In this document: in pieces, positions 1 through 64,000 of the stretch
Layout: each line of letters starts with the position of its first letter
Numbering within the stretch: the first letter of the stretch is position 1
IMG/VR virus record: IMGVR_UViG_3300044845_000732
Span: 1 to 64,000 of that record
Origin: a virus
Taxonomy: Duplodnaviria; Heunggongvirae; Uroviricota; Caudoviricetes
Reading direction: 5' to 3' (one strand)
DNA: 64,000 bases
Translations under genes and position numbers: made by a program
The notes under the pieces: generated by a model
Told to the model about the DNA's origin: nothing
Database searches by the model: none
Seen by the model: the letters and a program-made list of their open reading frames with translations, nothing else

Positions 1-66
1 AATCATGTATCTGCAAGAGCTAAAGAATTCCTGAAACACGGTATCTCAATGATTAAAGGTCAATAA
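1..66 (+). CDS. 3' end of upstream gene (C-terminal fragment)
   Basis: Frame 1 is open from the window edge to TAA at 64-66 (...EFLKHGISMIKGQ*). Confidence 0.3.
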   Translation, partial: NHVSARAKEFLKHGISMIKGQ

Positions 67-127
67 GTTGAACTTTCAAAAAATATAATTTATAATTAGT
101 GTTCCTATTAGGGACACTTTTTTTTTT

Positions 128-511
128 ATGTCAACACAATCACACATCGACAAGGTAGAGTTAAAGGCGAATTTACTTTCGTACCCATCCCATGTTGGTG
201 CCCCAAAGATAGATGTACCCGACTTAACATCATTTAAGAAAAACGGGACCGACCGGGTGAACAAAATTTATGACACAAAATATAAAGAACTCATGCGAGA
301 CGCAGAGAACCTTTATAATTCATTTATTCTTAACCAAGAGGTCTATGAGTCATCTTATCGTTTTGAACCCATTATTGGTCAAATTTACCACCTCTATGAA
401 GATGTTAAAGGTAATAAGTTCTTATCTCTAATCGAACCCAATACGTGGAGACAGAAACACGTTTATTCTGTCATTCTAAATTCAGATATGACATGGACAA
501 AGATAGAGTAA
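128..511 (+). CDS. hypothetical protein
   Basis: 127-aa ORF; 3' end overlaps the 445..744 ORF out of frame. Confidence 0.45.
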   Translation: MSTQSHIDKVELKANLLSYPSHVGAPKIDVPDLTSFKKNGTDRVNKIYDTKYKELMRDAENLYNSFILNQEVYESSYRFEPIIGQIYHLYEDVKGNKFLSLIEPNTWRQKHVYSVILNSDMTWTKIE

Positions 512-744
512 AACGATTATGTGAAACGGTTTTAGGGATTTCATATAGCGGGGTTACAATATGTGATTTTGATATGACACCCACGTTTAAGTATGATAAA
601 AATTTAAGTAAATGGGTTCCGGATTCATTTGCATTGTTTGTCCAAATTAAATCACCATTACCGAGAGAATCTTATAGACCAACAAATGTCCAAGAAACTT
701 TGGAGGGTGTGTTAGGTTTTGAATGTTGTGTAGATTTCGCCTAA
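445..744 (+). CDS. hypothetical protein (possibly frameshifted continuation of 128..511)
   Basis: 99-aa ORF in a different frame with a 67-nt overlap. Confidence 0.3.
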   Translation: METETRLFCHSKFRYDMDKDRVKRLCETVLGISYSGVTICDFDMTPTFKYDKNLSKWVPDSFALFVQIKSPLPRESYRPTNVQETLEGVLGFECCVDFA

Positions 745-900
745 CTAGTTCTAGTACTAGTGCTTATTTTTCTTTTTTACTTTTTTATTATATTTTATTA
801 TTATATTATTATTCTTTTAAGAATAATAATTATTCCCTTCCCGACCAAAGTTTCATGTTTTTATCAACAATCGTATATTTATTTAGAAATAGTTTAAAAT

Positions 901-1212
901 ATGCAAAATGAATCAGTTTGGACCGTCTTAATTACAGCGTTGACCGTATTAGGTTCTGCAAGTGCTTGGAGATTTTACGAAAAAAGAGCGTTAAGAAAAG
1001 AAAAAGATGAAGATTTTGTCAGACACGATTGTAGAGATAGAATTGGTAAATTAGAAGTATTATTACAAGAAAGTAGTAAAGAGAAGGATATTATGAGAGA
1101 AACTATCTTAAAACTAACAGAATCAGTTGCTCAATTAGCAATTAAAGTTGAATTCTTACAAAAAGAAAACAACGAACTTCACGCAACATTGAAAAGTAGT
1201 AAAAATATTTAA
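901..1212 (+). CDS. membrane-anchored coiled-coil protein
   Basis: N-terminal hydrophobic helix followed by a charged coiled-coil-like region. Confidence 0.5.
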   Translation: MQNESVWTVLITALTVLGSASAWRFYEKRALRKEKDEDFVRHDCRDRIGKLEVLLQESSKEKDIMRETILKLTESVAQLAIKVEFLQKENNELHATLKSSKNI

Positions 1213-1496
1213 GAATCAAACCTTACATAAGTTTGTATTTTAGATTCAGGGTAAAAATATACCATAGAATCTTGAATTAAAACACTTGCAAGTGTGTCAT
1301 CCATAACAGATTCGTTAATTGTCTCCCCTAAAACAACCACAATTTCAAATAATAAAACATTTGTTGAAAAACTATGAGTCATTGTATGAATTTTTATTCG
1401 TGCCTTATCCCCATAGAATTCCCTAACTGCGTCTCCACGGAAATCATTAATATAACTTTCTATTAGGCGAAAGAACCTTCGTTTCTTATCTAGCAT
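1209..1496 (-). CDS. hypothetical protein
   Basis: 95-aa ORF. Confidence 0.4.
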   Translation of the reverse strand: MLDKKRRFFRLIESYINDFRGDAVREFYGDKARIKIHTMTHSFSTNVLLFEIVVVLGETINESVMDDTLASVLIQDSMVYFYPESKIQTYVRFDS

Positions 1497-1533
1497 AATA
1501 AGAAATATAACAAAATTTTATAATTAAGATAGG

Positions 1534-1680
1534 TTATTTTCCTTGCCCTTTATATGATTTCTTGTAGTTTTTAGATTGTTTTAACTTAGATGTCTTAGTT
1601 TTTGAATGAACCCCCGGACGACTAACTTTTGAAGTCTCTAATTTAACTGATGAATTTGAACCTGTATTAACTTTTGCCAT
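1534..1680 (-). CDS. small basic protein (48 aa, Lys/Ser-rich)
   Basis: ATG (cat at 1678-1680) to TAA; MAKVNTGSNSSVKLETSKVSRPGVHSKTKTSKLKQSKNYKKSYKGQGK. Below the ORF-track length cutoff. Confidence 0.3.
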   Translation of the reverse strand: MAKVNTGSNSSVKLETSKVSRPGVHSKTKTSKLKQSKNYKKSYKGQGK

Positions 1681-1745
1681 GTTATAAGTTTTTTAGATAA
1701 ATAGTCTTTTTTTGATATTTATTATTAAGTAAATTACCAAATACT

Positions 1746-1997
1746 ATGAAAAAATTTTTTAGCGAGTTATTCAATGATGAGAACTCAATTAATGAAAAAA
1801 GTGTTGTTGGCTTTTTAGCCTTCATCATGATGAGTATATTCGCAATTGCGGATATTGTCACAGGTTATTTAGGTCAAGACCTAGTAATAAACGAGTTTAT
1901 CTTCAACGCCTTTATGTGGTTAGTTTTAGGTTCATTTGGAATCGGTTCGGTTGACAAATGGATTAACAAAAACAAAGGTGAAGAAACTGAAGAGTAA
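1746..1997 (+). CDS. small membrane protein
   Basis: Two hydrophobic segments; a strong terminator follows. Confidence 0.5.
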   Translation: MKKFFSELFNDENSINEKSVVGFLAFIMMSIFAIADIVTGYLGQDLVINEFIFNAFMWLVLGSFGIGSVDKWINKNKGEETEE

Positions 1998-2003
1998 ATT
2001 AAC

Positions 2004-2033
2004 TAACCCCTCCTAACCGAGGGGTTTTTTATT
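2004..2033 (+). terminator. rho-independent terminator
   Basis: Hairpin CCCCTC-ctaacc-GAGGGG followed by a T-run. Confidence 0.6.
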
Positions 2034-2052
2034 TATTGAGGTATTTATAAAT

Positions 2053-3033
2053 ATGAAAATTAAAATTACCGAATCTCAATATAAATTATATTTGAAGGAA
2101 CAAAATATTGTAGATGTAGCAAAATCTTTAGAGGTTGTTATGCCGACAATTTCCCCAATTCCAAAAAGTAAAACACAAGCGGCTAAGGTTATACCAAAAA
2201 TATTAAATTCTGAGGGTATTGGTACTTATGATTTTTCTACTGACGGGACTGACGTTAATTTAAATTTAGATGTTAAAAAAATGGTTGATAGAATTCGATT
2301 TTATCAATATTTTATTAGTTTACAAGAGGAAACTGATGGTCGTGGGTTCTTCTTTGAAGGTTTGATGGCTGGGTTATTTACCGGTGGAGTTGCAATACCA
2401 ACAACTGAAGGTAATCGAGAAGGTACTATGGCTGACATTATGATTGAAGGGGTTCCTTATTCTGTTAAACTCACAATTCCCGGGGAAAGATATTCACTAG
2501 GGTCATTAAATAAAGGTTTAAAAGTTGCGTTACAAGGTATTTCAGAAGATGATACATTATCAGTTGAAGGTATTAAAAAACCATATGATTTAATGAAAAA
2601 AGGACCTGAATATGATTTTTATAAAAATCAAATGATGCAAGTTTCTTTTAATAATGTAAATTGGATATTTGGAGTATTACCTAAAACGGGAAATGTTATT
2701 GAATACACTGTAAAAAATAACGAAGAAGTTATGGATATGTTGTTGAGAAAAGCAAATTCAGGTAAAGTTAGTTCTTCGATATCATTATCTCATAATGATG
2801 CTCTATCAGGAAATAGAAAAACTATTACTTTTCCGATTATAGATGTAAATAAAATAAATAACTTTAGGTATAACAAAGAAAGAGGTCAAAAAGCTGATAA
2901 AATTGCTGAATTATTTGGAAAATATTCAAAAAATATTCGTTATGATGTTTTGGAGTATATTAGAAAAAATCCTGACGCTTTTTTAAAAAGAGTTATAAAT
3001 TTATATGGTGACAGATTGAAAGATTTAATATAA
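2053..3033 (+). CDS. hypothetical protein
   Basis: 326-aa ORF with no recognisable motif. Confidence 0.6.
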   Translation: MKIKITESQYKLYLKEQNIVDVAKSLEVVMPTISPIPKSKTQAAKVIPKILNSEGIGTYDFSTDGTDVNLNLDVKKMVDRIRFYQYFISLQEETDGRGFFFEGLMAGLFTGGVAIPTTEGNREGTMADIMIEGVPYSVKLTIPGERYSLGSLNKGLKVALQGISEDDTLSVEGIKKPYDLMKKGPEYDFYKNQMMQVSFNNVNWIFGVLPKTGNVIEYTVKNNEEVMDMLLRKANSGKVSSSISLSHNDALSGNRKTITFPIIDVNKINNFRYNKERGQKADKIAELFGKYSKNIRYDVLEYIRKNPDAFLKRVINLYGDRLKDLI

Positions 3034-3038
3034 TTTTA

Positions 3039-3046
3039 TATCTTTG
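3039..3046 (+). promoter_or_regulatory. Bacteroidetes-type -7 box TAtcTTTG
   Basis: TATCTTTG lies 5 nt upstream of the ATG at 3052. Confidence 0.4.
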
Positions 3047-3051
3047 CACCT

Positions 3052-3279
3052 ATGGCAATAGAAGTTACTAAAAATACAAAAAGACAAGTAGTTTACGAGG
3101 ATGAACAAAGTACTACCATTTGGAAATATGACTCATCTATAACAACTTTTGGACCTGTAGAGGTCGAAATTAGGCATAAAAAGGGGTATGAATGGTCTGA
3201 CCCATCTAAAAAGAAAACTTTAGGAGATTTAGCAAAAGAAGCTAAGAAAAAAACTACAAGAAAATCAAAGATTTCTTAA
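3052..3279 (+). CDS. hypothetical protein with a basic C-terminus
   Basis: 75-aa ORF just downstream of the -7 box. Confidence 0.45.
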   Translation: MAIEVTKNTKRQVVYEDEQSTTIWKYDSSITTFGPVEVEIRHKKGYEWSDPSKKKTLGDLAKEAKKKTTRKSKIS

Positions 3280-3900
3280 TTGTTTGTCTATAAGAAATTT
3301 TAGACTAACAAGAGTGTCTTTGTCTAATTTAGGAATGAGTTTTTCGGTATTTTCTAATAATTTTCTTGGGTTACGAGATTCTTGGACATTATTTGGAGCC
3401 TCTTTAACTCTATCAATTCCCCAATCATTCATTTCCCAATTATCATAATCGGTACTTTTTAAATTACCGGAATAAACATCCCAATTACCATCGTTTCTTT
3501 GTGAATATAAAGAATCTGTCACCCAATCTTTATCGTAACATGAGAAACGAGTTTCATAATATTCGATAAATGTGCAAGTACCATTAGTAGTATATTCAAC
3601 TAAATAATCTTTTGATTGTGGGATTATAAGTTGTTCTATCATTGACTTATCTCCATTAGATATTTGAGAAAGCAAACCACTATTAATTTCCAAAAATTTC
3701 ATAAAAAATTGGACATCATCTTCTACGACTGATTCGTCAAAATATTTGGATATTTTTGAAAGAATATTTTCATTGTCGTAATACACAGCATCATAGTTAT
3801 GAGTAATATCATCCCATTCAAATCCATCTTCGATAAGTTTATTCGCAATAAAAACTAATTGTTTTTTTGGAAATCTTGAAAAGTTACTTTGGTCTGCCAT
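3265..3900 (-). CDS. hypothetical protein
   Basis: 211-aa ORF. Confidence 0.55.
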   Translation of the reverse strand: MADQSNFSRFPKKQLVFIANKLIEDGFEWDDITHNYDAVYYDNENILSKISKYFDESVVEDDVQFFMKFLEINSGLLSQISNGDKSMIEQLIIPQSKDYLVEYTTNGTCTFIEYYETRFSCYDKDWVTDSLYSQRNDGNWDVYSGNLKSTDYDNWEMNDWGIDRVKEAPNNVQESRNPRKLLENTEKLIPKLDKDTLVSLKFLIDKQLRNL

Positions 3901-3924
3901 ACTAATAAATACAACAAAAGGTGG

Positions 3925-4221
3925 TTATTCACCACCTTTATGTTCTCTTTTTAAATAATCAACCAAATTTTGTAATTTGTCTGAATCTTCCGGATTAAAG
4001 ATAAATTCATCAAATGCTCCGTATCTACATTGTCTTCCAAAGATATATCTCAAACCATAACCAACTCTCTGCCAAAATGGGCGTTTGGTTAAATGTGTGT
4101 GAATATAAACCGTTGGATATGTTATACCCTCAATTTCGTCCTCAGCGTATAGAACAACCATTTGATGTTCAGTTGAATGACAATCACAAATTAATAAATC
4201 TTTTTTATTTTCCATCTTCAA
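3925..4221 (-). CDS. hypothetical protein
   Basis: 98-aa ORF containing a CDCH motif. Confidence 0.4.
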   Translation of the reverse strand: MKMENKKDLLICDCHSTEHQMVVLYAEDEIEGITYPTVYIHTHLTKRPFWQRVGYGLRYIFGRQCRYGAFDEFIFNPEDSDKLQNLVDYLKREHKGGE

Positions 4222-4909
4222 TAAAATTTACTTCGTTTGTATCCGGATTCCAATCAATAGTCATTGGTCTTTGTGCATAATTATATCTCTCATCTAAAAC
4301 CGCTGAGTTAAAATGGTGTGTATCGCCTTTTCTAACATAACCATAACCGGTGTGGATATGACCAACATTATGAATTTTAACGTTTAATCTCTCTAATCTT
4401 TCAACCAATAACTCACAACCTAAATTATCGTATCTTCTACCATCAACGGTGTCTAATATTCCAAAGGCCGGTCCGTGAGTTAGTAAAATATCAGTATCAT
4501 CAGGAATTCCTTCCCATTTGCCTGAAAGAGCAATACCATTTTTTTGTAAATTGAAAGCCCAATCGTGAAACCAAGGTTGCCAAGGACTACCATAGATTTT
4601 AACTTCTCTCTCATCACCAACTTTTATTACTAATTCACTATCTTGAAGATAGGTTATTCCTGAGTAAAATTTCAAAATTTCTTTTACTACTTCAGTGTTG
4701 TCTTGGAATCCCCAATCGTGGTTTCCTGCAATGAATACCTTGTGAGTATAACCTTCAATACCATTAAACCACTTACAGAACTCTCTGATTTCGTGCTCGT
4801 AACCCATTGAAGAGATATCACCACTATGTACCAATAAATCACCACCCGGTAAATCACCGGTAATTTGTTTGTGTTTGTTGTGTGTGTCTGAAATAAGTGT
4901 TATTCTCAT
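4205..4909 (-). CDS. calcineurin-like metallophosphoesterase
   Basis: Motifs DTHNKH, GDxxxxG, GNHD and GHxH. A TAtcTTTG box sits 17 nt upstream (4926-4933). Confidence 0.7.
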   Translation of the reverse strand: MRITLISDTHNKHKQITGDLPGGDLLVHSGDISSMGYEHEIREFCKWFNGIEGYTHKVFIAGNHDWGFQDNTEVVKEILKFYSGITYLQDSELVIKVGDEREVKIYGSPWQPWFHDWAFNLQKNGIALSGKWEGIPDDTDILLTHGPAFGILDTVDGRRYDNLGCELLVERLERLNVKIHNVGHIHTGYGYVRKGDTHHFNSAVLDERYNYAQRPMTIDWNPDTNEVNFIEDGK

Positions 4910-4944
4910 TAGTTCTATTTTTTTACAAAGATAACAAAAATATT

Positions 4945-5145
4945 CTAATTTTCGTCATAATCTTTTCTATTTTCTTTTTCTTCTTTGTCCCAAAGATTAA
5001 TATCTAATTTGTCATCCTCATTCCAATTTAACCAATCTTCACCTTTATAATCAGGGTGGTTTTTTTGCATATTTGTAATTGAGTTAACCCATAAAATACA
5101 TAAAGCAACAACCACAATAAACATCAATAAATAAACTTTCCACAT
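4945..5145 (-). CDS. small membrane protein
   Basis: Hydrophobic N-terminus followed by an acidic tail. Confidence 0.35.
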   Translation of the reverse strand: MWKVYLLMFIVVVALCILWVNSITNMQKNHPDYKGEDWLNWNEDDKLDINLWDKEEKENRKDYDEN

Positions 5146-5277
5146 AACTATTTGTTTTTAATTTTTTCAACAATTGCGGATATAATTAAGGTGGTAATAA
5201 ATCCTCCAAAAATTACTAAACCAATATAAGATTCTGATTCCATATTTATAATTTTATTGATAAATATTACGGTCAGA

Positions 5278-5913
5278 CTAATCCCACCATCCTTCGATGT
5301 TTTCTTCCATTATTTTGAATAACAATTTTCTAACTCTATCGTGATTTATGTATCCGATATTCATAGCAATTAATTGTTTATCATCCTCACGACCTTTTCT
5401 ATTAATAATACCCTCACCATTTAACACTCTTTTGTAAATTAATGGGTATTTTTTAAAATAATCGTCAAAATTTTCCTCTAATGTTCTTGATTCCCAAGAT
5501 GATAATCTTTCGTCACCCGGAACTGGTTCAAACCAATGTTTTGTTTTATGATAATCTGAGTATTCTGACGAATAAAACTCATCTTGAACCAATTTCATTA
5601 GTTTAACACACAATTTCATTCTTTTTGCGTCTAACTGAGCTCGAGTATGTAAATCTCTACGACCAATATAGTCGGCTTGAGACGATAATTTGTGTTTCAT
5701 TATCTCAAAGATGTAATGACTATCCCAATTTCGGTCTTTCCATATGATTGGGAACCAATAAATTAGGTTTTTTACACCTCTTTTGAATTCAAGATGTAAA
5801 TATTTCCCTTCGTGGTCCCACCATAATGGAATAAACCGTAATTTTCTTACAATCCATGGTTGTTTTTCACGTTTTTCCGCCCATTGTTCAAATATGTCTT
5901 TTTCTGGCTCCAT
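5278..5913 (-). CDS. hypothetical protein
   Basis: 211-aa ORF; a TAtcTTTG box lies at 5930-5937 on the minus strand. Confidence 0.55.
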   Translation of the reverse strand: MEPEKDIFEQWAEKREKQPWIVRKLRFIPLWWDHEGKYLHLEFKRGVKNLIYWFPIIWKDRNWDSHYIFEIMKHKLSSQADYIGRRDLHTRAQLDAKRMKLCVKLMKLVQDEFYSSEYSDYHKTKHWFEPVPGDERLSSWESRTLEENFDDYFKKYPLIYKRVLNGEGIINRKGREDDKQLIAMNIGYINHDRVRKLLFKIMEENIEGWWD

Positions 5914-6051
5914 TTTTTAATATTTTTTACAAAGATAGTAAAAAAATAAGACCCGTCAAAATAAATTTACGGGTCTTTTGGAAAAAGATATATGAGAACA
6001 CTCTCAAAGGAGTGGTGTGTATGAATAAATACACTAATATTCTAAAAAAGT

Positions 6052-6315
6052 TCAGTTAGTCGTATTGTGAACGAACTTTTTTTTGAATGTTATAGAAATT
6101 CTTTTTTGATGAAAACTACTCCAAAAATTATTTCTCAATCTTCTTAAGAATTTTGATTCAATACTATTAACTCCGGTATCCAAATGATTAATAACCCAAA
6201 GATTAAAACATTTTTCTGCACAGTCTAAATGTTCTCTTGTTTGAGAAGATTCTAAAACTTTTACCGCCCATTTATAGTTGGTAAGTGCCACTTTTAAGTT
6301 AGTAGATATTGCCAT
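6052..6315 (-). CDS. hypothetical protein
   Basis: 87-aa ORF; a TAccTTTG box lies at 6334-6341 on the minus strand. Confidence 0.4.
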   Translation of the reverse strand: MAISTNLKVALTNYKWAVKVLESSQTREHLDCAEKCFNLWVINHLDTGVNSIESKFLRRLRNNFWSSFHQKRISITFKKKFVHNTTN

Positions 6316-6366
6316 AGTTTTATTTTTTTTTTACAAAGGTAATGAAAAAAATAAAATATCAAAAAA

Positions 6367-7188
6367 TTATTTTAATAAATTATAATATTCTTTAAAATGC
6401 TTAATTCTATCAGGTAAACCAATAGTTCCACCATTTACTCTTTTAGTTACTGCCGTTACTGTTGCGTCGTCAGCTCCTTTATCACAAATAGACCAAAGTT
6501 TGTTTGAGTCGAAGAAGAATGCTGCTGATGCTAATGGATATTTTGTTGCGACTAAATCAGGATTTGATACAGTATCTTCACCGATAAATTTCGCGAAGTT
6601 TGTATAGTTTTGTTTTCCTGTTAATTGAATATAACCACGACCTCTGAATTTGAAACCATCTTTTGATGCCTCATCTCCATTACCCATTCTTCCACCATAT
6701 ACTTTTGATGCAATTTTTTCAGGGTTTCTTGCGTAAGATTCTGCTAAGTTGCCCGGAAAGTATTTTGGGAAGATTTTTTTAAGACCATCAGCAGAATAAT
6801 TTACATTTTCAGAAACTGCTTTAAATCCACCTGATTCATGACCACATTGTGCCAAGAAATGAGCTAATCTTAATGGATTAGTGATGTTGAATTTTTTTGC
6901 AGTGTCAGGAATTTGAACAATTACTGATTCCGGAATGTGTCCTTTTAATTTTTCTAATTTTAATGGTCCTCCCGATGGAATAACGACATCTTCTTTAATG
7001 ATTTCCCCCGGAAACATTTTTTTCCAAGTTCCATCACCAACAATCCCGTCAGATGTTAATCCATTTTTAGTTTGCCATTCTTTAACCAATTTTTCAGTTC
7101 CGGGACCGAAAACACCATCAGGTGTTGTCCCTAATTTTGATTGAAGTTTTTTAACTTCTTCGCCTTTTGAGCCATTTTTTAGTATCAT
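6367..7188 (-). CDS. endolysin: N-terminal peptidoglycan-binding domain plus GH19 lysozyme/chitinase-like catalytic domain
   Basis: PG_binding_1-like repeats (LQSKLGTTPDGVFGPGT, KNGLTSDGIVGDGT). GH19-type motifs AHFLAQCGHESGGF, YGGRMGNG and GRGYIQLTGKQNY. Confidence 0.7.
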   Translation of the reverse strand: MILKNGSKGEEVKKLQSKLGTTPDGVFGPGTEKLVKEWQTKNGLTSDGIVGDGTWKKMFPGEIIKEDVVIPSGGPLKLEKLKGHIPESVIVQIPDTAKKFNITNPLRLAHFLAQCGHESGGFKAVSENVNYSADGLKKIFPKYFPGNLAESYARNPEKIASKVYGGRMGNGDEASKDGFKFRGRGYIQLTGKQNYTNFAKFIGEDTVSNPDLVATKYPLASAAFFFDSNKLWSICDKGADDATVTAVTKRVNGGTIGLPDRIKHFKEYYNLLK

Positions 7189-7225
7189 AGTAATTTACGT
7201 TTTTATTACTATAAATACTTTACCT

Positions 7226-8200
7226 TTAGTCCTTTTTACCCGTTCTTATTAAATAAAAATTTGAAGACCCCCCATTTATCGGAGAATTAATGGTAAAACT
7301 TTGAACACCGGGATACGAAATTCTTAAATCAGTAGTTGAAGAATTTAGAATTGAATATTGTGATGGTGTGAAGATTCTTGAATTAGGAAGTGAGGTTTCC
7401 CAAGAAGAAAATCTACCGGATTTTTTCATAAAAATGTAATATGAATCCGATATATTGATTCTACCATCGTTATTAACGTCATATCTATAATAATCTAATG
7501 AAGTTAATGTTCTTGATATTGATTTGGTATTTGATTGTTGTGCATCAACATTTTCTAATAAAGGTGGAGTGGATGGTGTACCAATTTGTAAATACCATTC
7601 AACTGAAGGGTTTGAAGCTTCATTAATTGAGTATCTCCCATTAGAATCTGTGTAAACACTTTTTACGTATGCCCATTCCGTAAATGTTACAATATACTCA
7701 AACTCCAAAACATATGGTAATGAAATATTAGGTAAATCATTCCATTTACCACCACCAACAAATTGAATATAATCTTCATTACCTGCGTTATTTGGTTCCC
7801 CACCATTCCAATTAGACCAAGAAAAGGGTTCATTTGTAACCCATCTCCAAGTACCTTCTGATACTTCATCTGTTAATCCAATCCAACCATTTGGCCATAG
7901 ATTAAATATAAAGTTATTCTCAGCGGGTGAAGTTACTGTAACTAAATGACCTCCCATGTTTAAACACGCCTGTCTTGCATCCGTCCAAGTCATCGAACCG
8001 GTTGAACGATAATATGAATGTCCGTTATAATTATTTTGAGAGGTAAACCCATTTAAAGTTGGTGTTGTTCTTTTATACAACTTTACTTCCATATTTTGAA
8101 TACCACCACCTACCGAGTTATAGATATAACCCGAGTAAGTAAAATTTTGACTCCAAGAGATTGTTGAAAATAAAAGTAATATGTAGAATAACTTTGTCAT
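7226..8200 (-). CDS. secreted C-type lectin domain protein (EPN motif)
   Basis: Signal peptide. CTLD signature CLNMGGHLVTVTS...WIGLTD...GEPNN...EDYIQF..GKWNDL. Confidence 0.7.
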   Translation of the reverse strand: MTKLFYILLLFSTISWSQNFTYSGYIYNSVGGGIQNMEVKLYKRTTPTLNGFTSQNNYNGHSYYRSTGSMTWTDARQACLNMGGHLVTVTSPAENNFIFNLWPNGWIGLTDEVSEGTWRWVTNEPFSWSNWNGGEPNNAGNEDYIQFVGGGKWNDLPNISLPYVLEFEYIVTFTEWAYVKSVYTDSNGRYSINEASNPSVEWYLQIGTPSTPPLLENVDAQQSNTKSISRTLTSLDYYRYDVNNDGRINISDSYYIFMKKSGRFSSWETSLPNSRIFTPSQYSILNSSTTDLRISYPGVQSFTINSPINGGSSNFYLIRTGKKD

Positions 8201-8647
8201 TTATTGTTCTAATGCGTTTTGTATTGCTTTTTTTAATGCCGAAGAAAATGCCGATTTTTCAAAAGGGAGATTTTCATCCTGTAATTCTATAAATGTTGAT
8301 TTTACATCAGTATTTGAATCACCAACACCTTTATATTCTTTACCATCTTTAGTGATAATTAAAGTAACTATTGTTTTTTTTCTTTTTCTTTCGAATGGTC
8401 CTAATGATATACCCGTTGAAGGTGCTTCAATACTTTCGATTAAGACTGACACAGGTTTACCATCTTCGCATATTGTATTGTTAACCGATAATATTTCTTC
8501 GGTTATTTGTTTAACACCTAAAGTAAATCTTTTTGGGTTAACCCCTTCGATTTCTCCGTTGTTTTTAATGTCTTTCACAGTGTAACAATTTTGTGAGAAT
8601 GATGTTAATGAACCTAACATCAGTAATGTAATTAATAATTTTTTCAT
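8201..8647 (-). CDS. secreted protein
   Basis: N-terminal signal peptide; immediately follows the lectin gene. Confidence 0.5.
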   Translation of the reverse strand: MKKLLITLLMLGSLTSFSQNCYTVKDIKNNGEIEGVNPKRFTLGVKQITEEILSVNNTICEDGKPVSVLIESIEAPSTGISLGPFERKRKKTIVTLIITKDGKEYKGVGDSNTDVKSTFIELQDENLPFEKSAFSSALKKAIQNALEQ

Positions 8648-8649
8648 GG

Positions 8650-10107
8650 TTATAAAAATGCTTTAGCTCCAAGTAATACTTGGTAGTTTAGTGGTTGGTC
8701 ATTTATTTGTTGAACACCACTAAAACTTATGTTTAGTTTAAATTTTTTAGTTAGTTTATAGTCAACAGCGACAAATGGGACCGCTAATAAACCTGATTGA
8801 TACCATATTCCTTCATAGTAATAAACAAAAGGTGAGTATACGACAACAAACATTGTTGTTAAACCCATTTTTTTATTAACATTAAAACTACCAAAACCAC
8901 CTCCTAATGTTGAGATACTTTGGAATTTAGAATCTCCTAAATTTCCTGTTGTGTAGTTAACCCCTACCGTTGTGGTGATTTTTTTTATTTGGTAAGACTC
9001 CATCACTGAAGTGGTGTTAAAAAAATCTTTATCAAAATTCATCATAGATGAATTTGCGATAATAGTTGTTGATTTTTTATAACGATACGACGCAAATAAT
9101 GTGATATTTGTGTTGTTAATTTGACTTGTGTAGTTAACTAACGCTCCTTTTGCAAACGTATTTTTAGTGTTTGATGAAATAATACTTGTATTTACTCTTA
9201 TTTGAGAAGGGTCAGTACCGGAGGCACTCCCTATTACAACAATATCACCTGTCATCATTAAACTACCTTTTTTAACAGCTGCGACTTTACTTTTAGTTGA
9301 CGAAGAGGATGATGATGATGATGATTGTGCGTCATCAAGTTTTTCTTTATCAGATTTTTCGGTATTATCTAATCTAACAGAATTAATTCCACCTGTAATA
9401 TTACTTGCTCCTGAGGAATTATTATTATTTGGTGTTGTGGAGTTATTAGTATTTGGTGTTGTATTATTACCGGAAGTTACAGGTGACTGAGACGACTGAC
9501 CTCCTGTTGTAGTTGGGTCATTTGAATTTGAAGTCGTTCCTCCTTGCGGATTAGTTCCGTTTCCAACTCCTGAACCATTGTTTTGATTTCCCCCGCTTTG
9601 CGAAGTTCCTGAATTTGTGTTAGTAGTTGTTGTACTTCCTCCGTTAATATTAGTTGTTGCATTATTTTCTATTTTAGTTTTATCCTTCTGTCTTTCATTA
9701 TTGGATGATACTTTTTCATCCGCTTGAATAACACCTTCCACATTTGACATACCTGCAGATGATATTGAAGACATTGAGGTCAATACAGTAGTTATTACTT
9801 GTATGTTATTGGCAGCAATAGTTGCGTTTATTGATGTGTTTTGTAATAAACCAACCCCACTACAAGGACCTGATGGATTTTGAGAATCCACTTGGTTTAT
9901 CCATTGTTCCATGGCACCTGATTGAAGTTGAGCGTACGTAAAACTTTGAACAGAACCATTATATGATAGTACTACACTTTGGCTTGGGTTTGGTATGTAA
10001 ATTTCCTTGGTTTTAGAAGTACAAGGGTCTGCATAAGAATATGTAAACCCTTGACCTAATACCATAGTTGTAAATATAAGAAATAAAAATGAGAATATCG
10101 TCTTCAT
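8650..10107 (-). CDS. secreted low-complexity (S/T/N/G-rich) protein with a C-terminal beta-barrel-like domain
   Basis: Signal peptide. Long disordered S/T/N/G tract. C-terminal ~200 aa of alternating hydrophobic beta-strand pattern ending in ...GAKAFL. Confidence 0.5.
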   Translation of the reverse strand: MKTIFSFLFLIFTTMVLGQGFTYSYADPCTSKTKEIYIPNPSQSVVLSYNGSVQSFTYAQLQSGAMEQWINQVDSQNPSGPCSGVGLLQNTSINATIAANNIQVITTVLTSMSSISSAGMSNVEGVIQADEKVSSNNERQKDKTKIENNATTNINGGSTTTTNTNSGTSQSGGNQNNGSGVGNGTNPQGGTTSNSNDPTTTGGQSSQSPVTSGNNTTPNTNNSTTPNNNNSSGASNITGGINSVRLDNTEKSDKEKLDDAQSSSSSSSSSTKSKVAAVKKGSLMMTGDIVVIGSASGTDPSQIRVNTSIISSNTKNTFAKGALVNYTSQINNTNITLFASYRYKKSTTIIANSSMMNFDKDFFNTTSVMESYQIKKITTTVGVNYTTGNLGDSKFQSISTLGGGFGSFNVNKKMGLTTMFVVVYSPFVYYYEGIWYQSGLLAVPFVAVDYKLTKKFKLNISFSGVQQINDQPLNYQVLLGAKAFL

Positions 10108-10823
10108 TATTCTTTAAAAACCCCTTTTTTAATTAATTTAGAAACAACTCTTGAAGATGCGGTTTCTAAAGATTTTTTTGTTGATATACCAATTGTTGAT
10201 TGGTTAAATTTAATTTCATCTACGTCATCTAAAAGAGATGATGTTTTTACTGTGTTAGATTCACCTAACCCACTACCGGTTATAACTTCTCCTGTTTGTG
10301 CATCAACAAATCTAATTTGTAAACCTAAACGAGTTGTTTGAGTTATTTTTGCACCTTCACTTCCTTTAATCACTTCGTCTTCCGACACACTGAAATCGTA
10401 AACTTCTATGTAAACAAAATAGTTCGCTAAAATTACATTACCTTTAACTTCTATTTTATTACTTGAAATTCCTTTATCAGATGCCTTATCTTGGGCAATC
10501 ATTTTGTTTTTGATTTCCGCTTTATCCTCAGTGAATTTAAACCTATCTGTTGATTCCAAATACTCTAATACAATATTTGCAACCCCAAGACCTACTCGTT
10601 TATCTTTTAGTTCCGGGTACATCTCATATATCTCATCGTTAATACCAATTTTTAATATTTGGATTGGTATTACAATGTCACCATTATAATCACTAACAAC
10701 ATCTAAAGATTGTTTTTTTTCAAAATCGGCTTTATAGTCCTCAGTTTTTATGGTTCCAATAGTTTGAGATAATCCAATACACGAAAAAAGTAAAAAAGGT
10801 AATAGTAATACTAACTTCTTCAT
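10107..10823 (-). CDS. lipoprotein
   Basis: Start taken at the internal MKKLVLLLPFLLFSC (lipobox). The track ORF extends upstream from a non-ATG start. Confidence 0.55.
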   Translation of the reverse strand: MKKLVLLLPFLLFSCIGLSQTIGTIKTEDYKADFEKKQSLDVVSDYNGDIVIPIQILKIGINDEIYEMYPELKDKRVGLGVANIVLEYLESTDRFKFTEDKAEIKNKMIAQDKASDKGISSNKIEVKGNVILANYFVYIEVYDFSVSEDEVIKGSEGAKITQTTRLGLQIRFVDAQTGEVITGSGLGESNTVKTSSLLDDVDEIKFNQSTIGISTKKSLETASSRVVSKLIKKGVFKE

Positions 10824-10824
10824 C

Positions 10825-11163
10825 CTACCAAGGGTCTTCCTCTTCTTTTGGTTTAACAGGTGCTGGTTGTGCCGCAGGTTTTTCCACAACTTTTTCTCTG
10901 ATGATTGTGTTAGTACCACCACCATTGTTTTGTTGTTTTTGTTGGTTTGTGTTGTTGTTTTGTAGATTGATAACTACAGGTGCTGCCGCAGGTTGTGCAA
11001 CTTGTTCTGTTTTTGTTTCTTCTTCATCACTATGACCTCCAAATAATTGTGTTGATAACCATATACCACCACCACCAATAACTGTGGTAAGTGTACCTAT
11101 TATAGTTTTCTTTAATCCTGACCAAGTACCATCATTTTGTGTTTCTTGCGTTTCTTCTGACAT
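10825..11163 (-). CDS. membrane protein with a Pro/Ala/Gln-rich tail
   Basis: One TM segment (IIGTLTTVIGGGGIWL); stop abuts the start of the lipoprotein gene. Confidence 0.45.
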   Translation of the reverse strand: MSEETQETQNDGTWSGLKKTIIGTLTTVIGGGGIWLSTQLFGGHSDEEETKTEQVAQPAAAPVVINLQNNNTNQQKQQNNGGGTNTIIREKVVEKPAAQPAPVKPKEEEDPW

Positions 11164-11231
11164 TTTAATTTAATTTTAATTGTTTATTTCCTTCTTATAG
11201 GCTTTGGTGTCACAAATTGTGACACCATAAA

Positions 11232-13115
11232 TTATTTACGGATAATCTTATTAGATTCTATTCCCGTACCTTTTTTAAGAGTAACGATGTAAGTCCCTGA
11301 AGGAAGGTGACCAACATTTGTACTATATCTGTGTTCTCCTGAATTTAAATCAGTACGAACAATTGTTTTAATTTCTCTACCACCCAAATCATATAAAGAC
11401 AACCAAACATTACCTTCTTTTTCTACTGTAAATTTGACTGTGATTTCATTATCAGTTGGATTTGGATATGTCACCATATATTCTAAATCGGTTGGTTTCA
11501 TAACTCTCATGATTTGAATAATTCCGTTTGTTGGTATTATTTTCAAATCTTTAGCAATTGAATTTCCTGAGAATTTTTTTGTAACATATAAAGGACTTAC
11601 ACCCCATTGACTTTGAATTTCTTTCGCTATGAATTGTAGCGTGAATGCTAATTCGTTGTCGTTTAATAATTTCGTATTTTTTGTTGGGTCATAACCACCC
11701 CACTCAACAATATTATCATTTGTGTTAACATAAGTTATCCATCCACTAACTTTATTCTCCGCTCTAACACCTGTAAAATCTAATAGATTACTATTGTAAT
11801 TTAGTGCTAGTTGTAAAGAACCTAATTGAATTCCATTTGTTTTTACAAGAACAGGAACCTCAACTCTACTATTTTCATTTACCGTTAAACTTGGATAGTT
11901 TAATTCGATTGTTTGTAATGTTGGGTTGTCATAAGTTGTTGTAACATCAATAATATTTGATGGTGCGTTTAATGGGTTTACGATTTCAATTGGGGTCATA
12001 CGAGCCATATTAAAACCAGTACCATTAGCGTCTCCTTTAACTAAGACATAGAAAGTAACTGTTGTTGTACCCGGTAAAATATTGTAAACAAGATTTGTTA
12101 CACCCGGAATTGTAGATTGTAAAGATGATGTTGCTCCATTAATAGAAGTGTATTCTGAATCTGAGAAGAATTTAACATCTTTAACCGTATTAGGCCAAGA
12201 ACTAAATCTTCCTGATACTCTACCAAACACACCATACACATCAGAAATTGATATGTTGTTGTCACCATTAACATCAGATGAATAGAAATCAAATCCTGTT
12301 GGAGTATCTTGACCTAAAACAAATCTGTTGATTTTTTGTGAGTCAGATGTAGAAATGATATTCGCAATTGTTAGTGATTCACCATCTACTCTAATACGAA
12401 CGTCATAACTTGTAACATCTAATGGTACATCCGTAAATGTGAAAACACCAGAGTTATTTGTTTGTGTTGTTGACGCTTGAACCCAAGTTGAAGATGTCAT
12501 TAATTTTTTCTCTAAAATAACCGGAATTAATTTTGACCCCGTTCCTGTTACGTTAGTGAATGTACCACTAAACGAAAATAGTTGAGGTAAAAACGCTCCA
12601 CCAAAGTTTTGTAAATTTAAAGTATAGTCAGAACCATTTTGTTTTGTTGCAGTTTGTGGGAATGTTTGAACACCACTAAATGTCATGGGTTGAACAGACG
12701 ACAAACTCGCAAAATTTGCTGAGTGTACTAAATTTAATTTTACAAATGACCCATCTGATAATTCAAAATTGGAATCATTACCTGTGTAAGTTAGAGTAAT
12801 CGTAACATATCCATTAGCAGGACTATCCTGAAATTGAATATATTGAGGAAACGATGTATTTGACGATACAACAGAAGACACTGATGTGAATGCTGCGGTA
12901 TCATAAAACACTCGAAACTGAGCAGCCGTAACTAACTCCGTAGTATTGTTAAAAAAACATAAACCTACTTCAGTATTACCAGCAGATGCCGGTGCTAATT
13001 GATAGGTTGCGTCTAATGTAACAAAAACTCCGGTAGTTGTCGGTGTCGGACAAATTTGGGAATAACCCAGTGAAGTCATTATAAGGAATGACAGCGCCAT
13101 AAAAAGTTTTTTCAT
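11232..13115 (-). CDS. secreted protein with a T9SS (Por) C-terminal sorting domain
   Basis: Signal peptide. C-terminus YPNPTDNEITV...LSLYDLGGREI...GTYIVTLKK...KIIRK matches the T9SS CTD consensus. Confidence 0.72.
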   Translation of the reverse strand: MKKLFMALSFLIMTSLGYSQICPTPTTTGVFVTLDATYQLAPASAGNTEVGLCFFNNTTELVTAAQFRVFYDTAAFTSVSSVVSSNTSFPQYIQFQDSPANGYVTITLTYTGNDSNFELSDGSFVKLNLVHSANFASLSSVQPMTFSGVQTFPQTATKQNGSDYTLNLQNFGGAFLPQLFSFSGTFTNVTGTGSKLIPVILEKKLMTSSTWVQASTTQTNNSGVFTFTDVPLDVTSYDVRIRVDGESLTIANIISTSDSQKINRFVLGQDTPTGFDFYSSDVNGDNNISISDVYGVFGRVSGRFSSWPNTVKDVKFFSDSEYTSINGATSSLQSTIPGVTNLVYNILPGTTTVTFYVLVKGDANGTGFNMARMTPIEIVNPLNAPSNIIDVTTTYDNPTLQTIELNYPSLTVNENSRVEVPVLVKTNGIQLGSLQLALNYNSNLLDFTGVRAENKVSGWITYVNTNDNIVEWGGYDPTKNTKLLNDNELAFTLQFIAKEIQSQWGVSPLYVTKKFSGNSIAKDLKIIPTNGIIQIMRVMKPTDLEYMVTYPNPTDNEITVKFTVEKEGNVWLSLYDLGGREIKTIVRTDLNSGEHRYSTNVGHLPSGTYIVTLKKGTGIESNKIIRK

Positions 13116-13203
13116 AGTTTAATAATATCTTGGTAATTTATTACCTATAAATATTCTTATTAAAGTTCGGCACCTTAGTTATGGTATTTATTTATAAAAA
13201 AAC

Positions 13204-13662
13204 ATGAGATTTATCATATTATTAATGTTGTTATTTTCCATTCAATCGTTTTCACAAATAATCATTGATGATGTTGGTGAAGGGTGGAAAAAAAATGTTG
13301 AAAAAAGTTTGGAAGTGATTCAAAAAGTGGATTCATCCAAGTACGACGTAGTAATTAAACAATGTAAACGGATAGGGTTTTGGAATAATAAGTTTTCAAC
13401 CACTGAAGGTAATGATGTTATATTGATATCTAAACAAGACATTCAATCTGGTAATATCAACAATTTATCGGCCATAATTATTCATGAATCGAAACATTTA
13501 TATTATAGGAATAATAACATATTTTTAGATGAGAGGGATGAAGAAATTTTATGTTATCAATATGAATTGGGTTTCCTTAAACAAATACCTTTAGTTGAAG
13601 ATTGGTTAATTAATCATTGTGAAAATATGATTAAGTATTATCGTAGTTTAAAACAAAAATAA
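13204..13662 (+). CDS. secreted small protein with an HExxH motif
   Basis: Signal peptide; contains IIHESKHLYY (HExxH). Confidence 0.45.
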   Translation: MRFIILLMLLFSIQSFSQIIIDDVGEGWKKNVEKSLEVIQKVDSSKYDVVIKQCKRIGFWNNKFSTTEGNDVILISKQDIQSGNINNLSAIIIHESKHLYYRNNNIFLDERDEEILCYQYELGFLKQIPLVEDWLINHCENMIKYYRSLKQK

Positions 13663-13690
13663 TTGAAGTATTTATAATAAAATAAAAAGA

Positions 13691-14257
13691 ATGAATAATT
13701 TAAGGGAAATAATTAAAGAGACATTAGGGTCTCACTTAGATAAGACTTTAATATTAAAAGAAGATGTAAAAGTTTCTGAAGTATTATCTTACCACATTAA
13801 TGAAGGTATGTCGTTAAACGATAATGTTTTTAAAACCTATTCTCAAAAATATTTTGATTTGGTTAATGAGGTTAGGACATTATGGAATGAGGGTAAAATA
13901 GACCTTAATGAAAAAGACACCTTAATGGTTGAGTCTGATTTGGGAGTTAGGGTTAAAAAAGGAGATGAAATGATTTATTTAGACGCTCCTTACATATACG
14001 AAACAGAGGACGAAAAGAATATTTTAAATAAACCTGAAAGAGAAGGAACTAATAAATTTGCGGTATATGTTAAAACACCTGATAACGGTGTTAAGAAAAT
14101 TACATTTGGTGACCCTAAATTAAAAATTAAAAATGATTATAAAGGTGATATAAAATCTTTTAGAGAGAAACACAAATGTGACCAAAAGAAAGATAAAACA
14201 ACTGCAGGTTATTGGGTTTGTAATATTGGACGATATTCGAAACAACTTGGATTATAA
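13691..14257 (+). CDS. hypothetical protein
   Basis: 188-aa ORF. Confidence 0.5.
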   Translation: MNNLREIIKETLGSHLDKTLILKEDVKVSEVLSYHINEGMSLNDNVFKTYSQKYFDLVNEVRTLWNEGKIDLNEKDTLMVESDLGVRVKKGDEMIYLDAPYIYETEDEKNILNKPEREGTNKFAVYVKTPDNGVKKITFGDPKLKIKNDYKGDIKSFREKHKCDQKKDKTTAGYWVCNIGRYSKQLGL

Positions 14258-14261
14258 AAAA

Positions 14262-14292
14262 AAATACCCCGTAATTGGGGTATTTTTTTTTA
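14262..14292. terminator. bidirectional rho-independent terminator
   Basis: A-run, hairpin ATACCCC-gtaatt-GGGGTAT, T-run, placed between convergent genes. Confidence 0.6.
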
Positions 14293-15471
14293 TTCTGGAC
14301 TTTGGGTACAATCTTCTTCATAACCGATTTCTTCTCCAACTTGATGAGCTCCTCCGATTTCAATGTTTTGTAATCTTATTCCCATTGATTCTCTAAGATT
14401 TTGAATTCGTCTTCTAAGTGGTGAAATATTTTCTTCAGTCATATCTTCACCAATTTCTTCCATGATATTGTTCATTTCTTCTCTAATTTCTCTACCTAAA
14501 GGTCTTAATTGAACAACTCGAGGTTCAACACGTCTTTCTTCCATGTTAAAATTAATTTGTGGAATTGCCTCTTCCATCATTGGTGTTTCCACCTCATACA
14601 TTGGTCTTTCTACCTCCTCATATCTATCTTCTTGAACTAATGATTTTTCCATAGAACGACCACATTCTTTACGAACTTGTGTTCTAATTTTAGTTGAAGA
14701 CAAATCTCTATTGGTTTCTTCCGATTTCAAAATTTGTTTAATAATTGGGAACATATAATCATCTATATCTAATTCCAAGAAATCGACTCTTTGGTCCGCA
14801 GCATTCCAAAAACTTAATTCTTTATCTCCATCAAGAGCTTTGAATACGGCAAATTTTAATCCGGTGATTTTATTAATAAAATAAACTAAAATACCTCTTT
14901 TCCAATATCTTTCAAAATACTGTTTATCATTTTGGTAAGTTGTACACCATTTAGTTGCCGCTCCGTATTTGGATGACGCTCCAAATGTTAATGGTCTTAA
15001 TGCCAACCAAGTTTCGTCATCGTGTTCTCTAACGATTTGAGACCTCAATTCTTTCTCATCTTCTTTTAGAGATGCTAATCCAACAGATGACCTGATTTGT
15101 TCAAAATTTTGGTAAGAAGTGACATCATTATTTAGTATTAAACCTCTTTCATTATATTTTCGAAATGATGCTAAAAGTTGCATATCTTCATTACTAAAAT
15201 GGTCTGATAAACAATAATGAGCATAAATTTCATTATTTGACATACCATTATAATTTAAACCCATAAGGTCCAATCTTTCTTTAATATGATTCATTTCATT
15301 TTCTTCGTCACGTTTGTGCCATAATTTATTCACTTGGAATCTTGATGAAAATAATTTACACATTAAAGGCAAGTATTTGTTTGTTTTGGTACTATCCATT
15401 TTTAAAAACAAATCGATTATTGATATGTTTAACTCAGGATACTGTTTTTTAATTTCTGTGATTTTTGACAT
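14290..15471 (-). CDS. hypothetical protein, paralog family with an RPLT..SSKYGAxTxWCTT motif
   Basis: LRPLTFGASSKYGAATKWCTTYQNDKQYFERYW also occurs in 52556..54037; acidic C-terminal tail. Confidence 0.55.
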   Translation of the reverse strand: MSKITEIKKQYPELNISIIDLFLKMDSTKTNKYLPLMCKLFSSRFQVNKLWHKRDEENEMNHIKERLDLMGLNYNGMSNNEIYAHYCLSDHFSNEDMQLLASFRKYNERGLILNNDVTSYQNFEQIRSSVGLASLKEDEKELRSQIVREHDDETWLALRPLTFGASSKYGAATKWCTTYQNDKQYFERYWKRGILVYFINKITGLKFAVFKALDGDKELSFWNAADQRVDFLELDIDDYMFPIIKQILKSEETNRDLSSTKIRTQVRKECGRSMEKSLVQEDRYEEVERPMYEVETPMMEEAIPQINFNMEERRVEPRVVQLRPLGREIREEMNNIMEEIGEDMTEENISPLRRRIQNLRESMGIRLQNIEIGGAHQVGEEIGYEEDCTQSPE

Positions 15472-15583
15472 AAGTTATTTAGTTTGATTAAATTATAATT
15501 TTTTTAATTAAATGGGTCAAATACAAATGTAAATTTTAACATTTTAATTTTTTTCGTATGATTAAATGTAGTATATTTGCATT

Positions 15584-16009
15584 ATGAAAACAATAACCTC
15601 ACTTTTATTTTTATTGATTCCATTTATGGGATTCTCTCAGGATGCGGACTTAATGTATGTACCGGACCAAAATACAATTGTTGCAACTTATAACAGCAAT
15701 TACTCTCCAATTGGGTATTATGTTGGTGGGTATATCACAACGACCCGTCCACAACCTTACATCTACACAACACCGATGTCAATTTTAAATCGTGTTGGTA
15801 TTAACTTAACTAATCATAAGGTAAGTTTAATGGGTGGAGTGTTTATGGAGACATATATTGACGAAATTAAGTTCAAACCTGATGTGTGGGTTAAAGCATA
15901 CCCATTAAGAATATTAACCAATACCGATAGAGGGTTTGATTTCGTGGTTGGTGTAAACTACATGGAAGGATTTAGATACGGAGTCGGTGTTGTAATTCCA
16001 TTTCGATAG
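15584..16009 (+). CDS. secreted beta-rich protein (possible small OM beta-barrel)
   Basis: Signal peptide followed by alternating aromatic/hydrophobic strands. Confidence 0.5.
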   Translation: MKTITSLLFLLIPFMGFSQDADLMYVPDQNTIVATYNSNYSPIGYYVGGYITTTRPQPYIYTTPMSILNRVGINLTNHKVSLMGGVFMETYIDEIKFKPDVWVKAYPLRILTNTDRGFDFVVGVNYMEGFRYGVGVVIPFR

Positions 16010-16021
16010 TATTTATGAATA

Positions 16022-16996
16022 ATGGAAGAATTAGAATTACCGATAGCAAGACTTAATAATTTTTTATCTGAATACACATTCAAGGTGTACGACCCTTTGG
16101 GTGATGTTGCCCCTCGAGAAATGTATGCGGTTGTTAAAGTTGAACTTACAGGTACTAAAGAGATGTATCGTGCTGGTGATAAAATGACATTTATCACTTA
16201 CACAACATTTATACAACCTTCTAGCCCGATGATGAATACTCTTACAGATTTATTAATGAGAGGTCACAAAGAACTTGAACTTGATAATCAAGATTTAACT
16301 TTTTATGTTTTAAATAATCGAATAAGTGACCAATTACAAAGGTTTTTATTATATTGGGGTATTGAAAACCCGGTGATTTGTACAAAAGTAATTAATGAAA
16401 CTAATAATAACATAAACGAAAGTTTAATTATGGAAGGAAAATATGATAGAATTGTTAGACAAATTGTTAATGATATCTTAAGTGTGTTTAAAACTAAAAA
16501 AGTTGGAAATTACCAGCTACCTGATGATTTGAGAGAGACGGAATCTTATTATGATTATTCTGAATTAGGTAAAGGATATAGTTTAAACTTGTCAATTAAA
16601 GAAAATGAAGATGTTGAAACTTTTGAAGTAGAGGGTGATTTATATTATAAAGATGATGTAATTGATATTGAAATTTTAGTGAACCCTAATTCAGGTAATG
16701 AAATATTAAATGATTTAGTTAATGAATTGAATGAAGTTGTTAGACATGAAATTGAACATATATTACAATATCAAGGAGGTAGAAGAGCTAGAAAGGAAGT
16801 ATCAGACAAATATAAATATTATACCCACAAATATGAATTGGGGGCTCAAAAAGCCGGATTCAAAAGGAGAGCAAGAAGGGAAAAAAATGATATGGAAACT
16901 TTGGTAAGAAATTGGTTTAAAAAATATCCTCACAAACACACTTTAAATCCTGAACAACAAGAAAGAGTTATTCAAAAAATTCTTTTTGAAAAATAG
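16022..16996 (+). CDS. hypothetical protein with an HExxH motif
   Basis: 324-aa ORF; HEIEH occurs near the C-terminus. Confidence 0.5.
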   Translation: MEELELPIARLNNFLSEYTFKVYDPLGDVAPREMYAVVKVELTGTKEMYRAGDKMTFITYTTFIQPSSPMMNTLTDLLMRGHKELELDNQDLTFYVLNNRISDQLQRFLLYWGIENPVICTKVINETNNNINESLIMEGKYDRIVRQIVNDILSVFKTKKVGNYQLPDDLRETESYYDYSELGKGYSLNLSIKENEDVETFEVEGDLYYKDDVIDIEILVNPNSGNEILNDLVNELNEVVRHEIEHILQYQGGRRARKEVSDKYKYYTHKYELGAQKAGFKRRARREKNDMETLVRNWFKKYPHKHTLNPEQQERVIQKILFEK

Positions 16997-16997
16997 A

Positions 16998-17618
16998 TTA
17001 TCTAAATCTTTTAAGTATTTTTCTGATTGTTACTGTCAACGCTTGTGCACTCAATGCTATAACTCCCGACGCCAATAATCTTTCAGTAATTTGTAACGCT
17101 GTTTGACGTAAATTTGTTGATGATTCACCAAGCGAGTAAATGTCAAAAATAATTGGTACTAAACAACTGTATGCCGCAATTTCTAATAAAGTTCCAACGG
17201 TAATATTAATTGATGATAAAAACCCAATGAAAGCCGATTTTAATTCTTGTCCTTTAGATGAAATTTGTTCAAATTGAGGTAAAATACCTTCCTCATTAAT
17301 TTTTTCCATCAATCTACTCATCGCTCGTTTATTTTCGAAGAATAACATTGATGCAACGGCAACAAGGATTAAAGATTCTTGTTGTTCATTTAAATTAAAG
17401 TTTCCGGATTTAATAAAATTATCTATTGGCATCATTAGACCACCAACTGAAGTACCCCAAGTTAACAACATTTTAAGATTTATTCCGTAAATTGTTTTTA
17501 CTCGATTTACAATATTTTCGGTGAAGGAATATAATGTTTTCATATCTTCCGTCATCTTAGATTTGTCCTGTTCCGTTAAAATTGTCTTTAGTTGTGTCTC
17601 TGTGATTAAAAATTCCAT
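16998..17618 (-). CDS. membrane protein
   Basis: Start moved to the internal MEFLITE. The longer track ORF starts at TTG and overlaps the divergent gene. Several hydrophobic helices. Confidence 0.45.
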   Translation of the reverse strand: MEFLITETQLKTILTEQDKSKMTEDMKTLYSFTENIVNRVKTIYGINLKMLLTWGTSVGGLMMPIDNFIKSGNFNLNEQQESLILVAVASMLFFENKRAMSRLMEKINEEGILPQFEQISSKGQELKSAFIGFLSSINITVGTLLEIAAYSCLVPIIFDIYSLGESSTNLRQTALQITERLLASGVIALSAQALTVTIRKILKRFR

Positions 17619-17649
17619 AATAATAAATATATTGATTATATTTATAAGT

Positions 17650-18255
17650 ATGAAAGGACAATTAAATCCACCATTAAAAGTTGGTGATAATATAATGTGT
17701 TTCCATATGGAACACGAAACAACCGTTCCACCGGGGACAAAAGGTGTTGTAACCAAAGTTCAAAGGGACCCATTTGAACCAAACGAGGATGATGTTATTA
17801 TCAGTGTTAATTGGGAAAATGGTAGTAAATTATCTTTAGTTAGTGCTACTGACGCTTGGAAAAAACTTTCTGAAGAACGAATTGAAGAACAGACTGGTAG
17901 TAGAGAGTATGACTTCTTCAAAAAAAATCCTGACATTTTTGAAAACTTTAATTATAGATTCCTAAACGAATATCTTAAGAAAGTTCAAAAAGCCGGTCCT
18001 GTGAATATGTTTCAAGCAGGACCGTTATTGTATTCAGGTAAAAAATGGATTGACCGATATTATGGTGAAAATAATGAAGACAATGAAGATTTCCAAGAAA
18101 TGTTGGACAGCTCTGAAGAGGCTAAAGACATAATGATTCAAGGTACTTTAAAATGGATGGAATCACAAGGTAAAGAAATTGATTTAGATGATGTCAATCG
18201 AACTATTAAAAGACTATCCCAAAAAATTGTTGAATTATACATGAAATTTTATTAA
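17650..18255 (+). CDS. hypothetical protein
   Basis: Start taken at the internal ATG (MKGQLNPPLKVGDN). The track ORF begins at GTG inside the divergent gene. Confidence 0.5.
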   Translation: MKGQLNPPLKVGDNIMCFHMEHETTVPPGTKGVVTKVQRDPFEPNEDDVIISVNWENGSKLSLVSATDAWKKLSEERIEEQTGSREYDFFKKNPDIFENFNYRFLNEYLKKVQKAGPVNMFQAGPLLYSGKKWIDRYYGENNEDNEDFQEMLDSSEEAKDIMIQGTLKWMESQGKEIDLDDVNRTIKRLSQKIVELYMKFY

Positions 18256-19433
18256 TTACTCAAAGGTGCTTTAATTACCGGATGTGATTCATAGTTCTCA
18301 ATTTGGAATTGGGCAATTGATTGATACTCCATATCAATTCCGGTTATTGGACAAGGTGAGAATTTTAATCTCGGTAACTTATAAGGTTCTCTTGTTGTAT
18401 AAGGAATTTTATATGAATCATAATATTCAGTTAATCCACCACCAAACGGCATTAATTCATCAACCGCTTTATTATAATTTTCTTCACCCATTGCCTGTTT
18501 TAACAATTCGGTTCTTTCTTCGTGAGTTAATTCTCTTCCAATCTGTTCTTTGGCTTGTTCAATATGATTTGAATACAAATGAACATCACCAAGATTCCCA
18601 ATCAACTCATCCGGAATCATATTTACTTCTTTTGCTATAATCTCTAATAACAATCCATAAGAAGCAATGTTGAATGGAATTCCCAAAAATAAATCGCAAC
18701 TTCTTTGATTCCACATTAAAGAGATTGCTCTTTTTGGAGTTGAGTTTTTAGCAATTTCTTCAACAATATAAAGATTCTCTAATTCAACATCAGTATGTTT
18801 CAAAACCCATTGAACTCTCTCTTCCCAACTCAACTCTCTTGTATAAACTTGAAATCCATAATGACAAGGTGGAAGAACCATTTGGTCTAATTCTCCAACA
18901 TTCCAAGCATTAACCATTAATCGTCTTGAGTCTGGATTTGATTTAAGGTCATTGATTAGGTTTGCGATTTGGTCTACACCACCTTTATTAATCTCACCCG
19001 ATTCAGGTGCCCATTTCCTCCATTGCTTACCGTAAATTGGACCTAAATCACCCCACTTCTTGGCAAACTTATCATCGTTCTTTATCTTATTAATAAAATC
19101 ATCCATTGATAAAATCTTTTCAGGTTCATTACCAATCATTAATAGTAGATAATTTTTATAAGCATCACCATTCCAAATGTTACATCCATTATCGACCAAC
19201 CATTTGATGTTTGTATTCCCTTGAAGGAACCAAAGAAGTTCTGTGACGATTGATTTCCACGGCATCTTTTTGGTCGTAAGTAATGGGAATCCTTCTGACA
19301 TTTTATGTCTGATTTGTCTTCCGAATACTGAGATTGTTCCCGTCCCGGTTCTGTCTTTTTTCTCCACACCATTATCAAGAATATCTTGAAGTAGGTCTGT
19401 GTATGTTTTGTCTAATTTATTCATAAATCCCAT
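18252..19433 (-). CDS. thyA: thymidylate synthase (ThyA) family enzyme with two large insertions
   Basis: Motifs FPLLTTKK, RRLMVNAWNVGELDQMVLPPCH, QRSCDLFLGIPFNIASY, GDVHLYSNH and HPVIKAP. 393 aa versus about 264-290 aa for typical ThyA. Confidence 0.75.
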   Translation of the reverse strand: MGFMNKLDKTYTDLLQDILDNGVEKKDRTGTGTISVFGRQIRHKMSEGFPLLTTKKMPWKSIVTELLWFLQGNTNIKWLVDNGCNIWNGDAYKNYLLLMIGNEPEKILSMDDFINKIKNDDKFAKKWGDLGPIYGKQWRKWAPESGEINKGGVDQIANLINDLKSNPDSRRLMVNAWNVGELDQMVLPPCHYGFQVYTRELSWEERVQWVLKHTDVELENLYIVEEIAKNSTPKRAISLMWNQRSCDLFLGIPFNIASYGLLLEIIAKEVNMIPDELIGNLGDVHLYSNHIEQAKEQIGRELTHEERTELLKQAMGEENYNKAVDELMPFGGGLTEYYDSYKIPYTTREPYKLPRLKFSPCPITGIDMEYQSIAQFQIENYESHPVIKAPLSN

Positions 19434-19457
19434 ATACTTTTTCTTTTTCGTTTTATT

Positions 19458-19601
19458 TTATTCAGTAGTAACTGAAGTATCAGTACTATCATTTGTATCA
19501 TCTTCTTCATCTATTTCTTCAATATGTTGATACCACATTGGATTTGGTAATCCACTATAATAGTCCCACAATTCATCGTCGGTTGATTGTGTATTACTCA
19601 T
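19458..19601 (-). CDS. small acidic protein (47 aa)
   Basis: ATG overlaps the stop of the upstream gene (GATGAGTAA, coupled); MSNTQSTDDELWDYY.... Below the track cutoff. Confidence 0.3.
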   Translation of the reverse strand: MSNTQSTDDELWDYYSGLPNPMWYQHIEEIDEEDDTNDSTDTSVTTE

Positions 19602-19824
19602 CTTCTAACTCACCTTCTAATTCAAGGTTTTGACCTTCTTCAACTTTACTATCAATGTATTGACGAAGTTCTTTCATATGTTGTAAGAAACCCAATCTTA
19701 ATCGATGGAATTCCTCATCTTTGATTTCATCCCAATCACTATAACTTACAAAGCAGTAGTCAAAACCTTCTGCATCCATTCTGTATTGAACTGATTGCCA
19801 ATATTCTAATTCATCTTCTGTCAT
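19594..19824 (-). CDS. hypothetical acidic protein
   Basis: 76-aa ORF. Confidence 0.45.
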   Translation of the reverse strand: MTEDELEYWQSVQYRMDAEGFDYCFVSYSDWDEIKDEEFHRLRLGFLQHMKELRQYIDSKVEEGQNLELEGELEDE

Positions 19825-19828
19825 TTTC

Positions 19829-20254
19829 TCAATTTTGTATTTCGTTAGTTTTCAAATAATCCTCAATTAATAAATCTATTTTTTTTCTACCTTTTTCGTT
19901 AATCGGTATTGGATTTCCTTCTTCATCAATACGAACAAATCGTATATTAGTTTTTAAGACAATTACTTGATTACCGGTGTAAACATTATGTGCTCTCGCC
20001 TCCATGTATAATGTTACAGAGGTAGTACCCAATTTAGAAGGTCTACCATATATTTTAAGTAATTGTCCTTCTTTAGCCGGTTTTTCAAAATAACATTTAT
20101 CTATTGAAACAGTAACCATTCTTGGTGTATCACATAATTGCATAGAATACCCCGCAGCTGCGGCATCAATCCATGCAAGCAATTTTCCTCCAAATAAGTT
20201 TCCGTGAAAACCTAAATCAGATTTTTTAATTGGGTGTGTATTTAATAATTCCAT
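19829..20254 (-). CDS. hotdog-fold acyl-CoA thioesterase-like protein
   Basis: GFHGNLFGGKLLAWIDAAAAGYSM...VTVSID resembles the YciA/4HBT family. Confidence 0.55.
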   Translation of the reverse strand: MELLNTHPIKKSDLGFHGNLFGGKLLAWIDAAAAGYSMQLCDTPRMVTVSIDKCYFEKPAKEGQLLKIYGRPSKLGTTSVTLYMEARAHNVYTGNQVIVLKTNIRFVRIDEEGNPIPINEKGRKKIDLLIEDYLKTNEIQN

Positions 20255-20688
20255 TATTCAACAATTTTATCAGAATCCTTACTATCAATTTCTTTAATCT
20301 TACCAACCATCTTCTCTAATCCGGAAAACATTGTCTTTCTTTTATCCTCATACATTTGTCTCATATCTTCCTGTCTACCATCACCGATGAAAGTTTTACT
20401 AACTAAATTTTCAATAGTATTGTGTAATTTTTCTTTAATACTCATTGGTGAAGATTCAATTGGTATGAAGATAATTTTCTCAACTTCGTATCTATCAAAT
20501 TTCAAATTAAACTTAACCGACCGGGTATATTTTTCAATAACTTCCAACTCAACATTCATATAAACGATTGGGCCTAATTTAGTCCAAAACAATTTTCCAT
20601 CTTCTTGGGGATTAGGTAACTGAACTCGGATGTTGGAACCAATAACGTTCTCCAACATAAAATCTATGTATTTTTTTGTTATACTCAT
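20254..20688 (-). CDS. hypothetical protein
   Basis: 144-aa ORF, translationally coupled to its neighbours. Confidence 0.5.
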   Translation of the reverse strand: MSITKKYIDFMLENVIGSNIRVQLPNPQEDGKLFWTKLGPIVYMNVELEVIEKYTRSVKFNLKFDRYEVEKIIFIPIESSPMSIKEKLHNTIENLVSKTFIGDGRQEDMRQMYEDKRKTMFSGLEKMVGKIKEIDSKDSDKIVE

Positions 20689-20867
20689 ACGTTATTATAT
20701 TCTTGTAATTTAGCTTTCATGTGTTGAAATGCTCTTTCAATGGATGCGTTAATATCCATAAATTCATTTTCCTGTTTGATTTTATTAGATAATTCCAATA
20801 CTTCTTTACGAATACCTAAAGATTCGGCTTCCATTAGTATTTCTAAAGTGAATTCTTCGTTTGTCAT
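20685..20867 (-). CDS. small hypothetical protein
   Basis: 60-aa ORF overlapping its neighbours by 4 nt. Confidence 0.4.
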   Translation of the reverse strand: MTNEEFTLEILMEAESLGIRKEVLELSNKIKQENEFMDINASIERAFQHMKAKLQEYNNV

Positions 20868-21073
20868 TTTTTTATGTTGTTAATGAGGTTATTGTACTCT
20901 TTTAATAAAGTTTGTTTATCATCCGATAAGTAATCTTTTTCGGATAACCAGTTAATTAATTCCTGTTTACCTAAATTATAAGATTCCACCATTGCTTGAA
21001 TGATGGAATCTTTATCCAAAAATGAATTATGGACAATATTTGTCTCGTAAATCGTTTCTAATTTTTGTTTCAT
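20864..21073 (-). CDS. small hypothetical protein
   Basis: 69-aa ORF overlapping its neighbours by 4 nt. Confidence 0.4.
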   Translation of the reverse strand: MKQKLETIYETNIVHNSFLDKDSIIQAMVESYNLGKQELINWLSEKDYLSDDKQTLLKEYNNLINNIKK

Positions 21074-22149
21074 GACTCACTTTCTTTTTGCCAAAATGGT
21101 TTACTATATGTTGGTCTTATCTTCTCCCAAATGTATGAAGAATAATCCCTTTTATCAAACATTTTAAATAATATTGGTTGAAGATATTGTTCTTGAGTCA
21201 TAACCCATTCAGCAAAAACTTTTCTGTCTGTAACCGGTTCTTTATCGTTGTACTTACCATACATATAGTAATCAAACGTTTTTCCAGCTCTTTCACTAAT
21301 TTGAAAATACCCATATCTCAAATCTTTAACCACATTTTTAACCCATTTGTCAAATTCATCCGGGACTTTATCCAAATATGTGTTTATGTCTTCCCCATTT
21401 TTTAATACTTCCCAAATGTTTATATTAGAAAATCCGGTTAAGATTCTGTGGAGACGAACGTATTCTTCCCCTTTTATCTTCATTCTAAACCCATTTCTGA
21501 ATCTTATGACAAAACCTTCTTGGTTTGACTCAATAATTGATTTAAGGGTCTTATAATCCTCCACTCCATCATATCGTTTAACAACTGGGAATCCCACAAC
21601 TTCACAAACTTGAATCAAAGAAGAATAATCAAATTCTTTCCCTGAAACATTACTAATCATAGTAAGTGCAACCAAACTTTCTTCGTCACCATAATCACAA
21701 ACAATACGATTCTCCGGATAGATAATTTCCACCAAAGTAGTATATCCTTTTGGAACTGGTTGTATATCATATTTTGATAACATTTCTTGACCTTTAATTG
21801 CTTGGTCTGAAGTGAATGAACCTTTACTTGCAAAAATCCATTTACCTTGGTACCAAAACAATATACCTAACGAGCCATCCATTTTTTCAAATACCTCAAA
21901 AGTTTCATTTGGGATTTCACTTGGGTCGTGTTCTTCCATGTTGAAAAACTTACCAAATGGTTTTGCAAGAACATTACCATCATTATCTAATACAAGACCT
22001 CGACAATTTCTGGTTATTGTATCCCACAGACCTTCATATTGAACTTTTCTTGAGTAGTTGTAAATCGCGATTGGAAGAGTTGGATGAGAGTTTTTCTCAA
22101 TCAAACCTTCACTAACGTATCTGTTTATTATTTCTATATCAATTTTCAT
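21070..22149 (-). CDS. RNA ligase (T4 Rnl-like nucleotidyltransferase)
   Basis: KMDGSLG lysine-adenylation motif (KxDG). Start set at MKIDIEII, with TAtcTTTG 4 nt upstream (22154-22161). Confidence 0.65.
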   Translation of the reverse strand: MKIDIEIINRYVSEGLIEKNSHPTLPIAIYNYSRKVQYEGLWDTITRNCRGLVLDNDGNVLAKPFGKFFNMEEHDPSEIPNETFEVFEKMDGSLGILFWYQGKWIFASKGSFTSDQAIKGQEMLSKYDIQPVPKGYTTLVEIIYPENRIVCDYGDEESLVALTMISNVSGKEFDYSSLIQVCEVVGFPVVKRYDGVEDYKTLKSIIESNQEGFVIRFRNGFRMKIKGEEYVRLHRILTGFSNINIWEVLKNGEDINTYLDKVPDEFDKWVKNVVKDLRYGYFQISERAGKTFDYYMYGKYNDKEPVTDRKVFAEWVMTQEQYLQPILFKMFDKRDYSSYIWEKIRPTYSKPFWQKESES

Positions 22150-22165
22150 AATGCAAAGATAAAAA

Positions 22166-22196
22166 AAAATCCTCAATAAATGAGGATTTTTTAAAT
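22166..22196 (-). terminator. rho-independent terminator
   Basis: Hairpin AATCCTCA-ataa-TGAGGATT flanked by A/T runs, downstream of the SPFH gene. Confidence 0.55.
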
Positions 22197-22210
22197 ATTT
22201 TATTTTTTTA

Positions 22211-23038
22211 TTATTTTAGACCGTACAACACTTGAGTGTTAGCCCCCAACTGAGTGGTTGGAACATTACCTTTCCATTTCTCAATCCATTGTTGTTGTAA
22301 TAACATTGGAGTTAATGTTTGTTGTCTTAATCTGTTAGATTCCGCCTCAGCTCTTGCGTTTGCCAACAATGCCTCAGCATTACCATTAGCAGTTGCCACT
22401 TTAATTTTTGCCTCAGCCTCAGCCTGTTTTACTTTGTTCTCCGCCATCAATGCCGACTGTACCGCGTTGTTCTTAGCATTAATTGCTTTCTTGAATGAAT
22501 CCGGATAAACTAAATTAGATGTGAACTGATTAATTACGAATCCTTCTTTAAGTAGTTGAGCTTCTAACAAACGTCTAACTTCAATCTCAAAAATTTCTCT
22601 ATTTCCGATTAATCCATCTGCAGTATACTTATTAGTTGCTAAACGGAATGCGTCATACACTGCAGTTTTTAAGAATCCTTCTTCAATTTCTTCCAAACTT
22701 CTTCTGTATTTAGCGAATATTGTAGGGACTTTTTCTCTTTGAACTGAATAGTTCATAATTGGAGAAACACTAAATTCCGAACCATCCTTACTATTTACCA
22801 CAAATGAATTTTCATCTTTGTATTCTTTGTGTTGTATAAACGTTGGGAACTCATAAATTTTTGTGGTGATAGGATTATAAAATACTACCCCCGTACATTC
22901 GGTGACATCGTTCACCCCTTTACCACTTCCGTACATATCGACTTTTACACCTACGTGACCCGCATCGATTCTTTCACACGACATTGCCATTGTAAAAAGT
23001 AATACGACAATTCCTACTGCTACTAAAATTCTTCTCAT
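22211..23038 (-). CDS. SPFH/band-7 (prohibitin/stomatin-like) protein
   Basis: N-terminal TM segment. SPFH core and C-terminal Ala/Glu-rich coiled coil (AENKVKQAEAEAKIKVATANGNAEALLANARAEAE). Confidence 0.72.
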   Translation of the reverse strand: MRRILVAVGIVVLLFTMAMSCERIDAGHVGVKVDMYGSGKGVNDVTECTGVVFYNPITTKIYEFPTFIQHKEYKDENSFVVNSKDGSEFSVSPIMNYSVQREKVPTIFAKYRRSLEEIEEGFLKTAVYDAFRLATNKYTADGLIGNREIFEIEVRRLLEAQLLKEGFVINQFTSNLVYPDSFKKAINAKNNAVQSALMAENKVKQAEAEAKIKVATANGNAEALLANARAEAESNRLRQQTLTPMLLQQQWIEKWKGNVPTTQLGANTQVLYGLK

Positions 23039-23328
23039 TTTTTTTCTTGTTTTAAGTTATTTTTATTTTTTTTCTTTGGTTTTTTAGGTTCCTCGGTTGT
23101 TATTTCCGTTTCCTTATCTTTAGACCATTTCGATACTAAATCAAACATAAAACGACATATGTAGGCAAACCCTAATAATTGTAATCCTAATAATACAAGA
23201 CCTGAATTGAATAGGTATGTGTCTGGACGGTTCATCAAATAAAATGATAAATCAATTGTTTCAACTAAACCAATTATTACTAATAAAATCCCAATAACAA
23301 TTGCAATTTTCTTCATACTATTTTTCAA
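23035..23328 (-). CDS. NfeD-like small membrane protein (SPFH partner)
   Basis: Two TM helices; directly upstream of and overlapping the SPFH gene. Confidence 0.45.
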   Translation of the reverse strand: MKNSMKKIAIVIGILLVIIGLVETIDLSFYLMNRPDTYLFNSGLVLLGLQLLGFAYICRFMFDLVSKWSKDKETEITTEEPKKPKKKNKNNLKQEKK

Positions 23329-23539
23329 TTAACATATTGGTATTTGAAATTGGTAATCTCATTACAGGAATTGAAGTAACGGATTGAGATTCCGCCTTTT
23401 GCATTACTTCGTAAAATCCAAGTTCTGAACATTTTACGGTTGATACATTATCAAATGTCTCTAATACTTGTGATTCACCTTGTGAACCTGACAACAACTT
23501 AACTTTTTTTGTTGTTGTGTTAAAAATCAATGTTTGCAT
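23318..23539 (-). CDS. small hypothetical protein
   Basis: 73-aa ORF in the same operon. Confidence 0.4.
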   Translation of the reverse strand: MQTLIFNTTTKKVKLLSGSQGESQVLETFDNVSTVKCSELGFYEVMQKAESQSVTSIPVMRLPISNTNMLIEK

Positions 23540-23599
23540 ATATTTCTATTTTTATTTTTGTTTGACAAATGTAAGTGATTAAAACTTACCTTCCTAATT

Positions 23600-24262
23600 T
23601 TATTTTCTTTTTTTTCCGTCTTCGGTTTCAATCTCATCCGTGTGGTGGTCAAATAACATATCTGACACAATATCACGTTTATCCATAATTCTTATGATAT
23701 CGTCCATATCATATACTCCAAAAGTTGGGTGGCCATCCATACCAACATCCATTTTCTTACCTTTACCAAATCTTAAGTTTGTTGGCAAGTGAACGTGTCC
23801 GTGAAGGTGAATAACCCCTCTGTTTAGGTTTTCCCAAGATGCAATTGGGTAGTGGAATAGTTCAAATGTTTTGAATTTGTATGACATAGTTGTTGAACGA
23901 GTAACGCTTGCAAATAGTTCCTGACACTCACCTCGGTTATTTTGAATGTGGTGGTCGTGATTACCTAATATAAGGTGAACTTCTTTACACACGATTCTAT
24001 CTCGGAACTTTTGGATGTTTTCAAACCCGCCAAAAGACCAGTCACCCAAGTGAATTAATACATCATCTTCACCAACAACACTATTGATTCCACTAACAAT
24101 AGATTCGTTCATTTGTTCTATTGTTTTGAAATCTCTTGTTTGGTCTATTGGAATACTACCATCCGGTAATCTCCAATTTGTCACCCCACGGCAAATGTTT
24201 TTATGTCCGTAATGTGTATCGGAAGTAATAAAAACTTTTCTATCTTTATCTATTTTAATCAT
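23600..24262 (-). CDS. calcineurin-like metallophosphoesterase
   Basis: Motifs SDTHYGH, GDWSFGG, GNHDHH and GHVH. Confidence 0.7.
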   Translation of the reverse strand: MIKIDKDRKVFITSDTHYGHKNICRGVTNWRLPDGSIPIDQTRDFKTIEQMNESIVSGINSVVGEDDVLIHLGDWSFGGFENIQKFRDRIVCKEVHLILGNHDHHIQNNRGECQELFASVTRSTTMSYKFKTFELFHYPIASWENLNRGVIHLHGHVHLPTNLRFGKGKKMDVGMDGHPTFGVYDMDDIIRIMDKRDIVSDMLFDHHTDEIETEDGKKRK

Positions 24263-24756
24263 ACTGCAAATGTAATTCTTTTTTTTTCAAACCAAAAAGG
24301 TTTCTCTCTATTTTTCCAAGATGCTAAATCACTTTTAGCCCCCATATAATAATTCCTGTAAGATTCTACAACAGAATCAACTTTAAATTCATCCGGCATT
24401 GCCATCGCTGGTTTTGTAAATCCAATATCAATTATGTTAGGTTTGTTTACAATACACCATTCAATAACCTCAATTGATTTGTGTTTTTTACCATATCTGT
24501 ATGTGTATTCTTTACCAAGTTCTAACCCCAATTCACACAAATACAAATAATTTGATAAACTCTCACGAGCCCATATTGCACAAGGATGATTTTTATGTGA
24601 TAACTTGTAGGGTACTTGTAGGGTACTTGATGTGTTGATAGAATGGTGAACACCACATAAAAGTTGTGCTGTCTCTAAAATCATTTTAACAACGTGTTTG
24701 TCTACGTGATATTGTGCTGATAATTTGGGATTCTCATCCAAGAAAAATATATTCAT
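24259..24756 (-). CDS. hypothetical protein
   Basis: Start set at MNIFFLDENPKL, with TAccTTTG immediately upstream (24761-24768). The longer track ORF is low-complexity. Confidence 0.5.
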   Translation of the reverse strand: MNIFFLDENPKLSAQYHVDKHVVKMILETAQLLCGVHHSINTSSTLQVPYKLSHKNHPCAIWARESLSNYLYLCELGLELGKEYTYRYGKKHKSIEVIEWCIVNKPNIIDIGFTKPAMAMPDEFKVDSVVESYRNYYMGAKSDLASWKNREKPFWFEKKRITFAV

Positions 24757-24760
24757 ACGA

Positions 24761-24768
24761 CAAAGGTA
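24761..24768 (-). promoter_or_regulatory. -7 box TAccTTTG (minus strand)
   Basis: The 15-mer ATACCTTTGTCGTAT recurs at 59233-59250 upstream of clpC. Confidence 0.4.
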
Positions 24769-24964
24769 TTGATATATTATGGAATAAAAAAATAGTGAAG
24801 AAAAAAAAAACAAGTGAGGTTGAAATTAGGCGAAGAGTAAATTACCAAGATACTATCAAATGAATTATCAACCTTTCACTTGTCTTAATTAAATATAATA
24901 AGGTATTTTCGATATGTCAAACATAAAAAGGGTAAATCGTGTGTATTTATATTAAAACTTATTT

Positions 24965-25945
24965 ATGAGAACAAATTATGGAATAGGTCAATTGTCAGCG
25001 GCAGAAAAGTCGGATATATTAGACCAACACAGAAGTTTATACAACGGTTACCAAACAATGCAACCTCAAGTATCAAATACCCAACCATTATATGTATATG
25101 ACCCAGCTGGTGATAAGGATGGTCTTGTTGTTAATAATAAAGGTGAGGTCAAAAAATATACAAACTTTGGAATTAACGAACAAGTTGAATCTAAAAGTAT
25201 GTGTGAGCAATGTGGAGGTCAAATGGCCGAAGGTATTTGTGAACAATGTGGTACAAACGAAGAAATAGAAGAAGGTACAGGTAAATTAGACGACATCTAT
25301 AAAGAAAGAGATTTAAATCTGTCTCATGGTGATTTTGACTATGTTGAAGGTGGAGGAAACGATTACGGAACATTTGAAGGAATGCATAAAAATCTTTATA
25401 AAGAAGATGATGTAATTGATGATACTGGTTTTGAAGACGAAGAATCAGAAACAGACGTATTGGATGAACAAGGTGGAAACACCGATGATATGGATACTGA
25501 TTCTGTTGAACCGGCATATGATTTTGACAGTAATGGTCCTCTTGATGTTTATCCGGTTAACGAATATGATGATGAGGAAGAAGTTAAATATGAAAGAATG
25601 GAGTCTGCGTTCTCAGATGAAATAGCTGAAGTTGATGTTTCAGGTTCTCAAGGAATTTACGGAGATATGGACCCAGCATATGATTTTGATAGTGATGGAC
25701 CTGGCATTGCAGGACCATACCAAAGATTTAGTTATAATGAGGACGAAGATATGGATAGTAGTGAAGAACTATATCCAAGTTTTTCTTCAGATGGAGAATT
25801 TATGGGAATGTCAAAATCTATGGGTGATATGGAAACTAATGATGAAGATGAGTGGGAAGAAATTGACACAGACCTACAAGAAGATTTTAAAACTCAAAAA
25901 AATAAAATCTCAGAGATGTTTAACAGAATGAGCAGATATAATTAA
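24965..25945 (+). CDS. acidic protein with a zinc-ribbon (2x CxxC)
   Basis: CEQCGGQ...CEQCGT, followed by a long Asp/Glu-rich region. Confidence 0.55.
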   Translation: MRTNYGIGQLSAAEKSDILDQHRSLYNGYQTMQPQVSNTQPLYVYDPAGDKDGLVVNNKGEVKKYTNFGINEQVESKSMCEQCGGQMAEGICEQCGTNEEIEEGTGKLDDIYKERDLNLSHGDFDYVEGGGNDYGTFEGMHKNLYKEDDVIDDTGFEDEESETDVLDEQGGNTDDMDTDSVEPAYDFDSNGPLDVYPVNEYDDEEEVKYERMESAFSDEIAEVDVSGSQGIYGDMDPAYDFDSDGPGIAGPYQRFSYNEDEDMDSSEELYPSFSSDGEFMGMSKSMGDMETNDEDEWEEIDTDLQEDFKTQKNKISEMFNRMSRYN

Positions 25946-25949
25946 AAAC

Positions 25950-25978
25950 AAAACCCTCAATAATGAGGGTTTTTTTAT
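25950..25978. terminator. bidirectional terminator
   Basis: Hairpin AACCCTCA-ataa-TGAGGGTT with flanking A/T runs. Confidence 0.6.
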
Positions 25979-27228
25979 AGAATATCTTTAACTAAATCAT
26001 AAATAAATTTATTTTTAATTTCTTCCCACGAGTATGTAACACTATTTGTGGTTTTTTTTTCATTAGTAAAAACTATCAAATCTTGGTTTATTGGTAATAA
26101 ATCTTGAACAATTTTTTTAATATCATTAATACAAAATACTTTTTGAAAACTTTCTAAATCTAAAACATCATCTGTTTTATAATAAATTTTAAGAGGTTTT
26201 AGTATGTTATAATAAGTTCTTTTTTTTGACAGTATAGTTTCGTATGGTAATTGTGGGTTATCGGTAAAATTAATTATACAAATATTGTCAAACATTTCCT
26301 CCATTTTAATATCATTTGGGGTTCTAGTACGATTAAGTAATATTAAATTTTTTTTATTCCACGACCTACCAATATCTTGATTCTTTAGTAAACCAATGTT
26401 TTTAGGTAATTCTCCATCATAATTAATTAAATTATAAAATTTTTGATAACGATTAGTTTTTATTGATGTTAAATTTTCATAGGCGTACCTCATGTTAATA
26501 ACCATCTCATTTAAATCATACTCACTATTTTTATCGTGAAGTAATTCCAATTTTTTTATTGTTTTTTCTAAATCATAAAAATGAGATAAATGATAACCAT
26601 TATCTATAATTTCAAAATTATCTTTTGATAAATCTGATTTATTGAAATATGCAAGATAAATCATATTAGGATTTGTTATTAACCGTGTATATTGAAACCC
26701 AATGGTTCCTATAGTTGGAATTACATCATAATATTTTACTGACCATATAAAGTTAGTGTGTCTTAAAAGAACAACACCAAATTTAAGATGAGGTTTAAAT
26801 AAAGAAACTTTAGATAAATCTGGAATTTCATCAACGTCTGAAATTAAAATTAAATCATCGAACCCTATTGATTTTTCTAATAAAATACCAATTAATATTG
26901 TTATTTGAAAAAACCTAATATCATTTTTTTCTAAAAAATTTGGGTCTTCGTTATTAGAATTTCGTGTGAATTTAACTGATTCATAAAGATGAGATACATC
27001 ATCAAAAGTTAATTTTGGGGTTGGAAGATATGTTATTTTATTTTCCCATTTTTTAAATAAATCAATATTTTCAAGATAATTCAATGGTTTAGGATTACCC
27101 TTAAAATCCATTTCACATTCCATAATAACGAATTCGTCTACGTACTCATCTAACTCCGTTAACCTAAAATGCAACATTTCTATTTCATCGTATAAAAAAA
27201 TAGCGTCAATTATTTTATGTTTTCTCAT
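25975..27228 (-). CDS. glycosyltransferase family 17-like (GnT-III-like)
   Basis: N-terminal IFLYDEIEMLHFRLTELDEYVDEFVIMEC resembles the GT17 signature (FNNELDLLEIRL...VDxFVIxE). Confidence 0.5.
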   Translation of the reverse strand: MRKHKIIDAIFLYDEIEMLHFRLTELDEYVDEFVIMECEMDFKGNPKPLNYLENIDLFKKWENKITYLPTPKLTFDDVSHLYESVKFTRNSNNEDPNFLEKNDIRFFQITILIGILLEKSIGFDDLILISDVDEIPDLSKVSLFKPHLKFGVVLLRHTNFIWSVKYYDVIPTIGTIGFQYTRLITNPNMIYLAYFNKSDLSKDNFEIIDNGYHLSHFYDLEKTIKKLELLHDKNSEYDLNEMVINMRYAYENLTSIKTNRYQKFYNLINYDGELPKNIGLLKNQDIGRSWNKKNLILLNRTRTPNDIKMEEMFDNICIINFTDNPQLPYETILSKKRTYYNILKPLKIYYKTDDVLDLESFQKVFCINDIKKIVQDLLPINQDLIVFTNEKKTTNSVTYSWEEIKNKFIYDLVKDIL

Positions 27229-27285
27229 ATTGTGTTGAAATTATTAATAATATTAATTATAATTAATTTAATAAAAAAAACACAA

Positions 27286-27885
27286 ATGTCATTAACAAAT
27301 CATTTTTTACCTGAACATCGAAGTAATATTAATCACATGAATTATTATTATTTTACGGATGCGTTCACACCTGAAGAAATTCTTAAAATAATTGAAATAG
27401 GTGAAACACAACAACTAATTAAAGCAACTACTGTTGGGAGTGACCAAGAACTCACTGTTTCTGACTATAGAAAAAGTGAAATTTCTTGGATTGATGAGAC
27501 AGAAGAAACTTCTTGGATTTATGAGAAAATCGCCTATTATGCAAAAATTGCAAATAAAGAATTGTGGAATTTTGATATATGGGATTATCAAGACCAATTA
27601 CAATTTACTAAATATTATGGTAACGGAGGTCACTATGATTGGCATGTTGATTTAGGTCCGGGTATTTCAAATAGAAAATTATCGTGTGTATTACAATTAT
27701 CAACACCTGAAGAATATGAAGGTGGTGTATTACAAATGAATCCTGGTGGTAATATAATGGAAGTTCCAAAAGGACTAGGTACATTATGTTTCTTCCCATC
27801 ATTTTTATTACATAGGGTGACACCATTAAGTTCAGGGGTTAGGAAGTCATTAGTAACTTGGTTATGTGGAGCAAATTTTAGATAA
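27286..27885 (+). CDS. prolyl 4-hydroxylase-like 2OG-Fe(II) oxygenase
   Basis: HYDWHVD (HxD) ... LHRV. Start set at the internal ATG (MSLTNHF). Confidence 0.65.
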   Translation: MSLTNHFLPEHRSNINHMNYYYFTDAFTPEEILKIIEIGETQQLIKATTVGSDQELTVSDYRKSEISWIDETEETSWIYEKIAYYAKIANKELWNFDIWDYQDQLQFTKYYGNGGHYDWHVDLGPGISNRKLSCVLQLSTPEEYEGGVLQMNPGGNIMEVPKGLGTLCFFPSFLLHRVTPLSSGVRKSLVTWLCGANFR

Positions 27886-28313
27886 TGACAAATACTCAAG
27901 TAAATCATAAAGATTTTATTAAAATTGCCAAAGAACATGATTATTTTCTTTGGCATTTTTTGCAAAAAAACCAAAATGAAACTGGTTTATCTTTACGCTC
28001 AACCTATGGAGAAAATAATGATACAAATGAACTTAATATTTTATTAAAAGAAATTGAAATACCTTATTTTGAGTCGTATACAGAAGATTCTATTGATTTC
28101 TTACATGAATTAGGTATTCCATATAATAAATTATGGGACCCCAATTTTGATTTTATGCTTAAAACTATAAACACTCAATATCATCCTTTAGTTATCGGTT
28201 TCAAAAAATTTGAAAAAATATTAACAACTTTAGATACTTGTTATTGTACTGATGGGGTTTTAAAAATTATTAAAGAACTTAACCCTGACTTAATTTTGAA
28301 CCATCAATGTTAA
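27885..28313 (+). CDS. hypothetical protein
   Basis: 142-aa ORF. Confidence 0.45.
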   Translation: MTNTQVNHKDFIKIAKEHDYFLWHFLQKNQNETGLSLRSTYGENNDTNELNILLKEIEIPYFESYTEDSIDFLHELGIPYNKLWDPNFDFMLKTINTQYHPLVIGFKKFEKILTTLDTCYCTDGVLKIIKELNPDLILNHQC

Positions 28314-28891
28314 CGTTCAGTGTTGAAGAAAAACACTTGAAATAATCTTCCGTCATTAAGGTCTTTCCCAAAATAATCTAAAGATACGTGATAGTTGTCG
28401 GCTCTATACATTATTAGTCGATTAAATACATTTCCAACTCGGTCCACCATTTCCCATTTTGTATAATCCATCATATCATGTCCCGGAGGTGCTTGTTTCA
28501 TGTATTCAGGGTCGTTTTGTTTTTTATAGTCAAAATTCATCCATCCGGTTTCTTTATGTCTAAAAATACCTGTACCTGCAGTTGCGGGTGCGTCAGGGGT
28601 TAAATAACAAACTGCTGCCCAATCAGTTGTTGAATCCGCATGAATCCATGACCTATCGGATGCTGTTGTATATTGAAAAGAACCTGTATATTCTCCACCC
28701 CAATTTGTAATCTCACCGGCAAATGGATATAAGATATCCCTTAATTTCTTTTTAATTGGGTCATTTAAGAACGATACGGTTCTTTGTCCGGGATAATTAC
28801 CTCTAACTTTAAATTCTTGTTTAAGTGCAAATTCTCTAACCTGCATTGGGTTAGCGTAAAAGTCGTCGATAGTTAATGAATTAAATCTCAT
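28310..28891 (-). CDS. hypothetical protein (possible dioxygenase-like)
   Basis: WIHADS ... YHVS His/Asp pattern; only a weak assignment. Confidence 0.4.
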   Translation of the reverse strand: MRFNSLTIDDFYANPMQVREFALKQEFKVRGNYPGQRTVSFLNDPIKKKLRDILYPFAGEITNWGGEYTGSFQYTTASDRSWIHADSTTDWAAVCYLTPDAPATAGTGIFRHKETGWMNFDYKKQNDPEYMKQAPPGHDMMDYTKWEMVDRVGNVFNRLIMYRADNYHVSLDYFGKDLNDGRLFQVFFFNTER

Positions 28892-29005
28892 TTTATTATG
28901 TTTTTGTAATAAAAATATAAGAATAAATATTAATAAAAAAATTGTATTTGTTGATTAAATCTCGTCTTTTTGTAAGTTTTAATATATTTGTTTATAAAAC
29001 TAATT

Positions 29006-29311
29006 ATGGAAATTAAAGAAATTATATCATATTATCTAAATGGTGACACAAATATTATTGAGGTTTCATTTAGAACTATTGAAGATGAAGAAGATGTGTT
29101 AAGAAACGACACAATTGATTATACTATTGTTGAGGAATACGGATTTGACCTTGTTACTGAGTCATTTGACTTTTTTGATGACGATGATGATTTTGAAGGA
29201 GGTATTTTTGAAGAAGAAACAATTGAATTGGATGAAGATGAGTTAATCGTATTCTTAAATGAATACTATTTAATTAACCCATCTCAATTACCAAAGAGTG
29301 AGTTCTATTAA
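29006..29311 (+). CDS. acidic hypothetical protein
   Basis: Start set at ATG 29006 (MEIKEII); Asp/Glu-rich. Confidence 0.45.
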   Translation: MEIKEIISYYLNGDTNIIEVSFRTIEDEEDVLRNDTIDYTIVEEYGFDLVTESFDFFDDDDDFEGGIFEEETIELDEDELIVFLNEYYLINPSQLPKSEFY

Positions 29312-29859
29312 GGACCCACTCTTGTTAAAAACATTGTCATAACTTGTTTTTCTCCGTACTTACCATTAAACCAACCACCAACACTCTTTAACTGAAGACT
29401 CTCATATCCGTCATGTTCAATGTGGAATGTAATTCTTCTAGACGAACCATTGTCCGTAATGTAATCAAATTGTAAGTAACCAAGGTCGTAAGCGTAGTTA
29501 TTTAAGATTCTGTAAAAAATTTCATTGGGGGCATTACCATAACCCCAAATGTCTTGACCACCTTGAGTAACTCCTACTAATTTCATTCTAATAGATGCAT
29601 AATCCATATGAATGTAAAAATGATTAATTGGTATTACATCAAATGGTTTTGGTAGTGATGAGTTGTTATACGTTGTCCCAAGAAGATATAAAGAATCTCT
29701 TGTTTGATTTTGGTCAACGTTAGTAATGTCTAATTTGGAAACCACATATTTCCCACTAAGTGTTACATCACTTTTTTCTGTTACATACGCTTCACAGGAA
29801 AAAAGTAAGAAACATACCGATAATATTAAGATTATTTTTTTCATACGGCTAAAGTACAA
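29308..29859 (-). CDS. lipoprotein
   Basis: Signal peptide plus lipobox LFSC. Confidence 0.55.
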   Translation of the reverse strand: MYFSRMKKIILILSVCFLLFSCEAYVTEKSDVTLSGKYVVSKLDITNVDQNQTRDSLYLLGTTYNNSSLPKPFDVIPINHFYIHMDYASIRMKLVGVTQGGQDIWGYGNAPNEIFYRILNNYAYDLGYLQFDYITDNGSSRRITFHIEHDGYESLQLKSVGGWFNGKYGEKQVMTMFLTRVGP

Positions 29860-29893
29860 CTATTTATTTAAATAACAAAAAAAAATATTAAAA

Positions 29894-30145
29894 ATGGTTA
29901 CAGATATTAACGCACTTATTGATTTTTTCAAAAAATACACTCCACAGACCGAATCGAAAGATGAAATTGGTGAACAAGACGCAGCACCTGCCTCATCTGC
30001 ACCATCTTCAGGTGGTGGTGGAGGGTCAGTACCAAAGTGGGCTGACTTTTATACCTTAACACGAGGTAAGGCAAATATGTTGGGTAAAGCCGGTGAAAAA
30101 TGGCAAACCGGATTAAATCGTGGTGCGGCTAATCAGATTTGGTAA
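29894..30145 (+). CDS. hypothetical Gly/Ser-rich protein
   Basis: 83-aa ORF. Confidence 0.45.
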   Translation: MVTDINALIDFFKKYTPQTESKDEIGEQDAAPASSAPSSGGGGGSVPKWADFYTLTRGKANMLGKAGEKWQTGLNRGAANQIW

Positions 30146-30179
30146 TAACGATATATTTATAAAATAAAATACTTAAAAT

Positions 30180-30698
30180 ATGGTACAACCACACTATAGT
30201 CCTGGAGAGGCATTAAATAGAGTTAAATTAATGATGGGTTATGATTCATCAAAAACTTTAAATGAGAATAAAACTGTTATTTTTGAACAAAATACTGGTG
30301 ATTTAGAGTATTTTGAAACCGCTACAAAATCAGTAATGAAAAACCCAACCCAAATTAAAAATATTAATTTTGGTAATCCGAATATAAATTTTAAAAACGC
30401 ATCGAACGCAATTAAAAAATCCGTAGATGGGATAGGAACCAAATTTGGAGGGTTAGACTATGTTTTACTAAGCGGGTTTACTAATATTGCAAATTCAATG
30501 GCAATTATTAAATATTACCCAACAATAGGTGGAGAATCTATATTTGACGCATTAAATGAAGAATTGTTTGGTAGAGGTTCTATGAATAAAATAGTTATTA
30601 AAGTTGCAACTCAATTAATGGAGTGGTGTGCTAGTAAACCAAATATTTCACTATGTAAACCTAAAACAGAAGATGAATTAAAATACGGAAAAATATAA
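30180..30698 (+). CDS. hypothetical protein carrying a shared N-terminal module
   Basis: N-terminus EALNRVKLMMGYDSSKTLNEN resembles the N-terminus of 32099..33151. Confidence 0.5.
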   Translation: MVQPHYSPGEALNRVKLMMGYDSSKTLNENKTVIFEQNTGDLEYFETATKSVMKNPTQIKNINFGNPNINFKNASNAIKKSVDGIGTKFGGLDYVLLSGFTNIANSMAIIKYYPTIGGESIFDALNEELFGRGSMNKIVIKVATQLMEWCASKPNISLCKPKTEDELKYGKI

Positions 30699-32074
30699 TG
30701 ATAGGAATGTCCGTAAATATGGGGTATTTGTTTACCGATAAAGGTGTTGTAAAAATGTCTTTTGAACAAAATGATTTGAATGGAAGGAACTTTGTACCTT
30801 ATACTTTTGAATCATTAAACATTGCTTTAGATATTATAAATGAAAATTTTAATTTCAAATATAAAACCGGTAATATTTCATTGACAGAATATACATCTGA
30901 GCCAAGAAGATTTTTGAATTTTTTAATTGAAACTTTAAAACCTGAAAATACAATAAAAATAATCCAAGAATGGGAAACTAATCATGGTAATAAATTATTA
31001 TTAATTAACGAGTCAGTTGATAAATTACTTATAGAACAAAGAGTTGTAGATTCATGGAATTCGATAAAATTAATTATTGAACAAGGTGAATGGTATAATA
31101 AAGTAGGTGATGCCGTTAAATCAGGTGCTAAAAATGTTTACAATTACGGTAAAGACCTTGTTAAACAAGGTGCTGAATGGGTAAAAGACCAAGATAAACT
31201 GATTAGACAAAAAGGGTTTACTCAGTGGGCGAAAGAAAGTGCTGGTAAAGTATGGGGGTACGTAAAAGATAAAATTGCTGACGCATGGAATTGTGCTAAA
31301 AGTGGTATTGAATGTATCATGGAAGGAATGAGAAAAATGGTCTTCAGTGCCGGAGGTACTGCTATATTAACGGGTGTTTCCGCAATACCAGTTGTTGGTC
31401 AAATAACAAATGGAGTTATTTTTGGAGCATTGTTGTTATGGGATATTTATAAGGGATTAACAGGTAAAGGTTGGGAGTACATAAGTATTATCGCCAGTGC
31501 AATTGCGATATTAGCTCCTTCATTAGGGAAAATAGTAAAAACTGCATTTGCAGGAATAAAATCTTTCGCACAATTAGGTGCCGCTGCGGTAAGTAAAGGA
31601 GGAATTTTTCTTAAAGTATTTAATTTATTAAAATCAGGAATTGGTTCTTTAACAAAATTAATAGGTCAGGCGGCTAAATTCTTAGGAGAAAAATTAGGAA
31701 TAAAATCTCTACAATCTTGGGGAGGAAAAGTTCAACAAAAAATGTCTCAAATGGTGGATGATATGGCAGCGGCAGCAAAAAACACAACTCCAAAGACTAC
31801 TACACCTAAACCAAGTCTTAAATCTAAAGTTAAAGATATTTGGAAAAAAAATCCTAAACCAATACCACCGGGAGGTGTAATTGTTGATAGAATGGGTAAA
31901 TCATTTTTACTTACTACCGGAATATGTGCGGCATTAGGTCTCGATGGTTTAAGATGTCAACAAAAAGTTGGGAGTGGTGAAATAACTGATGAACAATTAA
32001 AACAAGCTCAGGCTAAAGCTGAAGCAGAGTTAGCAAAAACGTTTGCGGACGATGAAGTAACATTCGAATTGTAA
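30698..32074 (+). CDS. large Gly/Ala-rich hydrophobic protein (possible virion internal/ejection protein)
   Basis: 458 aa with long hydrophobic Gly-rich segments; start overlaps the upstream stop (TAATG). Confidence 0.5.
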   Translation: MIGMSVNMGYLFTDKGVVKMSFEQNDLNGRNFVPYTFESLNIALDIINENFNFKYKTGNISLTEYTSEPRRFLNFLIETLKPENTIKIIQEWETNHGNKLLLINESVDKLLIEQRVVDSWNSIKLIIEQGEWYNKVGDAVKSGAKNVYNYGKDLVKQGAEWVKDQDKLIRQKGFTQWAKESAGKVWGYVKDKIADAWNCAKSGIECIMEGMRKMVFSAGGTAILTGVSAIPVVGQITNGVIFGALLLWDIYKGLTGKGWEYISIIASAIAILAPSLGKIVKTAFAGIKSFAQLGAAAVSKGGIFLKVFNLLKSGIGSLTKLIGQAAKFLGEKLGIKSLQSWGGKVQQKMSQMVDDMAAAAKNTTPKTTTPKPSLKSKVKDIWKKNPKPIPPGGVIVDRMGKSFLLTTGICAALGLDGLRCQQKVGSGEITDEQLKQAQAKAEAELAKTFADDEVTFEL

Positions 32075-32098
32075 TAAAAAAAACAAAAAATAATAAAT

Positions 32099-33151
32099 AT
32101 GAAAAACATAATTCTTGAAGAACTTAATAAAGCAAAATTGTTAATGAAATATAACACAAAAGTTACATTAAGTGAAAATTTAATAAATAATAAAACTTTT
32201 GTTTCTAATGGTTCTTTATTAACTGAACAACCTGTTAAAACATTGTTAAAGGCTTTGTTTGGGAACGCTGATGAGGCATTTATCGCATCTCTTAAAAAAG
32301 CTGGAAATGCCAAATACTTAGCAAGTATTAAAATTTTAGACGATGTTGCTGCACAAGTAGGGTTTAAAAATGGTGATGAAATAGCAACAGCAATGGCCAA
32401 AGGTACTTTAAAGGCTAACCAAATTGGCCCTCTAGCTAAAGCATTGTTAAAACAAGGTAAAGTAACCGGAAGTTTAAGAACGGTTTTAACTGATAAAGCG
32501 GCTAACATATCACTTAAGAAGTTCCCTAATATGTCAGGTGCAAAAGTTAAAAATGACTTGATAAAAAAAGGATATGACCCAGCAATTGCCGATGAAATTG
32601 CTATGAAAGTTGCTAATAAAAACGTACCAAAAAATGTACCTATAAAACCAACAGATGTGGATGATGCCATTACTAATATTACAAAAACCCCTATTAAAGA
32701 TAGAACTACTTTGTCAGCACTTAAAAAGTGGGGTTTAGGTGCAGGTTTAACTCTTGGTACAATTGCACTTCTTTACGCTTATTTTAACGATAAGCCTGTT
32801 GAGAATGTTACAGATGATAATGAAGAAACTCCACCACCACCACCACCACCACCGGTTACAAATAGATATCGTAATTGTACAGGTACTTATACTAAAGGAT
32901 GTAAATCAGAGGCAATAAAACCGGTACAGACTTGTTTAGGGTTAGTTCCTGATGGTAAGTTTTGGGTGAAAACTCAAGCGGCATTAGAAGCTAAAGGATT
33001 CCCAAATGGATTTACCGATGCTGATGTTTCAAAAATATGTGGTAATCAAACACCACCACCACCACCACCTCCACCAGCTAAGACGGATGATTATGGACTT
33101 GAAGATGGTGAGAGTGACTCAGAAGAATCAAATAATATTCAAGATAAATAA
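32099..33151 (+). CDS. TM protein with poly-Pro tracts and a peptidoglycan-binding-like domain
   Basis: TM helix LGAGLTLGTIALLYAYF; two PPPPPPPP tracts. PG_binding-like VQTCLGLVPDGKFWVKTQAALEAKGF. Confidence 0.55.
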   Translation: MKNIILEELNKAKLLMKYNTKVTLSENLINNKTFVSNGSLLTEQPVKTLLKALFGNADEAFIASLKKAGNAKYLASIKILDDVAAQVGFKNGDEIATAMAKGTLKANQIGPLAKALLKQGKVTGSLRTVLTDKAANISLKKFPNMSGAKVKNDLIKKGYDPAIADEIAMKVANKNVPKNVPIKPTDVDDAITNITKTPIKDRTTLSALKKWGLGAGLTLGTIALLYAYFNDKPVENVTDDNEETPPPPPPPPVTNRYRNCTGTYTKGCKSEAIKPVQTCLGLVPDGKFWVKTQAALEAKGFPNGFTDADVSKICGNQTPPPPPPPPAKTDDYGLEDGESDSEESNNIQDK

Positions 33152-33174
33152 TATTCAAGATAAATAATTACAAG

Positions 33175-34242
33175 ATGAAATTTAATGTAGACTCAAACGA
33201 AGTGCAAAAAATCTTAGAAATGCACTCTAAGTTAAAGAAAAAACCAATATTAGAACAAAATGCTCCTGATGCTGATAACGACGCAAAACCTGGAACAATA
33301 GAGGAACCTAAAAAAGAGGAACCTAAAAAAGAGGAAGTTGTAGTGAATCAAGATGAAATTGATAGAAAATTTCTTAAGGATTCTGAGGCAGCAGGATGTT
33401 TTAAAAATGGGAAAATTAAATATATAAAAGGAACTAAAAAACCCGCTTATCAAACGACTACTCTAAAATCTAACCAAGTTCTTATTTTTTATCCAGATAT
33501 GACTTATCTATTACCTGCAACAGGTGAAAAAGGAAGATGGAAATGTTCAAAAGCCGAACAAATAAAAACACAACAAGCAGCATTAAAGGCTCAACAAGAT
33601 GCAAACACTAAAGATACTAATTTAGTTAAAACAGAAGGTGATTGGAAAGAGGCTAGTGAAATTAAAACAACTCGTGAAAACTTAGAAAACCCAAAAATGT
33701 TTGAGAAAAAAGTTGTTAACGGAGTTACATTATATAGAAGTGTTTCAAGTAGTGGAATCGCTGGAGGACTAAACGATGAACAAACAAAACTAATTAAAAA
33801 ATATAGTGATTTAGGATATAAATTAAGAAAAGAATTAGATTCTGAACAAGCTAAAACTTGGACATCAAAAGTTGTTAGTCCGGCTAGTGAAGGTATATTC
33901 TCTCAAGATTTAGTTATGTACTTCAATCCTAATAATGTTACGGGTTCAGTGGCAACAGAAATTGACAAAAAATTTAAAGAGGCTGTTACTAATCAAACTC
34001 CAACAAGTAAAAGTGATTGTAGAGATACAATTAGAGCTTACTATGAGGCTTGGAAAACCAAAAAACGAGTTGAGCCAAATACATTTGCACCTATGAAAGA
34101 AAAAGTTCAAGCATGTGTGAATGAATTTGATGGTAAATGGGGTGGAGCACTAAGTAAAATTGACAATTATGTTGAGACTCTACGTGGAGGTTCAGGTGGT
34201 CCATTACCATATGGTGATAATTCTAAATGGTTATTAAATTAA
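33175..34242 (+). CDS. hypothetical protein
   Basis: 355-aa ORF. Confidence 0.55.
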   Translation: MKFNVDSNEVQKILEMHSKLKKKPILEQNAPDADNDAKPGTIEEPKKEEPKKEEVVVNQDEIDRKFLKDSEAAGCFKNGKIKYIKGTKKPAYQTTTLKSNQVLIFYPDMTYLLPATGEKGRWKCSKAEQIKTQQAALKAQQDANTKDTNLVKTEGDWKEASEIKTTRENLENPKMFEKKVVNGVTLYRSVSSSGIAGGLNDEQTKLIKKYSDLGYKLRKELDSEQAKTWTSKVVSPASEGIFSQDLVMYFNPNNVTGSVATEIDKKFKEAVTNQTPTSKSDCRDTIRAYYEAWKTKKRVEPNTFAPMKEKVQACVNEFDGKWGGALSKIDNYVETLRGGSGGPLPYGDNSKWLLN

Positions 34243-34249
34243 TTAAGTA

Positions 34250-34903
34250 ATGATTGAGAAAAAAATAAAAAAGGTAATTAAAGAGACTAAAGAACAAAAA
34301 GAAAAAATTTTAATTGAAGAAAATTTAGTTAAAACTAGAATTTTTACAATAATTGAGTCTAAAGAAGTTATTGATAATTTTGAATTTTTACCTGAAGGTA
34401 AAAAGATGAAAATCGCTAAAAATTTAATTGAGGAAATTAGATTTTTAGACGAAAACAATATTTTGAATGAACAATTAATGGATTTCTTGGGTAAGATGTT
34501 CGGAAATAGTTTAAGTGGTATTCTTCAAGCGGCAATTGAACCATTGGTTAATTCAATTTTAGGAGGACTTGGATTGTCAGGGTTTTTTAAAAATGCTTTA
34601 ATGTCCTTTATACTTAAAGACCCAAGGAGACTTGCAAAGGCCTTAAAAAGTTGTAACGAATTAACTGCGTTAGTTTCTGAAGCATTAGTTGAGGCATTAG
34701 TTATGATGGTACAAGAACAACAAGGTATGCAAGGTACCGGATATACAATATTAAGAAATACATTATTAGGTGCGATTCAAGATACTAAAGTTGTGATTGA
34801 ATTACAAGACAAATTAGAAGATACTGTCTGTGGAGTGTACAACAATTTTAATAAAAAAGCTTCAAATGTTTATGAAAAATTAAAACCTGAAGTTGCAGCA
34901 TAA
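34250..34903 (+). CDS. hypothetical protein
   Basis: 217-aa ORF. Confidence 0.5.
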   Translation: MIEKKIKKVIKETKEQKEKILIEENLVKTRIFTIIESKEVIDNFEFLPEGKKMKIAKNLIEEIRFLDENNILNEQLMDFLGKMFGNSLSGILQAAIEPLVNSILGGLGLSGFFKNALMSFILKDPRRLAKALKSCNELTALVSEALVEALVMMVQEQQGMQGTGYTILRNTLLGAIQDTKVVIELQDKLEDTVCGVYNNFNKKASNVYEKLKPEVAA

Positions 34904-34965
34904 TAGAATTAAAAACTCTATTATATAAATTAGATTTTTAAAACAAGGGGGGTGTTTATCTTATC

Positions 34966-34997
34966 TAAAAAAAAAAAGAAGGTAGTAATACCTTCTT
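34966..34997. terminator. bidirectional terminator
   Basis: A-run, hairpin GAAGGTA-gtaa-TACCTTC, T-run, placed between convergent genes. Confidence 0.6.
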
Positions 34998-35017
34998 TTT
35001 TCATTTAATAACAATTC

Positions 35018-35764
35018 TTATTTTCTTTTAAGAATTTCTTTTTCATAATAATCGTCAAATCCAACCATCATATCTGACATTGATTGATTTTTCTCCACAC
35101 CAACAATTTTATCAATTAGACCAAATTGTAATGCTTCATCAGAATTGAACCATTTATCATTTCTTGATGATTCTAACATTTCTTCAAATGTCTTACCACA
35201 ATTCTCTGCCAATATTTTGAATAATAAATAATTGTATTTTTCGGCCTCAAGTTGATTAATTCTTGTGTCTTGAACATTACCTTGTGTTCCGTGAGAAACC
35301 ATGTGTGTCATTACTTTAGAAAATATTAATGAAGACCTTTTACCTTTAGCTCCCGAAGAAAGTAATACGGAACCCATTGACGCACACATACCAATATTTG
35401 TGGTTGCTACATCGGCATTAATAAAGTTCATAGTGTCTCTAATACCTAATCCACTTAAAACACTCCCACCCGGAGTTTGTAGATATAAATTAATATCTTT
35501 TTTCTTATCCAAGTTGTCTAAGAAAATAAGTTGTGATTGGATGATATCACCCATTCTGTCATCAACCGGACCTGAAGCCCATAATATTCTATCCATCATT
35601 AAACGAGAGAAAATATCCATTTGGGTTACTCTCATTTCTCTTTCTTCCAAAATGTATGGAGTCATTGAATTTTGAATGTGGTTGTTGAAGTTGTGTAAAT
35701 CCAAAGATGGTTTACCTAAATGTTTTGTGTAATAACTTTGAAATTCTTGTCCTACGTTCATCAT
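35018..35764 (-). CDS. clpP: ClpP-family serine protease subunit
   Basis: ClpP core with catalytic Ser (GMCASMGS) and His (MTHMVSHG), plus an N-terminal extension. TAtcTTTG at 35780-35787. Confidence 0.72.
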   Translation of the reverse strand: MMNVGQEFQSYYTKHLGKPSLDLHNFNNHIQNSMTPYILEEREMRVTQMDIFSRLMMDRILWASGPVDDRMGDIIQSQLIFLDNLDKKKDINLYLQTPGGSVLSGLGIRDTMNFINADVATTNIGMCASMGSVLLSSGAKGKRSSLIFSKVMTHMVSHGTQGNVQDTRINQLEAEKYNYLLFKILAENCGKTFEEMLESSRNDKWFNSDEALQFGLIDKIVGVEKNQSMSDMMVGFDDYYEKEILKRK

Positions 35765-35799
35765 ATGTTTTAATTTTCAACAAAGATATACAAAAATAA

Positions 35800-36438
35800 T
35801 TAAAGTGCCAAAATATCATCAATAATTTCCTCACTTGATAAGTTGGAGTATAATCTCGGATGTTGATATGACCAAAATGTTTTCCAATTTCCGTACCAAA
35901 TAACCCCTTCTTGTCTTGGGTCAATTGTTCTCCAATCATTACTATTTTTAGGAAATCTACCGATATTATATGACTTATAATAATCTATACCATCTACTTG
36001 ATAGTATGATGGATACTTGATATTTATATCGTCAAAATTGGTATTTAAAAAAATTTTACATCCATGTATTTTTTGATATTCCTCCACCCGAGACACCCAC
36101 AATAGACATTCATCATAATTGTTAGTCTTCAAATTAAACAATACTTGTTTTCCGTAATCGTTAAAACGGTGAGTAAATATTTTTTTTAAACCAAAATTGG
36201 GGATATATTTTGAAACAGAGATTTCAAAATCAAAATAAAATTCGATTGGGATATGAAACTCACCACCATTACCGGATATTCTACGACCTTCAACGTAAAG
36301 AGATTGGTCATCATTTTTTAGGTATTCCCTCAACTCAACGTAATAAAGTTCATCGGGACCTGATATTCGTAAATAAGGTGATGGTGTAAAATTCATCACA
36401 ATTTTTTCTTCGTTAAGAGAAATAAACATAATCTTCAA
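35800..36438 (-). CDS. hypothetical protein
   Basis: 212-aa ORF in the same operon as the carbamoyltransferases. Confidence 0.5.
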   Translation of the reverse strand: MKIMFISLNEEKIVMNFTPSPYLRISGPDELYYVELREYLKNDDQSLYVEGRRISGNGGEFHIPIEFYFDFEISVSKYIPNFGLKKIFTHRFNDYGKQVLFNLKTNNYDECLLWVSRVEEYQKIHGCKIFLNTNFDDINIKYPSYYQVDGIDYYKSYNIGRFPKNSNDWRTIDPRQEGVIWYGNWKTFWSYQHPRLYSNLSSEEIIDDILAL

Positions 36439-38002
36439 TTATTAGTTTATCGATAACCCCAAGTTTTAATGACTCAAATGCTTGCTCAGGGTTTTCAATG
36501 ATTGGTTGATTGTGAGAATTAAATGAAGTGTTCAATAATAATGGTATTCCTGATAACATATAATATTCATTTAATATTTCCCAAAATTTAGGTGTTTTAG
36601 ACCTTTTAACTATTTGTGGTCTGGCCGTTTTATCTGACTTTTGTATAACTGCAGGTATCTTATCAATCCACTCATCTTTTGTATTGTAACATAATGTCAT
36701 AAACTCAGATGTGTATTTTGACTTTGATGGTGTAAAAATATTGTCAAAGGATTCTTCTAATATAATTGGGGCAAATGGCATTGTATCATATCGATTTAAT
36801 CTTTGATTTAGTAGTCTATGTGTTGAGATTTCAGTTGGTCTAACTAAAATACTTCGAGCCCCTAAAGACCTTGGACCAAATTCGGAACCATTTTGAAACC
36901 ATCCAACGATTCCTCCTTGATTGATATAATTTGCGATATCTTTCGGATTATATGGTTCTCTCTTAAAACTATAATCTTTTGAGATTTCCTGTATTTCATC
37001 ATTATTGTATGACTTTCCAAAATAAACATTAGTTAGTTCAATTGGTTCTGTAATCTCACCCAATTTTACTGCTTTATAGATACAAGCTCCTAATGACAAC
37101 CCTTCATCACCCATTGGTGGGTAAATATAAATTTCGTCAACCCATTCTAATTCGTTGAGTTTTTGATTTAATTTAACATTGGCAAATAGTCCTCCGGATA
37201 AGCATAATTGCTTATATTCAGGATATAAATTATGTAAGTCGTCAATAAATTTTAGGAATAGGTCTTCTGTTCGTTTTTGTAAATTAAATGAATAGATTTC
37301 CATTTTTTCTTGAGTATCGAAATATCCATTGAATTTCATCATGTCACCTAAAAACATAGTTTTACTTGATGACCCGGATGGGTAAAATCTAAAATCCTTA
37401 TAATTAATTACGGTGGACAACATATTATAAATTGTCTCATCGTAATGACCATTTGGACCCATACCCATTAATTTACCTTCATCTTTACACATTTTCCATA
37501 TTCCCTCACCATGTTCGTCATATCCTCTCATTGAGGATGTACTGAATCCCCAAACATGAGAAATACTTCCAAATGACGCCAATGGATGACTTTGGATTAA
37601 AGTCATTTTTCCATTATCACACAGATAAACTTTCATTACGGTACTTTCCCCTCCACCATCGTATGTGATAGTAATTGATTTACCTTTCATTCCACTGGTG
37701 TAGTAGGCACCATATGCGTGTGCGGTATGGTGACTAACTTTTTCATAATTATTGTTGCTGATTTTACGGGCAAATGCGTCCGGTGTTGGATTTGCAAAGA
37801 TTCGGTAATTGGCATCTGTTATTTTTAGACCTGTATATTTTTCCGCCTCAATACATGATAATTCACAATTAATATCGTAATTATCACCTGATTTTATTCG
37901 GGTTAGTCTCTCTTCCTCAATACAAAATGTTATTTTACCGTCTCTAATTAATGCAATAGATGGACTATGTGACCCGGTAAAGAATCCATAAATTGAACTC
38001 AT
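36413..38002 (-). CDS. carbamoyltransferase (NodU/CmcH family)
   Basis: N-terminal SIALIRDGKI..EERLTRIK; motif VSHHTAHAYGAYY; Kae1/HypF-like fold. Confidence 0.7.
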   Translation of the reverse strand: MSSIYGFFTGSHSPSIALIRDGKITFCIEEERLTRIKSGDNYDINCELSCIEAEKYTGLKITDANYRIFANPTPDAFARKISNNNYEKVSHHTAHAYGAYYTSGMKGKSITITYDGGGESTVMKVYLCDNGKMTLIQSHPLASFGSISHVWGFSTSSMRGYDEHGEGIWKMCKDEGKLMGMGPNGHYDETIYNMLSTVINYKDFRFYPSGSSSKTMFLGDMMKFNGYFDTQEKMEIYSFNLQKRTEDLFLKFIDDLHNLYPEYKQLCLSGGLFANVKLNQKLNELEWVDEIYIYPPMGDEGLSLGACIYKAVKLGEITEPIELTNVYFGKSYNNDEIQEISKDYSFKREPYNPKDIANYINQGGIVGWFQNGSEFGPRSLGARSILVRPTEISTHRLLNQRLNRYDTMPFAPIILEESFDNIFTPSKSKYTSEFMTLCYNTKDEWIDKIPAVIQKSDKTARPQIVKRSKTPKFWEILNEYYMLSGIPLLLNTSFNSHNQPIIENPEQAFESLKLGVIDKLIIEDYVYFS

Positions 38003-38005
38003 AAA

Positions 38006-39670
38006 TTATCTACTTATAATAAAATTATCAATTACTAATATGTCAAGTTTGTTTGAAATGAATGTTTTAATTGCCTCTTCAGGAGTTTCAACAATTGGTT
38101 CGTGTGGACCATTAAAACTTGTGTTAAGTAAAACAGGAACACCGGTTTCATCATAAAACGAATTGATTAGTGAATAAAATTTTGGGTTATTCTCTTTGGT
38201 AACCGATTGATGTCTTGCAGAATAATCAATATGAGTAACTGCAGGTATTTTATCTCTCCATTCTTCTTTAACTGACGTGGTCACCAACATATGAGGAGAA
38301 TAAACATCTGATTCGAAGACTTCAGATTGATGTTCAAATAAAACTGCCGGTGCAAAGGGACGATACCATTCTCTATGTTTGATATCCCCATTAATATGAC
38401 CTGACATCCATTTTTGAATTGGTGATGCTAATATTGAACGATTACCTAATGCCCTTGGACCAATTTCTGACCCTCCCTGAAACCAACCAATCACTCTATT
38501 TTGGGTTAACCAATGGGTTACATCTTTAATTAATTCACTTTCATCAACATACTCAATAATATTTAAATCAGGGTGGTTATTAATTGCCGTGATAATTTCT
38601 TGTTTTGAATATGTTTTACCAAAATATGGGGACATTGGTTCAGATGAAACAATATCCGTAAGTTGTTGATATGCATACCAAGCGCATCCTAATGGAATCC
38701 CACTATCATCACTCGGAGCTAAAAAATAAGAATTGTCATATAATCCTGAATTTAGAATAACTTCATTTGAATTACAATTTAAAAATGACCCACCAGCAAC
38801 ACATACATTCGAAGATTTTGTTAAATTTTTTGCGATTTTAGCTAAAATTAAAGAAGACCTTTCTTGTTCCCTTTGGTAAATTCCCGCAACACATGCTCTT
38901 GAGAAAAAATCAGATTTCCAAGTTACTTTTGGGTAGATTGTATTATTTGGTATGAATATATCGTCGTCTAATTCTTTTACATATTGTGGAGCTTCATCAA
39001 CAACTGTTTTGTCAGCATATGACGCCAACCCCATTAATTTACCTGCTGGCCAAGTGTTTTCATTTGGTTCGTAGATTAATTGTAATGAACCTGTTGAATA
39101 AACAGTTCCAACAGAAACACCTTCATTGGTGTCAATAGGAACAGGATATTTTATCCATTTTTTATAAACTTCATTATATCCGTTTTTTGTAAAATGAAAT
39201 AATGAAATTCCTTCGGCCCAATCTTCTTCAGGGTCTAAATCAGTTCTATCAACATCATACCATTCATGTAATTTGTTTTTGTAGCTTAAAATACTTCCGG
39301 ATGCGTCCGCAACAATTATTGCTGATTCTTCGAAACCTGAACTAAAAAACGTTGAATATGCGTGGGCCAAATGGTGAGGTAAAAATTTAAGTTTTTTCCT
39401 TTTTAAATCGATATATTTGTTGAAAAACTGAGAATCAACATCATCGGTTATTTCAGTGGTACTATAAACAAATAAGTCTATATCCCTATGAGTAATACTC
39501 AAATAATTTAAACAATAGTTTATGGATTCAAAAGGAATTAATCCCCCTTGATATGCACCATCGTGTTTTATCCTAGATAATCTTTCTTGGGTGATACCCA
39601 CCACAACTTTTCCATTTTCTATGATAACCGCACCTTTATCGTGTCCTACCGAAAATCCTAATACTCTCAT
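38006..39670 (-). CDS. carbamoyltransferase (NodU/CmcH family), tandem paralog
   Basis: GFSVGHDKGAVII..QERLSRIKHD; motif PHHLAHAYSTFFSS. Confidence 0.7.
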   Translation of the reverse strand: MRVLGFSVGHDKGAVIIENGKVVVGITQERLSRIKHDGAYQGGLIPFESINYCLNYLSITHRDIDLFVYSTTEITDDVDSQFFNKYIDLKRKKLKFLPHHLAHAYSTFFSSGFEESAIIVADASGSILSYKNKLHEWYDVDRTDLDPEEDWAEGISLFHFTKNGYNEVYKKWIKYPVPIDTNEGVSVGTVYSTGSLQLIYEPNENTWPAGKLMGLASYADKTVVDEAPQYVKELDDDIFIPNNTIYPKVTWKSDFFSRACVAGIYQREQERSSLILAKIAKNLTKSSNVCVAGGSFLNCNSNEVILNSGLYDNSYFLAPSDDSGIPLGCAWYAYQQLTDIVSSEPMSPYFGKTYSKQEIITAINNHPDLNIIEYVDESELIKDVTHWLTQNRVIGWFQGGSEIGPRALGNRSILASPIQKWMSGHINGDIKHREWYRPFAPAVLFEHQSEVFESDVYSPHMLVTTSVKEEWRDKIPAVTHIDYSARHQSVTKENNPKFYSLINSFYDETGVPVLLNTSFNGPHEPIVETPEEAIKTFISNKLDILVIDNFIISR

Positions 39671-39689
39671 TTAAGTTTTTGTTTGTTTT

Positions 39690-40025
39690 TTATTGTTCGT
39701 CAGTTGGTGTTACAACTTCAGCTCCGCTTACTTCAATATCTGAAGAGTCAACATTTTCTTGATTTTCTTCATTATTCATGTTAACCGCAGTTCCTTCTTC
39801 CAAATCTTCTTCACATTTATAGATATGAATTTGATTGTTATGTTGAAATACAATAACTTTTTTTGTGTCTTCTTTTAAAATAACATCTCCTTTTATATCA
39901 ACAACAATTCCTTCTCCTTGTTGAAAGATTAAACCTAATGCTCTTGCAAAGATTAATGATGCGTTCAATAAATCTTGAACGTCTTGTTTCATGTCCCCTG
40001 GTTCAGGGTTTGTATAATTTTCCAT
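39690..40025 (-). CDS. small acidic hypothetical protein
   Basis: 111-aa ORF; first gene of the minus-strand operon. Confidence 0.5.
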   Translation of the reverse strand: MENYTNPEPGDMKQDVQDLLNASLIFARALGLIFQQGEGIVVDIKGDVILKEDTKKVIVFQHNNQIHIYKCEEDLEEGTAVNMNNEENQENVDSSDIEVSGAEVVTPTDEQ

Positions 40026-40063
40026 ATAAATAAGTTTTTATAAATTTAGTAAATTTTTTCAAT

Positions 40064-40085
40064 AAAAAAAGGGGTAAGAACCCCT
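40064..40085 (-). terminator. orphan minus-strand terminator-like hairpin
   Basis: AGGGGT-aagaa-CCCCT followed by T8 on the minus strand, with no minus-strand gene ending here. Confidence 0.35.
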
Positions 40086-40279
40086 TTAATATTAATTTCT
40101 TTTTTGATTGTTTATGGTTTAAGGTTTTTCCGAGCCTTACGACACCATCATTCTCATATCTGTATGATTTCCAAAAGCCCCAATTATTAATTGGTCATAA
40201 TCATACTAATAAATATCTTAAAAAAAGTTTGGAGTATCAATTTTATTTTATATTTTTGTCAAAAATAAATTAAATTATT

Positions 40280-40534
40280 ATGGCAAATTTTGAAACATAC
40301 GTTGACATCGGACCGGGAGAATTTATTGAAAATTGCTCGAGTCGAGAAATTAAAGAATTAGTTGATATCCTTCTTGAGGAGGGACATTTAGACGGAGAAC
40401 CAGTCACATCTCCTATTCACCACAACCTATTAGATGAGGAGTGGGTGAAGATAGTTGGTAAGTTAATGAGGTCCCGATTATTCTTATCTAACGAGGAGGA
40501 AATGATTATCAAAAACATCGCAAATAGGTTTTAA
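40280..40534 (+). CDS. small hypothetical protein
   Basis: 84-aa ORF; TAttTTTG about 20 nt upstream. Confidence 0.45.
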   Translation: MANFETYVDIGPGEFIENCSSREIKELVDILLEEGHLDGEPVTSPIHHNLLDEEWVKIVGKLMRSRLFLSNEEEMIIKNIANRF

Positions 40535-40714
40535 GACGTTTTTTGAGGTACTTATAGAATAGAGGTGTCTTGAATTTATGGTAATTTTATCGTAAATTTA
40601 AGTATAACTAAACAATACGATGGTGTTAAATTATCGTATTGGCTTTTTCAAAATCCACTTGTTAAAGTCACGAGCGAGGAGTATTCCGGACTCATAAACT
40701 GTAAAAAAGAGAGT

Positions 40715-41176
40715 ATGAAATTAAAAACAATTTTATTCGCTTTGTTGTTGGTGCTAATGTCATTTACAACGAGAAAAGAGACAGAGTCCGTATCATTAAC
40801 CCATGTGTTATTATACGAACAGATAAACCAAAAGAACATCAAATTTCCTGACATAGTTTTCGCCCAAGCGGTGTTAGAGTCAGGACACTTTAAATCCCCT
40901 CTTTTTATCAATCAAAACAATTTGTTTGGTATGAGAGCTCCAAAGAAACGGGAAACAACAGCTATCAATAAGGGGAAAAAAGAATACGCACTGTACGATG
41001 ATTGGGACAGTAGTATCGATGATTACCAATTGTGGCAAGAATTCACCTTAAAAAACAAAGGTAATTTAACAAGAAGTCAGTACTTCGCTCTATTAGGTAG
41101 AGTTTACGCCTCAGACAAAAGATATATCACCTCATTGAAGAGAGTGATTAGTGAACATCAAGAAATTTTAAATTAA
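40715..41176 (+). CDS. secreted N-acetylglucosaminidase (GH73 / FlgJ-like)
   Basis: Signal peptide; AQAVLESGHFKSPLFINQNNLFGM matches the glucosaminidase domain consensus. Confidence 0.6.
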   Translation: MKLKTILFALLLVLMSFTTRKETESVSLTHVLLYEQINQKNIKFPDIVFAQAVLESGHFKSPLFINQNNLFGMRAPKKRETTAINKGKKEYALYDDWDSSIDDYQLWQEFTLKNKGNLTRSQYFALLGRVYASDKRYITSLKRVISEHQEILN

Positions 41177-41523
41177 TGGCACACCCTAATTTACATGCAA
41201 AATCCTCCGTAAAAAAATACGGAGGTAAGCCAGAAGATTATATCCACTTACATGAATGGTTAGATGAAACTAAATCATGGTATGCCGATTCATTACATAG
41301 AATGTGGAGACATCACTCAGAAGGAATCTTTGAAATGGAAAAAAGATTTGGTACGGAATTCGTAAATAGTGATGGTAAAATCGTTTATACCCGATATATT
41401 GGGGAACAACACGTTAGGGAGGATTGTAATAATTACATCCCAACTGCGAAAGAATGGGTTGATAATATTAGAGAAAAAACCCGTCCATTATGGATGTTAA
41501 AGACACTTAAAATAGAAGACTGA
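41176..41523 (+). CDS. hypothetical protein
   Basis: 115-aa ORF. Confidence 0.5.
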   Translation: MAHPNLHAKSSVKKYGGKPEDYIHLHEWLDETKSWYADSLHRMWRHHSEGIFEMEKRFGTEFVNSDGKIVYTRYIGEQHVREDCNNYIPTAKEWVDNIREKTRPLWMLKTLKIED

Positions 41524-41534
41524 TATTTATTAGT

Positions 41535-42245
41535 ATGAATGAAATATTAACACCGGAAGAAAAAAAATATTTGGAGAGGGTTGCCCGATATATCCAATCC
41601 ATGGGAGAAAAACAAGTAGAGATTAGAATCGAAGCTAATGATTGGGATAATAAAACTGAAATATCAGATATTGAGTGGGAACTCGTAACTCATTTTGATT
41701 GGAATAGTAGTTTGGAAATACCATCAGGATTTATTGAAATACTACAAAAGATTTTTTACTATATTGATGAATCAGGTCGTTATTCCTTTCCTGATATTGA
41801 TGGTTTAAATTATCATGATTTTTTAATTGATATTGACGCGGCAGGTAAATCAATAACGGTAAGTCAAATCTATGGATATTATGATGTTGGTAGTGAAAGG
41901 GAAATTGAATTTGAAGATGAAAAAGAATTGATGGTTGAATGGATGGACCAATTAGAATCCAACGGAGCTGAAATTCCAAGTGATGGGATTTTAACCGCTC
42001 GTTATAGTGGTGGTGGTGATGACGGTTCTTTGGATGGAGGTTTTGATGAGATTAATCAACAATTACCAGGCTCTATGGAAGATTTCTGTTATAATCAACT
42101 ATCAAGTAATTTTGGAGGATGGGAAAACAATGAAGGTGGTGAAGGGTATTTTATATTTAACTTTACTGATGGTACTATTACTTTATACCACACTGATAAC
42201 ATAGAGGAAAGTGAAAGTAACACTTTATTTGAAATAGATTTTTAA
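41535..42245 (+). CDS. acidic hypothetical protein
   Basis: 236-aa ORF. Confidence 0.5.
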   Translation: MNEILTPEEKKYLERVARYIQSMGEKQVEIRIEANDWDNKTEISDIEWELVTHFDWNSSLEIPSGFIEILQKIFYYIDESGRYSFPDIDGLNYHDFLIDIDAAGKSITVSQIYGYYDVGSEREIEFEDEKELMVEWMDQLESNGAEIPSDGILTARYSGGGDDGSLDGGFDEINQQLPGSMEDFCYNQLSSNFGGWENNEGGEGYFIFNFTDGTITLYHTDNIEESESNTLFEIDF

Positions 42246-42333
42246 AAAAAAATATTTGACTTTTGATAAACTTTTCGTAAGTTTGTAATAGTTATTAAGA
42301 ACACAGGTAGAAATACCACAAAAAAAAAGAAAA

Positions 42334-42456
42334 ATGAAAAACACTAATAAACATATGAACGTCTCGATTTGGAACCAACAATTTAGTAATTGTTCGTATC
42401 CGCGTATTTCGCATACAAGTTCAGATGATTTATTAAATGACGTAATTTGGGGGTAA
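42334..42456 (+). CDS. possible small ORF (40 aa), or the coding-like part of a short transcript
   Basis: TAagTTTG box about 45 nt upstream; a strong terminator follows at 42483-42518. Confidence 0.2.
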   Translation: MKNTNKHMNVSIWNQQFSNCSYPRISHTSSDDLLNDVIWG

Positions 42457-42482
42457 CCAAAATACTCATAAAATATAATAAG

Positions 42483-42518
42483 AATCCTGAACTCAAAAAG
42501 TTCAGGATTTTTTTTTTG
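42483..42518 (+). terminator. rho-independent terminator
   Basis: Hairpin ATCCTGAAC-tcaaaaa-GTTCAGGAT followed by T10. Confidence 0.65.
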
Positions 42519-42548
42519 TTAAAAAATTAAAATTAAAGAAAAAAGGAT

Positions 42549-42556
42549 TACCTTTG
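42549..42556 (+). promoter_or_regulatory. -7 box TAccTTTG upstream of the first tRNA subcluster
   Basis: Followed about 20 nt later by the conserved 22-mer leader. Confidence 0.45.
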
Positions 42557-42575
42557 TCCCGTCAAAATAAAGGAT

Positions 42576-42597
42576 AAGTTATTTGAAATATTGGTAA
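42576..42597 (+). repeat. 22-nt leader element AAGTTATTTGAAATATTGGTAA (copy 1)
   Basis: Identical 22-mer at 45531-45552; both copies lie 7-8 nt upstream of the first tRNA of a subcluster. Confidence 0.6.
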
Positions 42598-42604
42598 ACA
42601 AAAT

Positions 42605-42688
42605 GGAAGGCGGCCGAATGGACGAGGAGCTTGTCTTGAAAACAAGTAGCGGGTAACACCGTTGTGGGTTCGATTCCCATGTCTTCCT
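42605..42688 (+). tRNA. tRNA-Ser(TGA), class II
   Basis: Hand-folded. Acceptor GGAAGGC/GTCTTCC; anticodon arm CTTGT-CTTGAAA-ACAAG; long variable arm; T-arm GTGGG-TTCGATT-CCCAT. D-arm atypical. Confidence 0.55.
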
Positions 42689-42694
42689 CAATTT

Positions 42695-42766
42695 TGCCCC
42701 TTCGTATATCGGTTAGTACACATGGTTTTGGTCCATGCGGGGGGAGTTCGATTCTCTCAGGGGTAA
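42695..42766 (+). tRNA. tRNA-Gln(TTG)
   Basis: U1:A72; anticodon arm CATGG-TTTTGGT-CCATG; T-loop TTCGATT. Confidence 0.65.
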
Positions 42767-42773
42767 CAAAAAT

Positions 42774-42845
42774 GGTGATATGGCCGAGTGGCTTAGGCAC
42801 AGGTCTGCAAAATCTGTTACGTGGGTTCGAATCCTACTATCACCT
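42774..42845 (+). tRNA. tRNA-Cys(GCA)
   Basis: Acceptor GGTGATA/TATCACC; anticodon loop CTGCAAA; discriminator U; T-loop TTCGAAT. Confidence 0.65.
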
Positions 42846-42850
42846 CAATC

Positions 42851-42918
42851 ACCGAGTGGTCCGGGACCAAAGACGGCTCATATCTGACTTTAGAATGGCT
42901 CAACACCATTACTCGGTA
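42851..42918 (+). ncRNA. degenerate tRNA-like element (CAT anticodon-like loop, non-canonical T-loop CTCAACA)
   Basis: Perfect 7-bp terminal stem ACCGAGT/ACTCGGT; T-arm-like AATGG-CTCAACA-CCATT; loop CTCATAT; irregular D-arm. Confidence 0.25.
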
Positions 42919-42924
42919 CAAATT

Positions 42925-42995
42925 ACCTTGTTGGCGTAACGGAAGCGTATTTGTTTTACATGCAAAGGGAAGTGGTTCGATTCCACTACGAGGTA
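42925..42995 (+). tRNA. tRNA-Val(TAC)
   Basis: Acceptor ACCTTGT/ACGAGGT; anticodon arm TTTGT-TTTACAT-GCAAA; T-arm AGTGG-TTCGATT-CCACT. Confidence 0.6.
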
Positions 42996-43001
42996 CAAAT
43001 T

Positions 43002-43082
43002 GGGGACGGAAAGTCGTTCGGATACGGCAGCGAGACTGTAAATCTCGTCCTTTTGGGAGTGGTTCGAGTCCACCCGGCCCCA
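43002..43082 (+). tRNA. tRNA-Tyr(GTA), class II
   Basis: Anticodon arm CGAGA-CTGTAAA-TCTCG; variable-arm hairpin TCC-tttt-GGA; T-loop TTCGAGT; one acceptor mismatch. Confidence 0.5.
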
Positions 43083-43226
43083 CTATGATAATGGTTTTCT
43101 CTATCTATCGGATGTCGACAATCCAAGATAGAATCAAGAATTCTGCACCCCCTGCCGAGGCCTCGTAAAACTACGATTAAGCAGTTAAGATTGGAGCGAG
43201 ATGGGTACTCCAACATTATCATTATT

Positions 43227-43299
43227 GGGTCTTTTGTATAGCTGGTGCGTACGCTAGTCTGAAGAACTAGAGGAGTAGGTTCGATTCCTACAGGACCCA
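43227..43299 (+). tRNA. tRNA-Phe(GAA)
   Basis: Acceptor GGGTCTT/AGGACCC; anticodon arm CTAGT-CTGAAGA-ACTAG; T-arm GTAGG-TTCGATT-CCTAC. Confidence 0.65.
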
Positions 43300-43306
43300 C
43301 AAAAAT

Positions 43307-43378
43307 TCTTCTGTCGTATAAAGGTTATTACGGTTGACTGTTAATCAATTTATGGTGGTTCGAGTCCACCCGGAAGAG
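43307..43378 (+). tRNA. tRNA-Asn(GTT)
   Basis: D-stem CGTA/TACG; anticodon arm GTTGA-CTGTTAA-TCAAT; T-arm GGTGG-TTCGAGT-CCACC. Confidence 0.6.
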
Positions 43379-43455
43379 CGGAGTCCCGAAATAACGGGAA
43401 ACCCCCACTCCCATATGGCAGCCGGTCCATTAACCCGGTGAAGTGGGGTAAAATT

Positions 43456-43527
43456 GCTCTTGTAGTAGAATGGTTAGCACACATTCCTGATAAGAATGAA
43501 AAGAAGGTTCAATTCCTTCCAAGAGTA
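43456..43527 (+). tRNA. tRNA-Ile(GAT)
   Basis: Acceptor GCTCTTG/CAAGAGT; anticodon arm CATTC-CTGATAA-GAATG; T-arm GAAGG-TTCAATT-CCTTC. Confidence 0.55.
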
Positions 43528-43635
43528 CAAAAACCTTAAATGTGGTACCCGATACTGACAGCTCTTTAGGAGTGATGGGTGTGAAAGCGGGTTGAAAAGG
43601 GTACATCTCAAACCCACATTGATAGGTTTAAATAT

Positions 43636-43708
43636 GGTGGCTATAGTGTAACGGTTAACACGATAGATTGTGGTTCTGTAAATGGGAGTTCGATTCTCCT
43701 TAGTCACC
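43636..43708 (+). tRNA. tRNA-His(GTG) with G-1
   Basis: Extra 5' G pairs with C73; anticodon loop TTGTGGT; T-arm GGGAG-TTCGATT-CTCCT. Confidence 0.65.
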
Positions 43709-43715
43709 CTAAATT

Positions 43716-43820
43716 GGTCAGGTGGCGGAATGGTAGACGATAAAATAGGTGAATGGGGAATAGTGTTAATCGCTCCTATTTGAATTCCCGGCAATACAGG
43801 TTCAAGTCCTGTCCTGACCA
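43716..43820 (+). ncRNA. 105-nt tRNA-like RNA (oversized; anticodon not assignable)
   Basis: Perfect acceptor GGTCAGG/CCTGACC; T-arm ACAGG-TTCAAGT-CCTGT; Leu/Ser-like D-loop AATGGTAGA. About 25 nt surplus between the D and T arms. Confidence 0.3.
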
Positions 43821-43826
43821 CAAATT

Positions 43827-43900
43827 GTCTCCATAGTTTAATTGGAAAAATACTTGAATACGAATCAAGAGACGTGGGAGTTCGACTCTTCCTGGGGACA
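43827..43900 (+). tRNA. tRNA-Arg(ACG)
   Basis: D-stem GTTT/AAAT; anticodon arm CTTGA-ATACGAA-TCAAG; T-loop TTCGACT. Confidence 0.6.
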
Positions 43901-44103
43901 CAAAATGGAGAGTAAAACAATCAGGGTATTGTCACCTCCTGCTAAGAGAGTGGTTCTGTAAAAGGGATGGATTTCGAGTATTCTGCTCTCCGCAGAAAAA
44001 AAATGAATATGGAAAAAGAAGAAAAATTTTGGTATGAAGTAGGGTTTTTCATAACTAAAAAAGGTATTAAAGTAACTCTGTATAGAGAAGTAAAATAAAA
44101 ATT

Positions 44104-44176
44104 CGGGTAGTAGGAAAGTTGGTAATCCGCTACATTTGGGATGTAGAGAACGCTGGTTCGAGTCCAGTCTACCCGA
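44104..44176 (+). tRNA. tRNA-Pro(TGG)
   Basis: C1:G72 acceptor CGGGTAG/CTACCCG; anticodon arm CTACA-TTTGGGA-TGTAG; T-loop TTCGAGT. Confidence 0.65.
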
Positions 44177-44361
44177 CAAATGTGGCTCACAGAGTTTGAT
44201 TATTAAGTTCAAATTAGTTATAATTTGAGCCAAATAACAGAACAAAATGAGCTCAAACGCCCTCTAGGCTTTAAAGTGAAGCACGATACTTTTAATATCG
44301 GGAAGAAGGAGCATTACCTTCAGGGGGTACAAAAAAATGTTTAACTAATAAATCAAAAGTC

Positions 44362-44868
44362 GTGAGTAAGTACGCAAAAACATTGGTTTTGGATTCAAGT
44401 TATATGCCAAGGTCTATCATAAACACTGAAAGGGCTTTTGTAATAACTTATAAGGGTAACGCGAGTGTTGTTGCCGAACATCCGGAATCATTTAATCTAA
44501 TCAATCCTGAGTTAGATATAAAGAAACCATCAATTATCAGGGTTTTCAAATATGTGAATCAACCGATTCATAAAGTTCCTTTAAGTAGAGAGAATGTTTA
44601 TCGTAGAGATAATTACTCCTGTGTTTATTGTGGGTGTGAGAATCGTAAGACATTGACATTAGACCACGTAATACCTCAGTCTAAAGGAGGTAAAGATGCT
44701 TGGGACAACTTGGTAACCGCTTGTAAGAAATGTAATAGTGAGAAGTCAAATTTAACGTTGGAAGAATATGGTAAGGAAATCCCTCAACCAAGACGACCAC
44801 ATTATTTGATGATGATTAAACAAGTTCATTATGTTCCAAAAGAGTGGGAAGATTATTTGTTTTTCTAA
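44362..44868 (+). CDS. HNH endonuclease inside the tRNA island
   Basis: CVYCGCENRKTLTLDHVIPQSKGG...WDNLVTACKKCNSEK (HNH with zinc-finger cysteines). Confidence 0.72.
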   Translation: MSKYAKTLVLDSSYMPRSIINTERAFVITYKGNASVVAEHPESFNLINPELDIKKPSIIRVFKYVNQPIHKVPLSRENVYRRDNYSCVYCGCENRKTLTLDHVIPQSKGGKDAWDNLVTACKKCNSEKSNLTLEEYGKEIPQPRRPHYLMMIKQVHYVPKEWEDYLFF

Positions 44869-44872
44869 AAAT

Positions 44873-44943
44873 GCGTGATACAGACGGGATGTCGTTCAGG
44901 TCTCCAAAACCTCGAAGGGTAGGTTTGACCCCTACATCACGCG
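44873..44943 (+). tRNA. tRNA-Trp(CCA)-like with a non-canonical T-loop (TTTGACC)
   Basis: Acceptor GCGTGAT/ATCACGC; anticodon loop CTCCAAA; T-stem GTAGG/CCTAC; short D-loop; C-C mismatch closes the anticodon stem. Confidence 0.35.
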
Positions 44944-45015
44944 CAGAAGACGGAGAGTGAGTCAAGGGTAATTCCGTTATGGTTATCCCTCGAGGGTCTC
45001 TCCTGAAGAAATATG

Positions 45016-45088
45016 GATTTTGAAGCACAATTGGACGTGCGACCGGCGTAAGGCCGGGAGGATATAGGTTCGAATCCTATCAATATCC
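45016..45088 (+). pseudogene. degenerate tRNA (class I, anticodon-loop CGTAAGG = UAA with G33)
   Basis: Good D-arm GCAC/GTGC and T-arm ATAGG-TTCGAAT-CCTAT. Acceptor has a T-T mismatch, and U33 is replaced by G. Confidence 0.3.
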
Positions 45089-45280
45089 CAAATTAAAAAT
45101 AAATCTTACCAATACTTGACACTTTTATAAAAAGGACTATATTTATTAGAAATTATAATAACACAGAAAATGCAAACTTTAAATACATTATTACTTACAA
45201 TAGGCGCGGAGGGTAGAGATACAACTCGGTCGGAGATGGTATGATGTATTGTTAAGTAATTACTAATATAATAAAATCCA

Positions 45281-45312
45281 TCTCCAAAAGAGGTGGATTT
45301 TTTTTTTATACT
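45281..45312 (+). terminator. rho-independent terminator closing the first tRNA transcription unit
   Basis: Hairpin ATCCATCTC-caaaa-GAGGTGGAT followed by T10. Confidence 0.65.
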
Positions 45313-45338
45313 ATGTTTGGTAAAATGAAAAAAAGTCT

Positions 45339-45346
45339 TATCTTTG
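45339..45346 (+). promoter_or_regulatory. -7 box TAtcTTTG
   Basis: Upstream of the small acidic ORF at 45364. Confidence 0.35.
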
Positions 45347-45363
45347 TCAAAACAAATTTAAAG

Positions 45364-45480
45364 ATGGAAGAACAAGAAACAAACGATACAACGTATCAAA
45401 AATTAGAATTGGTTTATTCACCAATCTTAGGGTCAGAATACATTTTAGTTGATGTAGAAGAAACTGAAGAAAAAGAATAA
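45364..45480 (+). CDS. possible small acidic ORF (38 aa)
   Basis: MEEQETNDTTYQKLELVYSPILGSEYILVDVEETEEKE; below the track cutoff. Confidence 0.2.
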   Translation: MEEQETNDTTYQKLELVYSPILGSEYILVDVEETEEKE

Positions 45481-45505
45481 AGTTTGGTAGATTAAAATAA
45501 AGTAT

Positions 45506-45513
45506 TATCTTTG
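45506..45513 (+). promoter_or_regulatory. -7 box TAtcTTTG upstream of the second tRNA subcluster
   Basis: Same architecture as 42549-42597: -7 box, about 17 nt, then the 22-mer. Confidence 0.45.
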
Positions 45514-45530
45514 TACCATCAAACAGAAAC

Positions 45531-45552
45531 AAGTTATTTGAAATATTGGTAA
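45531..45552 (+). repeat. 22-nt leader element AAGTTATTTGAAATATTGGTAA (copy 2)
   Basis: Identical to 42576-42597. Confidence 0.6.
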
Positions 45553-45559
45553 TACACAC

Positions 45560-45631
45560 GCTGCCATCGTCTAACGGTCAGGACATATGGTTTTCATCCA
45601 TAAAATCGGAGTTCGATTCTCCGTGGCAGTA
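45560..45631 (+). tRNA. tRNA-Glu(TTC)
   Basis: Anticodon arm TATGG-TTTTCAT-CCATA; T-arm CGGAG-TTCGATT-CTCCG. Confidence 0.6.
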
Positions 45632-45637
45632 CAAGAA

Positions 45638-45709
45638 GGGGTTATAGTATAACGGCAATTACTATGGTTTTGCAAATCATAAATTGGAGTTCGATTCTCC
45701 ATAGCTCCA
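45638..45709 (+). tRNA. tRNA-Ala(TGC)
   Basis: G3:U70 identity pair present; anticodon loop TTTGCAA; T-arm TGGAG-TTCGATT-CTCCA. Confidence 0.65.
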
Positions 45710-45809
45710 CAAAAAAACAGAAAGACAGAATACGGGAAGTCACTACCCGGGAAACACGGTTCTTTCTCATTCAATTGTTATAGGATTGTCACCTTTGAAT
45801 TGAAATTTT

Positions 45810-45881
45810 GGTCTATTCGTTCAACGGCTAGGATGCTACCCTGTCACGGTAGAGATGAGAGTTCGATTCTCTCATAGACCG
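45810..45881 (+). tRNA. tRNA-Asp(GTC)
   Basis: Acceptor GGTCTAT/ATAGACC with G73; anticodon arm CTACC-CTGTCAC-GGTAG. Confidence 0.65.
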
Positions 45882-46049
45882 CCATAAATAATACATCGCG
45901 AGGGGGAGGTATAGTATCTCATCGGTCTCATAAGCCGACCAAAGCAGGAGCGTTACCTGCCCTACGCTACAAAAGTGTCTCGGTCCGCTCTGACGAAAGT
46001 CAACGACGAGGTCCCGGTAGACAGAACGCGTCTGATTCTACCCAAATCT

Positions 46050-46121
46050 GCAGATATCGTATAGTGGTTATTACTCCAGCCTTCCAAGCTTGAGACGAGA
46101 GTTCGATTCTCTCTATCTGCT
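46050..46121 (+). tRNA. tRNA-Gly(TCC)
   Basis: Acceptor GCAGATA/TATCTGC with U73; anticodon loop CTTCCAA; one C-U mismatch in the anticodon stem. Confidence 0.55.
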
Positions 46122-46128
46122 CTAAACC

Positions 46129-46200
46129 GCCTTCATAGTTCAAGGGATAGAATAAGACACTTCTAATGTTTTGATATAGGTTCGAGTCCTATTGAGGGTA
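46129..46200 (+). tRNA. tRNA-Arg(TCT)
   Basis: D-stem GTTC/GAAT; anticodon arm AGACA-CTTCTAA-TGTTT; T-loop TTCGAGT. Confidence 0.55.
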
Positions 46201-46208
46201 CAACAATT

Positions 46209-46281
46209 GCCCCGGTGGTGGAACGGTAGACACGCTTGTTTTAGGCACAAGATTTTGAGGGTTCGAGTCCCTCTTGGGGTA
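46209..46281 (+). tRNA. class-I tRNA with anticodon TAG (Leu box), anomalous
   Basis: Perfect anticodon arm CTTGT-TTTAGGC-ACAAG (G37) but a short variable loop; acceptor has three G-U pairs. Confidence 0.45.
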
Positions 46282-46436
46282 CAACACATTATCATAACTC
46301 GGTGTGATACACCGCCCACTACCTCCTTAAACAACGTGGGAACTGCGGTTCTCCCAATGTGGCCGAAGTGATGATGTTAAAATAGTAGTTTAAGAGACAG
46401 AGTTGACTTCTACTTTAAAAAAATACTCTGCGACAG

Positions 46437-46519
46437 GCTTCCGTCGCATAGAGGTTGATTGCACCTGATTTGTAATCAGGAACCGAAAGGTCACGTTGGT
46501 TCGAATCCAATCGGAAGCT
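46437..46519 (+). tRNA. class-II (long variable arm) tRNA with loop TTTGTAA (nominal anticodon TGT), anomalous
   Basis: Acceptor GCTTCCG/CGGAAGC perfect; anticodon arm CCTGA-TTTGTAA-TCAGG; variable-arm hairpin ACC-gaaa-GGT; T-loop TTCGAAT. Confidence 0.45.
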
Positions 46520-46748
46520 CGAGTCGTTTTTTTTGTTGGTTTAGTTGTTAATATGTTTTTTTTGTAGTTAAAAAAAAATCATTGTAAACAATAGGTTTTT
46601 AGAAGTTTCTTATCCTTAAAAGAAAGTATGGTGAGGTTTAAGATAAGATTAACATAACCTTAAATGGAAAATCTTTCAAAAAAACGGAAAAATGGTAAAG
46701 ACAAACTCAAGTCGAAGATGGTGAACGTGACCATCCGTTTTTCCAAAC

Positions 46749-46828
46749 ATCCCCGTGGTGAAACTGGTATACACGACAGGCTTAAGACTTGTTGCTCAGG
46801 CATGTGAGTTCGACTCTCACCGGGGATA
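46749..46828 (+). tRNA. tRNA-Leu(TAA), class II
   Basis: Acceptor ATCCCCG/CGGGGAT; anticodon arm ACAGG-CTTAAGA-CTTGT; variable arm of about 11 nt; T-loop TTCGACT. Confidence 0.55.
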
Positions 46829-46888
46829 CTAATATTAAAAGTGTAAATTATCAATATGAAAAACCAAAATCCGAACTCCACGTAGTAC

Positions 46889-47137
46889 TTGATTAGTTCA
46901 AGTATTATGACTCAGAAATTGAGAATTTGGAGAGTAGTTCCCGTTAGAAACGGTGTTCAGGCTCCCACTTTTTTTGTGGAAACCACAGAAGAAGGACGTG
47001 AGAAGGCAGAGGAATCTGCGATTAAACAAGCAAGGTTAAAAACCGGCTTAGGAAAGTTCAAACAATGGAACTTTAGATTGGAGAAACTCTCTGTGAGGGT
47101 GGATAAATTTGGTCGATACATTAAACATCACCAATAA
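46889..47137 (+). CDS. small hypothetical protein inside the tRNA island
   Basis: 82-aa ORF between tRNA-Leu and tRNA-Met. Confidence 0.3.
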   Translation: MISSSIMTQKLRIWRVVPVRNGVQAPTFFVETTEEGREKAEESAIKQARLKTGLGKFKQWNFRLEKLSVRVDKFGRYIKHHQ

Positions 47138-47228
47138 GGTTCAATAAAAACCGCTGGGGGTTTCAAATTACTCAGTGTACTTTTTAGGTTAAAGTCATGT
47201 AGGGTGTTTACACCAAAACCTAATTTTT

Positions 47229-47303
47229 GTCCTTGTAGCTAAATTGGTGAAGGCGCTCGGCTCATAACCGAGAGATATGCAGGTTCGATGCCTGCCGAGG
47301 ACA
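47229..47303 (+). tRNA. tRNA-Met(CAT) (elongator or Ile2-type)
   Basis: Acceptor GTCCTTG/CGAGGAC; anticodon arm CTCGG-CTCATAA-CCGAG; T-loop TTCGATG. Confidence 0.6.
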
Positions 47304-47341
47304 CAATTTTTTTTGTATTTAATTGATATTTTTTGAATTTG

Positions 47342-47374
47342 TTAACCCTCAATGAAAATTGGGGGTTTTTTATT
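47342..47374 (+). terminator. rho-independent terminator closing the second tRNA transcription unit
   Basis: Hairpin AACCCTCAA-tgaaaa-TTGGGGGTT followed by T6. Confidence 0.6.
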
Positions 47375-47420
47375 GGTTAGATTAAAAATAATGATTATCT
47401 TTGTAAAAAAATATAAAGAT

Positions 47421-48029
47421 ATGATAGATAATATTGACGTAGTAAAATCTTTATTGAACTTTACCGAACCGGGTGACTTCTATATGTTGTATGTATTCAA
47501 GAGAAAGAAGGACCAACCTGAAGGTGAGAGAGATAATCACCAATCAGTAAGGACTATTAAAACTTACTGCGTTGATAGTATCGAACATCTTGATAGGAGA
47601 TATGATGAGATTAAACAACTTTGTGAGATGTTTAAAGCTCGTGCATATATCCACGTTCAAAAACAAAATCATCGTGATGTATCTTTAGATATGTTGTCGA
47701 CATTGGCGGAAAGAATTAAAAACGGAGCTCAAAACCAAAAAGGGTTATTTGATTCTGTTGTTGGGCAAATCAAAACTCAAGAAAAGAGATGGATTATTGA
47801 TGTTGATACTAAGGACAAAAAATTCCTTAGAGATATTACTATGGATTTAATGTATATTTTACCTTTAGGGGATAAAGTTGAAAAAGTAGTTCCAACTAAA
47901 AATGGGTATCATTTAATCACAAGTAAATTCAATGTGATGGAATTTAAAGACAAGTATCCGGATGTTGACATCCAAAAGAAAAACCCAACCTTATTGTATT
48001 ACCCTAACATATTAGATAATGGAAATTAA
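47421..48029 (+). CDS. hypothetical protein
   Basis: Start set at ATG 47421 (MIDNIDVV), with TAtcTTTG at 47396-47403. Confidence 0.5.
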   Translation: MIDNIDVVKSLLNFTEPGDFYMLYVFKRKKDQPEGERDNHQSVRTIKTYCVDSIEHLDRRYDEIKQLCEMFKARAYIHVQKQNHRDVSLDMLSTLAERIKNGAQNQKGLFDSVVGQIKTQEKRWIIDVDTKDKKFLRDITMDLMYILPLGDKVEKVVPTKNGYHLITSKFNVMEFKDKYPDVDIQKKNPTLLYYPNILDNGN

Positions 48030-48360
48030 AGAACCTGATTTCTTCAAACAGAGGAAAACAAAAATTAAAAAAATAGTTAAAGAATACAAGACTGCAAGTC
48101 GTATTGAAATCTTTGAAGGAGTTAGAGATAATTTTATATTTGGATTCCTTGGAGCTATGATGGTTGTGTTTATTGCGACAAGAGCGGATATTGCAGTTTT
48201 CTTAGGATATCTTACATATTACTTCTTTATGGGTAAAATTGTAAACCGTCCAAAGTATGTAACTGACTTGGGTAAATTGATTGTATTTCCAATTCCATCT
48301 GCTCTTGGAGCGTTTACCGGGTATAAAATATCGTACCTTATACTACAAATGATACAATAA
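48019..48360 (+). CDS. membrane protein
   Basis: Two or three hydrophobic helices. Confidence 0.45.
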   Translation: MEIKEPDFFKQRKTKIKKIVKEYKTASRIEIFEGVRDNFIFGFLGAMMVVFIATRADIAVFLGYLTYYFFMGKIVNRPKYVTDLGKLIVFPIPSALGAFTGYKISYLILQMIQ

Positions 48361-48442
48361 ATAAAAAATATTTGACATATTGGAATGATTGTTGTATATT
48401 TATGGTCTGATAAATTAACATTAATTATTTAAAACAAAAAAA

Positions 48443-48619
48443 ATGAAGAAAATTTTCGTATTATTGACTGTCTTGACATTAGCATTAGTGTCTTGTAAAA
48501 AAGAAATTAAAACTGAAACAACTACTGAAGTTGTTGATTCAACTGCCGTAGCTACGGATTCAATTGCAACAGACACTTGTTGTGTTGAAACAACAGAAGT
48601 TGTTGGAGAAAAAAAATAA
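48443..48619 (+). CDS. small lipoprotein (58 aa)
   Basis: MKKIFVLLTVLTLALVSC lipobox; below the track cutoff; a terminator follows. Confidence 0.4.
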   Translation: MKKIFVLLTVLTLALVSCKKEIKTETTTEVVDSTAVATDSIATDTCCVETTEVVGEKK

Positions 48620-48635
48620 TAACAGTTAGAGAAAT

Positions 48636-48668
48636 AAAAAACCCATCATATGATGGGTTTTTTTTATT
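48636..48668. terminator. bidirectional terminator
   Basis: Palindrome ACCCATCATATGATGGGT flanked by A and T runs. Confidence 0.65.
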
Positions 48669-49857
48669 ATAATAACTTTTTAATTCTCTCGATATTTTCG
48701 TCGATTTTTTTCTTTTTAAATTTATTTAAAATCCATGGGTCAACATCTTTTTTATCAGTACCATATCCAAGTCTTTTTTCAATCCTTTTACCCGATTTAT
48801 CATATTTGTCTTGAAATGGTTTAAATGGAGCTTTAACTAACGCTGCAAGAATTGGGTCGTCATATCTTTGAGTTGAGTCATCTTTGTTTGAATTTGGTTC
48901 TTCCTCATTATTATTACTAGTATCTATTGTAGTTTTTCCAATATTTAAATTTTCTCGATTAAACGACGAATCAAATAAAACCACTTCAACATCAGAATCA
49001 GTTTTCCCTAAAAGTTGTCCTGATGATATTGTATCACCATTATTTACCTGTGGACTACTGATACCACAAAATTGTAAATATTTTGGGGATTTACCACTTG
49101 TTTTAATTGTTATTTGGTTTTTACAAGAAGGTGCATATTTTGAATTATCTACTATTCCTGAAACAGGGCTTTTGATTTTATTGTTTGAATCTTTTGGAAT
49201 TAACACAGTTCCATAATTATTTTGTACATCTCTTCCAAACGAAATTGACTCATTAACTTTTTTTCCACCAAATAATGCTTGGCTAAAATTTTTAACAATA
49301 TCAAACATAATAGGGTCTTCTGATTGGGCGTCGAAGTCTGTAGGTAATGTTAATTCGGTTGACGAAGTCTTATCTGACGAAGTATCATCTTGAGAGTATT
49401 GTCCCGCATAGTTTTTCTCAATCCATTTTATTAATTCGGTTACTTTTTTAGGGTCTCCACTAATATCGACAGCCATACCAACTACAGGTGTTCCGGGAAA
49501 ATTTTTGTAATGTAAACTACCGCTAGTGTGTTCCTTGTCCACTTTTTTATTAGGGTCTTTTTTGGCATATGGATTTTCAGTTGTTTTTAACCCCATAGAA
49601 TCCGCCTTGTCAATAATGGCTATTGCGGTTGCTCTATTAGTAAACCCAATATGTAAATGATTGTCATGATTTGGCCAAGTGATACCTTTTTGTTTTTTTC
49701 CATCATTATACCCATAACCAACTGTTCCACCTTCTTTTGTTGCTGGGTTATAAACTAATTCATCAACACCTTGAATATCTGCCTCAGATATTACTAAAGA
49801 TTTTGTGGATAAGATATTTTCATATAATGATAATATATTTTCAATTTTTTTGTCCAT
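48667..49857 (-). CDS. putative cell-wall peptidase (LAS/M15-like N-terminal region, M23/LytM-like C-terminal region)
   Basis: WPNHDNHLHIG ... SGSLHY..GMAVDISGD in the N-terminal region. C-terminal region has a Gly-rich beta pattern resembling lysostaphin-type domains. Confidence 0.4.
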   Translation of the reverse strand: MDKKIENILSLYENILSTKSLVISEADIQGVDELVYNPATKEGGTVGYGYNDGKKQKGITWPNHDNHLHIGFTNRATAIAIIDKADSMGLKTTENPYAKKDPNKKVDKEHTSGSLHYKNFPGTPVVGMAVDISGDPKKVTELIKWIEKNYAGQYSQDDTSSDKTSSTELTLPTDFDAQSEDPIMFDIVKNFSQALFGGKKVNESISFGRDVQNNYGTVLIPKDSNNKIKSPVSGIVDNSKYAPSCKNQITIKTSGKSPKYLQFCGISSPQVNNGDTISSGQLLGKTDSDVEVVLFDSSFNRENLNIGKTTIDTSNNNEEEPNSNKDDSTQRYDDPILAALVKAPFKPFQDKYDKSGKRIEKRLGYGTDKKDVDPWILNKFKKKKIDENIERIKKLL

Positions 49858-49894
49858 ATCTATAAATAGTGCAATATTGAATAAAAAAATCCGA

Positions 49895-50356
49895 CTAATT
49901 GTCGGACTTCTTTGTATATGTTAATCTTTTAATTTCAGGTAGTTCTGAAATACCCAATATAGATTCTTTAACCATTACAGGTTCTGTTTTAATAACTTTT
50001 TTAGGTTCAACACCTTCGTTTAATTGTACTCTATATTCAGGGGGAACAGTTGGGATAATTCTTGGTTTTGACACAGATGGAGAAGGTACTTTCTTCCCAT
50101 ATCTTGTGGTTTTTGTTTTAACCCTTCTAACCGGATTAACTTTAATTAAACCATAACTTATCCATCTATACCATATTCTTTCGTGAATGTAGTATTGTAT
50201 TGGTTTATAGAGTAATTCAATTACACCAAACGCGGCTCCAAACTCAATTTTACCTGTTACACCCCACATAATCAAAAATCCAATTAGAGTACTGATTATT
50301 CGATAACTTATTGTTTTTGCTAAATGTCGTTTAGCCGATACTTTAATTTGACTCAT
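49895..50356 (-). CDS. membrane protein with a basic N-terminal region
   Basis: 153-aa ORF containing one TM helix. Confidence 0.45.
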   Translation of the reverse strand: MSQIKVSAKRHLAKTISYRIISTLIGFLIMWGVTGKIEFGAAFGVIELLYKPIQYYIHERIWYRWISYGLIKVNPVRRVKTKTTRYGKKVPSPSVSKPRIIPTVPPEYRVQLNEGVEPKKVIKTEPVMVKESILGISELPEIKRLTYTKKSDN

Positions 50357-50738
50357 ATGAATTAATATTTTCAGGGATTACAACATTTTTTAATCCCTCA
50401 TCCCTTTTCAGGTTTATTCCAACAGCTCTTTGTATTTCCAAATTATCCGGGTCCAAATCATTTAAGATTATTCGACTACCTCGACCACAATTCATTATGA
50501 TTTGGTTATGTTTTAATCCAATTACATTTAATTCATGTTCTGTGATTAATCGATAATTGTCAGGACGAGCAGTTGTAACAATAATTACCGCACCGTTTGT
50601 AAATTGTTCATTTAGATAGTCAATTACATCCTGAATTGGTTCAGGCTTGGTTTGTCCAAGCTCACTAAATTTTCGGTATTTAACTATGGTCCCATCAATA
50701 TCGACAAAATACGTTGGGTTCTTAATTATTTTACTCAT
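50343..50738 (-). CDS. HAD-superfamily phosphatase
   Basis: Motif I FVDIDGTIV (DxDGT), as in polynucleotide-kinase phosphatase domains. Confidence 0.5.
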   Translation of the reverse strand: MSKIIKNPTYFVDIDGTIVKYRKFSELGQTKPEPIQDVIDYLNEQFTNGAVIIVTTARPDNYRLITEHELNVIGLKHNQIIMNCGRGSRIILNDLDPDNLEIQRAVGINLKRDEGLKNVVIPENINSYESN

Positions 50739-50739
50739 A

Positions 50740-50934
50740 TTAATATTTTGGCTCTTTTGGCATAAAAATCCATAAAAGGAAGTATGTTAAAATAATTGGA
50801 AATGGTGTAAAAATTAATGCAAAAAATATTATTTTAACAAATACTTCATCAATATCAAAATAATCTCCTAATCCACTGCAAACTCCTCCTAAATCTGAAG
50901 GAGTTTTTCTTTCTAATTTTTTCTTGTTACTCAT
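50740..50934 (-). CDS. small membrane protein
   Basis: 64-aa ORF with a hydrophobic C-terminus. Confidence 0.35.
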   Translation of the reverse strand: MSNKKKLERKTPSDLGGVCSGLGDYFDIDEVFVKIIFFALIFTPFPIILTYFLLWIFMPKEPKY

Positions 50935-51118
50935 TTTCGAAATTCTTTTTATTTAGTTCTTTGATTGTTATGTTTTTATTTTTCCACTCTTTCCAAGTTT
51001 CAAAATCTAACAAATCTTCTAATGTCTTCTCATGGACCAAAACAAACCCCTCAGGAGCATTTCCTTCAAGTTTCCTAACTTGACCTTCTTTTTCCAAAAT
51101 TTTTTTGATATCTATCAT
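50927..51118 (-). CDS. small hypothetical protein
   Basis: 63-aa ORF. Confidence 0.35.
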   Translation of the reverse strand: MIDIKKILEKEGQVRKLEGNAPEGFVLVHEKTLEDLLDFETWKEWKNKNITIKELNKKNFENE

Positions 51119-51576
51119 TTTCCTATTGAATCTTTTTCTGATATTGTAATTGGGTTTTCATTTACGAAATAATGTACAAGTTTTTTTACTTCCTCATTGT
51201 TTGTCCAAACAATACTATGTTCGGAATCCGGATTATAATTACCCTCAACCAAATATACGACAATAGTGTTTGGTTCTAAAGTTAAAAACCCGTGTGCCTT
51301 ATTATTTGGAATTAATACCGCGTCTGAATTAGATAATATTTCATAATCCGTTTTACCGGTTTCCAAATCAACTGAAAAATCAACAATTGAACCTTGTATT
51401 ACTTTCACATATTTTGTCTGTGGTGGATTTGTTTGATAATGTAGACCTCTAAACGTAAATTCTTTATCGTTGACACTAATTGAACACTGAGTCCATACTT
51501 GTCCTAATTCTGTTATTGAAATAGGGGTATAGGAACCCCTATTATCTACAAATGTTTTATGTTCTATTTTTTCCAT
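51115..51576 (-). CDS. dTDP-4-dehydrorhamnose 3,5-epimerase-like (RmlC-family cupin)
   Basis: FVDNRGSYTPIS...FTFRGLHYQ...VIQGSIVDFSVDLETGK...LIPNNKAHGFLTLEPNTIVVY...DSEHSIVW follows the RmlC consensus. Confidence 0.6.
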   Translation of the reverse strand: MEKIEHKTFVDNRGSYTPISITELGQVWTQCSISVNDKEFTFRGLHYQTNPPQTKYVKVIQGSIVDFSVDLETGKTDYEILSNSDAVLIPNNKAHGFLTLEPNTIVVYLVEGNYNPDSEHSIVWTNNEEVKKLVHYFVNENPITISEKDSIGK

Positions 51577-51577
51577 A

Positions 51578-52144
51578 TTATTTAAGGTATTCTAACAATT
51601 TTTCTTTAATACCTGATTGTTTAATTCCCTCATTTTCTCTTGGTGTGTGAACAAAATTGGTTAATCCCCAATCTCGTTCAAATCCGTATGAGTCTGTTTT
51701 ACCTAATGATAGGTCATCAATACAAACCCAATGTGTTATTTCAGGATGGTCGGTCAGATATTGACTAACTTCAAAACATCTTTGTTGTAAGTGCATTGTT
51801 CCTCGTGACCATTGAACTTCAGGTAAATCACAATCAAAATATTGTTTGGTGACACCTATTGGTTTTTTGATAATCCCTTCTGAAAGGTAATAATCACCAA
51901 GTTCTTCTAAATTGGCATATAATCTCCAATCAGAGGAAACAACGATTTCTGTACCGGTTTCTTCCAATACTTGATTTAAAACCTTAACCGCCTTTTTATC
52001 GAAGTAATCAAAACGATATTTTACCTCAACATCCGGGTCATTCATCACCAAAGATATATTGTCTTTTTTTCGTTTTTTTACACGACTTCCCCAATTATTT
52101 GCTAAACAGATAACACCATCATTATCTAGAAATATCACTTTCAT
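51578..52144 (-). CDS. HAD-like hydrolase (nucleotidase/phosphatase)
   Basis: Motif I FLDNDGVI; C-terminal CIDD. Confidence 0.45.
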   Translation of the reverse strand: MKVIFLDNDGVICLANNWGSRVKKRKKDNISLVMNDPDVEVKYRFDYFDKKAVKVLNQVLEETGTEIVVSSDWRLYANLEELGDYYLSEGIIKKPIGVTKQYFDCDLPEVQWSRGTMHLQQRCFEVSQYLTDHPEITHWVCIDDLSLGKTDSYGFERDWGLTNFVHTPRENEGIKQSGIKEKLLEYLK

Positions 52145-52313
52145 CTTCTAATTCTTTAAATATTTTTAACATTTCCGGGTCTGTCTCATTATAATATCTA
52201 ACATTCATATCATCCCAATTTTCTTTAATTTCATTTGGGTATAGACAACACCATCGCAAAAATACGAAAAATAATTTAATTCTTAATTTTAAATTTTTAA
52301 TTATTGTTTTCAT
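52122..52313 (-). CDS. small hypothetical protein
   Basis: 63-aa ORF. Confidence 0.3.
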   Translation of the reverse strand: MKTIIKNLKLRIKLFFVFLRWCCLYPNEIKENWDDMNVRYYNETDPEMLKIFKELEDESDISR

Positions 52314-52479
52314 TTTTTAATTTCTTGTGTTCTGAAATGAACTTTTTAAGTTTTTCTTTTTTCTCCTCGTTGAAGATGTCCTCAAGTTTTATTTCTTGGG
52401 ATTCATCATATAAACCCAATTCTTCATCGAATTTCATCATATCAATTAGATGATGTTTTTGTTCTTCTTTACCGTCCAT
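52297..52479 (-). CDS. small hypothetical protein
   Basis: 60-aa ORF. Confidence 0.3.
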   Translation of the reverse strand: MDGKEEQKHHLIDMMKFDEELGLYDESQEIKLEDIFNEEKKEKLKKFISEHKKLKNENNN

Positions 52480-52555
52480 TTTTCACGCATATTTTACCTT
52501 GCAAATATATCCAAAAAAATTGAACATATCCATAAAAAGATAAAATATTTATGTG

Positions 52556-54037
52556 TTAAAGTGCTGTTAGTTCTCCCCTAACAAAGTCCTCGAAGTTTGG
52601 ACCTTTTTTGATGTAATATTTTGAACCTTCTTTATCGTAAGCGATAATTCCTGCCAAAACTGCCGAATTGAATAATGCGGAAAAATGACCTCTAAAATCT
52701 GAAGATGGTCTAAACATCTTAGTGTCGGGAGTTGAATATAGAGTTTTTCCGTTTTCTTCTTTTTTCTCCAATTTCCCTGTATCAACTAAAAAATCTAATT
52801 TTGTCATTTTTTTACCCGAGTTTAATGAATCGACCAATTTTTTGATTAAACCTTTATTTTGTTTAAATGTATAACCATAACTAGGTCTATTTGGTGTCCA
52901 AACTTTTCTTGGGTCTTTAAGTGTTAATGCGCGGAATTTGTTATCATTTTTTAATCTTTTTAAATAGTAAAAATAAACGGAATTCATTATAGCTCTAAAT
53001 CCATCCTCTTGTGTTTTACTTTTAAAAAATTCTGTACCAAACTTTACTGAAACTAATTCACCGTCCATTTCAGTATCTATCTTTGTTCCGAAATCTTTCT
53101 CACCCTCTAATTCAATGTGCATTGTAATAAAATCATCATCATCAAATGATACTAAAATAAATAAAAGATATCTATCAACTATTTCACCATTAACGACTAA
53201 GTCCATCATTACATTATAATGATTCTCGTCAAGGGTTCCTGGCCAACGAAATACGACAAAAACCGGTACATCTACCTTTAAATCTTTTGATACATCGAAA
53301 GATGCCGAAGTATTATTATCATCAAAAACATTATTTAATAAATCACTACCCTTTTCGTTTTTTAACTTTTCGTAATGGTTATTAATCGTTTGAATTATTT
53401 TTGGTGCACCCAAATTAAAAACTTCTTTTTCTCTTTTTGAAAAAGGTTCATCTTTTGCGTCATACCATTCATCTTCACTTGATGAAGATTTATGAATTGC
53501 AATTTTATAAAATTTATTAGATTGGTCGAATTTTTTAAGAATTATGTAATATAAACCTTGAATTCCACTGGTGTATCTATCATAATGAGTTTCATCCTTA
53601 TCTGTGGTGCACCATCTTGTTCCAGCACCATATTTACAAGAAGATTTGTGAGTTAAAGGTCGAACAATTAAAATGTTTGGGTCCTCATACACTTTTTCAG
53701 TTTCGGTCTCATCAATTTTTTTTGATTGATTCTTAGATTTGTAGTCGGAAAGTTCAATTGATAAATCAGATAAATCTTCATATTGATTAATGTCTTTTTT
53801 CTCAAGGTTTTTTGAGAGTTTGTCAAACTTTTTTAATAAAGAAATTGCATCCATAATTTCACTTTTAGCCGGATAGCTCAAGTTCTTTAAAAGGAAATCA
53901 CCATATTTGTAATTGGTTTTCTTAATAAAAGGGTCATTAAGGATATAATCTAACTGAGGTTGACCATATGATTTTGAATATTTCTTTTCTAAATCTTCCT
54001 TTCTACCTTCAGTGATTAAAATATTAACTAATTTCAT
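52556..54037 (-). CDS. hypothetical protein, second member of the RPLT..SxKYGAxTxWCTT family
   Basis: IVRPLTHKSSCKYGAGTRWCTTDKDETHYDRY parallels the same region of 14290..15471. Confidence 0.55.
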   Translation of the reverse strand: MKLVNILITEGRKEDLEKKYSKSYGQPQLDYILNDPFIKKTNYKYGDFLLKNLSYPAKSEIMDAISLLKKFDKLSKNLEKKDINQYEDLSDLSIELSDYKSKNQSKKIDETETEKVYEDPNILIVRPLTHKSSCKYGAGTRWCTTDKDETHYDRYTSGIQGLYYIILKKFDQSNKFYKIAIHKSSSSEDEWYDAKDEPFSKREKEVFNLGAPKIIQTINNHYEKLKNEKGSDLLNNVFDDNNTSASFDVSKDLKVDVPVFVVFRWPGTLDENHYNVMMDLVVNGEIVDRYLLFILVSFDDDDFITMHIELEGEKDFGTKIDTEMDGELVSVKFGTEFFKSKTQEDGFRAIMNSVYFYYLKRLKNDNKFRALTLKDPRKVWTPNRPSYGYTFKQNKGLIKKLVDSLNSGKKMTKLDFLVDTGKLEKKEENGKTLYSTPDTKMFRPSSDFRGHFSALFNSAVLAGIIAYDKEGSKYYIKKGPNFEDFVRGELTAL

Positions 54038-54061
54038 ATTAATAAATACTCTGAATTTCCC

Positions 54062-54478
54062 TTATTTTAATAGTGTTTCTTTTATCTTATTAATTGACTT
54101 AGCAACTGAATAGTAAGTACATTCATATGAACTACAAGTTTTAGGTCTAATATCATATACTATACATTTTTTTTCGTCAGTATCATAAAAAATACAAGGT
54201 AATTTCTTATGGTCTAATTTAACTCTGAATGCGGGATATGAAATTGGTGTTTGCCAAGAAGGTTTGTCAGGGAATAATTCTTTACCTTCTTCATATTCTA
54301 TAAAAATATCATTATAGTTTACTTTTTCTCCTAATTTTTCTGATAATTTTTCAATAAATTCGTGGCCATCATGGATTGCTCCCATAATCCAATCCCGGTT
54401 TTCTAAGGTACAACAACTTCCGTCATTACCTTCAATACCCCAACATTTATTACTACATACGTTACAATCTGTTCCCAT
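54062..54478 (-). CDS. Cys-rich protein (YkgJ/UPF0153-like CxxCxxxC...CC pattern)
   Basis: CNVCSNKCWG...GSCC plus further Cys residues. Confidence 0.4.
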   Translation of the reverse strand: MGTDCNVCSNKCWGIEGNDGSCCTLENRDWIMGAIHDGHEFIEKLSEKLGEKVNYNDIFIEYEEGKELFPDKPSWQTPISYPAFRVKLDHKKLPCIFYDTDEKKCIVYDIRPKTCSSYECTYYSVAKSINKIKETLLK

Positions 54479-54509
54479 GGTTTAATTATAATAAAAATTT
54501 TTGAATAAA

Positions 54510-54538
54510 AAAACCCATTATTACAATGGGTTTTATTT
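54510..54538. terminator. terminator downstream of the tmRNA (works on the minus strand)
   Basis: Hairpin ACCCATT-attac-AATGGGT with flanking A/T runs. Confidence 0.55.
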
Positions 54539-54935
54539 TGGTGGAAGTGCGGAGACTCGAACTCCGGTGTTACTTGTATTACCTATTAAGGACTACACGT
54601 TTAGGTCATTGTTTAAGCTAACAATCCGAAATTTCACAATTCCCTTATTTTTAAAGTGGTTCGGTTTACTGAGAACTAATCCTCCACTTGTTTCTTTTCG
54701 GGTAGAAACCACACCTTTGTAAAGTCTTCTGTTGCAAGGTTATATGACTACCGACCCCGTGTTGTGTTTCCGATTAGGCTACAGCAACTTCTTCAGTGCG
54801 AATAAATCCAACAGCTGAAAGTTTGTCTAAAACGTTTCCGTCTAAAAGTTTGTCATCCATAGATTTAAGTGATAGGAAACTTCTCACTACGTGCCCCGAA
54901 TAACTATTACGAATAGTCAATTCCATGTCACTCCC
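54539..54935 (-). ncRNA. ssrA: tmRNA (SsrA-like), about 397 nt
   Basis: 3' end GGAGTTCGAGTCTCC-G-CACTTCC-A-CCA (T-arm, acceptor, encoded CCA). 5' end GGGAGUGACAUGGAAUUGACUAUUCG pairs with the 3' acceptor strand and resembles the tmRNA 5' consensus GGGGCUGAUUCUGGAUUCGAC. Internal tag frame ...AVGFIRTEEVAVA-TAA. Confidence 0.55.
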
Positions 54936-54949
54936 ATATTTTAACACCA

Positions 54950-54957
54950 CAAAGGTA
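54950..54957 (-). promoter_or_regulatory. -7 box TAccTTTG upstream of the tmRNA
   Basis: Lies 15 nt upstream of the predicted mature 5' end. Confidence 0.4.
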
Positions 54958-55011
54958 AACATAAATATTGAAATTCCAAACAAAAAAAGTATTTATTGTA
55001 AAATCATTTTA

Positions 55012-56148
55012 ATGAAGGTAATAAAATTAACCGAATCTGAACTTAATCGTATTGTTAAGAGGGTATTACAGACCGAACAAGAATCTGAGGAAGAACCGGA
55101 TAAAAATTTAGTTGTGGGTCTTAGAAACTTTTCTAAAGGTAGAATTACTAAAGATGAGTTATATCGTCTTGATGACAGCATATATGATATTGATGTAAAC
55201 GAACCTTTGGGACAATCAATTATTACAATTCAATTTGAGGATGATAAAGAATTGTTTAAAGAATTGGATATTGATGAGCAGGACATTTGGTTTATGGGGG
55301 CCCTTAATTCATATAATGGTTATGAATTTATGGATTCGTATCAGGTGGAACAGGATTTTAAAGATGGGTATGGAATATATTATGATTTAAATGATGAAAA
55401 TGCAGAAACACTTAAAGGTATTGCAACCACAATTTTACCAAATAAGGAATTTAATATTGAGGATGATGAATACAAAAGAGAGTTATCTGAAATGTTACTT
55501 AATTTATTCTATGATGAAATGGATTACATTTTTGGGGATTTTGCCGCTGAAAAAGACAGTGAAATGAATGCGGTTGCAAAAGAAGCAATAAAAGACGAAT
55601 TTGAAAGACCGTTAGAGGAAAGTGGTATTAATCTTAATTATGATATGGATGAAGTTGATATTACCTTGGCAGATTTATATCTTGGGGCGTTACAATTAAA
55701 TATGTTTAACTCAGATGCCAAAGAAATTGTTACCGCAATAATGAAAAGGGCGTTAGGTGATAGTGTTGGAGGATGGTATGAAAGTAGTTATGAGTTTCAA
55801 GATGAAAGTAAATTTGATTCCAAATCATTTAATAATTACGTAGCCACACAATTTGAAAAAATATCTAATAAATTGGATGAAAGAAGTGATGAGTTTTTTA
55901 CAGTTCAAGATTTTGTTGAATTTAGAGACCGAGTTACATCAAAGTATAAATTAAAAACTTGGTATGCTAATCCTAAAGATGATAATATTATTTTTCTAAT
56001 TGACTCATTTGACCCTGGTAGTATGTCTGTTAGATTAAATGTTAAAACTAAAGATAATGGGTTATTTAAACAACTTAGATTAGATGAAGAACAATTTAAC
56101 AATTTTTTATATCAATATTCGTTAGATGATTATGAAAATATGGATTAA
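55012..56148 (+). CDS. acidic hypothetical protein
   Basis: Start moved to ATG 55012 (MKVIKLTE) because the longer ORF overlaps the tmRNA and its promoter. Confidence 0.5.
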   Translation: MKVIKLTESELNRIVKRVLQTEQESEEEPDKNLVVGLRNFSKGRITKDELYRLDDSIYDIDVNEPLGQSIITIQFEDDKELFKELDIDEQDIWFMGALNSYNGYEFMDSYQVEQDFKDGYGIYYDLNDENAETLKGIATTILPNKEFNIEDDEYKRELSEMLLNLFYDEMDYIFGDFAAEKDSEMNAVAKEAIKDEFERPLEESGINLNYDMDEVDITLADLYLGALQLNMFNSDAKEIVTAIMKRALGDSVGGWYESSYEFQDESKFDSKSFNNYVATQFEKISNKLDERSDEFFTVQDFVEFRDRVTSKYKLKTWYANPKDDNIIFLIDSFDPGSMSVRLNVKTKDNGLFKQLRLDEEQFNNFLYQYSLDDYENMD

Positions 56149-56153
56149 TTTAT

Positions 56154-56161
56154 TATCTTTG
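56154..56161 (+). promoter_or_regulatory. -7 box TAtcTTTG
   Basis: Lies 4 nt upstream of the ATG at 56166. Confidence 0.4.
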
Positions 56162-56165
56162 TCCC

Positions 56166-57008
56166 ATGACAAACGATATATTATTACTAAAAGAAGTTCT
56201 TAGTGTTCCAACCGTAACTTATCAAGAAGACCTTATGGTCGAGTTTTTACAGAATTGGTTGACCGAAAACAACATAGAACATTACGTTGATGAACACAAA
56301 AATGTTTATGCAACCAAACAAGAATTCGAAAAACTTCCTGAGGATTTTTACTTCCCTTGTGTTATTGCACATACCGACACTGTCCATAGATTGGATACTA
56401 TTATTGTTCACGAAGAACAATTACCAAACGCCCAAGGTGAAATTAAAGATGCATTGAAAGCTTACAACTTAAATGGATTACCAACCGGAATTGGTGGTGA
56501 TGATAAATGTGGTGTGTTCGCTTGTTTAAAATTACTTAAAGAAGTTCCAAACTTAAAAGCCGCGTTTTTTGTATCAGAAGAAACAGGATGTCACGGTTCC
56601 AAAAAGGCGGACCCTGAATTTTTCACCAATGTTGGTTATGGAATTCAATTTGATGCACCTGAGAACTGGATGATTACCGAAAAATGTTTCAGTCAAGATT
56701 TATTCGATAGAGAGTCAGAATTCTTTGAAGTTTGTGACCAAGTATTAACCGAAGGGATGCATAACGAAGATATGCAATACATGGTTCATCCATATACCGA
56801 TGTTTATGCGTTGAGAAGTAAATTTAGTTTTTCTTGTATCAACTTTTCAATTGGGTATTACGATTATCACACACCAAACGAATATGTGGTGATTGAGGAT
56901 GTTTTTAAAGGGATTGAGATGGGAAGACAAATGATTGAAAAACTTGGAAATAAATTACACTACAAAGAAGTGGTTGAGATTCCAAGATATAATCACAGAT
57001 TCTTCTAA
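56166..57008 (+). CDS. M20/M42-like metallopeptidase-family protein
   Basis: CVIAHTDTVH and GIGGDDKCGVF resemble the HxD and DxK metal-binding motifs. Confidence 0.4.
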   Translation: MTNDILLLKEVLSVPTVTYQEDLMVEFLQNWLTENNIEHYVDEHKNVYATKQEFEKLPEDFYFPCVIAHTDTVHRLDTIIVHEEQLPNAQGEIKDALKAYNLNGLPTGIGGDDKCGVFACLKLLKEVPNLKAAFFVSEETGCHGSKKADPEFFTNVGYGIQFDAPENWMITEKCFSQDLFDRESEFFEVCDQVLTEGMHNEDMQYMVHPYTDVYALRSKFSFSCINFSIGYYDYHTPNEYVVIEDVFKGIEMGRQMIEKLGNKLHYKEVVEIPRYNHRFF

Positions 57009-57013
57009 AATAT

Positions 57014-57042
57014 AAAAGAGACCATTTGGTCTCTTTTTTTAT
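57014..57042 (+). terminator. rho-independent terminator
   Basis: Hairpin AGAGACCA-tt-TGGTCTCT followed by T7. Confidence 0.6.
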
Positions 57043-57059
57043 GCTCTATTTATAAAACA

Positions 57060-57090
57060 AAAAAAAAGGGGATTTTCATCCCCTTTCTTA
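57060..57090 (-). terminator. rho-independent terminator (minus strand, after clpC)
   Basis: Hairpin AGGGGAT-gaaa-ATCCCCT followed by T8 on the minus strand. Confidence 0.6.

Positions 57091-64000: not shown

Follow-up and report, generated by a model that had tools for sequence, protein, structure and literature searches.

The 64,000-nucleotide stretch of viral DNA analysed here, referred to as the window, carries two tRNA genes whose variable regions do not match the textbook expectation for their anticodons, namely a tRNA-Leu(UAG) with a short variable loop (type I) and a tRNA-Thr(UGU) with a long variable arm (type II). Both are quite probably working phage tRNAs which read standard codons on body plans that are typical of phages. 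Judged by their sequences, they are new members of existing, under-described phage tRNA families, and not a new genetic element or a change of the code. In textbooks and annotation tools, a long variable arm marks the tRNAs for Leu, Ser and Tyr (and Sec). This assumption fails systematically in phages, where the short-arm tRNA-Leu is common and the long-arm Thr(UGU) tRNAs make up a large, covarying family that cellular genomes almost lack. Isotype calling and code inference in viral metagenomes will flag mismatches where no recoding has taken place.

The window is AT-rich (32% GC) and phage-like, and uses the standard genetic code. Both genes lie on the plus strand in an array of 20 tRNA genes called by ARAGORN (42605..47304, plus strand), which amounts to a near-complete set of about one tRNA per amino acid. 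It contains two tRNA-Leu, a separate tRNA-Tyr(GUA) at 43002-43083 and one tRNA-Thr, the UGU tRNA being the only one for this amino acid. An ordinary long-arm tRNA-Leu(UAA) of the same array (46749..46828, plus strand; ARAGORN, Rfam) served as a comparison gene, and an HNH endonuclease gene is situated within the array (44362..44868, plus strand; Pfam HNH_5, E 1.8e-16). Searches of the neighbouring genes with Pfam and PHROGs returned this HNH endonuclease, cell-wall hydrolases, domains of unknown function and proteins without a family, and no synthetase or tRNA-repair gene was found beside the array. Rfam, run over the array region, returned tRNA and no further family; its matches include a diverged, degenerate Trp-like sequence at 44873-44950.

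The open reading frame at 47352-48029, which follows the array immediately downstream, is represented by 354 relatives in IMG/VR, and its homologues among cultured phages all belong to phages of Bacteroidota; the phage family of the window looks Bacteroidota-associated. No close cultured relative was found in the phage GenBank set, where the best DNA matches were single tRNAs. At the level of tRNAs, the crAss-like IAS virus is matched, which has the ordinary arrangement of a long-arm Leu(UAG) of 83 nt and a short-loop Thr(UGU) of 74 nt (ARAGORN lengths). Cellulophaga phage phi17:2 has the flanking open reading frame in common with the window and carries no tRNAs within the stretch examined.

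The short-arm tRNA-Leu(UAG) occupies 46209..46281 on the plus strand (73 nt; ARAGORN, Rfam and direct reading). ARAGORN calls it as tRNA-Leu(tag) at 46209-46282, and Rfam RF00005 scores 46209-46281 with 54.1 bits (E 6.8e-10; gathering score 29), as is proper for a canonical tRNA. Read directly, its 5' half is GCCCCGG UG GUGG AACGGUAG ACAC G CUUGU UUUAGGC ACAAG and its 3' half AUUUU GAGGG UUCGAGU CCCUC UUGGGGU A. The anticodon UAG (46242-46244) is followed by G37 at 46245, the discriminator is A73 at 46281, and no CCA is encoded. The variable loop AUUUU comprises 5 nt (46252-46256) and falls short of the arm of more than 10 nt by which type-II tRNAs are defined in textbooks. The initial annotation had described precisely such a class-I tRNA with UAG, G37 and a 5-nt variable loop, and this is confirmed.

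The remainder of the gene is that of a tRNA-Leu. Its identity set for E. coli LeuRS is complete, comprising A73, A14, an A15-U48 pair and the G18G19 elbow, and its 3-bp D stem carries G13·A22. E. coli LeuRS requires A73 and tertiary contacts of the D and T loops, the long arm being dispensable (PMC9976931). The isotype of the body was assessed by an anticodon-masked nearest-neighbour comparison, combined with a family covariance model. With short-arm Leu excluded, 18 of the 20 nearest bodies were long-arm tRNA-Leu with various anticodons, and by this comparison the tRNA body is Leu-like throughout, with no conflicting identity. It would represent a normal Leu body in which the long arm has been replaced by a 5-nt RUUUU loop and the elements for bacterial LeuRS have been retained, and it would read CUA/CUG, possibly all CUN, as leucine.

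The gene also fits a phage family of type-I tRNA-Leu(UAG), characterized by a length of 73-77 nt, a variable loop ending in UUUU, a 3-bp D stem with G13·A22, A73 and the anticodon UAG, and to which the T5 gene belongs as well. When IMG/VR was scanned with a pattern for short-arm Leu(UAG) (TTAGN{8,10}TTTTGNGNGTTCRANTC), at least 119 loci emerged, and the matches listed comprise 96 unique Leu(UAG) genes; the variable-loop features of this family are partly imposed by the scan pattern, and the remaining features are independent of it. In a set of 109 unique short-arm Leu(UAG) genes, 108 carry A73, 106 carry A14-A15 and 83 carry G13·A22; pairing reaches 97-100% in every stem, and each position shows 3-7 types of pair. 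In related array-bearing contigs, Leu(UAG) measures 74-77 nt in 16 of 17 unique genes (ARAGORN lengths) and shows compensatory changes in every stem.

The long-arm tRNA-Thr(UGU) is located at 46437..46519 on the plus strand (83 nt; ARAGORN, Rfam and direct reading). It is called by ARAGORN as tRNA-Thr(tgt) at 46437-46520, and scores 56.7 bits with Rfam RF00005 over 46437-46519 (E 1.3e-10; gathering score 29), likewise within the range of canonical tRNAs. Direct reading gives GCUUCCG UC GCA UAGAGGUUGAU UGC A CCUGA UUUGUAA UCAGG for the 5' half and A-ACC-GAAA-GGU-CAC GUUGG UUCGAAU CCAAU CGGAAGC U for the 3' half. The variable arm of 14 nt (46481..46494, plus strand; A/ACC/GAAA/GGU/CAC by direct reading) consists of one unpaired nucleotide, a 3-bp stem, a GNRA tetraloop and three unpaired nucleotides. 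The D stem is formed by 3 bp (46446-46448 paired with 46460-46462), and the discriminator is U73 at 46519, with no encoded CCA. The anticodon UGU (46471-46473) lies in the 7-nt loop UUUGUAA, with A37, on a 5-bp stem. The minimum-energy fold is a five-arm cloverleaf (z = -2.6).

The class-II tRNA with loop TTTGTAA that the initial annotation had reported is thereby recovered by ARAGORN and Rfam, with a 14-nt arm. Of the two anticodons it had offered, UGU holds and Tyr GUA, shifted by one position, does not, given that the loop reads YUUGUAA in 65 of the 67 family members described below. The minimum-energy fold does allow an anticodon arm of 6-7 bp in the Thr gene, and the shifted anticodon was considered on this account and rejected in view of the 5-bp stem and YUUGUAA loop of the family. 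The mismatch between body and anticodon is conserved and is not an artefact of folding, and no other 5-7-5 fold is needed.

In E. coli, the identity positions for ThrRS are G1-C72, C2-G71, G35 and U36, and the gene of the window possesses the entire set, which fits ThrRS as the charging enzyme. The identity elements of ThrRS are known to reside in the acceptor stem and the anticodon (PMC9976931). In the anticodon-masked comparison, its nearest bodies were other Thr(UGU) tRNAs of the long-arm and the short-loop kind, and after these came the long-arm tRNAs of phages for Ser, Lys, Asn and Tyr. The likeness of the gene to tRNA-Tyr is confined to the D arm, which one phage tRNA-Tyr carries in identical form, and to the geometry of the variable arm, which is that of phage tRNA-Tyr (1 nt + 3 bp + 3 nt); both may hint at the evolutionary origin of the Thr body. 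The tRNA would join the acceptor and anticodon of a threonine tRNA to a D stem of 3 bp and to a short variable arm which is Tyr-like and GNRA-capped, and would read ACA, plus ACG by wobble, as threonine. ThrRS, a class II synthetase, approaches its tRNA from the side of the variable arm. The long-arm Thr tRNA thus raises a question of recognition, as the enzyme must accept an extra arm on the very side which it approaches. For both tRNAs, we infer the charging synthetases from elements of this kind.

All features of a type-II Thr(UGU) family are found in the window gene, including the D arm UC-GCA-UAGNGGNNGAU-UGC, the variable arm, the acceptor, U73 and the loop YUUGUAA. An IMG/VR scan for the Thr D arm (TCGCATAGNGGNNGATTGC) detected this body in at least 118 loci, the matches listed comprising 87 unique tRNAs, 67 of which are long-arm Thr(UGU). 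These 67 have G1-C72 in 63 cases, C2-G71 in 63 and U73 in 64, and their commonest arm (34/67) has 1 nt, 3 bp, a tetraloop and 3 nt, the tetraloop being GAAA in 18 genes, GCAA in 5 and GUAA in 4. An alignment of 58 long-arm Thr sequences, from which the window's own clade had been excluded, gave a covariation of 0.80, compared with 0.157 in shuffles (0 of 500 reach the observed value) and at most 0.142 with slid partners, and 98.7% of its cells are paired. In the helix of the variable arm, all three pairs covary with changes on both sides, and pairing extends to 98.9% of cells. The covariance model derived from this alignment, and hence independent of the window's clade, scored the window gene highest (98.4 bits), and gave 74.2 bits to the tRNA-Thr of phage T5, 63 and 60 to the long-arm Ser and Tyr tRNAs of a T4-like phage and 43 to a short-loop Thr.

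In related array-bearing contigs, the Thr(UGU) slot is filled either by a long-arm gene of 82-85 nt or by an ordinary gene of 73-74 nt (ARAGORN lengths). The two types have their acceptor stems in common (GCUUCC.../...GGAAGC-U or GCUGGU.../...ACCAGC-U), as predicted by a shared threonine identity. The pattern scans for Leu and Thr are ascertainment-biased, and the two traits were compared in loci selected for the other tRNA, in which the tRNA that was counted had not been the target of the scan. Of 34 unique Leu(UAG) genes in Thr-selected loci, 19 were short-arm, and of 67 Thr(UGU) in Leu-selected loci, only 2 were long-arm; because of these proportions, the short-arm Leu and the long-arm Thr are regarded as independent traits, and the combination found in the window is not the rule.

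Outside IMG/VR, the D arm together with UGU was matched 30 times in 185,579 species (one genome each), in all cases in metagenome-assembled genomes. Copies of the long-arm Thr gene on megabase contigs (Hymenobacter, Spirosomataceae) are solitary, and one of them adjoins a GmrSD restriction gene. The tRNA-Thr gene of T5 had no match among 5,426 complete E. coli genomes. Extra arms with GNRA-type caps are also found on phage tRNAs for Lys(UUU), Asn(GUU), Cys, Gly, Met and Trp, and about half of the sampled phage genes for Ile(UAU) have a longer arm of their own kind.

The array further includes a tRNA-like sequence at 45016..45088 (plus strand; Rfam 40 bits, gathering score 29), probably a pseudo-tRNA or a non-canonical tRNA, which was not called by ARAGORN. 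It has the loop CGUAAGG, in which G33 replaces the universal U33, and the discriminator C73; its acceptor and anticodon stems contain one mismatched pair each. Relatives, at 94.6% identity, were found only in two related contigs. The view that this is a degenerate tRNA-like sequence stands, and its derivation as a copy of the Leu tRNA is abandoned, since by its letters the body is unrelated.

The initial annotation had suggested that the two tRNAs might be chimeras with reassigned or altered decoding. The use of codons gives no sign of reassignment, ACA being the top Thr codon in the window (43%) and CTA accounting for 8% of Leu codons. In a codon-exchange test, window genes were aligned with their homologues from related contigs (113 alignments of related, non-independent sequences); window ACA was aligned with Thr codons in 67% and with Ser codons in 8.3% of cases, as compared with 78.6% and 8.2% for ACT, and window CTA with Leu codons in 89%, Ser being outside the top five; the test is blind to low-level mistranslation in competition with host tRNAs. 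Neither ACA nor CTA behaves as a codon for another amino acid in conserved genes, and their exchange resembles that of ordinary synonyms, for which reason recoding is unsupported. Likewise, the identity elements and the masked-body neighbours of both tRNAs agree with their anticodons, which leaves no conflict of identity for a chimera to explain.

A missense or recoding role, in which the UGU tRNA is charged by SerRS (or by TyrRS or LeuRS) and the UAG tRNA by another synthetase, is considered very improbable. It draws on the fact that SerRS recognises long arms and ignores the anticodon, on the allo-tRNAs with G73 or U73 and non-Ser anticodons, which are thought to be serylated (PMC5389517), and on the reassignment of CUN in yeast mitochondria via an unusual tRNA(UAG) (PMC7609411); the U73 that is apparent in 33 sampled phage tRNA-Ser is compatible with it as well. 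Serylation is nevertheless opposed by the Thr variable arm, a Tyr-type structure with a 3-bp stem and three unpaired 3' nucleotides, unlike that of phage tRNA-Ser, which has 5-7 bp with 0-1 unpaired nucleotide at the 3' side, and the 7/5 acceptor/T arrangement of the gene is not the 8/4 or 9/3 arrangement of the allo-tRNAs. In E. coli, tRNA-Ser identity includes G2-C71, whereas the window gene and 63 of the 67 family members have C2-G71. An anticodon UGU in a fixed 7-nt loop and a discriminator U73 are not those of a tRNA-Tyr, and charging by LeuRS or TyrRS would have to contend with U73 instead of the critical A73 (PMC9976931); C2-G71 and U73 together argue against SerRS, TyrRS and LeuRS alike. 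Moreover, recoding would claim the only Thr tRNA of an otherwise near-complete array and the top Thr codon of the window, although this codon exchanges with Ser codons no more frequently than ACT does, and it would have to reconcile a foreign synthetase with a Leu tRNA that is Leu-like throughout its body and with CTA codons that exchange with those for Leu.

It is scarcely credible that the two genes are decaying pseudogenes, the Leu gene having suffered a deletion of the arm and the Thr gene an insertion. Degenerate tRNA-like sequences do occur in the array, as exemplified by 45016-45088 with its G33 and by the Trp-like sequence at 44873-44950, yet each of the two architectures is present in more than 100 diverse viral loci with 97-100% pairing, compensatory changes are seen in all stems including the variable arm, and functional positions are invariant; in addition, T5 retains both types, and its Thr tRNA is active in vivo (PMC12409363). 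Slightly less remote, and still improbable, is a role as decoys, by which the tRNAs would mainly act as sponges or competitive inhibitors of host tRNA nucleases or toxins, with a minor or absent role in translation. Some overexpressed viral tRNAs might inhibit the nuclease AriB competitively (PMC12409363), the Thr tRNAs of both the window and T5 retain the motif U36-A-A-U-C-A41 around the AriB site, as in the host, and in some viral loci of 7-14 kb a long-arm Thr(UGU) is the only tRNA. A decoy, however, needs less than what is conserved across hundreds of genes, which extends to the identity elements, the 7-nt loop, U33, A37 and the T loop, and both the match of the anticodons to heavily used phage codons and the supply of nearly one tRNA per amino acid by the array speak for translation.

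Within the preferred reading of both genes as working tRNAs, the reason for the switch of bodies is a more tentative matter, on which the defence systems of the host may have a bearing. AriB of the PARIS system cleaves E. coli tRNA-Thr(UGU), and expression of T5 Thr(UGU) and Lys(UUU), with or without Asn(GUU), restores growth and phage infection against AriB (PMC12409363). By gene sequence, the T5 tRNA-Thr(UGU) used in this rescue is the long-arm form, which indicates that the long-arm architecture functions in vivo; the paper itself is silent on the variable arm, and its experiments concern whole T5 tRNAs (PMC12409363). The cut site of AriB, between positions 40 and 41, adjoins the base of the variable arm, and a contact with the D loop has also been modelled (PMC12409363). 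Its targets Lys UUU, Thr UGU and Asn GUU all have long-arm versions in phages. In T5, the tRNAs for Asn and Thr combine a host-like site motif (U36-A-A-U-C-A41 or -C41) with extra arms, and the tRNA for Lys has a normal loop and a mutated AriB site (gene sequence; PMC12409363). Other enzymes converge on the same tRNA, as the anticodon nuclease HepS also targets tRNA-Thr (PMC13043305) and the toxSAS FaRel2 selects tRNA-Gly and tRNA-Thr (bioRxiv 10.1101/2024.07.05.602228).

It is possible, though we hold it with some reserve, that the body switch has been kept because it turns these tRNAs into poor substrates for host defences directed at tRNAs, while the synthetases still accept them. The GNRA-capped extra arm on Thr(UGU) would block nucleases of the AriB/PARIS type that cut the anticodon stem between positions 40 and 41; arms of this kind are also present on the phage tRNAs for Asn(GUU), Lys(UUU), Ile(UAU), Cys and Gly. 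Conversely, the armless tRNA-Leu would escape enzymes that select long-arm tRNAs, and in both body switches the identity elements for the synthetases would stay intact. The loci in which a long-arm Thr(UGU) is the only tRNA, and the scarcity of its motif in cellular genomes, are compatible with such a role and fall short of proving it. The two families are of relevance to the arms race with tRNA-targeting defences such as PARIS/AriB, HepS and toxSAS.

The closest known counterparts of both genes are found in coliphage T5. BLAST against GenBank phages links the window Thr gene to the tRNA-Thr carried by T5-like phages, with 81% identity across 57 nt. The T5 tRNA-Thr(UGU) gene comprises 84 nt followed by CCA (annotated as 87 nt) and has an extra arm capped by GUAA. 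It has in common with the window gene an identical anticodon arm (CCUGA UUUGUAA UCAGG), the 3-bp D stem, an arm of approximately 14 nt with a GNRA loop, G1-C72 and C2-G71, and differs from it by A73 and an encoded CCA, as opposed to U73 and no CCA, and by its D loop (GAAUGGUUGAA in T5, UAGAGGUUGAU in the window). The host phylum of T5 also differs from that of the window's phage family with its apparent Bacteroidota association. The T5-type tRNA-Thr(UGU) occurs in T5-like Salmonella and E. coli phages as well, and the T5 tRNA-Asn(GUU) has a 13-nt arm. With regard to leucine, T5 Leu(UAG) and Leu(UAA) are each 74 nt plus CCA, with the variable loop GUUUU and A73. They resemble the window's Leu(UAG) in length (73-74 nt), the RUUUU loop, A73, the 3-bp D stem and the T arm (GAGGG/GUGGG UUCGA), and differ in that both isoacceptors are short-arm in T5, whereas in the window only Leu(UAG) is, Leu(UAA) being long-arm.

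Beyond the coliphages, the premise that bacterial tRNA-Leu is always class II, on which the mismatch had been diagnosed, has exceptions in the tRNA-Leu(CAA) of Streptomyces coelicolor (PMC6614811) and in mycobacterial tRNA-Leu(TAG) (PMC6582537). The short-loop tRNA-Leu(TAG) of mycobacterial tRNA clusters was mentioned in a passing remark by Behra et al., 2019 (PMC6582537). Our literature search, which left older T5 tRNA sequence papers outside its scope, yielded this remark as its sole find, and no paper discussing the body switch or describing the short-arm Leu or the long-arm Thr of T5 or other phages. Likened by description, the mycobacterial tRNA agrees with that of the window in its short loop and in its mobile-looking array, where the cluster likewise contains an HNH endonuclease gene (PMC6582537), and differs in its location on a bacterial chromosome. 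The tRNA-Leu of S. coelicolor and of animal mitochondria also lacks a long arm and is charged by LeuRS of the bacterial type (PMC6614811). The type-I tRNA-Leu(CAA) of S. coelicolor differs from the window gene in anticodon and lineage, and its charging needs a specialised leucine-specific domain of LeuRS. E. coli LeuRS fails to charge it, a counterpoint illustrating that the loss of the arm is not automatically tolerated (PMC6614811).

For the Thr gene, a further point of comparison is provided by the allo-tRNAs and the (8/4) tRNA-Ser/His of bacteria and phages, which similarly join a long arm to anticodons other than those for Leu, Ser and Tyr (Mukai et al., 2017; PMC5389517). Some of these are phage-encoded, and some have U73 (PMC5389517). 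The allo-tRNAs differ in their 8/4 or 9/3 acceptor/T arrangement, their long D stems and arms and their presumed serylation, whereas the window tRNA has a 7/5 arrangement, a 3-bp arm and a threonine acceptor.

The intervals between the tRNA genes of the array also contain strongly conserved sequences, one of which lies between the short-loop tRNA-Leu(UAG) and the long-arm tRNA-Thr(UGU) genes. This intergenic element of about 90 nt (window 46286-46378, plus strand; ACAUUAUCAUAAC...GUGAUGAUGU) is near-invariant across four related contigs, with varying flanking sequence, and is predicted to adopt a closed multi-stem fold (-26.3 kcal/mol, z = -2.1). It had no match in Rfam, and may represent an undescribed small RNA which is co-transcribed with the tRNAs of the array. 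A second element, a hairpin of about 60 nt (window 44949-45013, plus strand; GGAGAGUGAGUCAAGGGUAAUUCCGUUAUGGUUAUCCCUCGAGGGUCUCUCC), likewise without an Rfam match, is retained at 89-100% identity in approximately 20 related loci and is far more conserved than the adjoining tRNAs. In four aligned loci, its position is directly 3' of the tRNA-Trp slot, which in the window is occupied by a diverged tRNA-Trp(CCA)-like sequence (44873-44950, plus strand). In alignments with related contigs, the counterpart of this sequence is their tRNA-Trp; neither ARAGORN nor Rfam detects it, and the array otherwise lacks any called tRNA for Trp or Lys. In contigs related to this phage, immediately upstream of tRNA-Trp, ARAGORN calls 'tRNA-Pro/Gln/His/Glu' genes of 93-94 nt (L004 2250-2343, L010 10677-10770 and L013 11479-11572); these calls appear to represent not genuine tRNAs but a conserved tRNA-like element that contains an internal TΨC-like repeat.

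Two repeat families are likely to act as promoter or processing signals of the array. The exact 22-nt repeat AAGTTATTTGAAATATTGGTAA occurs on the plus strand at window 42576-42597 and 45531-45552, each copy adjoining, on the upstream side, the first tRNA of a sub-cluster (Ser at 42605 and Glu at 45560, respectively), and the second family, GTTTGGTA...TTATCTTTGT, has three copies (window 45315, 45482 and 47373).

Many further phage tRNAs in IMG/VR loci (e.g., L144, L104, L112, L020 and L090) break the class rule, by which a long variable arm goes with Leu, Ser and Tyr tRNAs. In 17 of 33 phage Ile(UAU) genes the arm reaches about 23 nt and includes a conserved CCAGAUUAG-like motif, GNRA-capped arms are found on phage Asn(GUU), Lys(UUU), Cys(GCA), Gly(UCC), Met(CAU) and Trp(CCA), and short-arm forms of Leu(UAA), Leu(CAA) and Leu(CAG) also occur. 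The D arm GCAUAGNGGNNGAUUGC marks a body common to Thr, Gly, Met, Asn, Tyr and Ser anticodons.

Long-arm tRNA-Thr(UGU) is also encoded on contigs of bacterial metagenome-assembled genomes (MAGs). A 176-kb Bacteroidales contig (L326 5312-7017) carries it in a small set with Lys(UUU), Asn(GUU) and Leu(CAA); the first two and Thr(UGU) are precisely the targets reported in E. coli for AriB, the nuclease of PARIS defence (PMC12409363). Solitary genes lie on megabase bacterial contigs of a Hymenobacter MAG (L343 6443-6527 and L347 597-681; 2.9-Mb contig) and a Spirosomataceae MAG (L324), and could be either integrated elements or native genes; the L343 copy has a glycosyltransferase gene on one side and a GmrSD-type restriction gene on the other.

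Protein-coding genes accompany the array as well. The conserved ORF adjoining it (window 47352-48029, plus strand; also L085 20001-20609) had no match in Pfam. Its homologue in Cellulophaga phage phi17:2 immediately adjoins the gene for tRNA nucleotidyltransferase, the CCA-adding enzyme, which hints at a tRNA-related role. Within the array lies an HNH endonuclease gene (window 44362-44868, plus strand), a feature shared with the mycobacterial tRNA cluster containing a short-loop tRNA-Leu(TAG), where an HNH gene has also been reported (PMC6582537).
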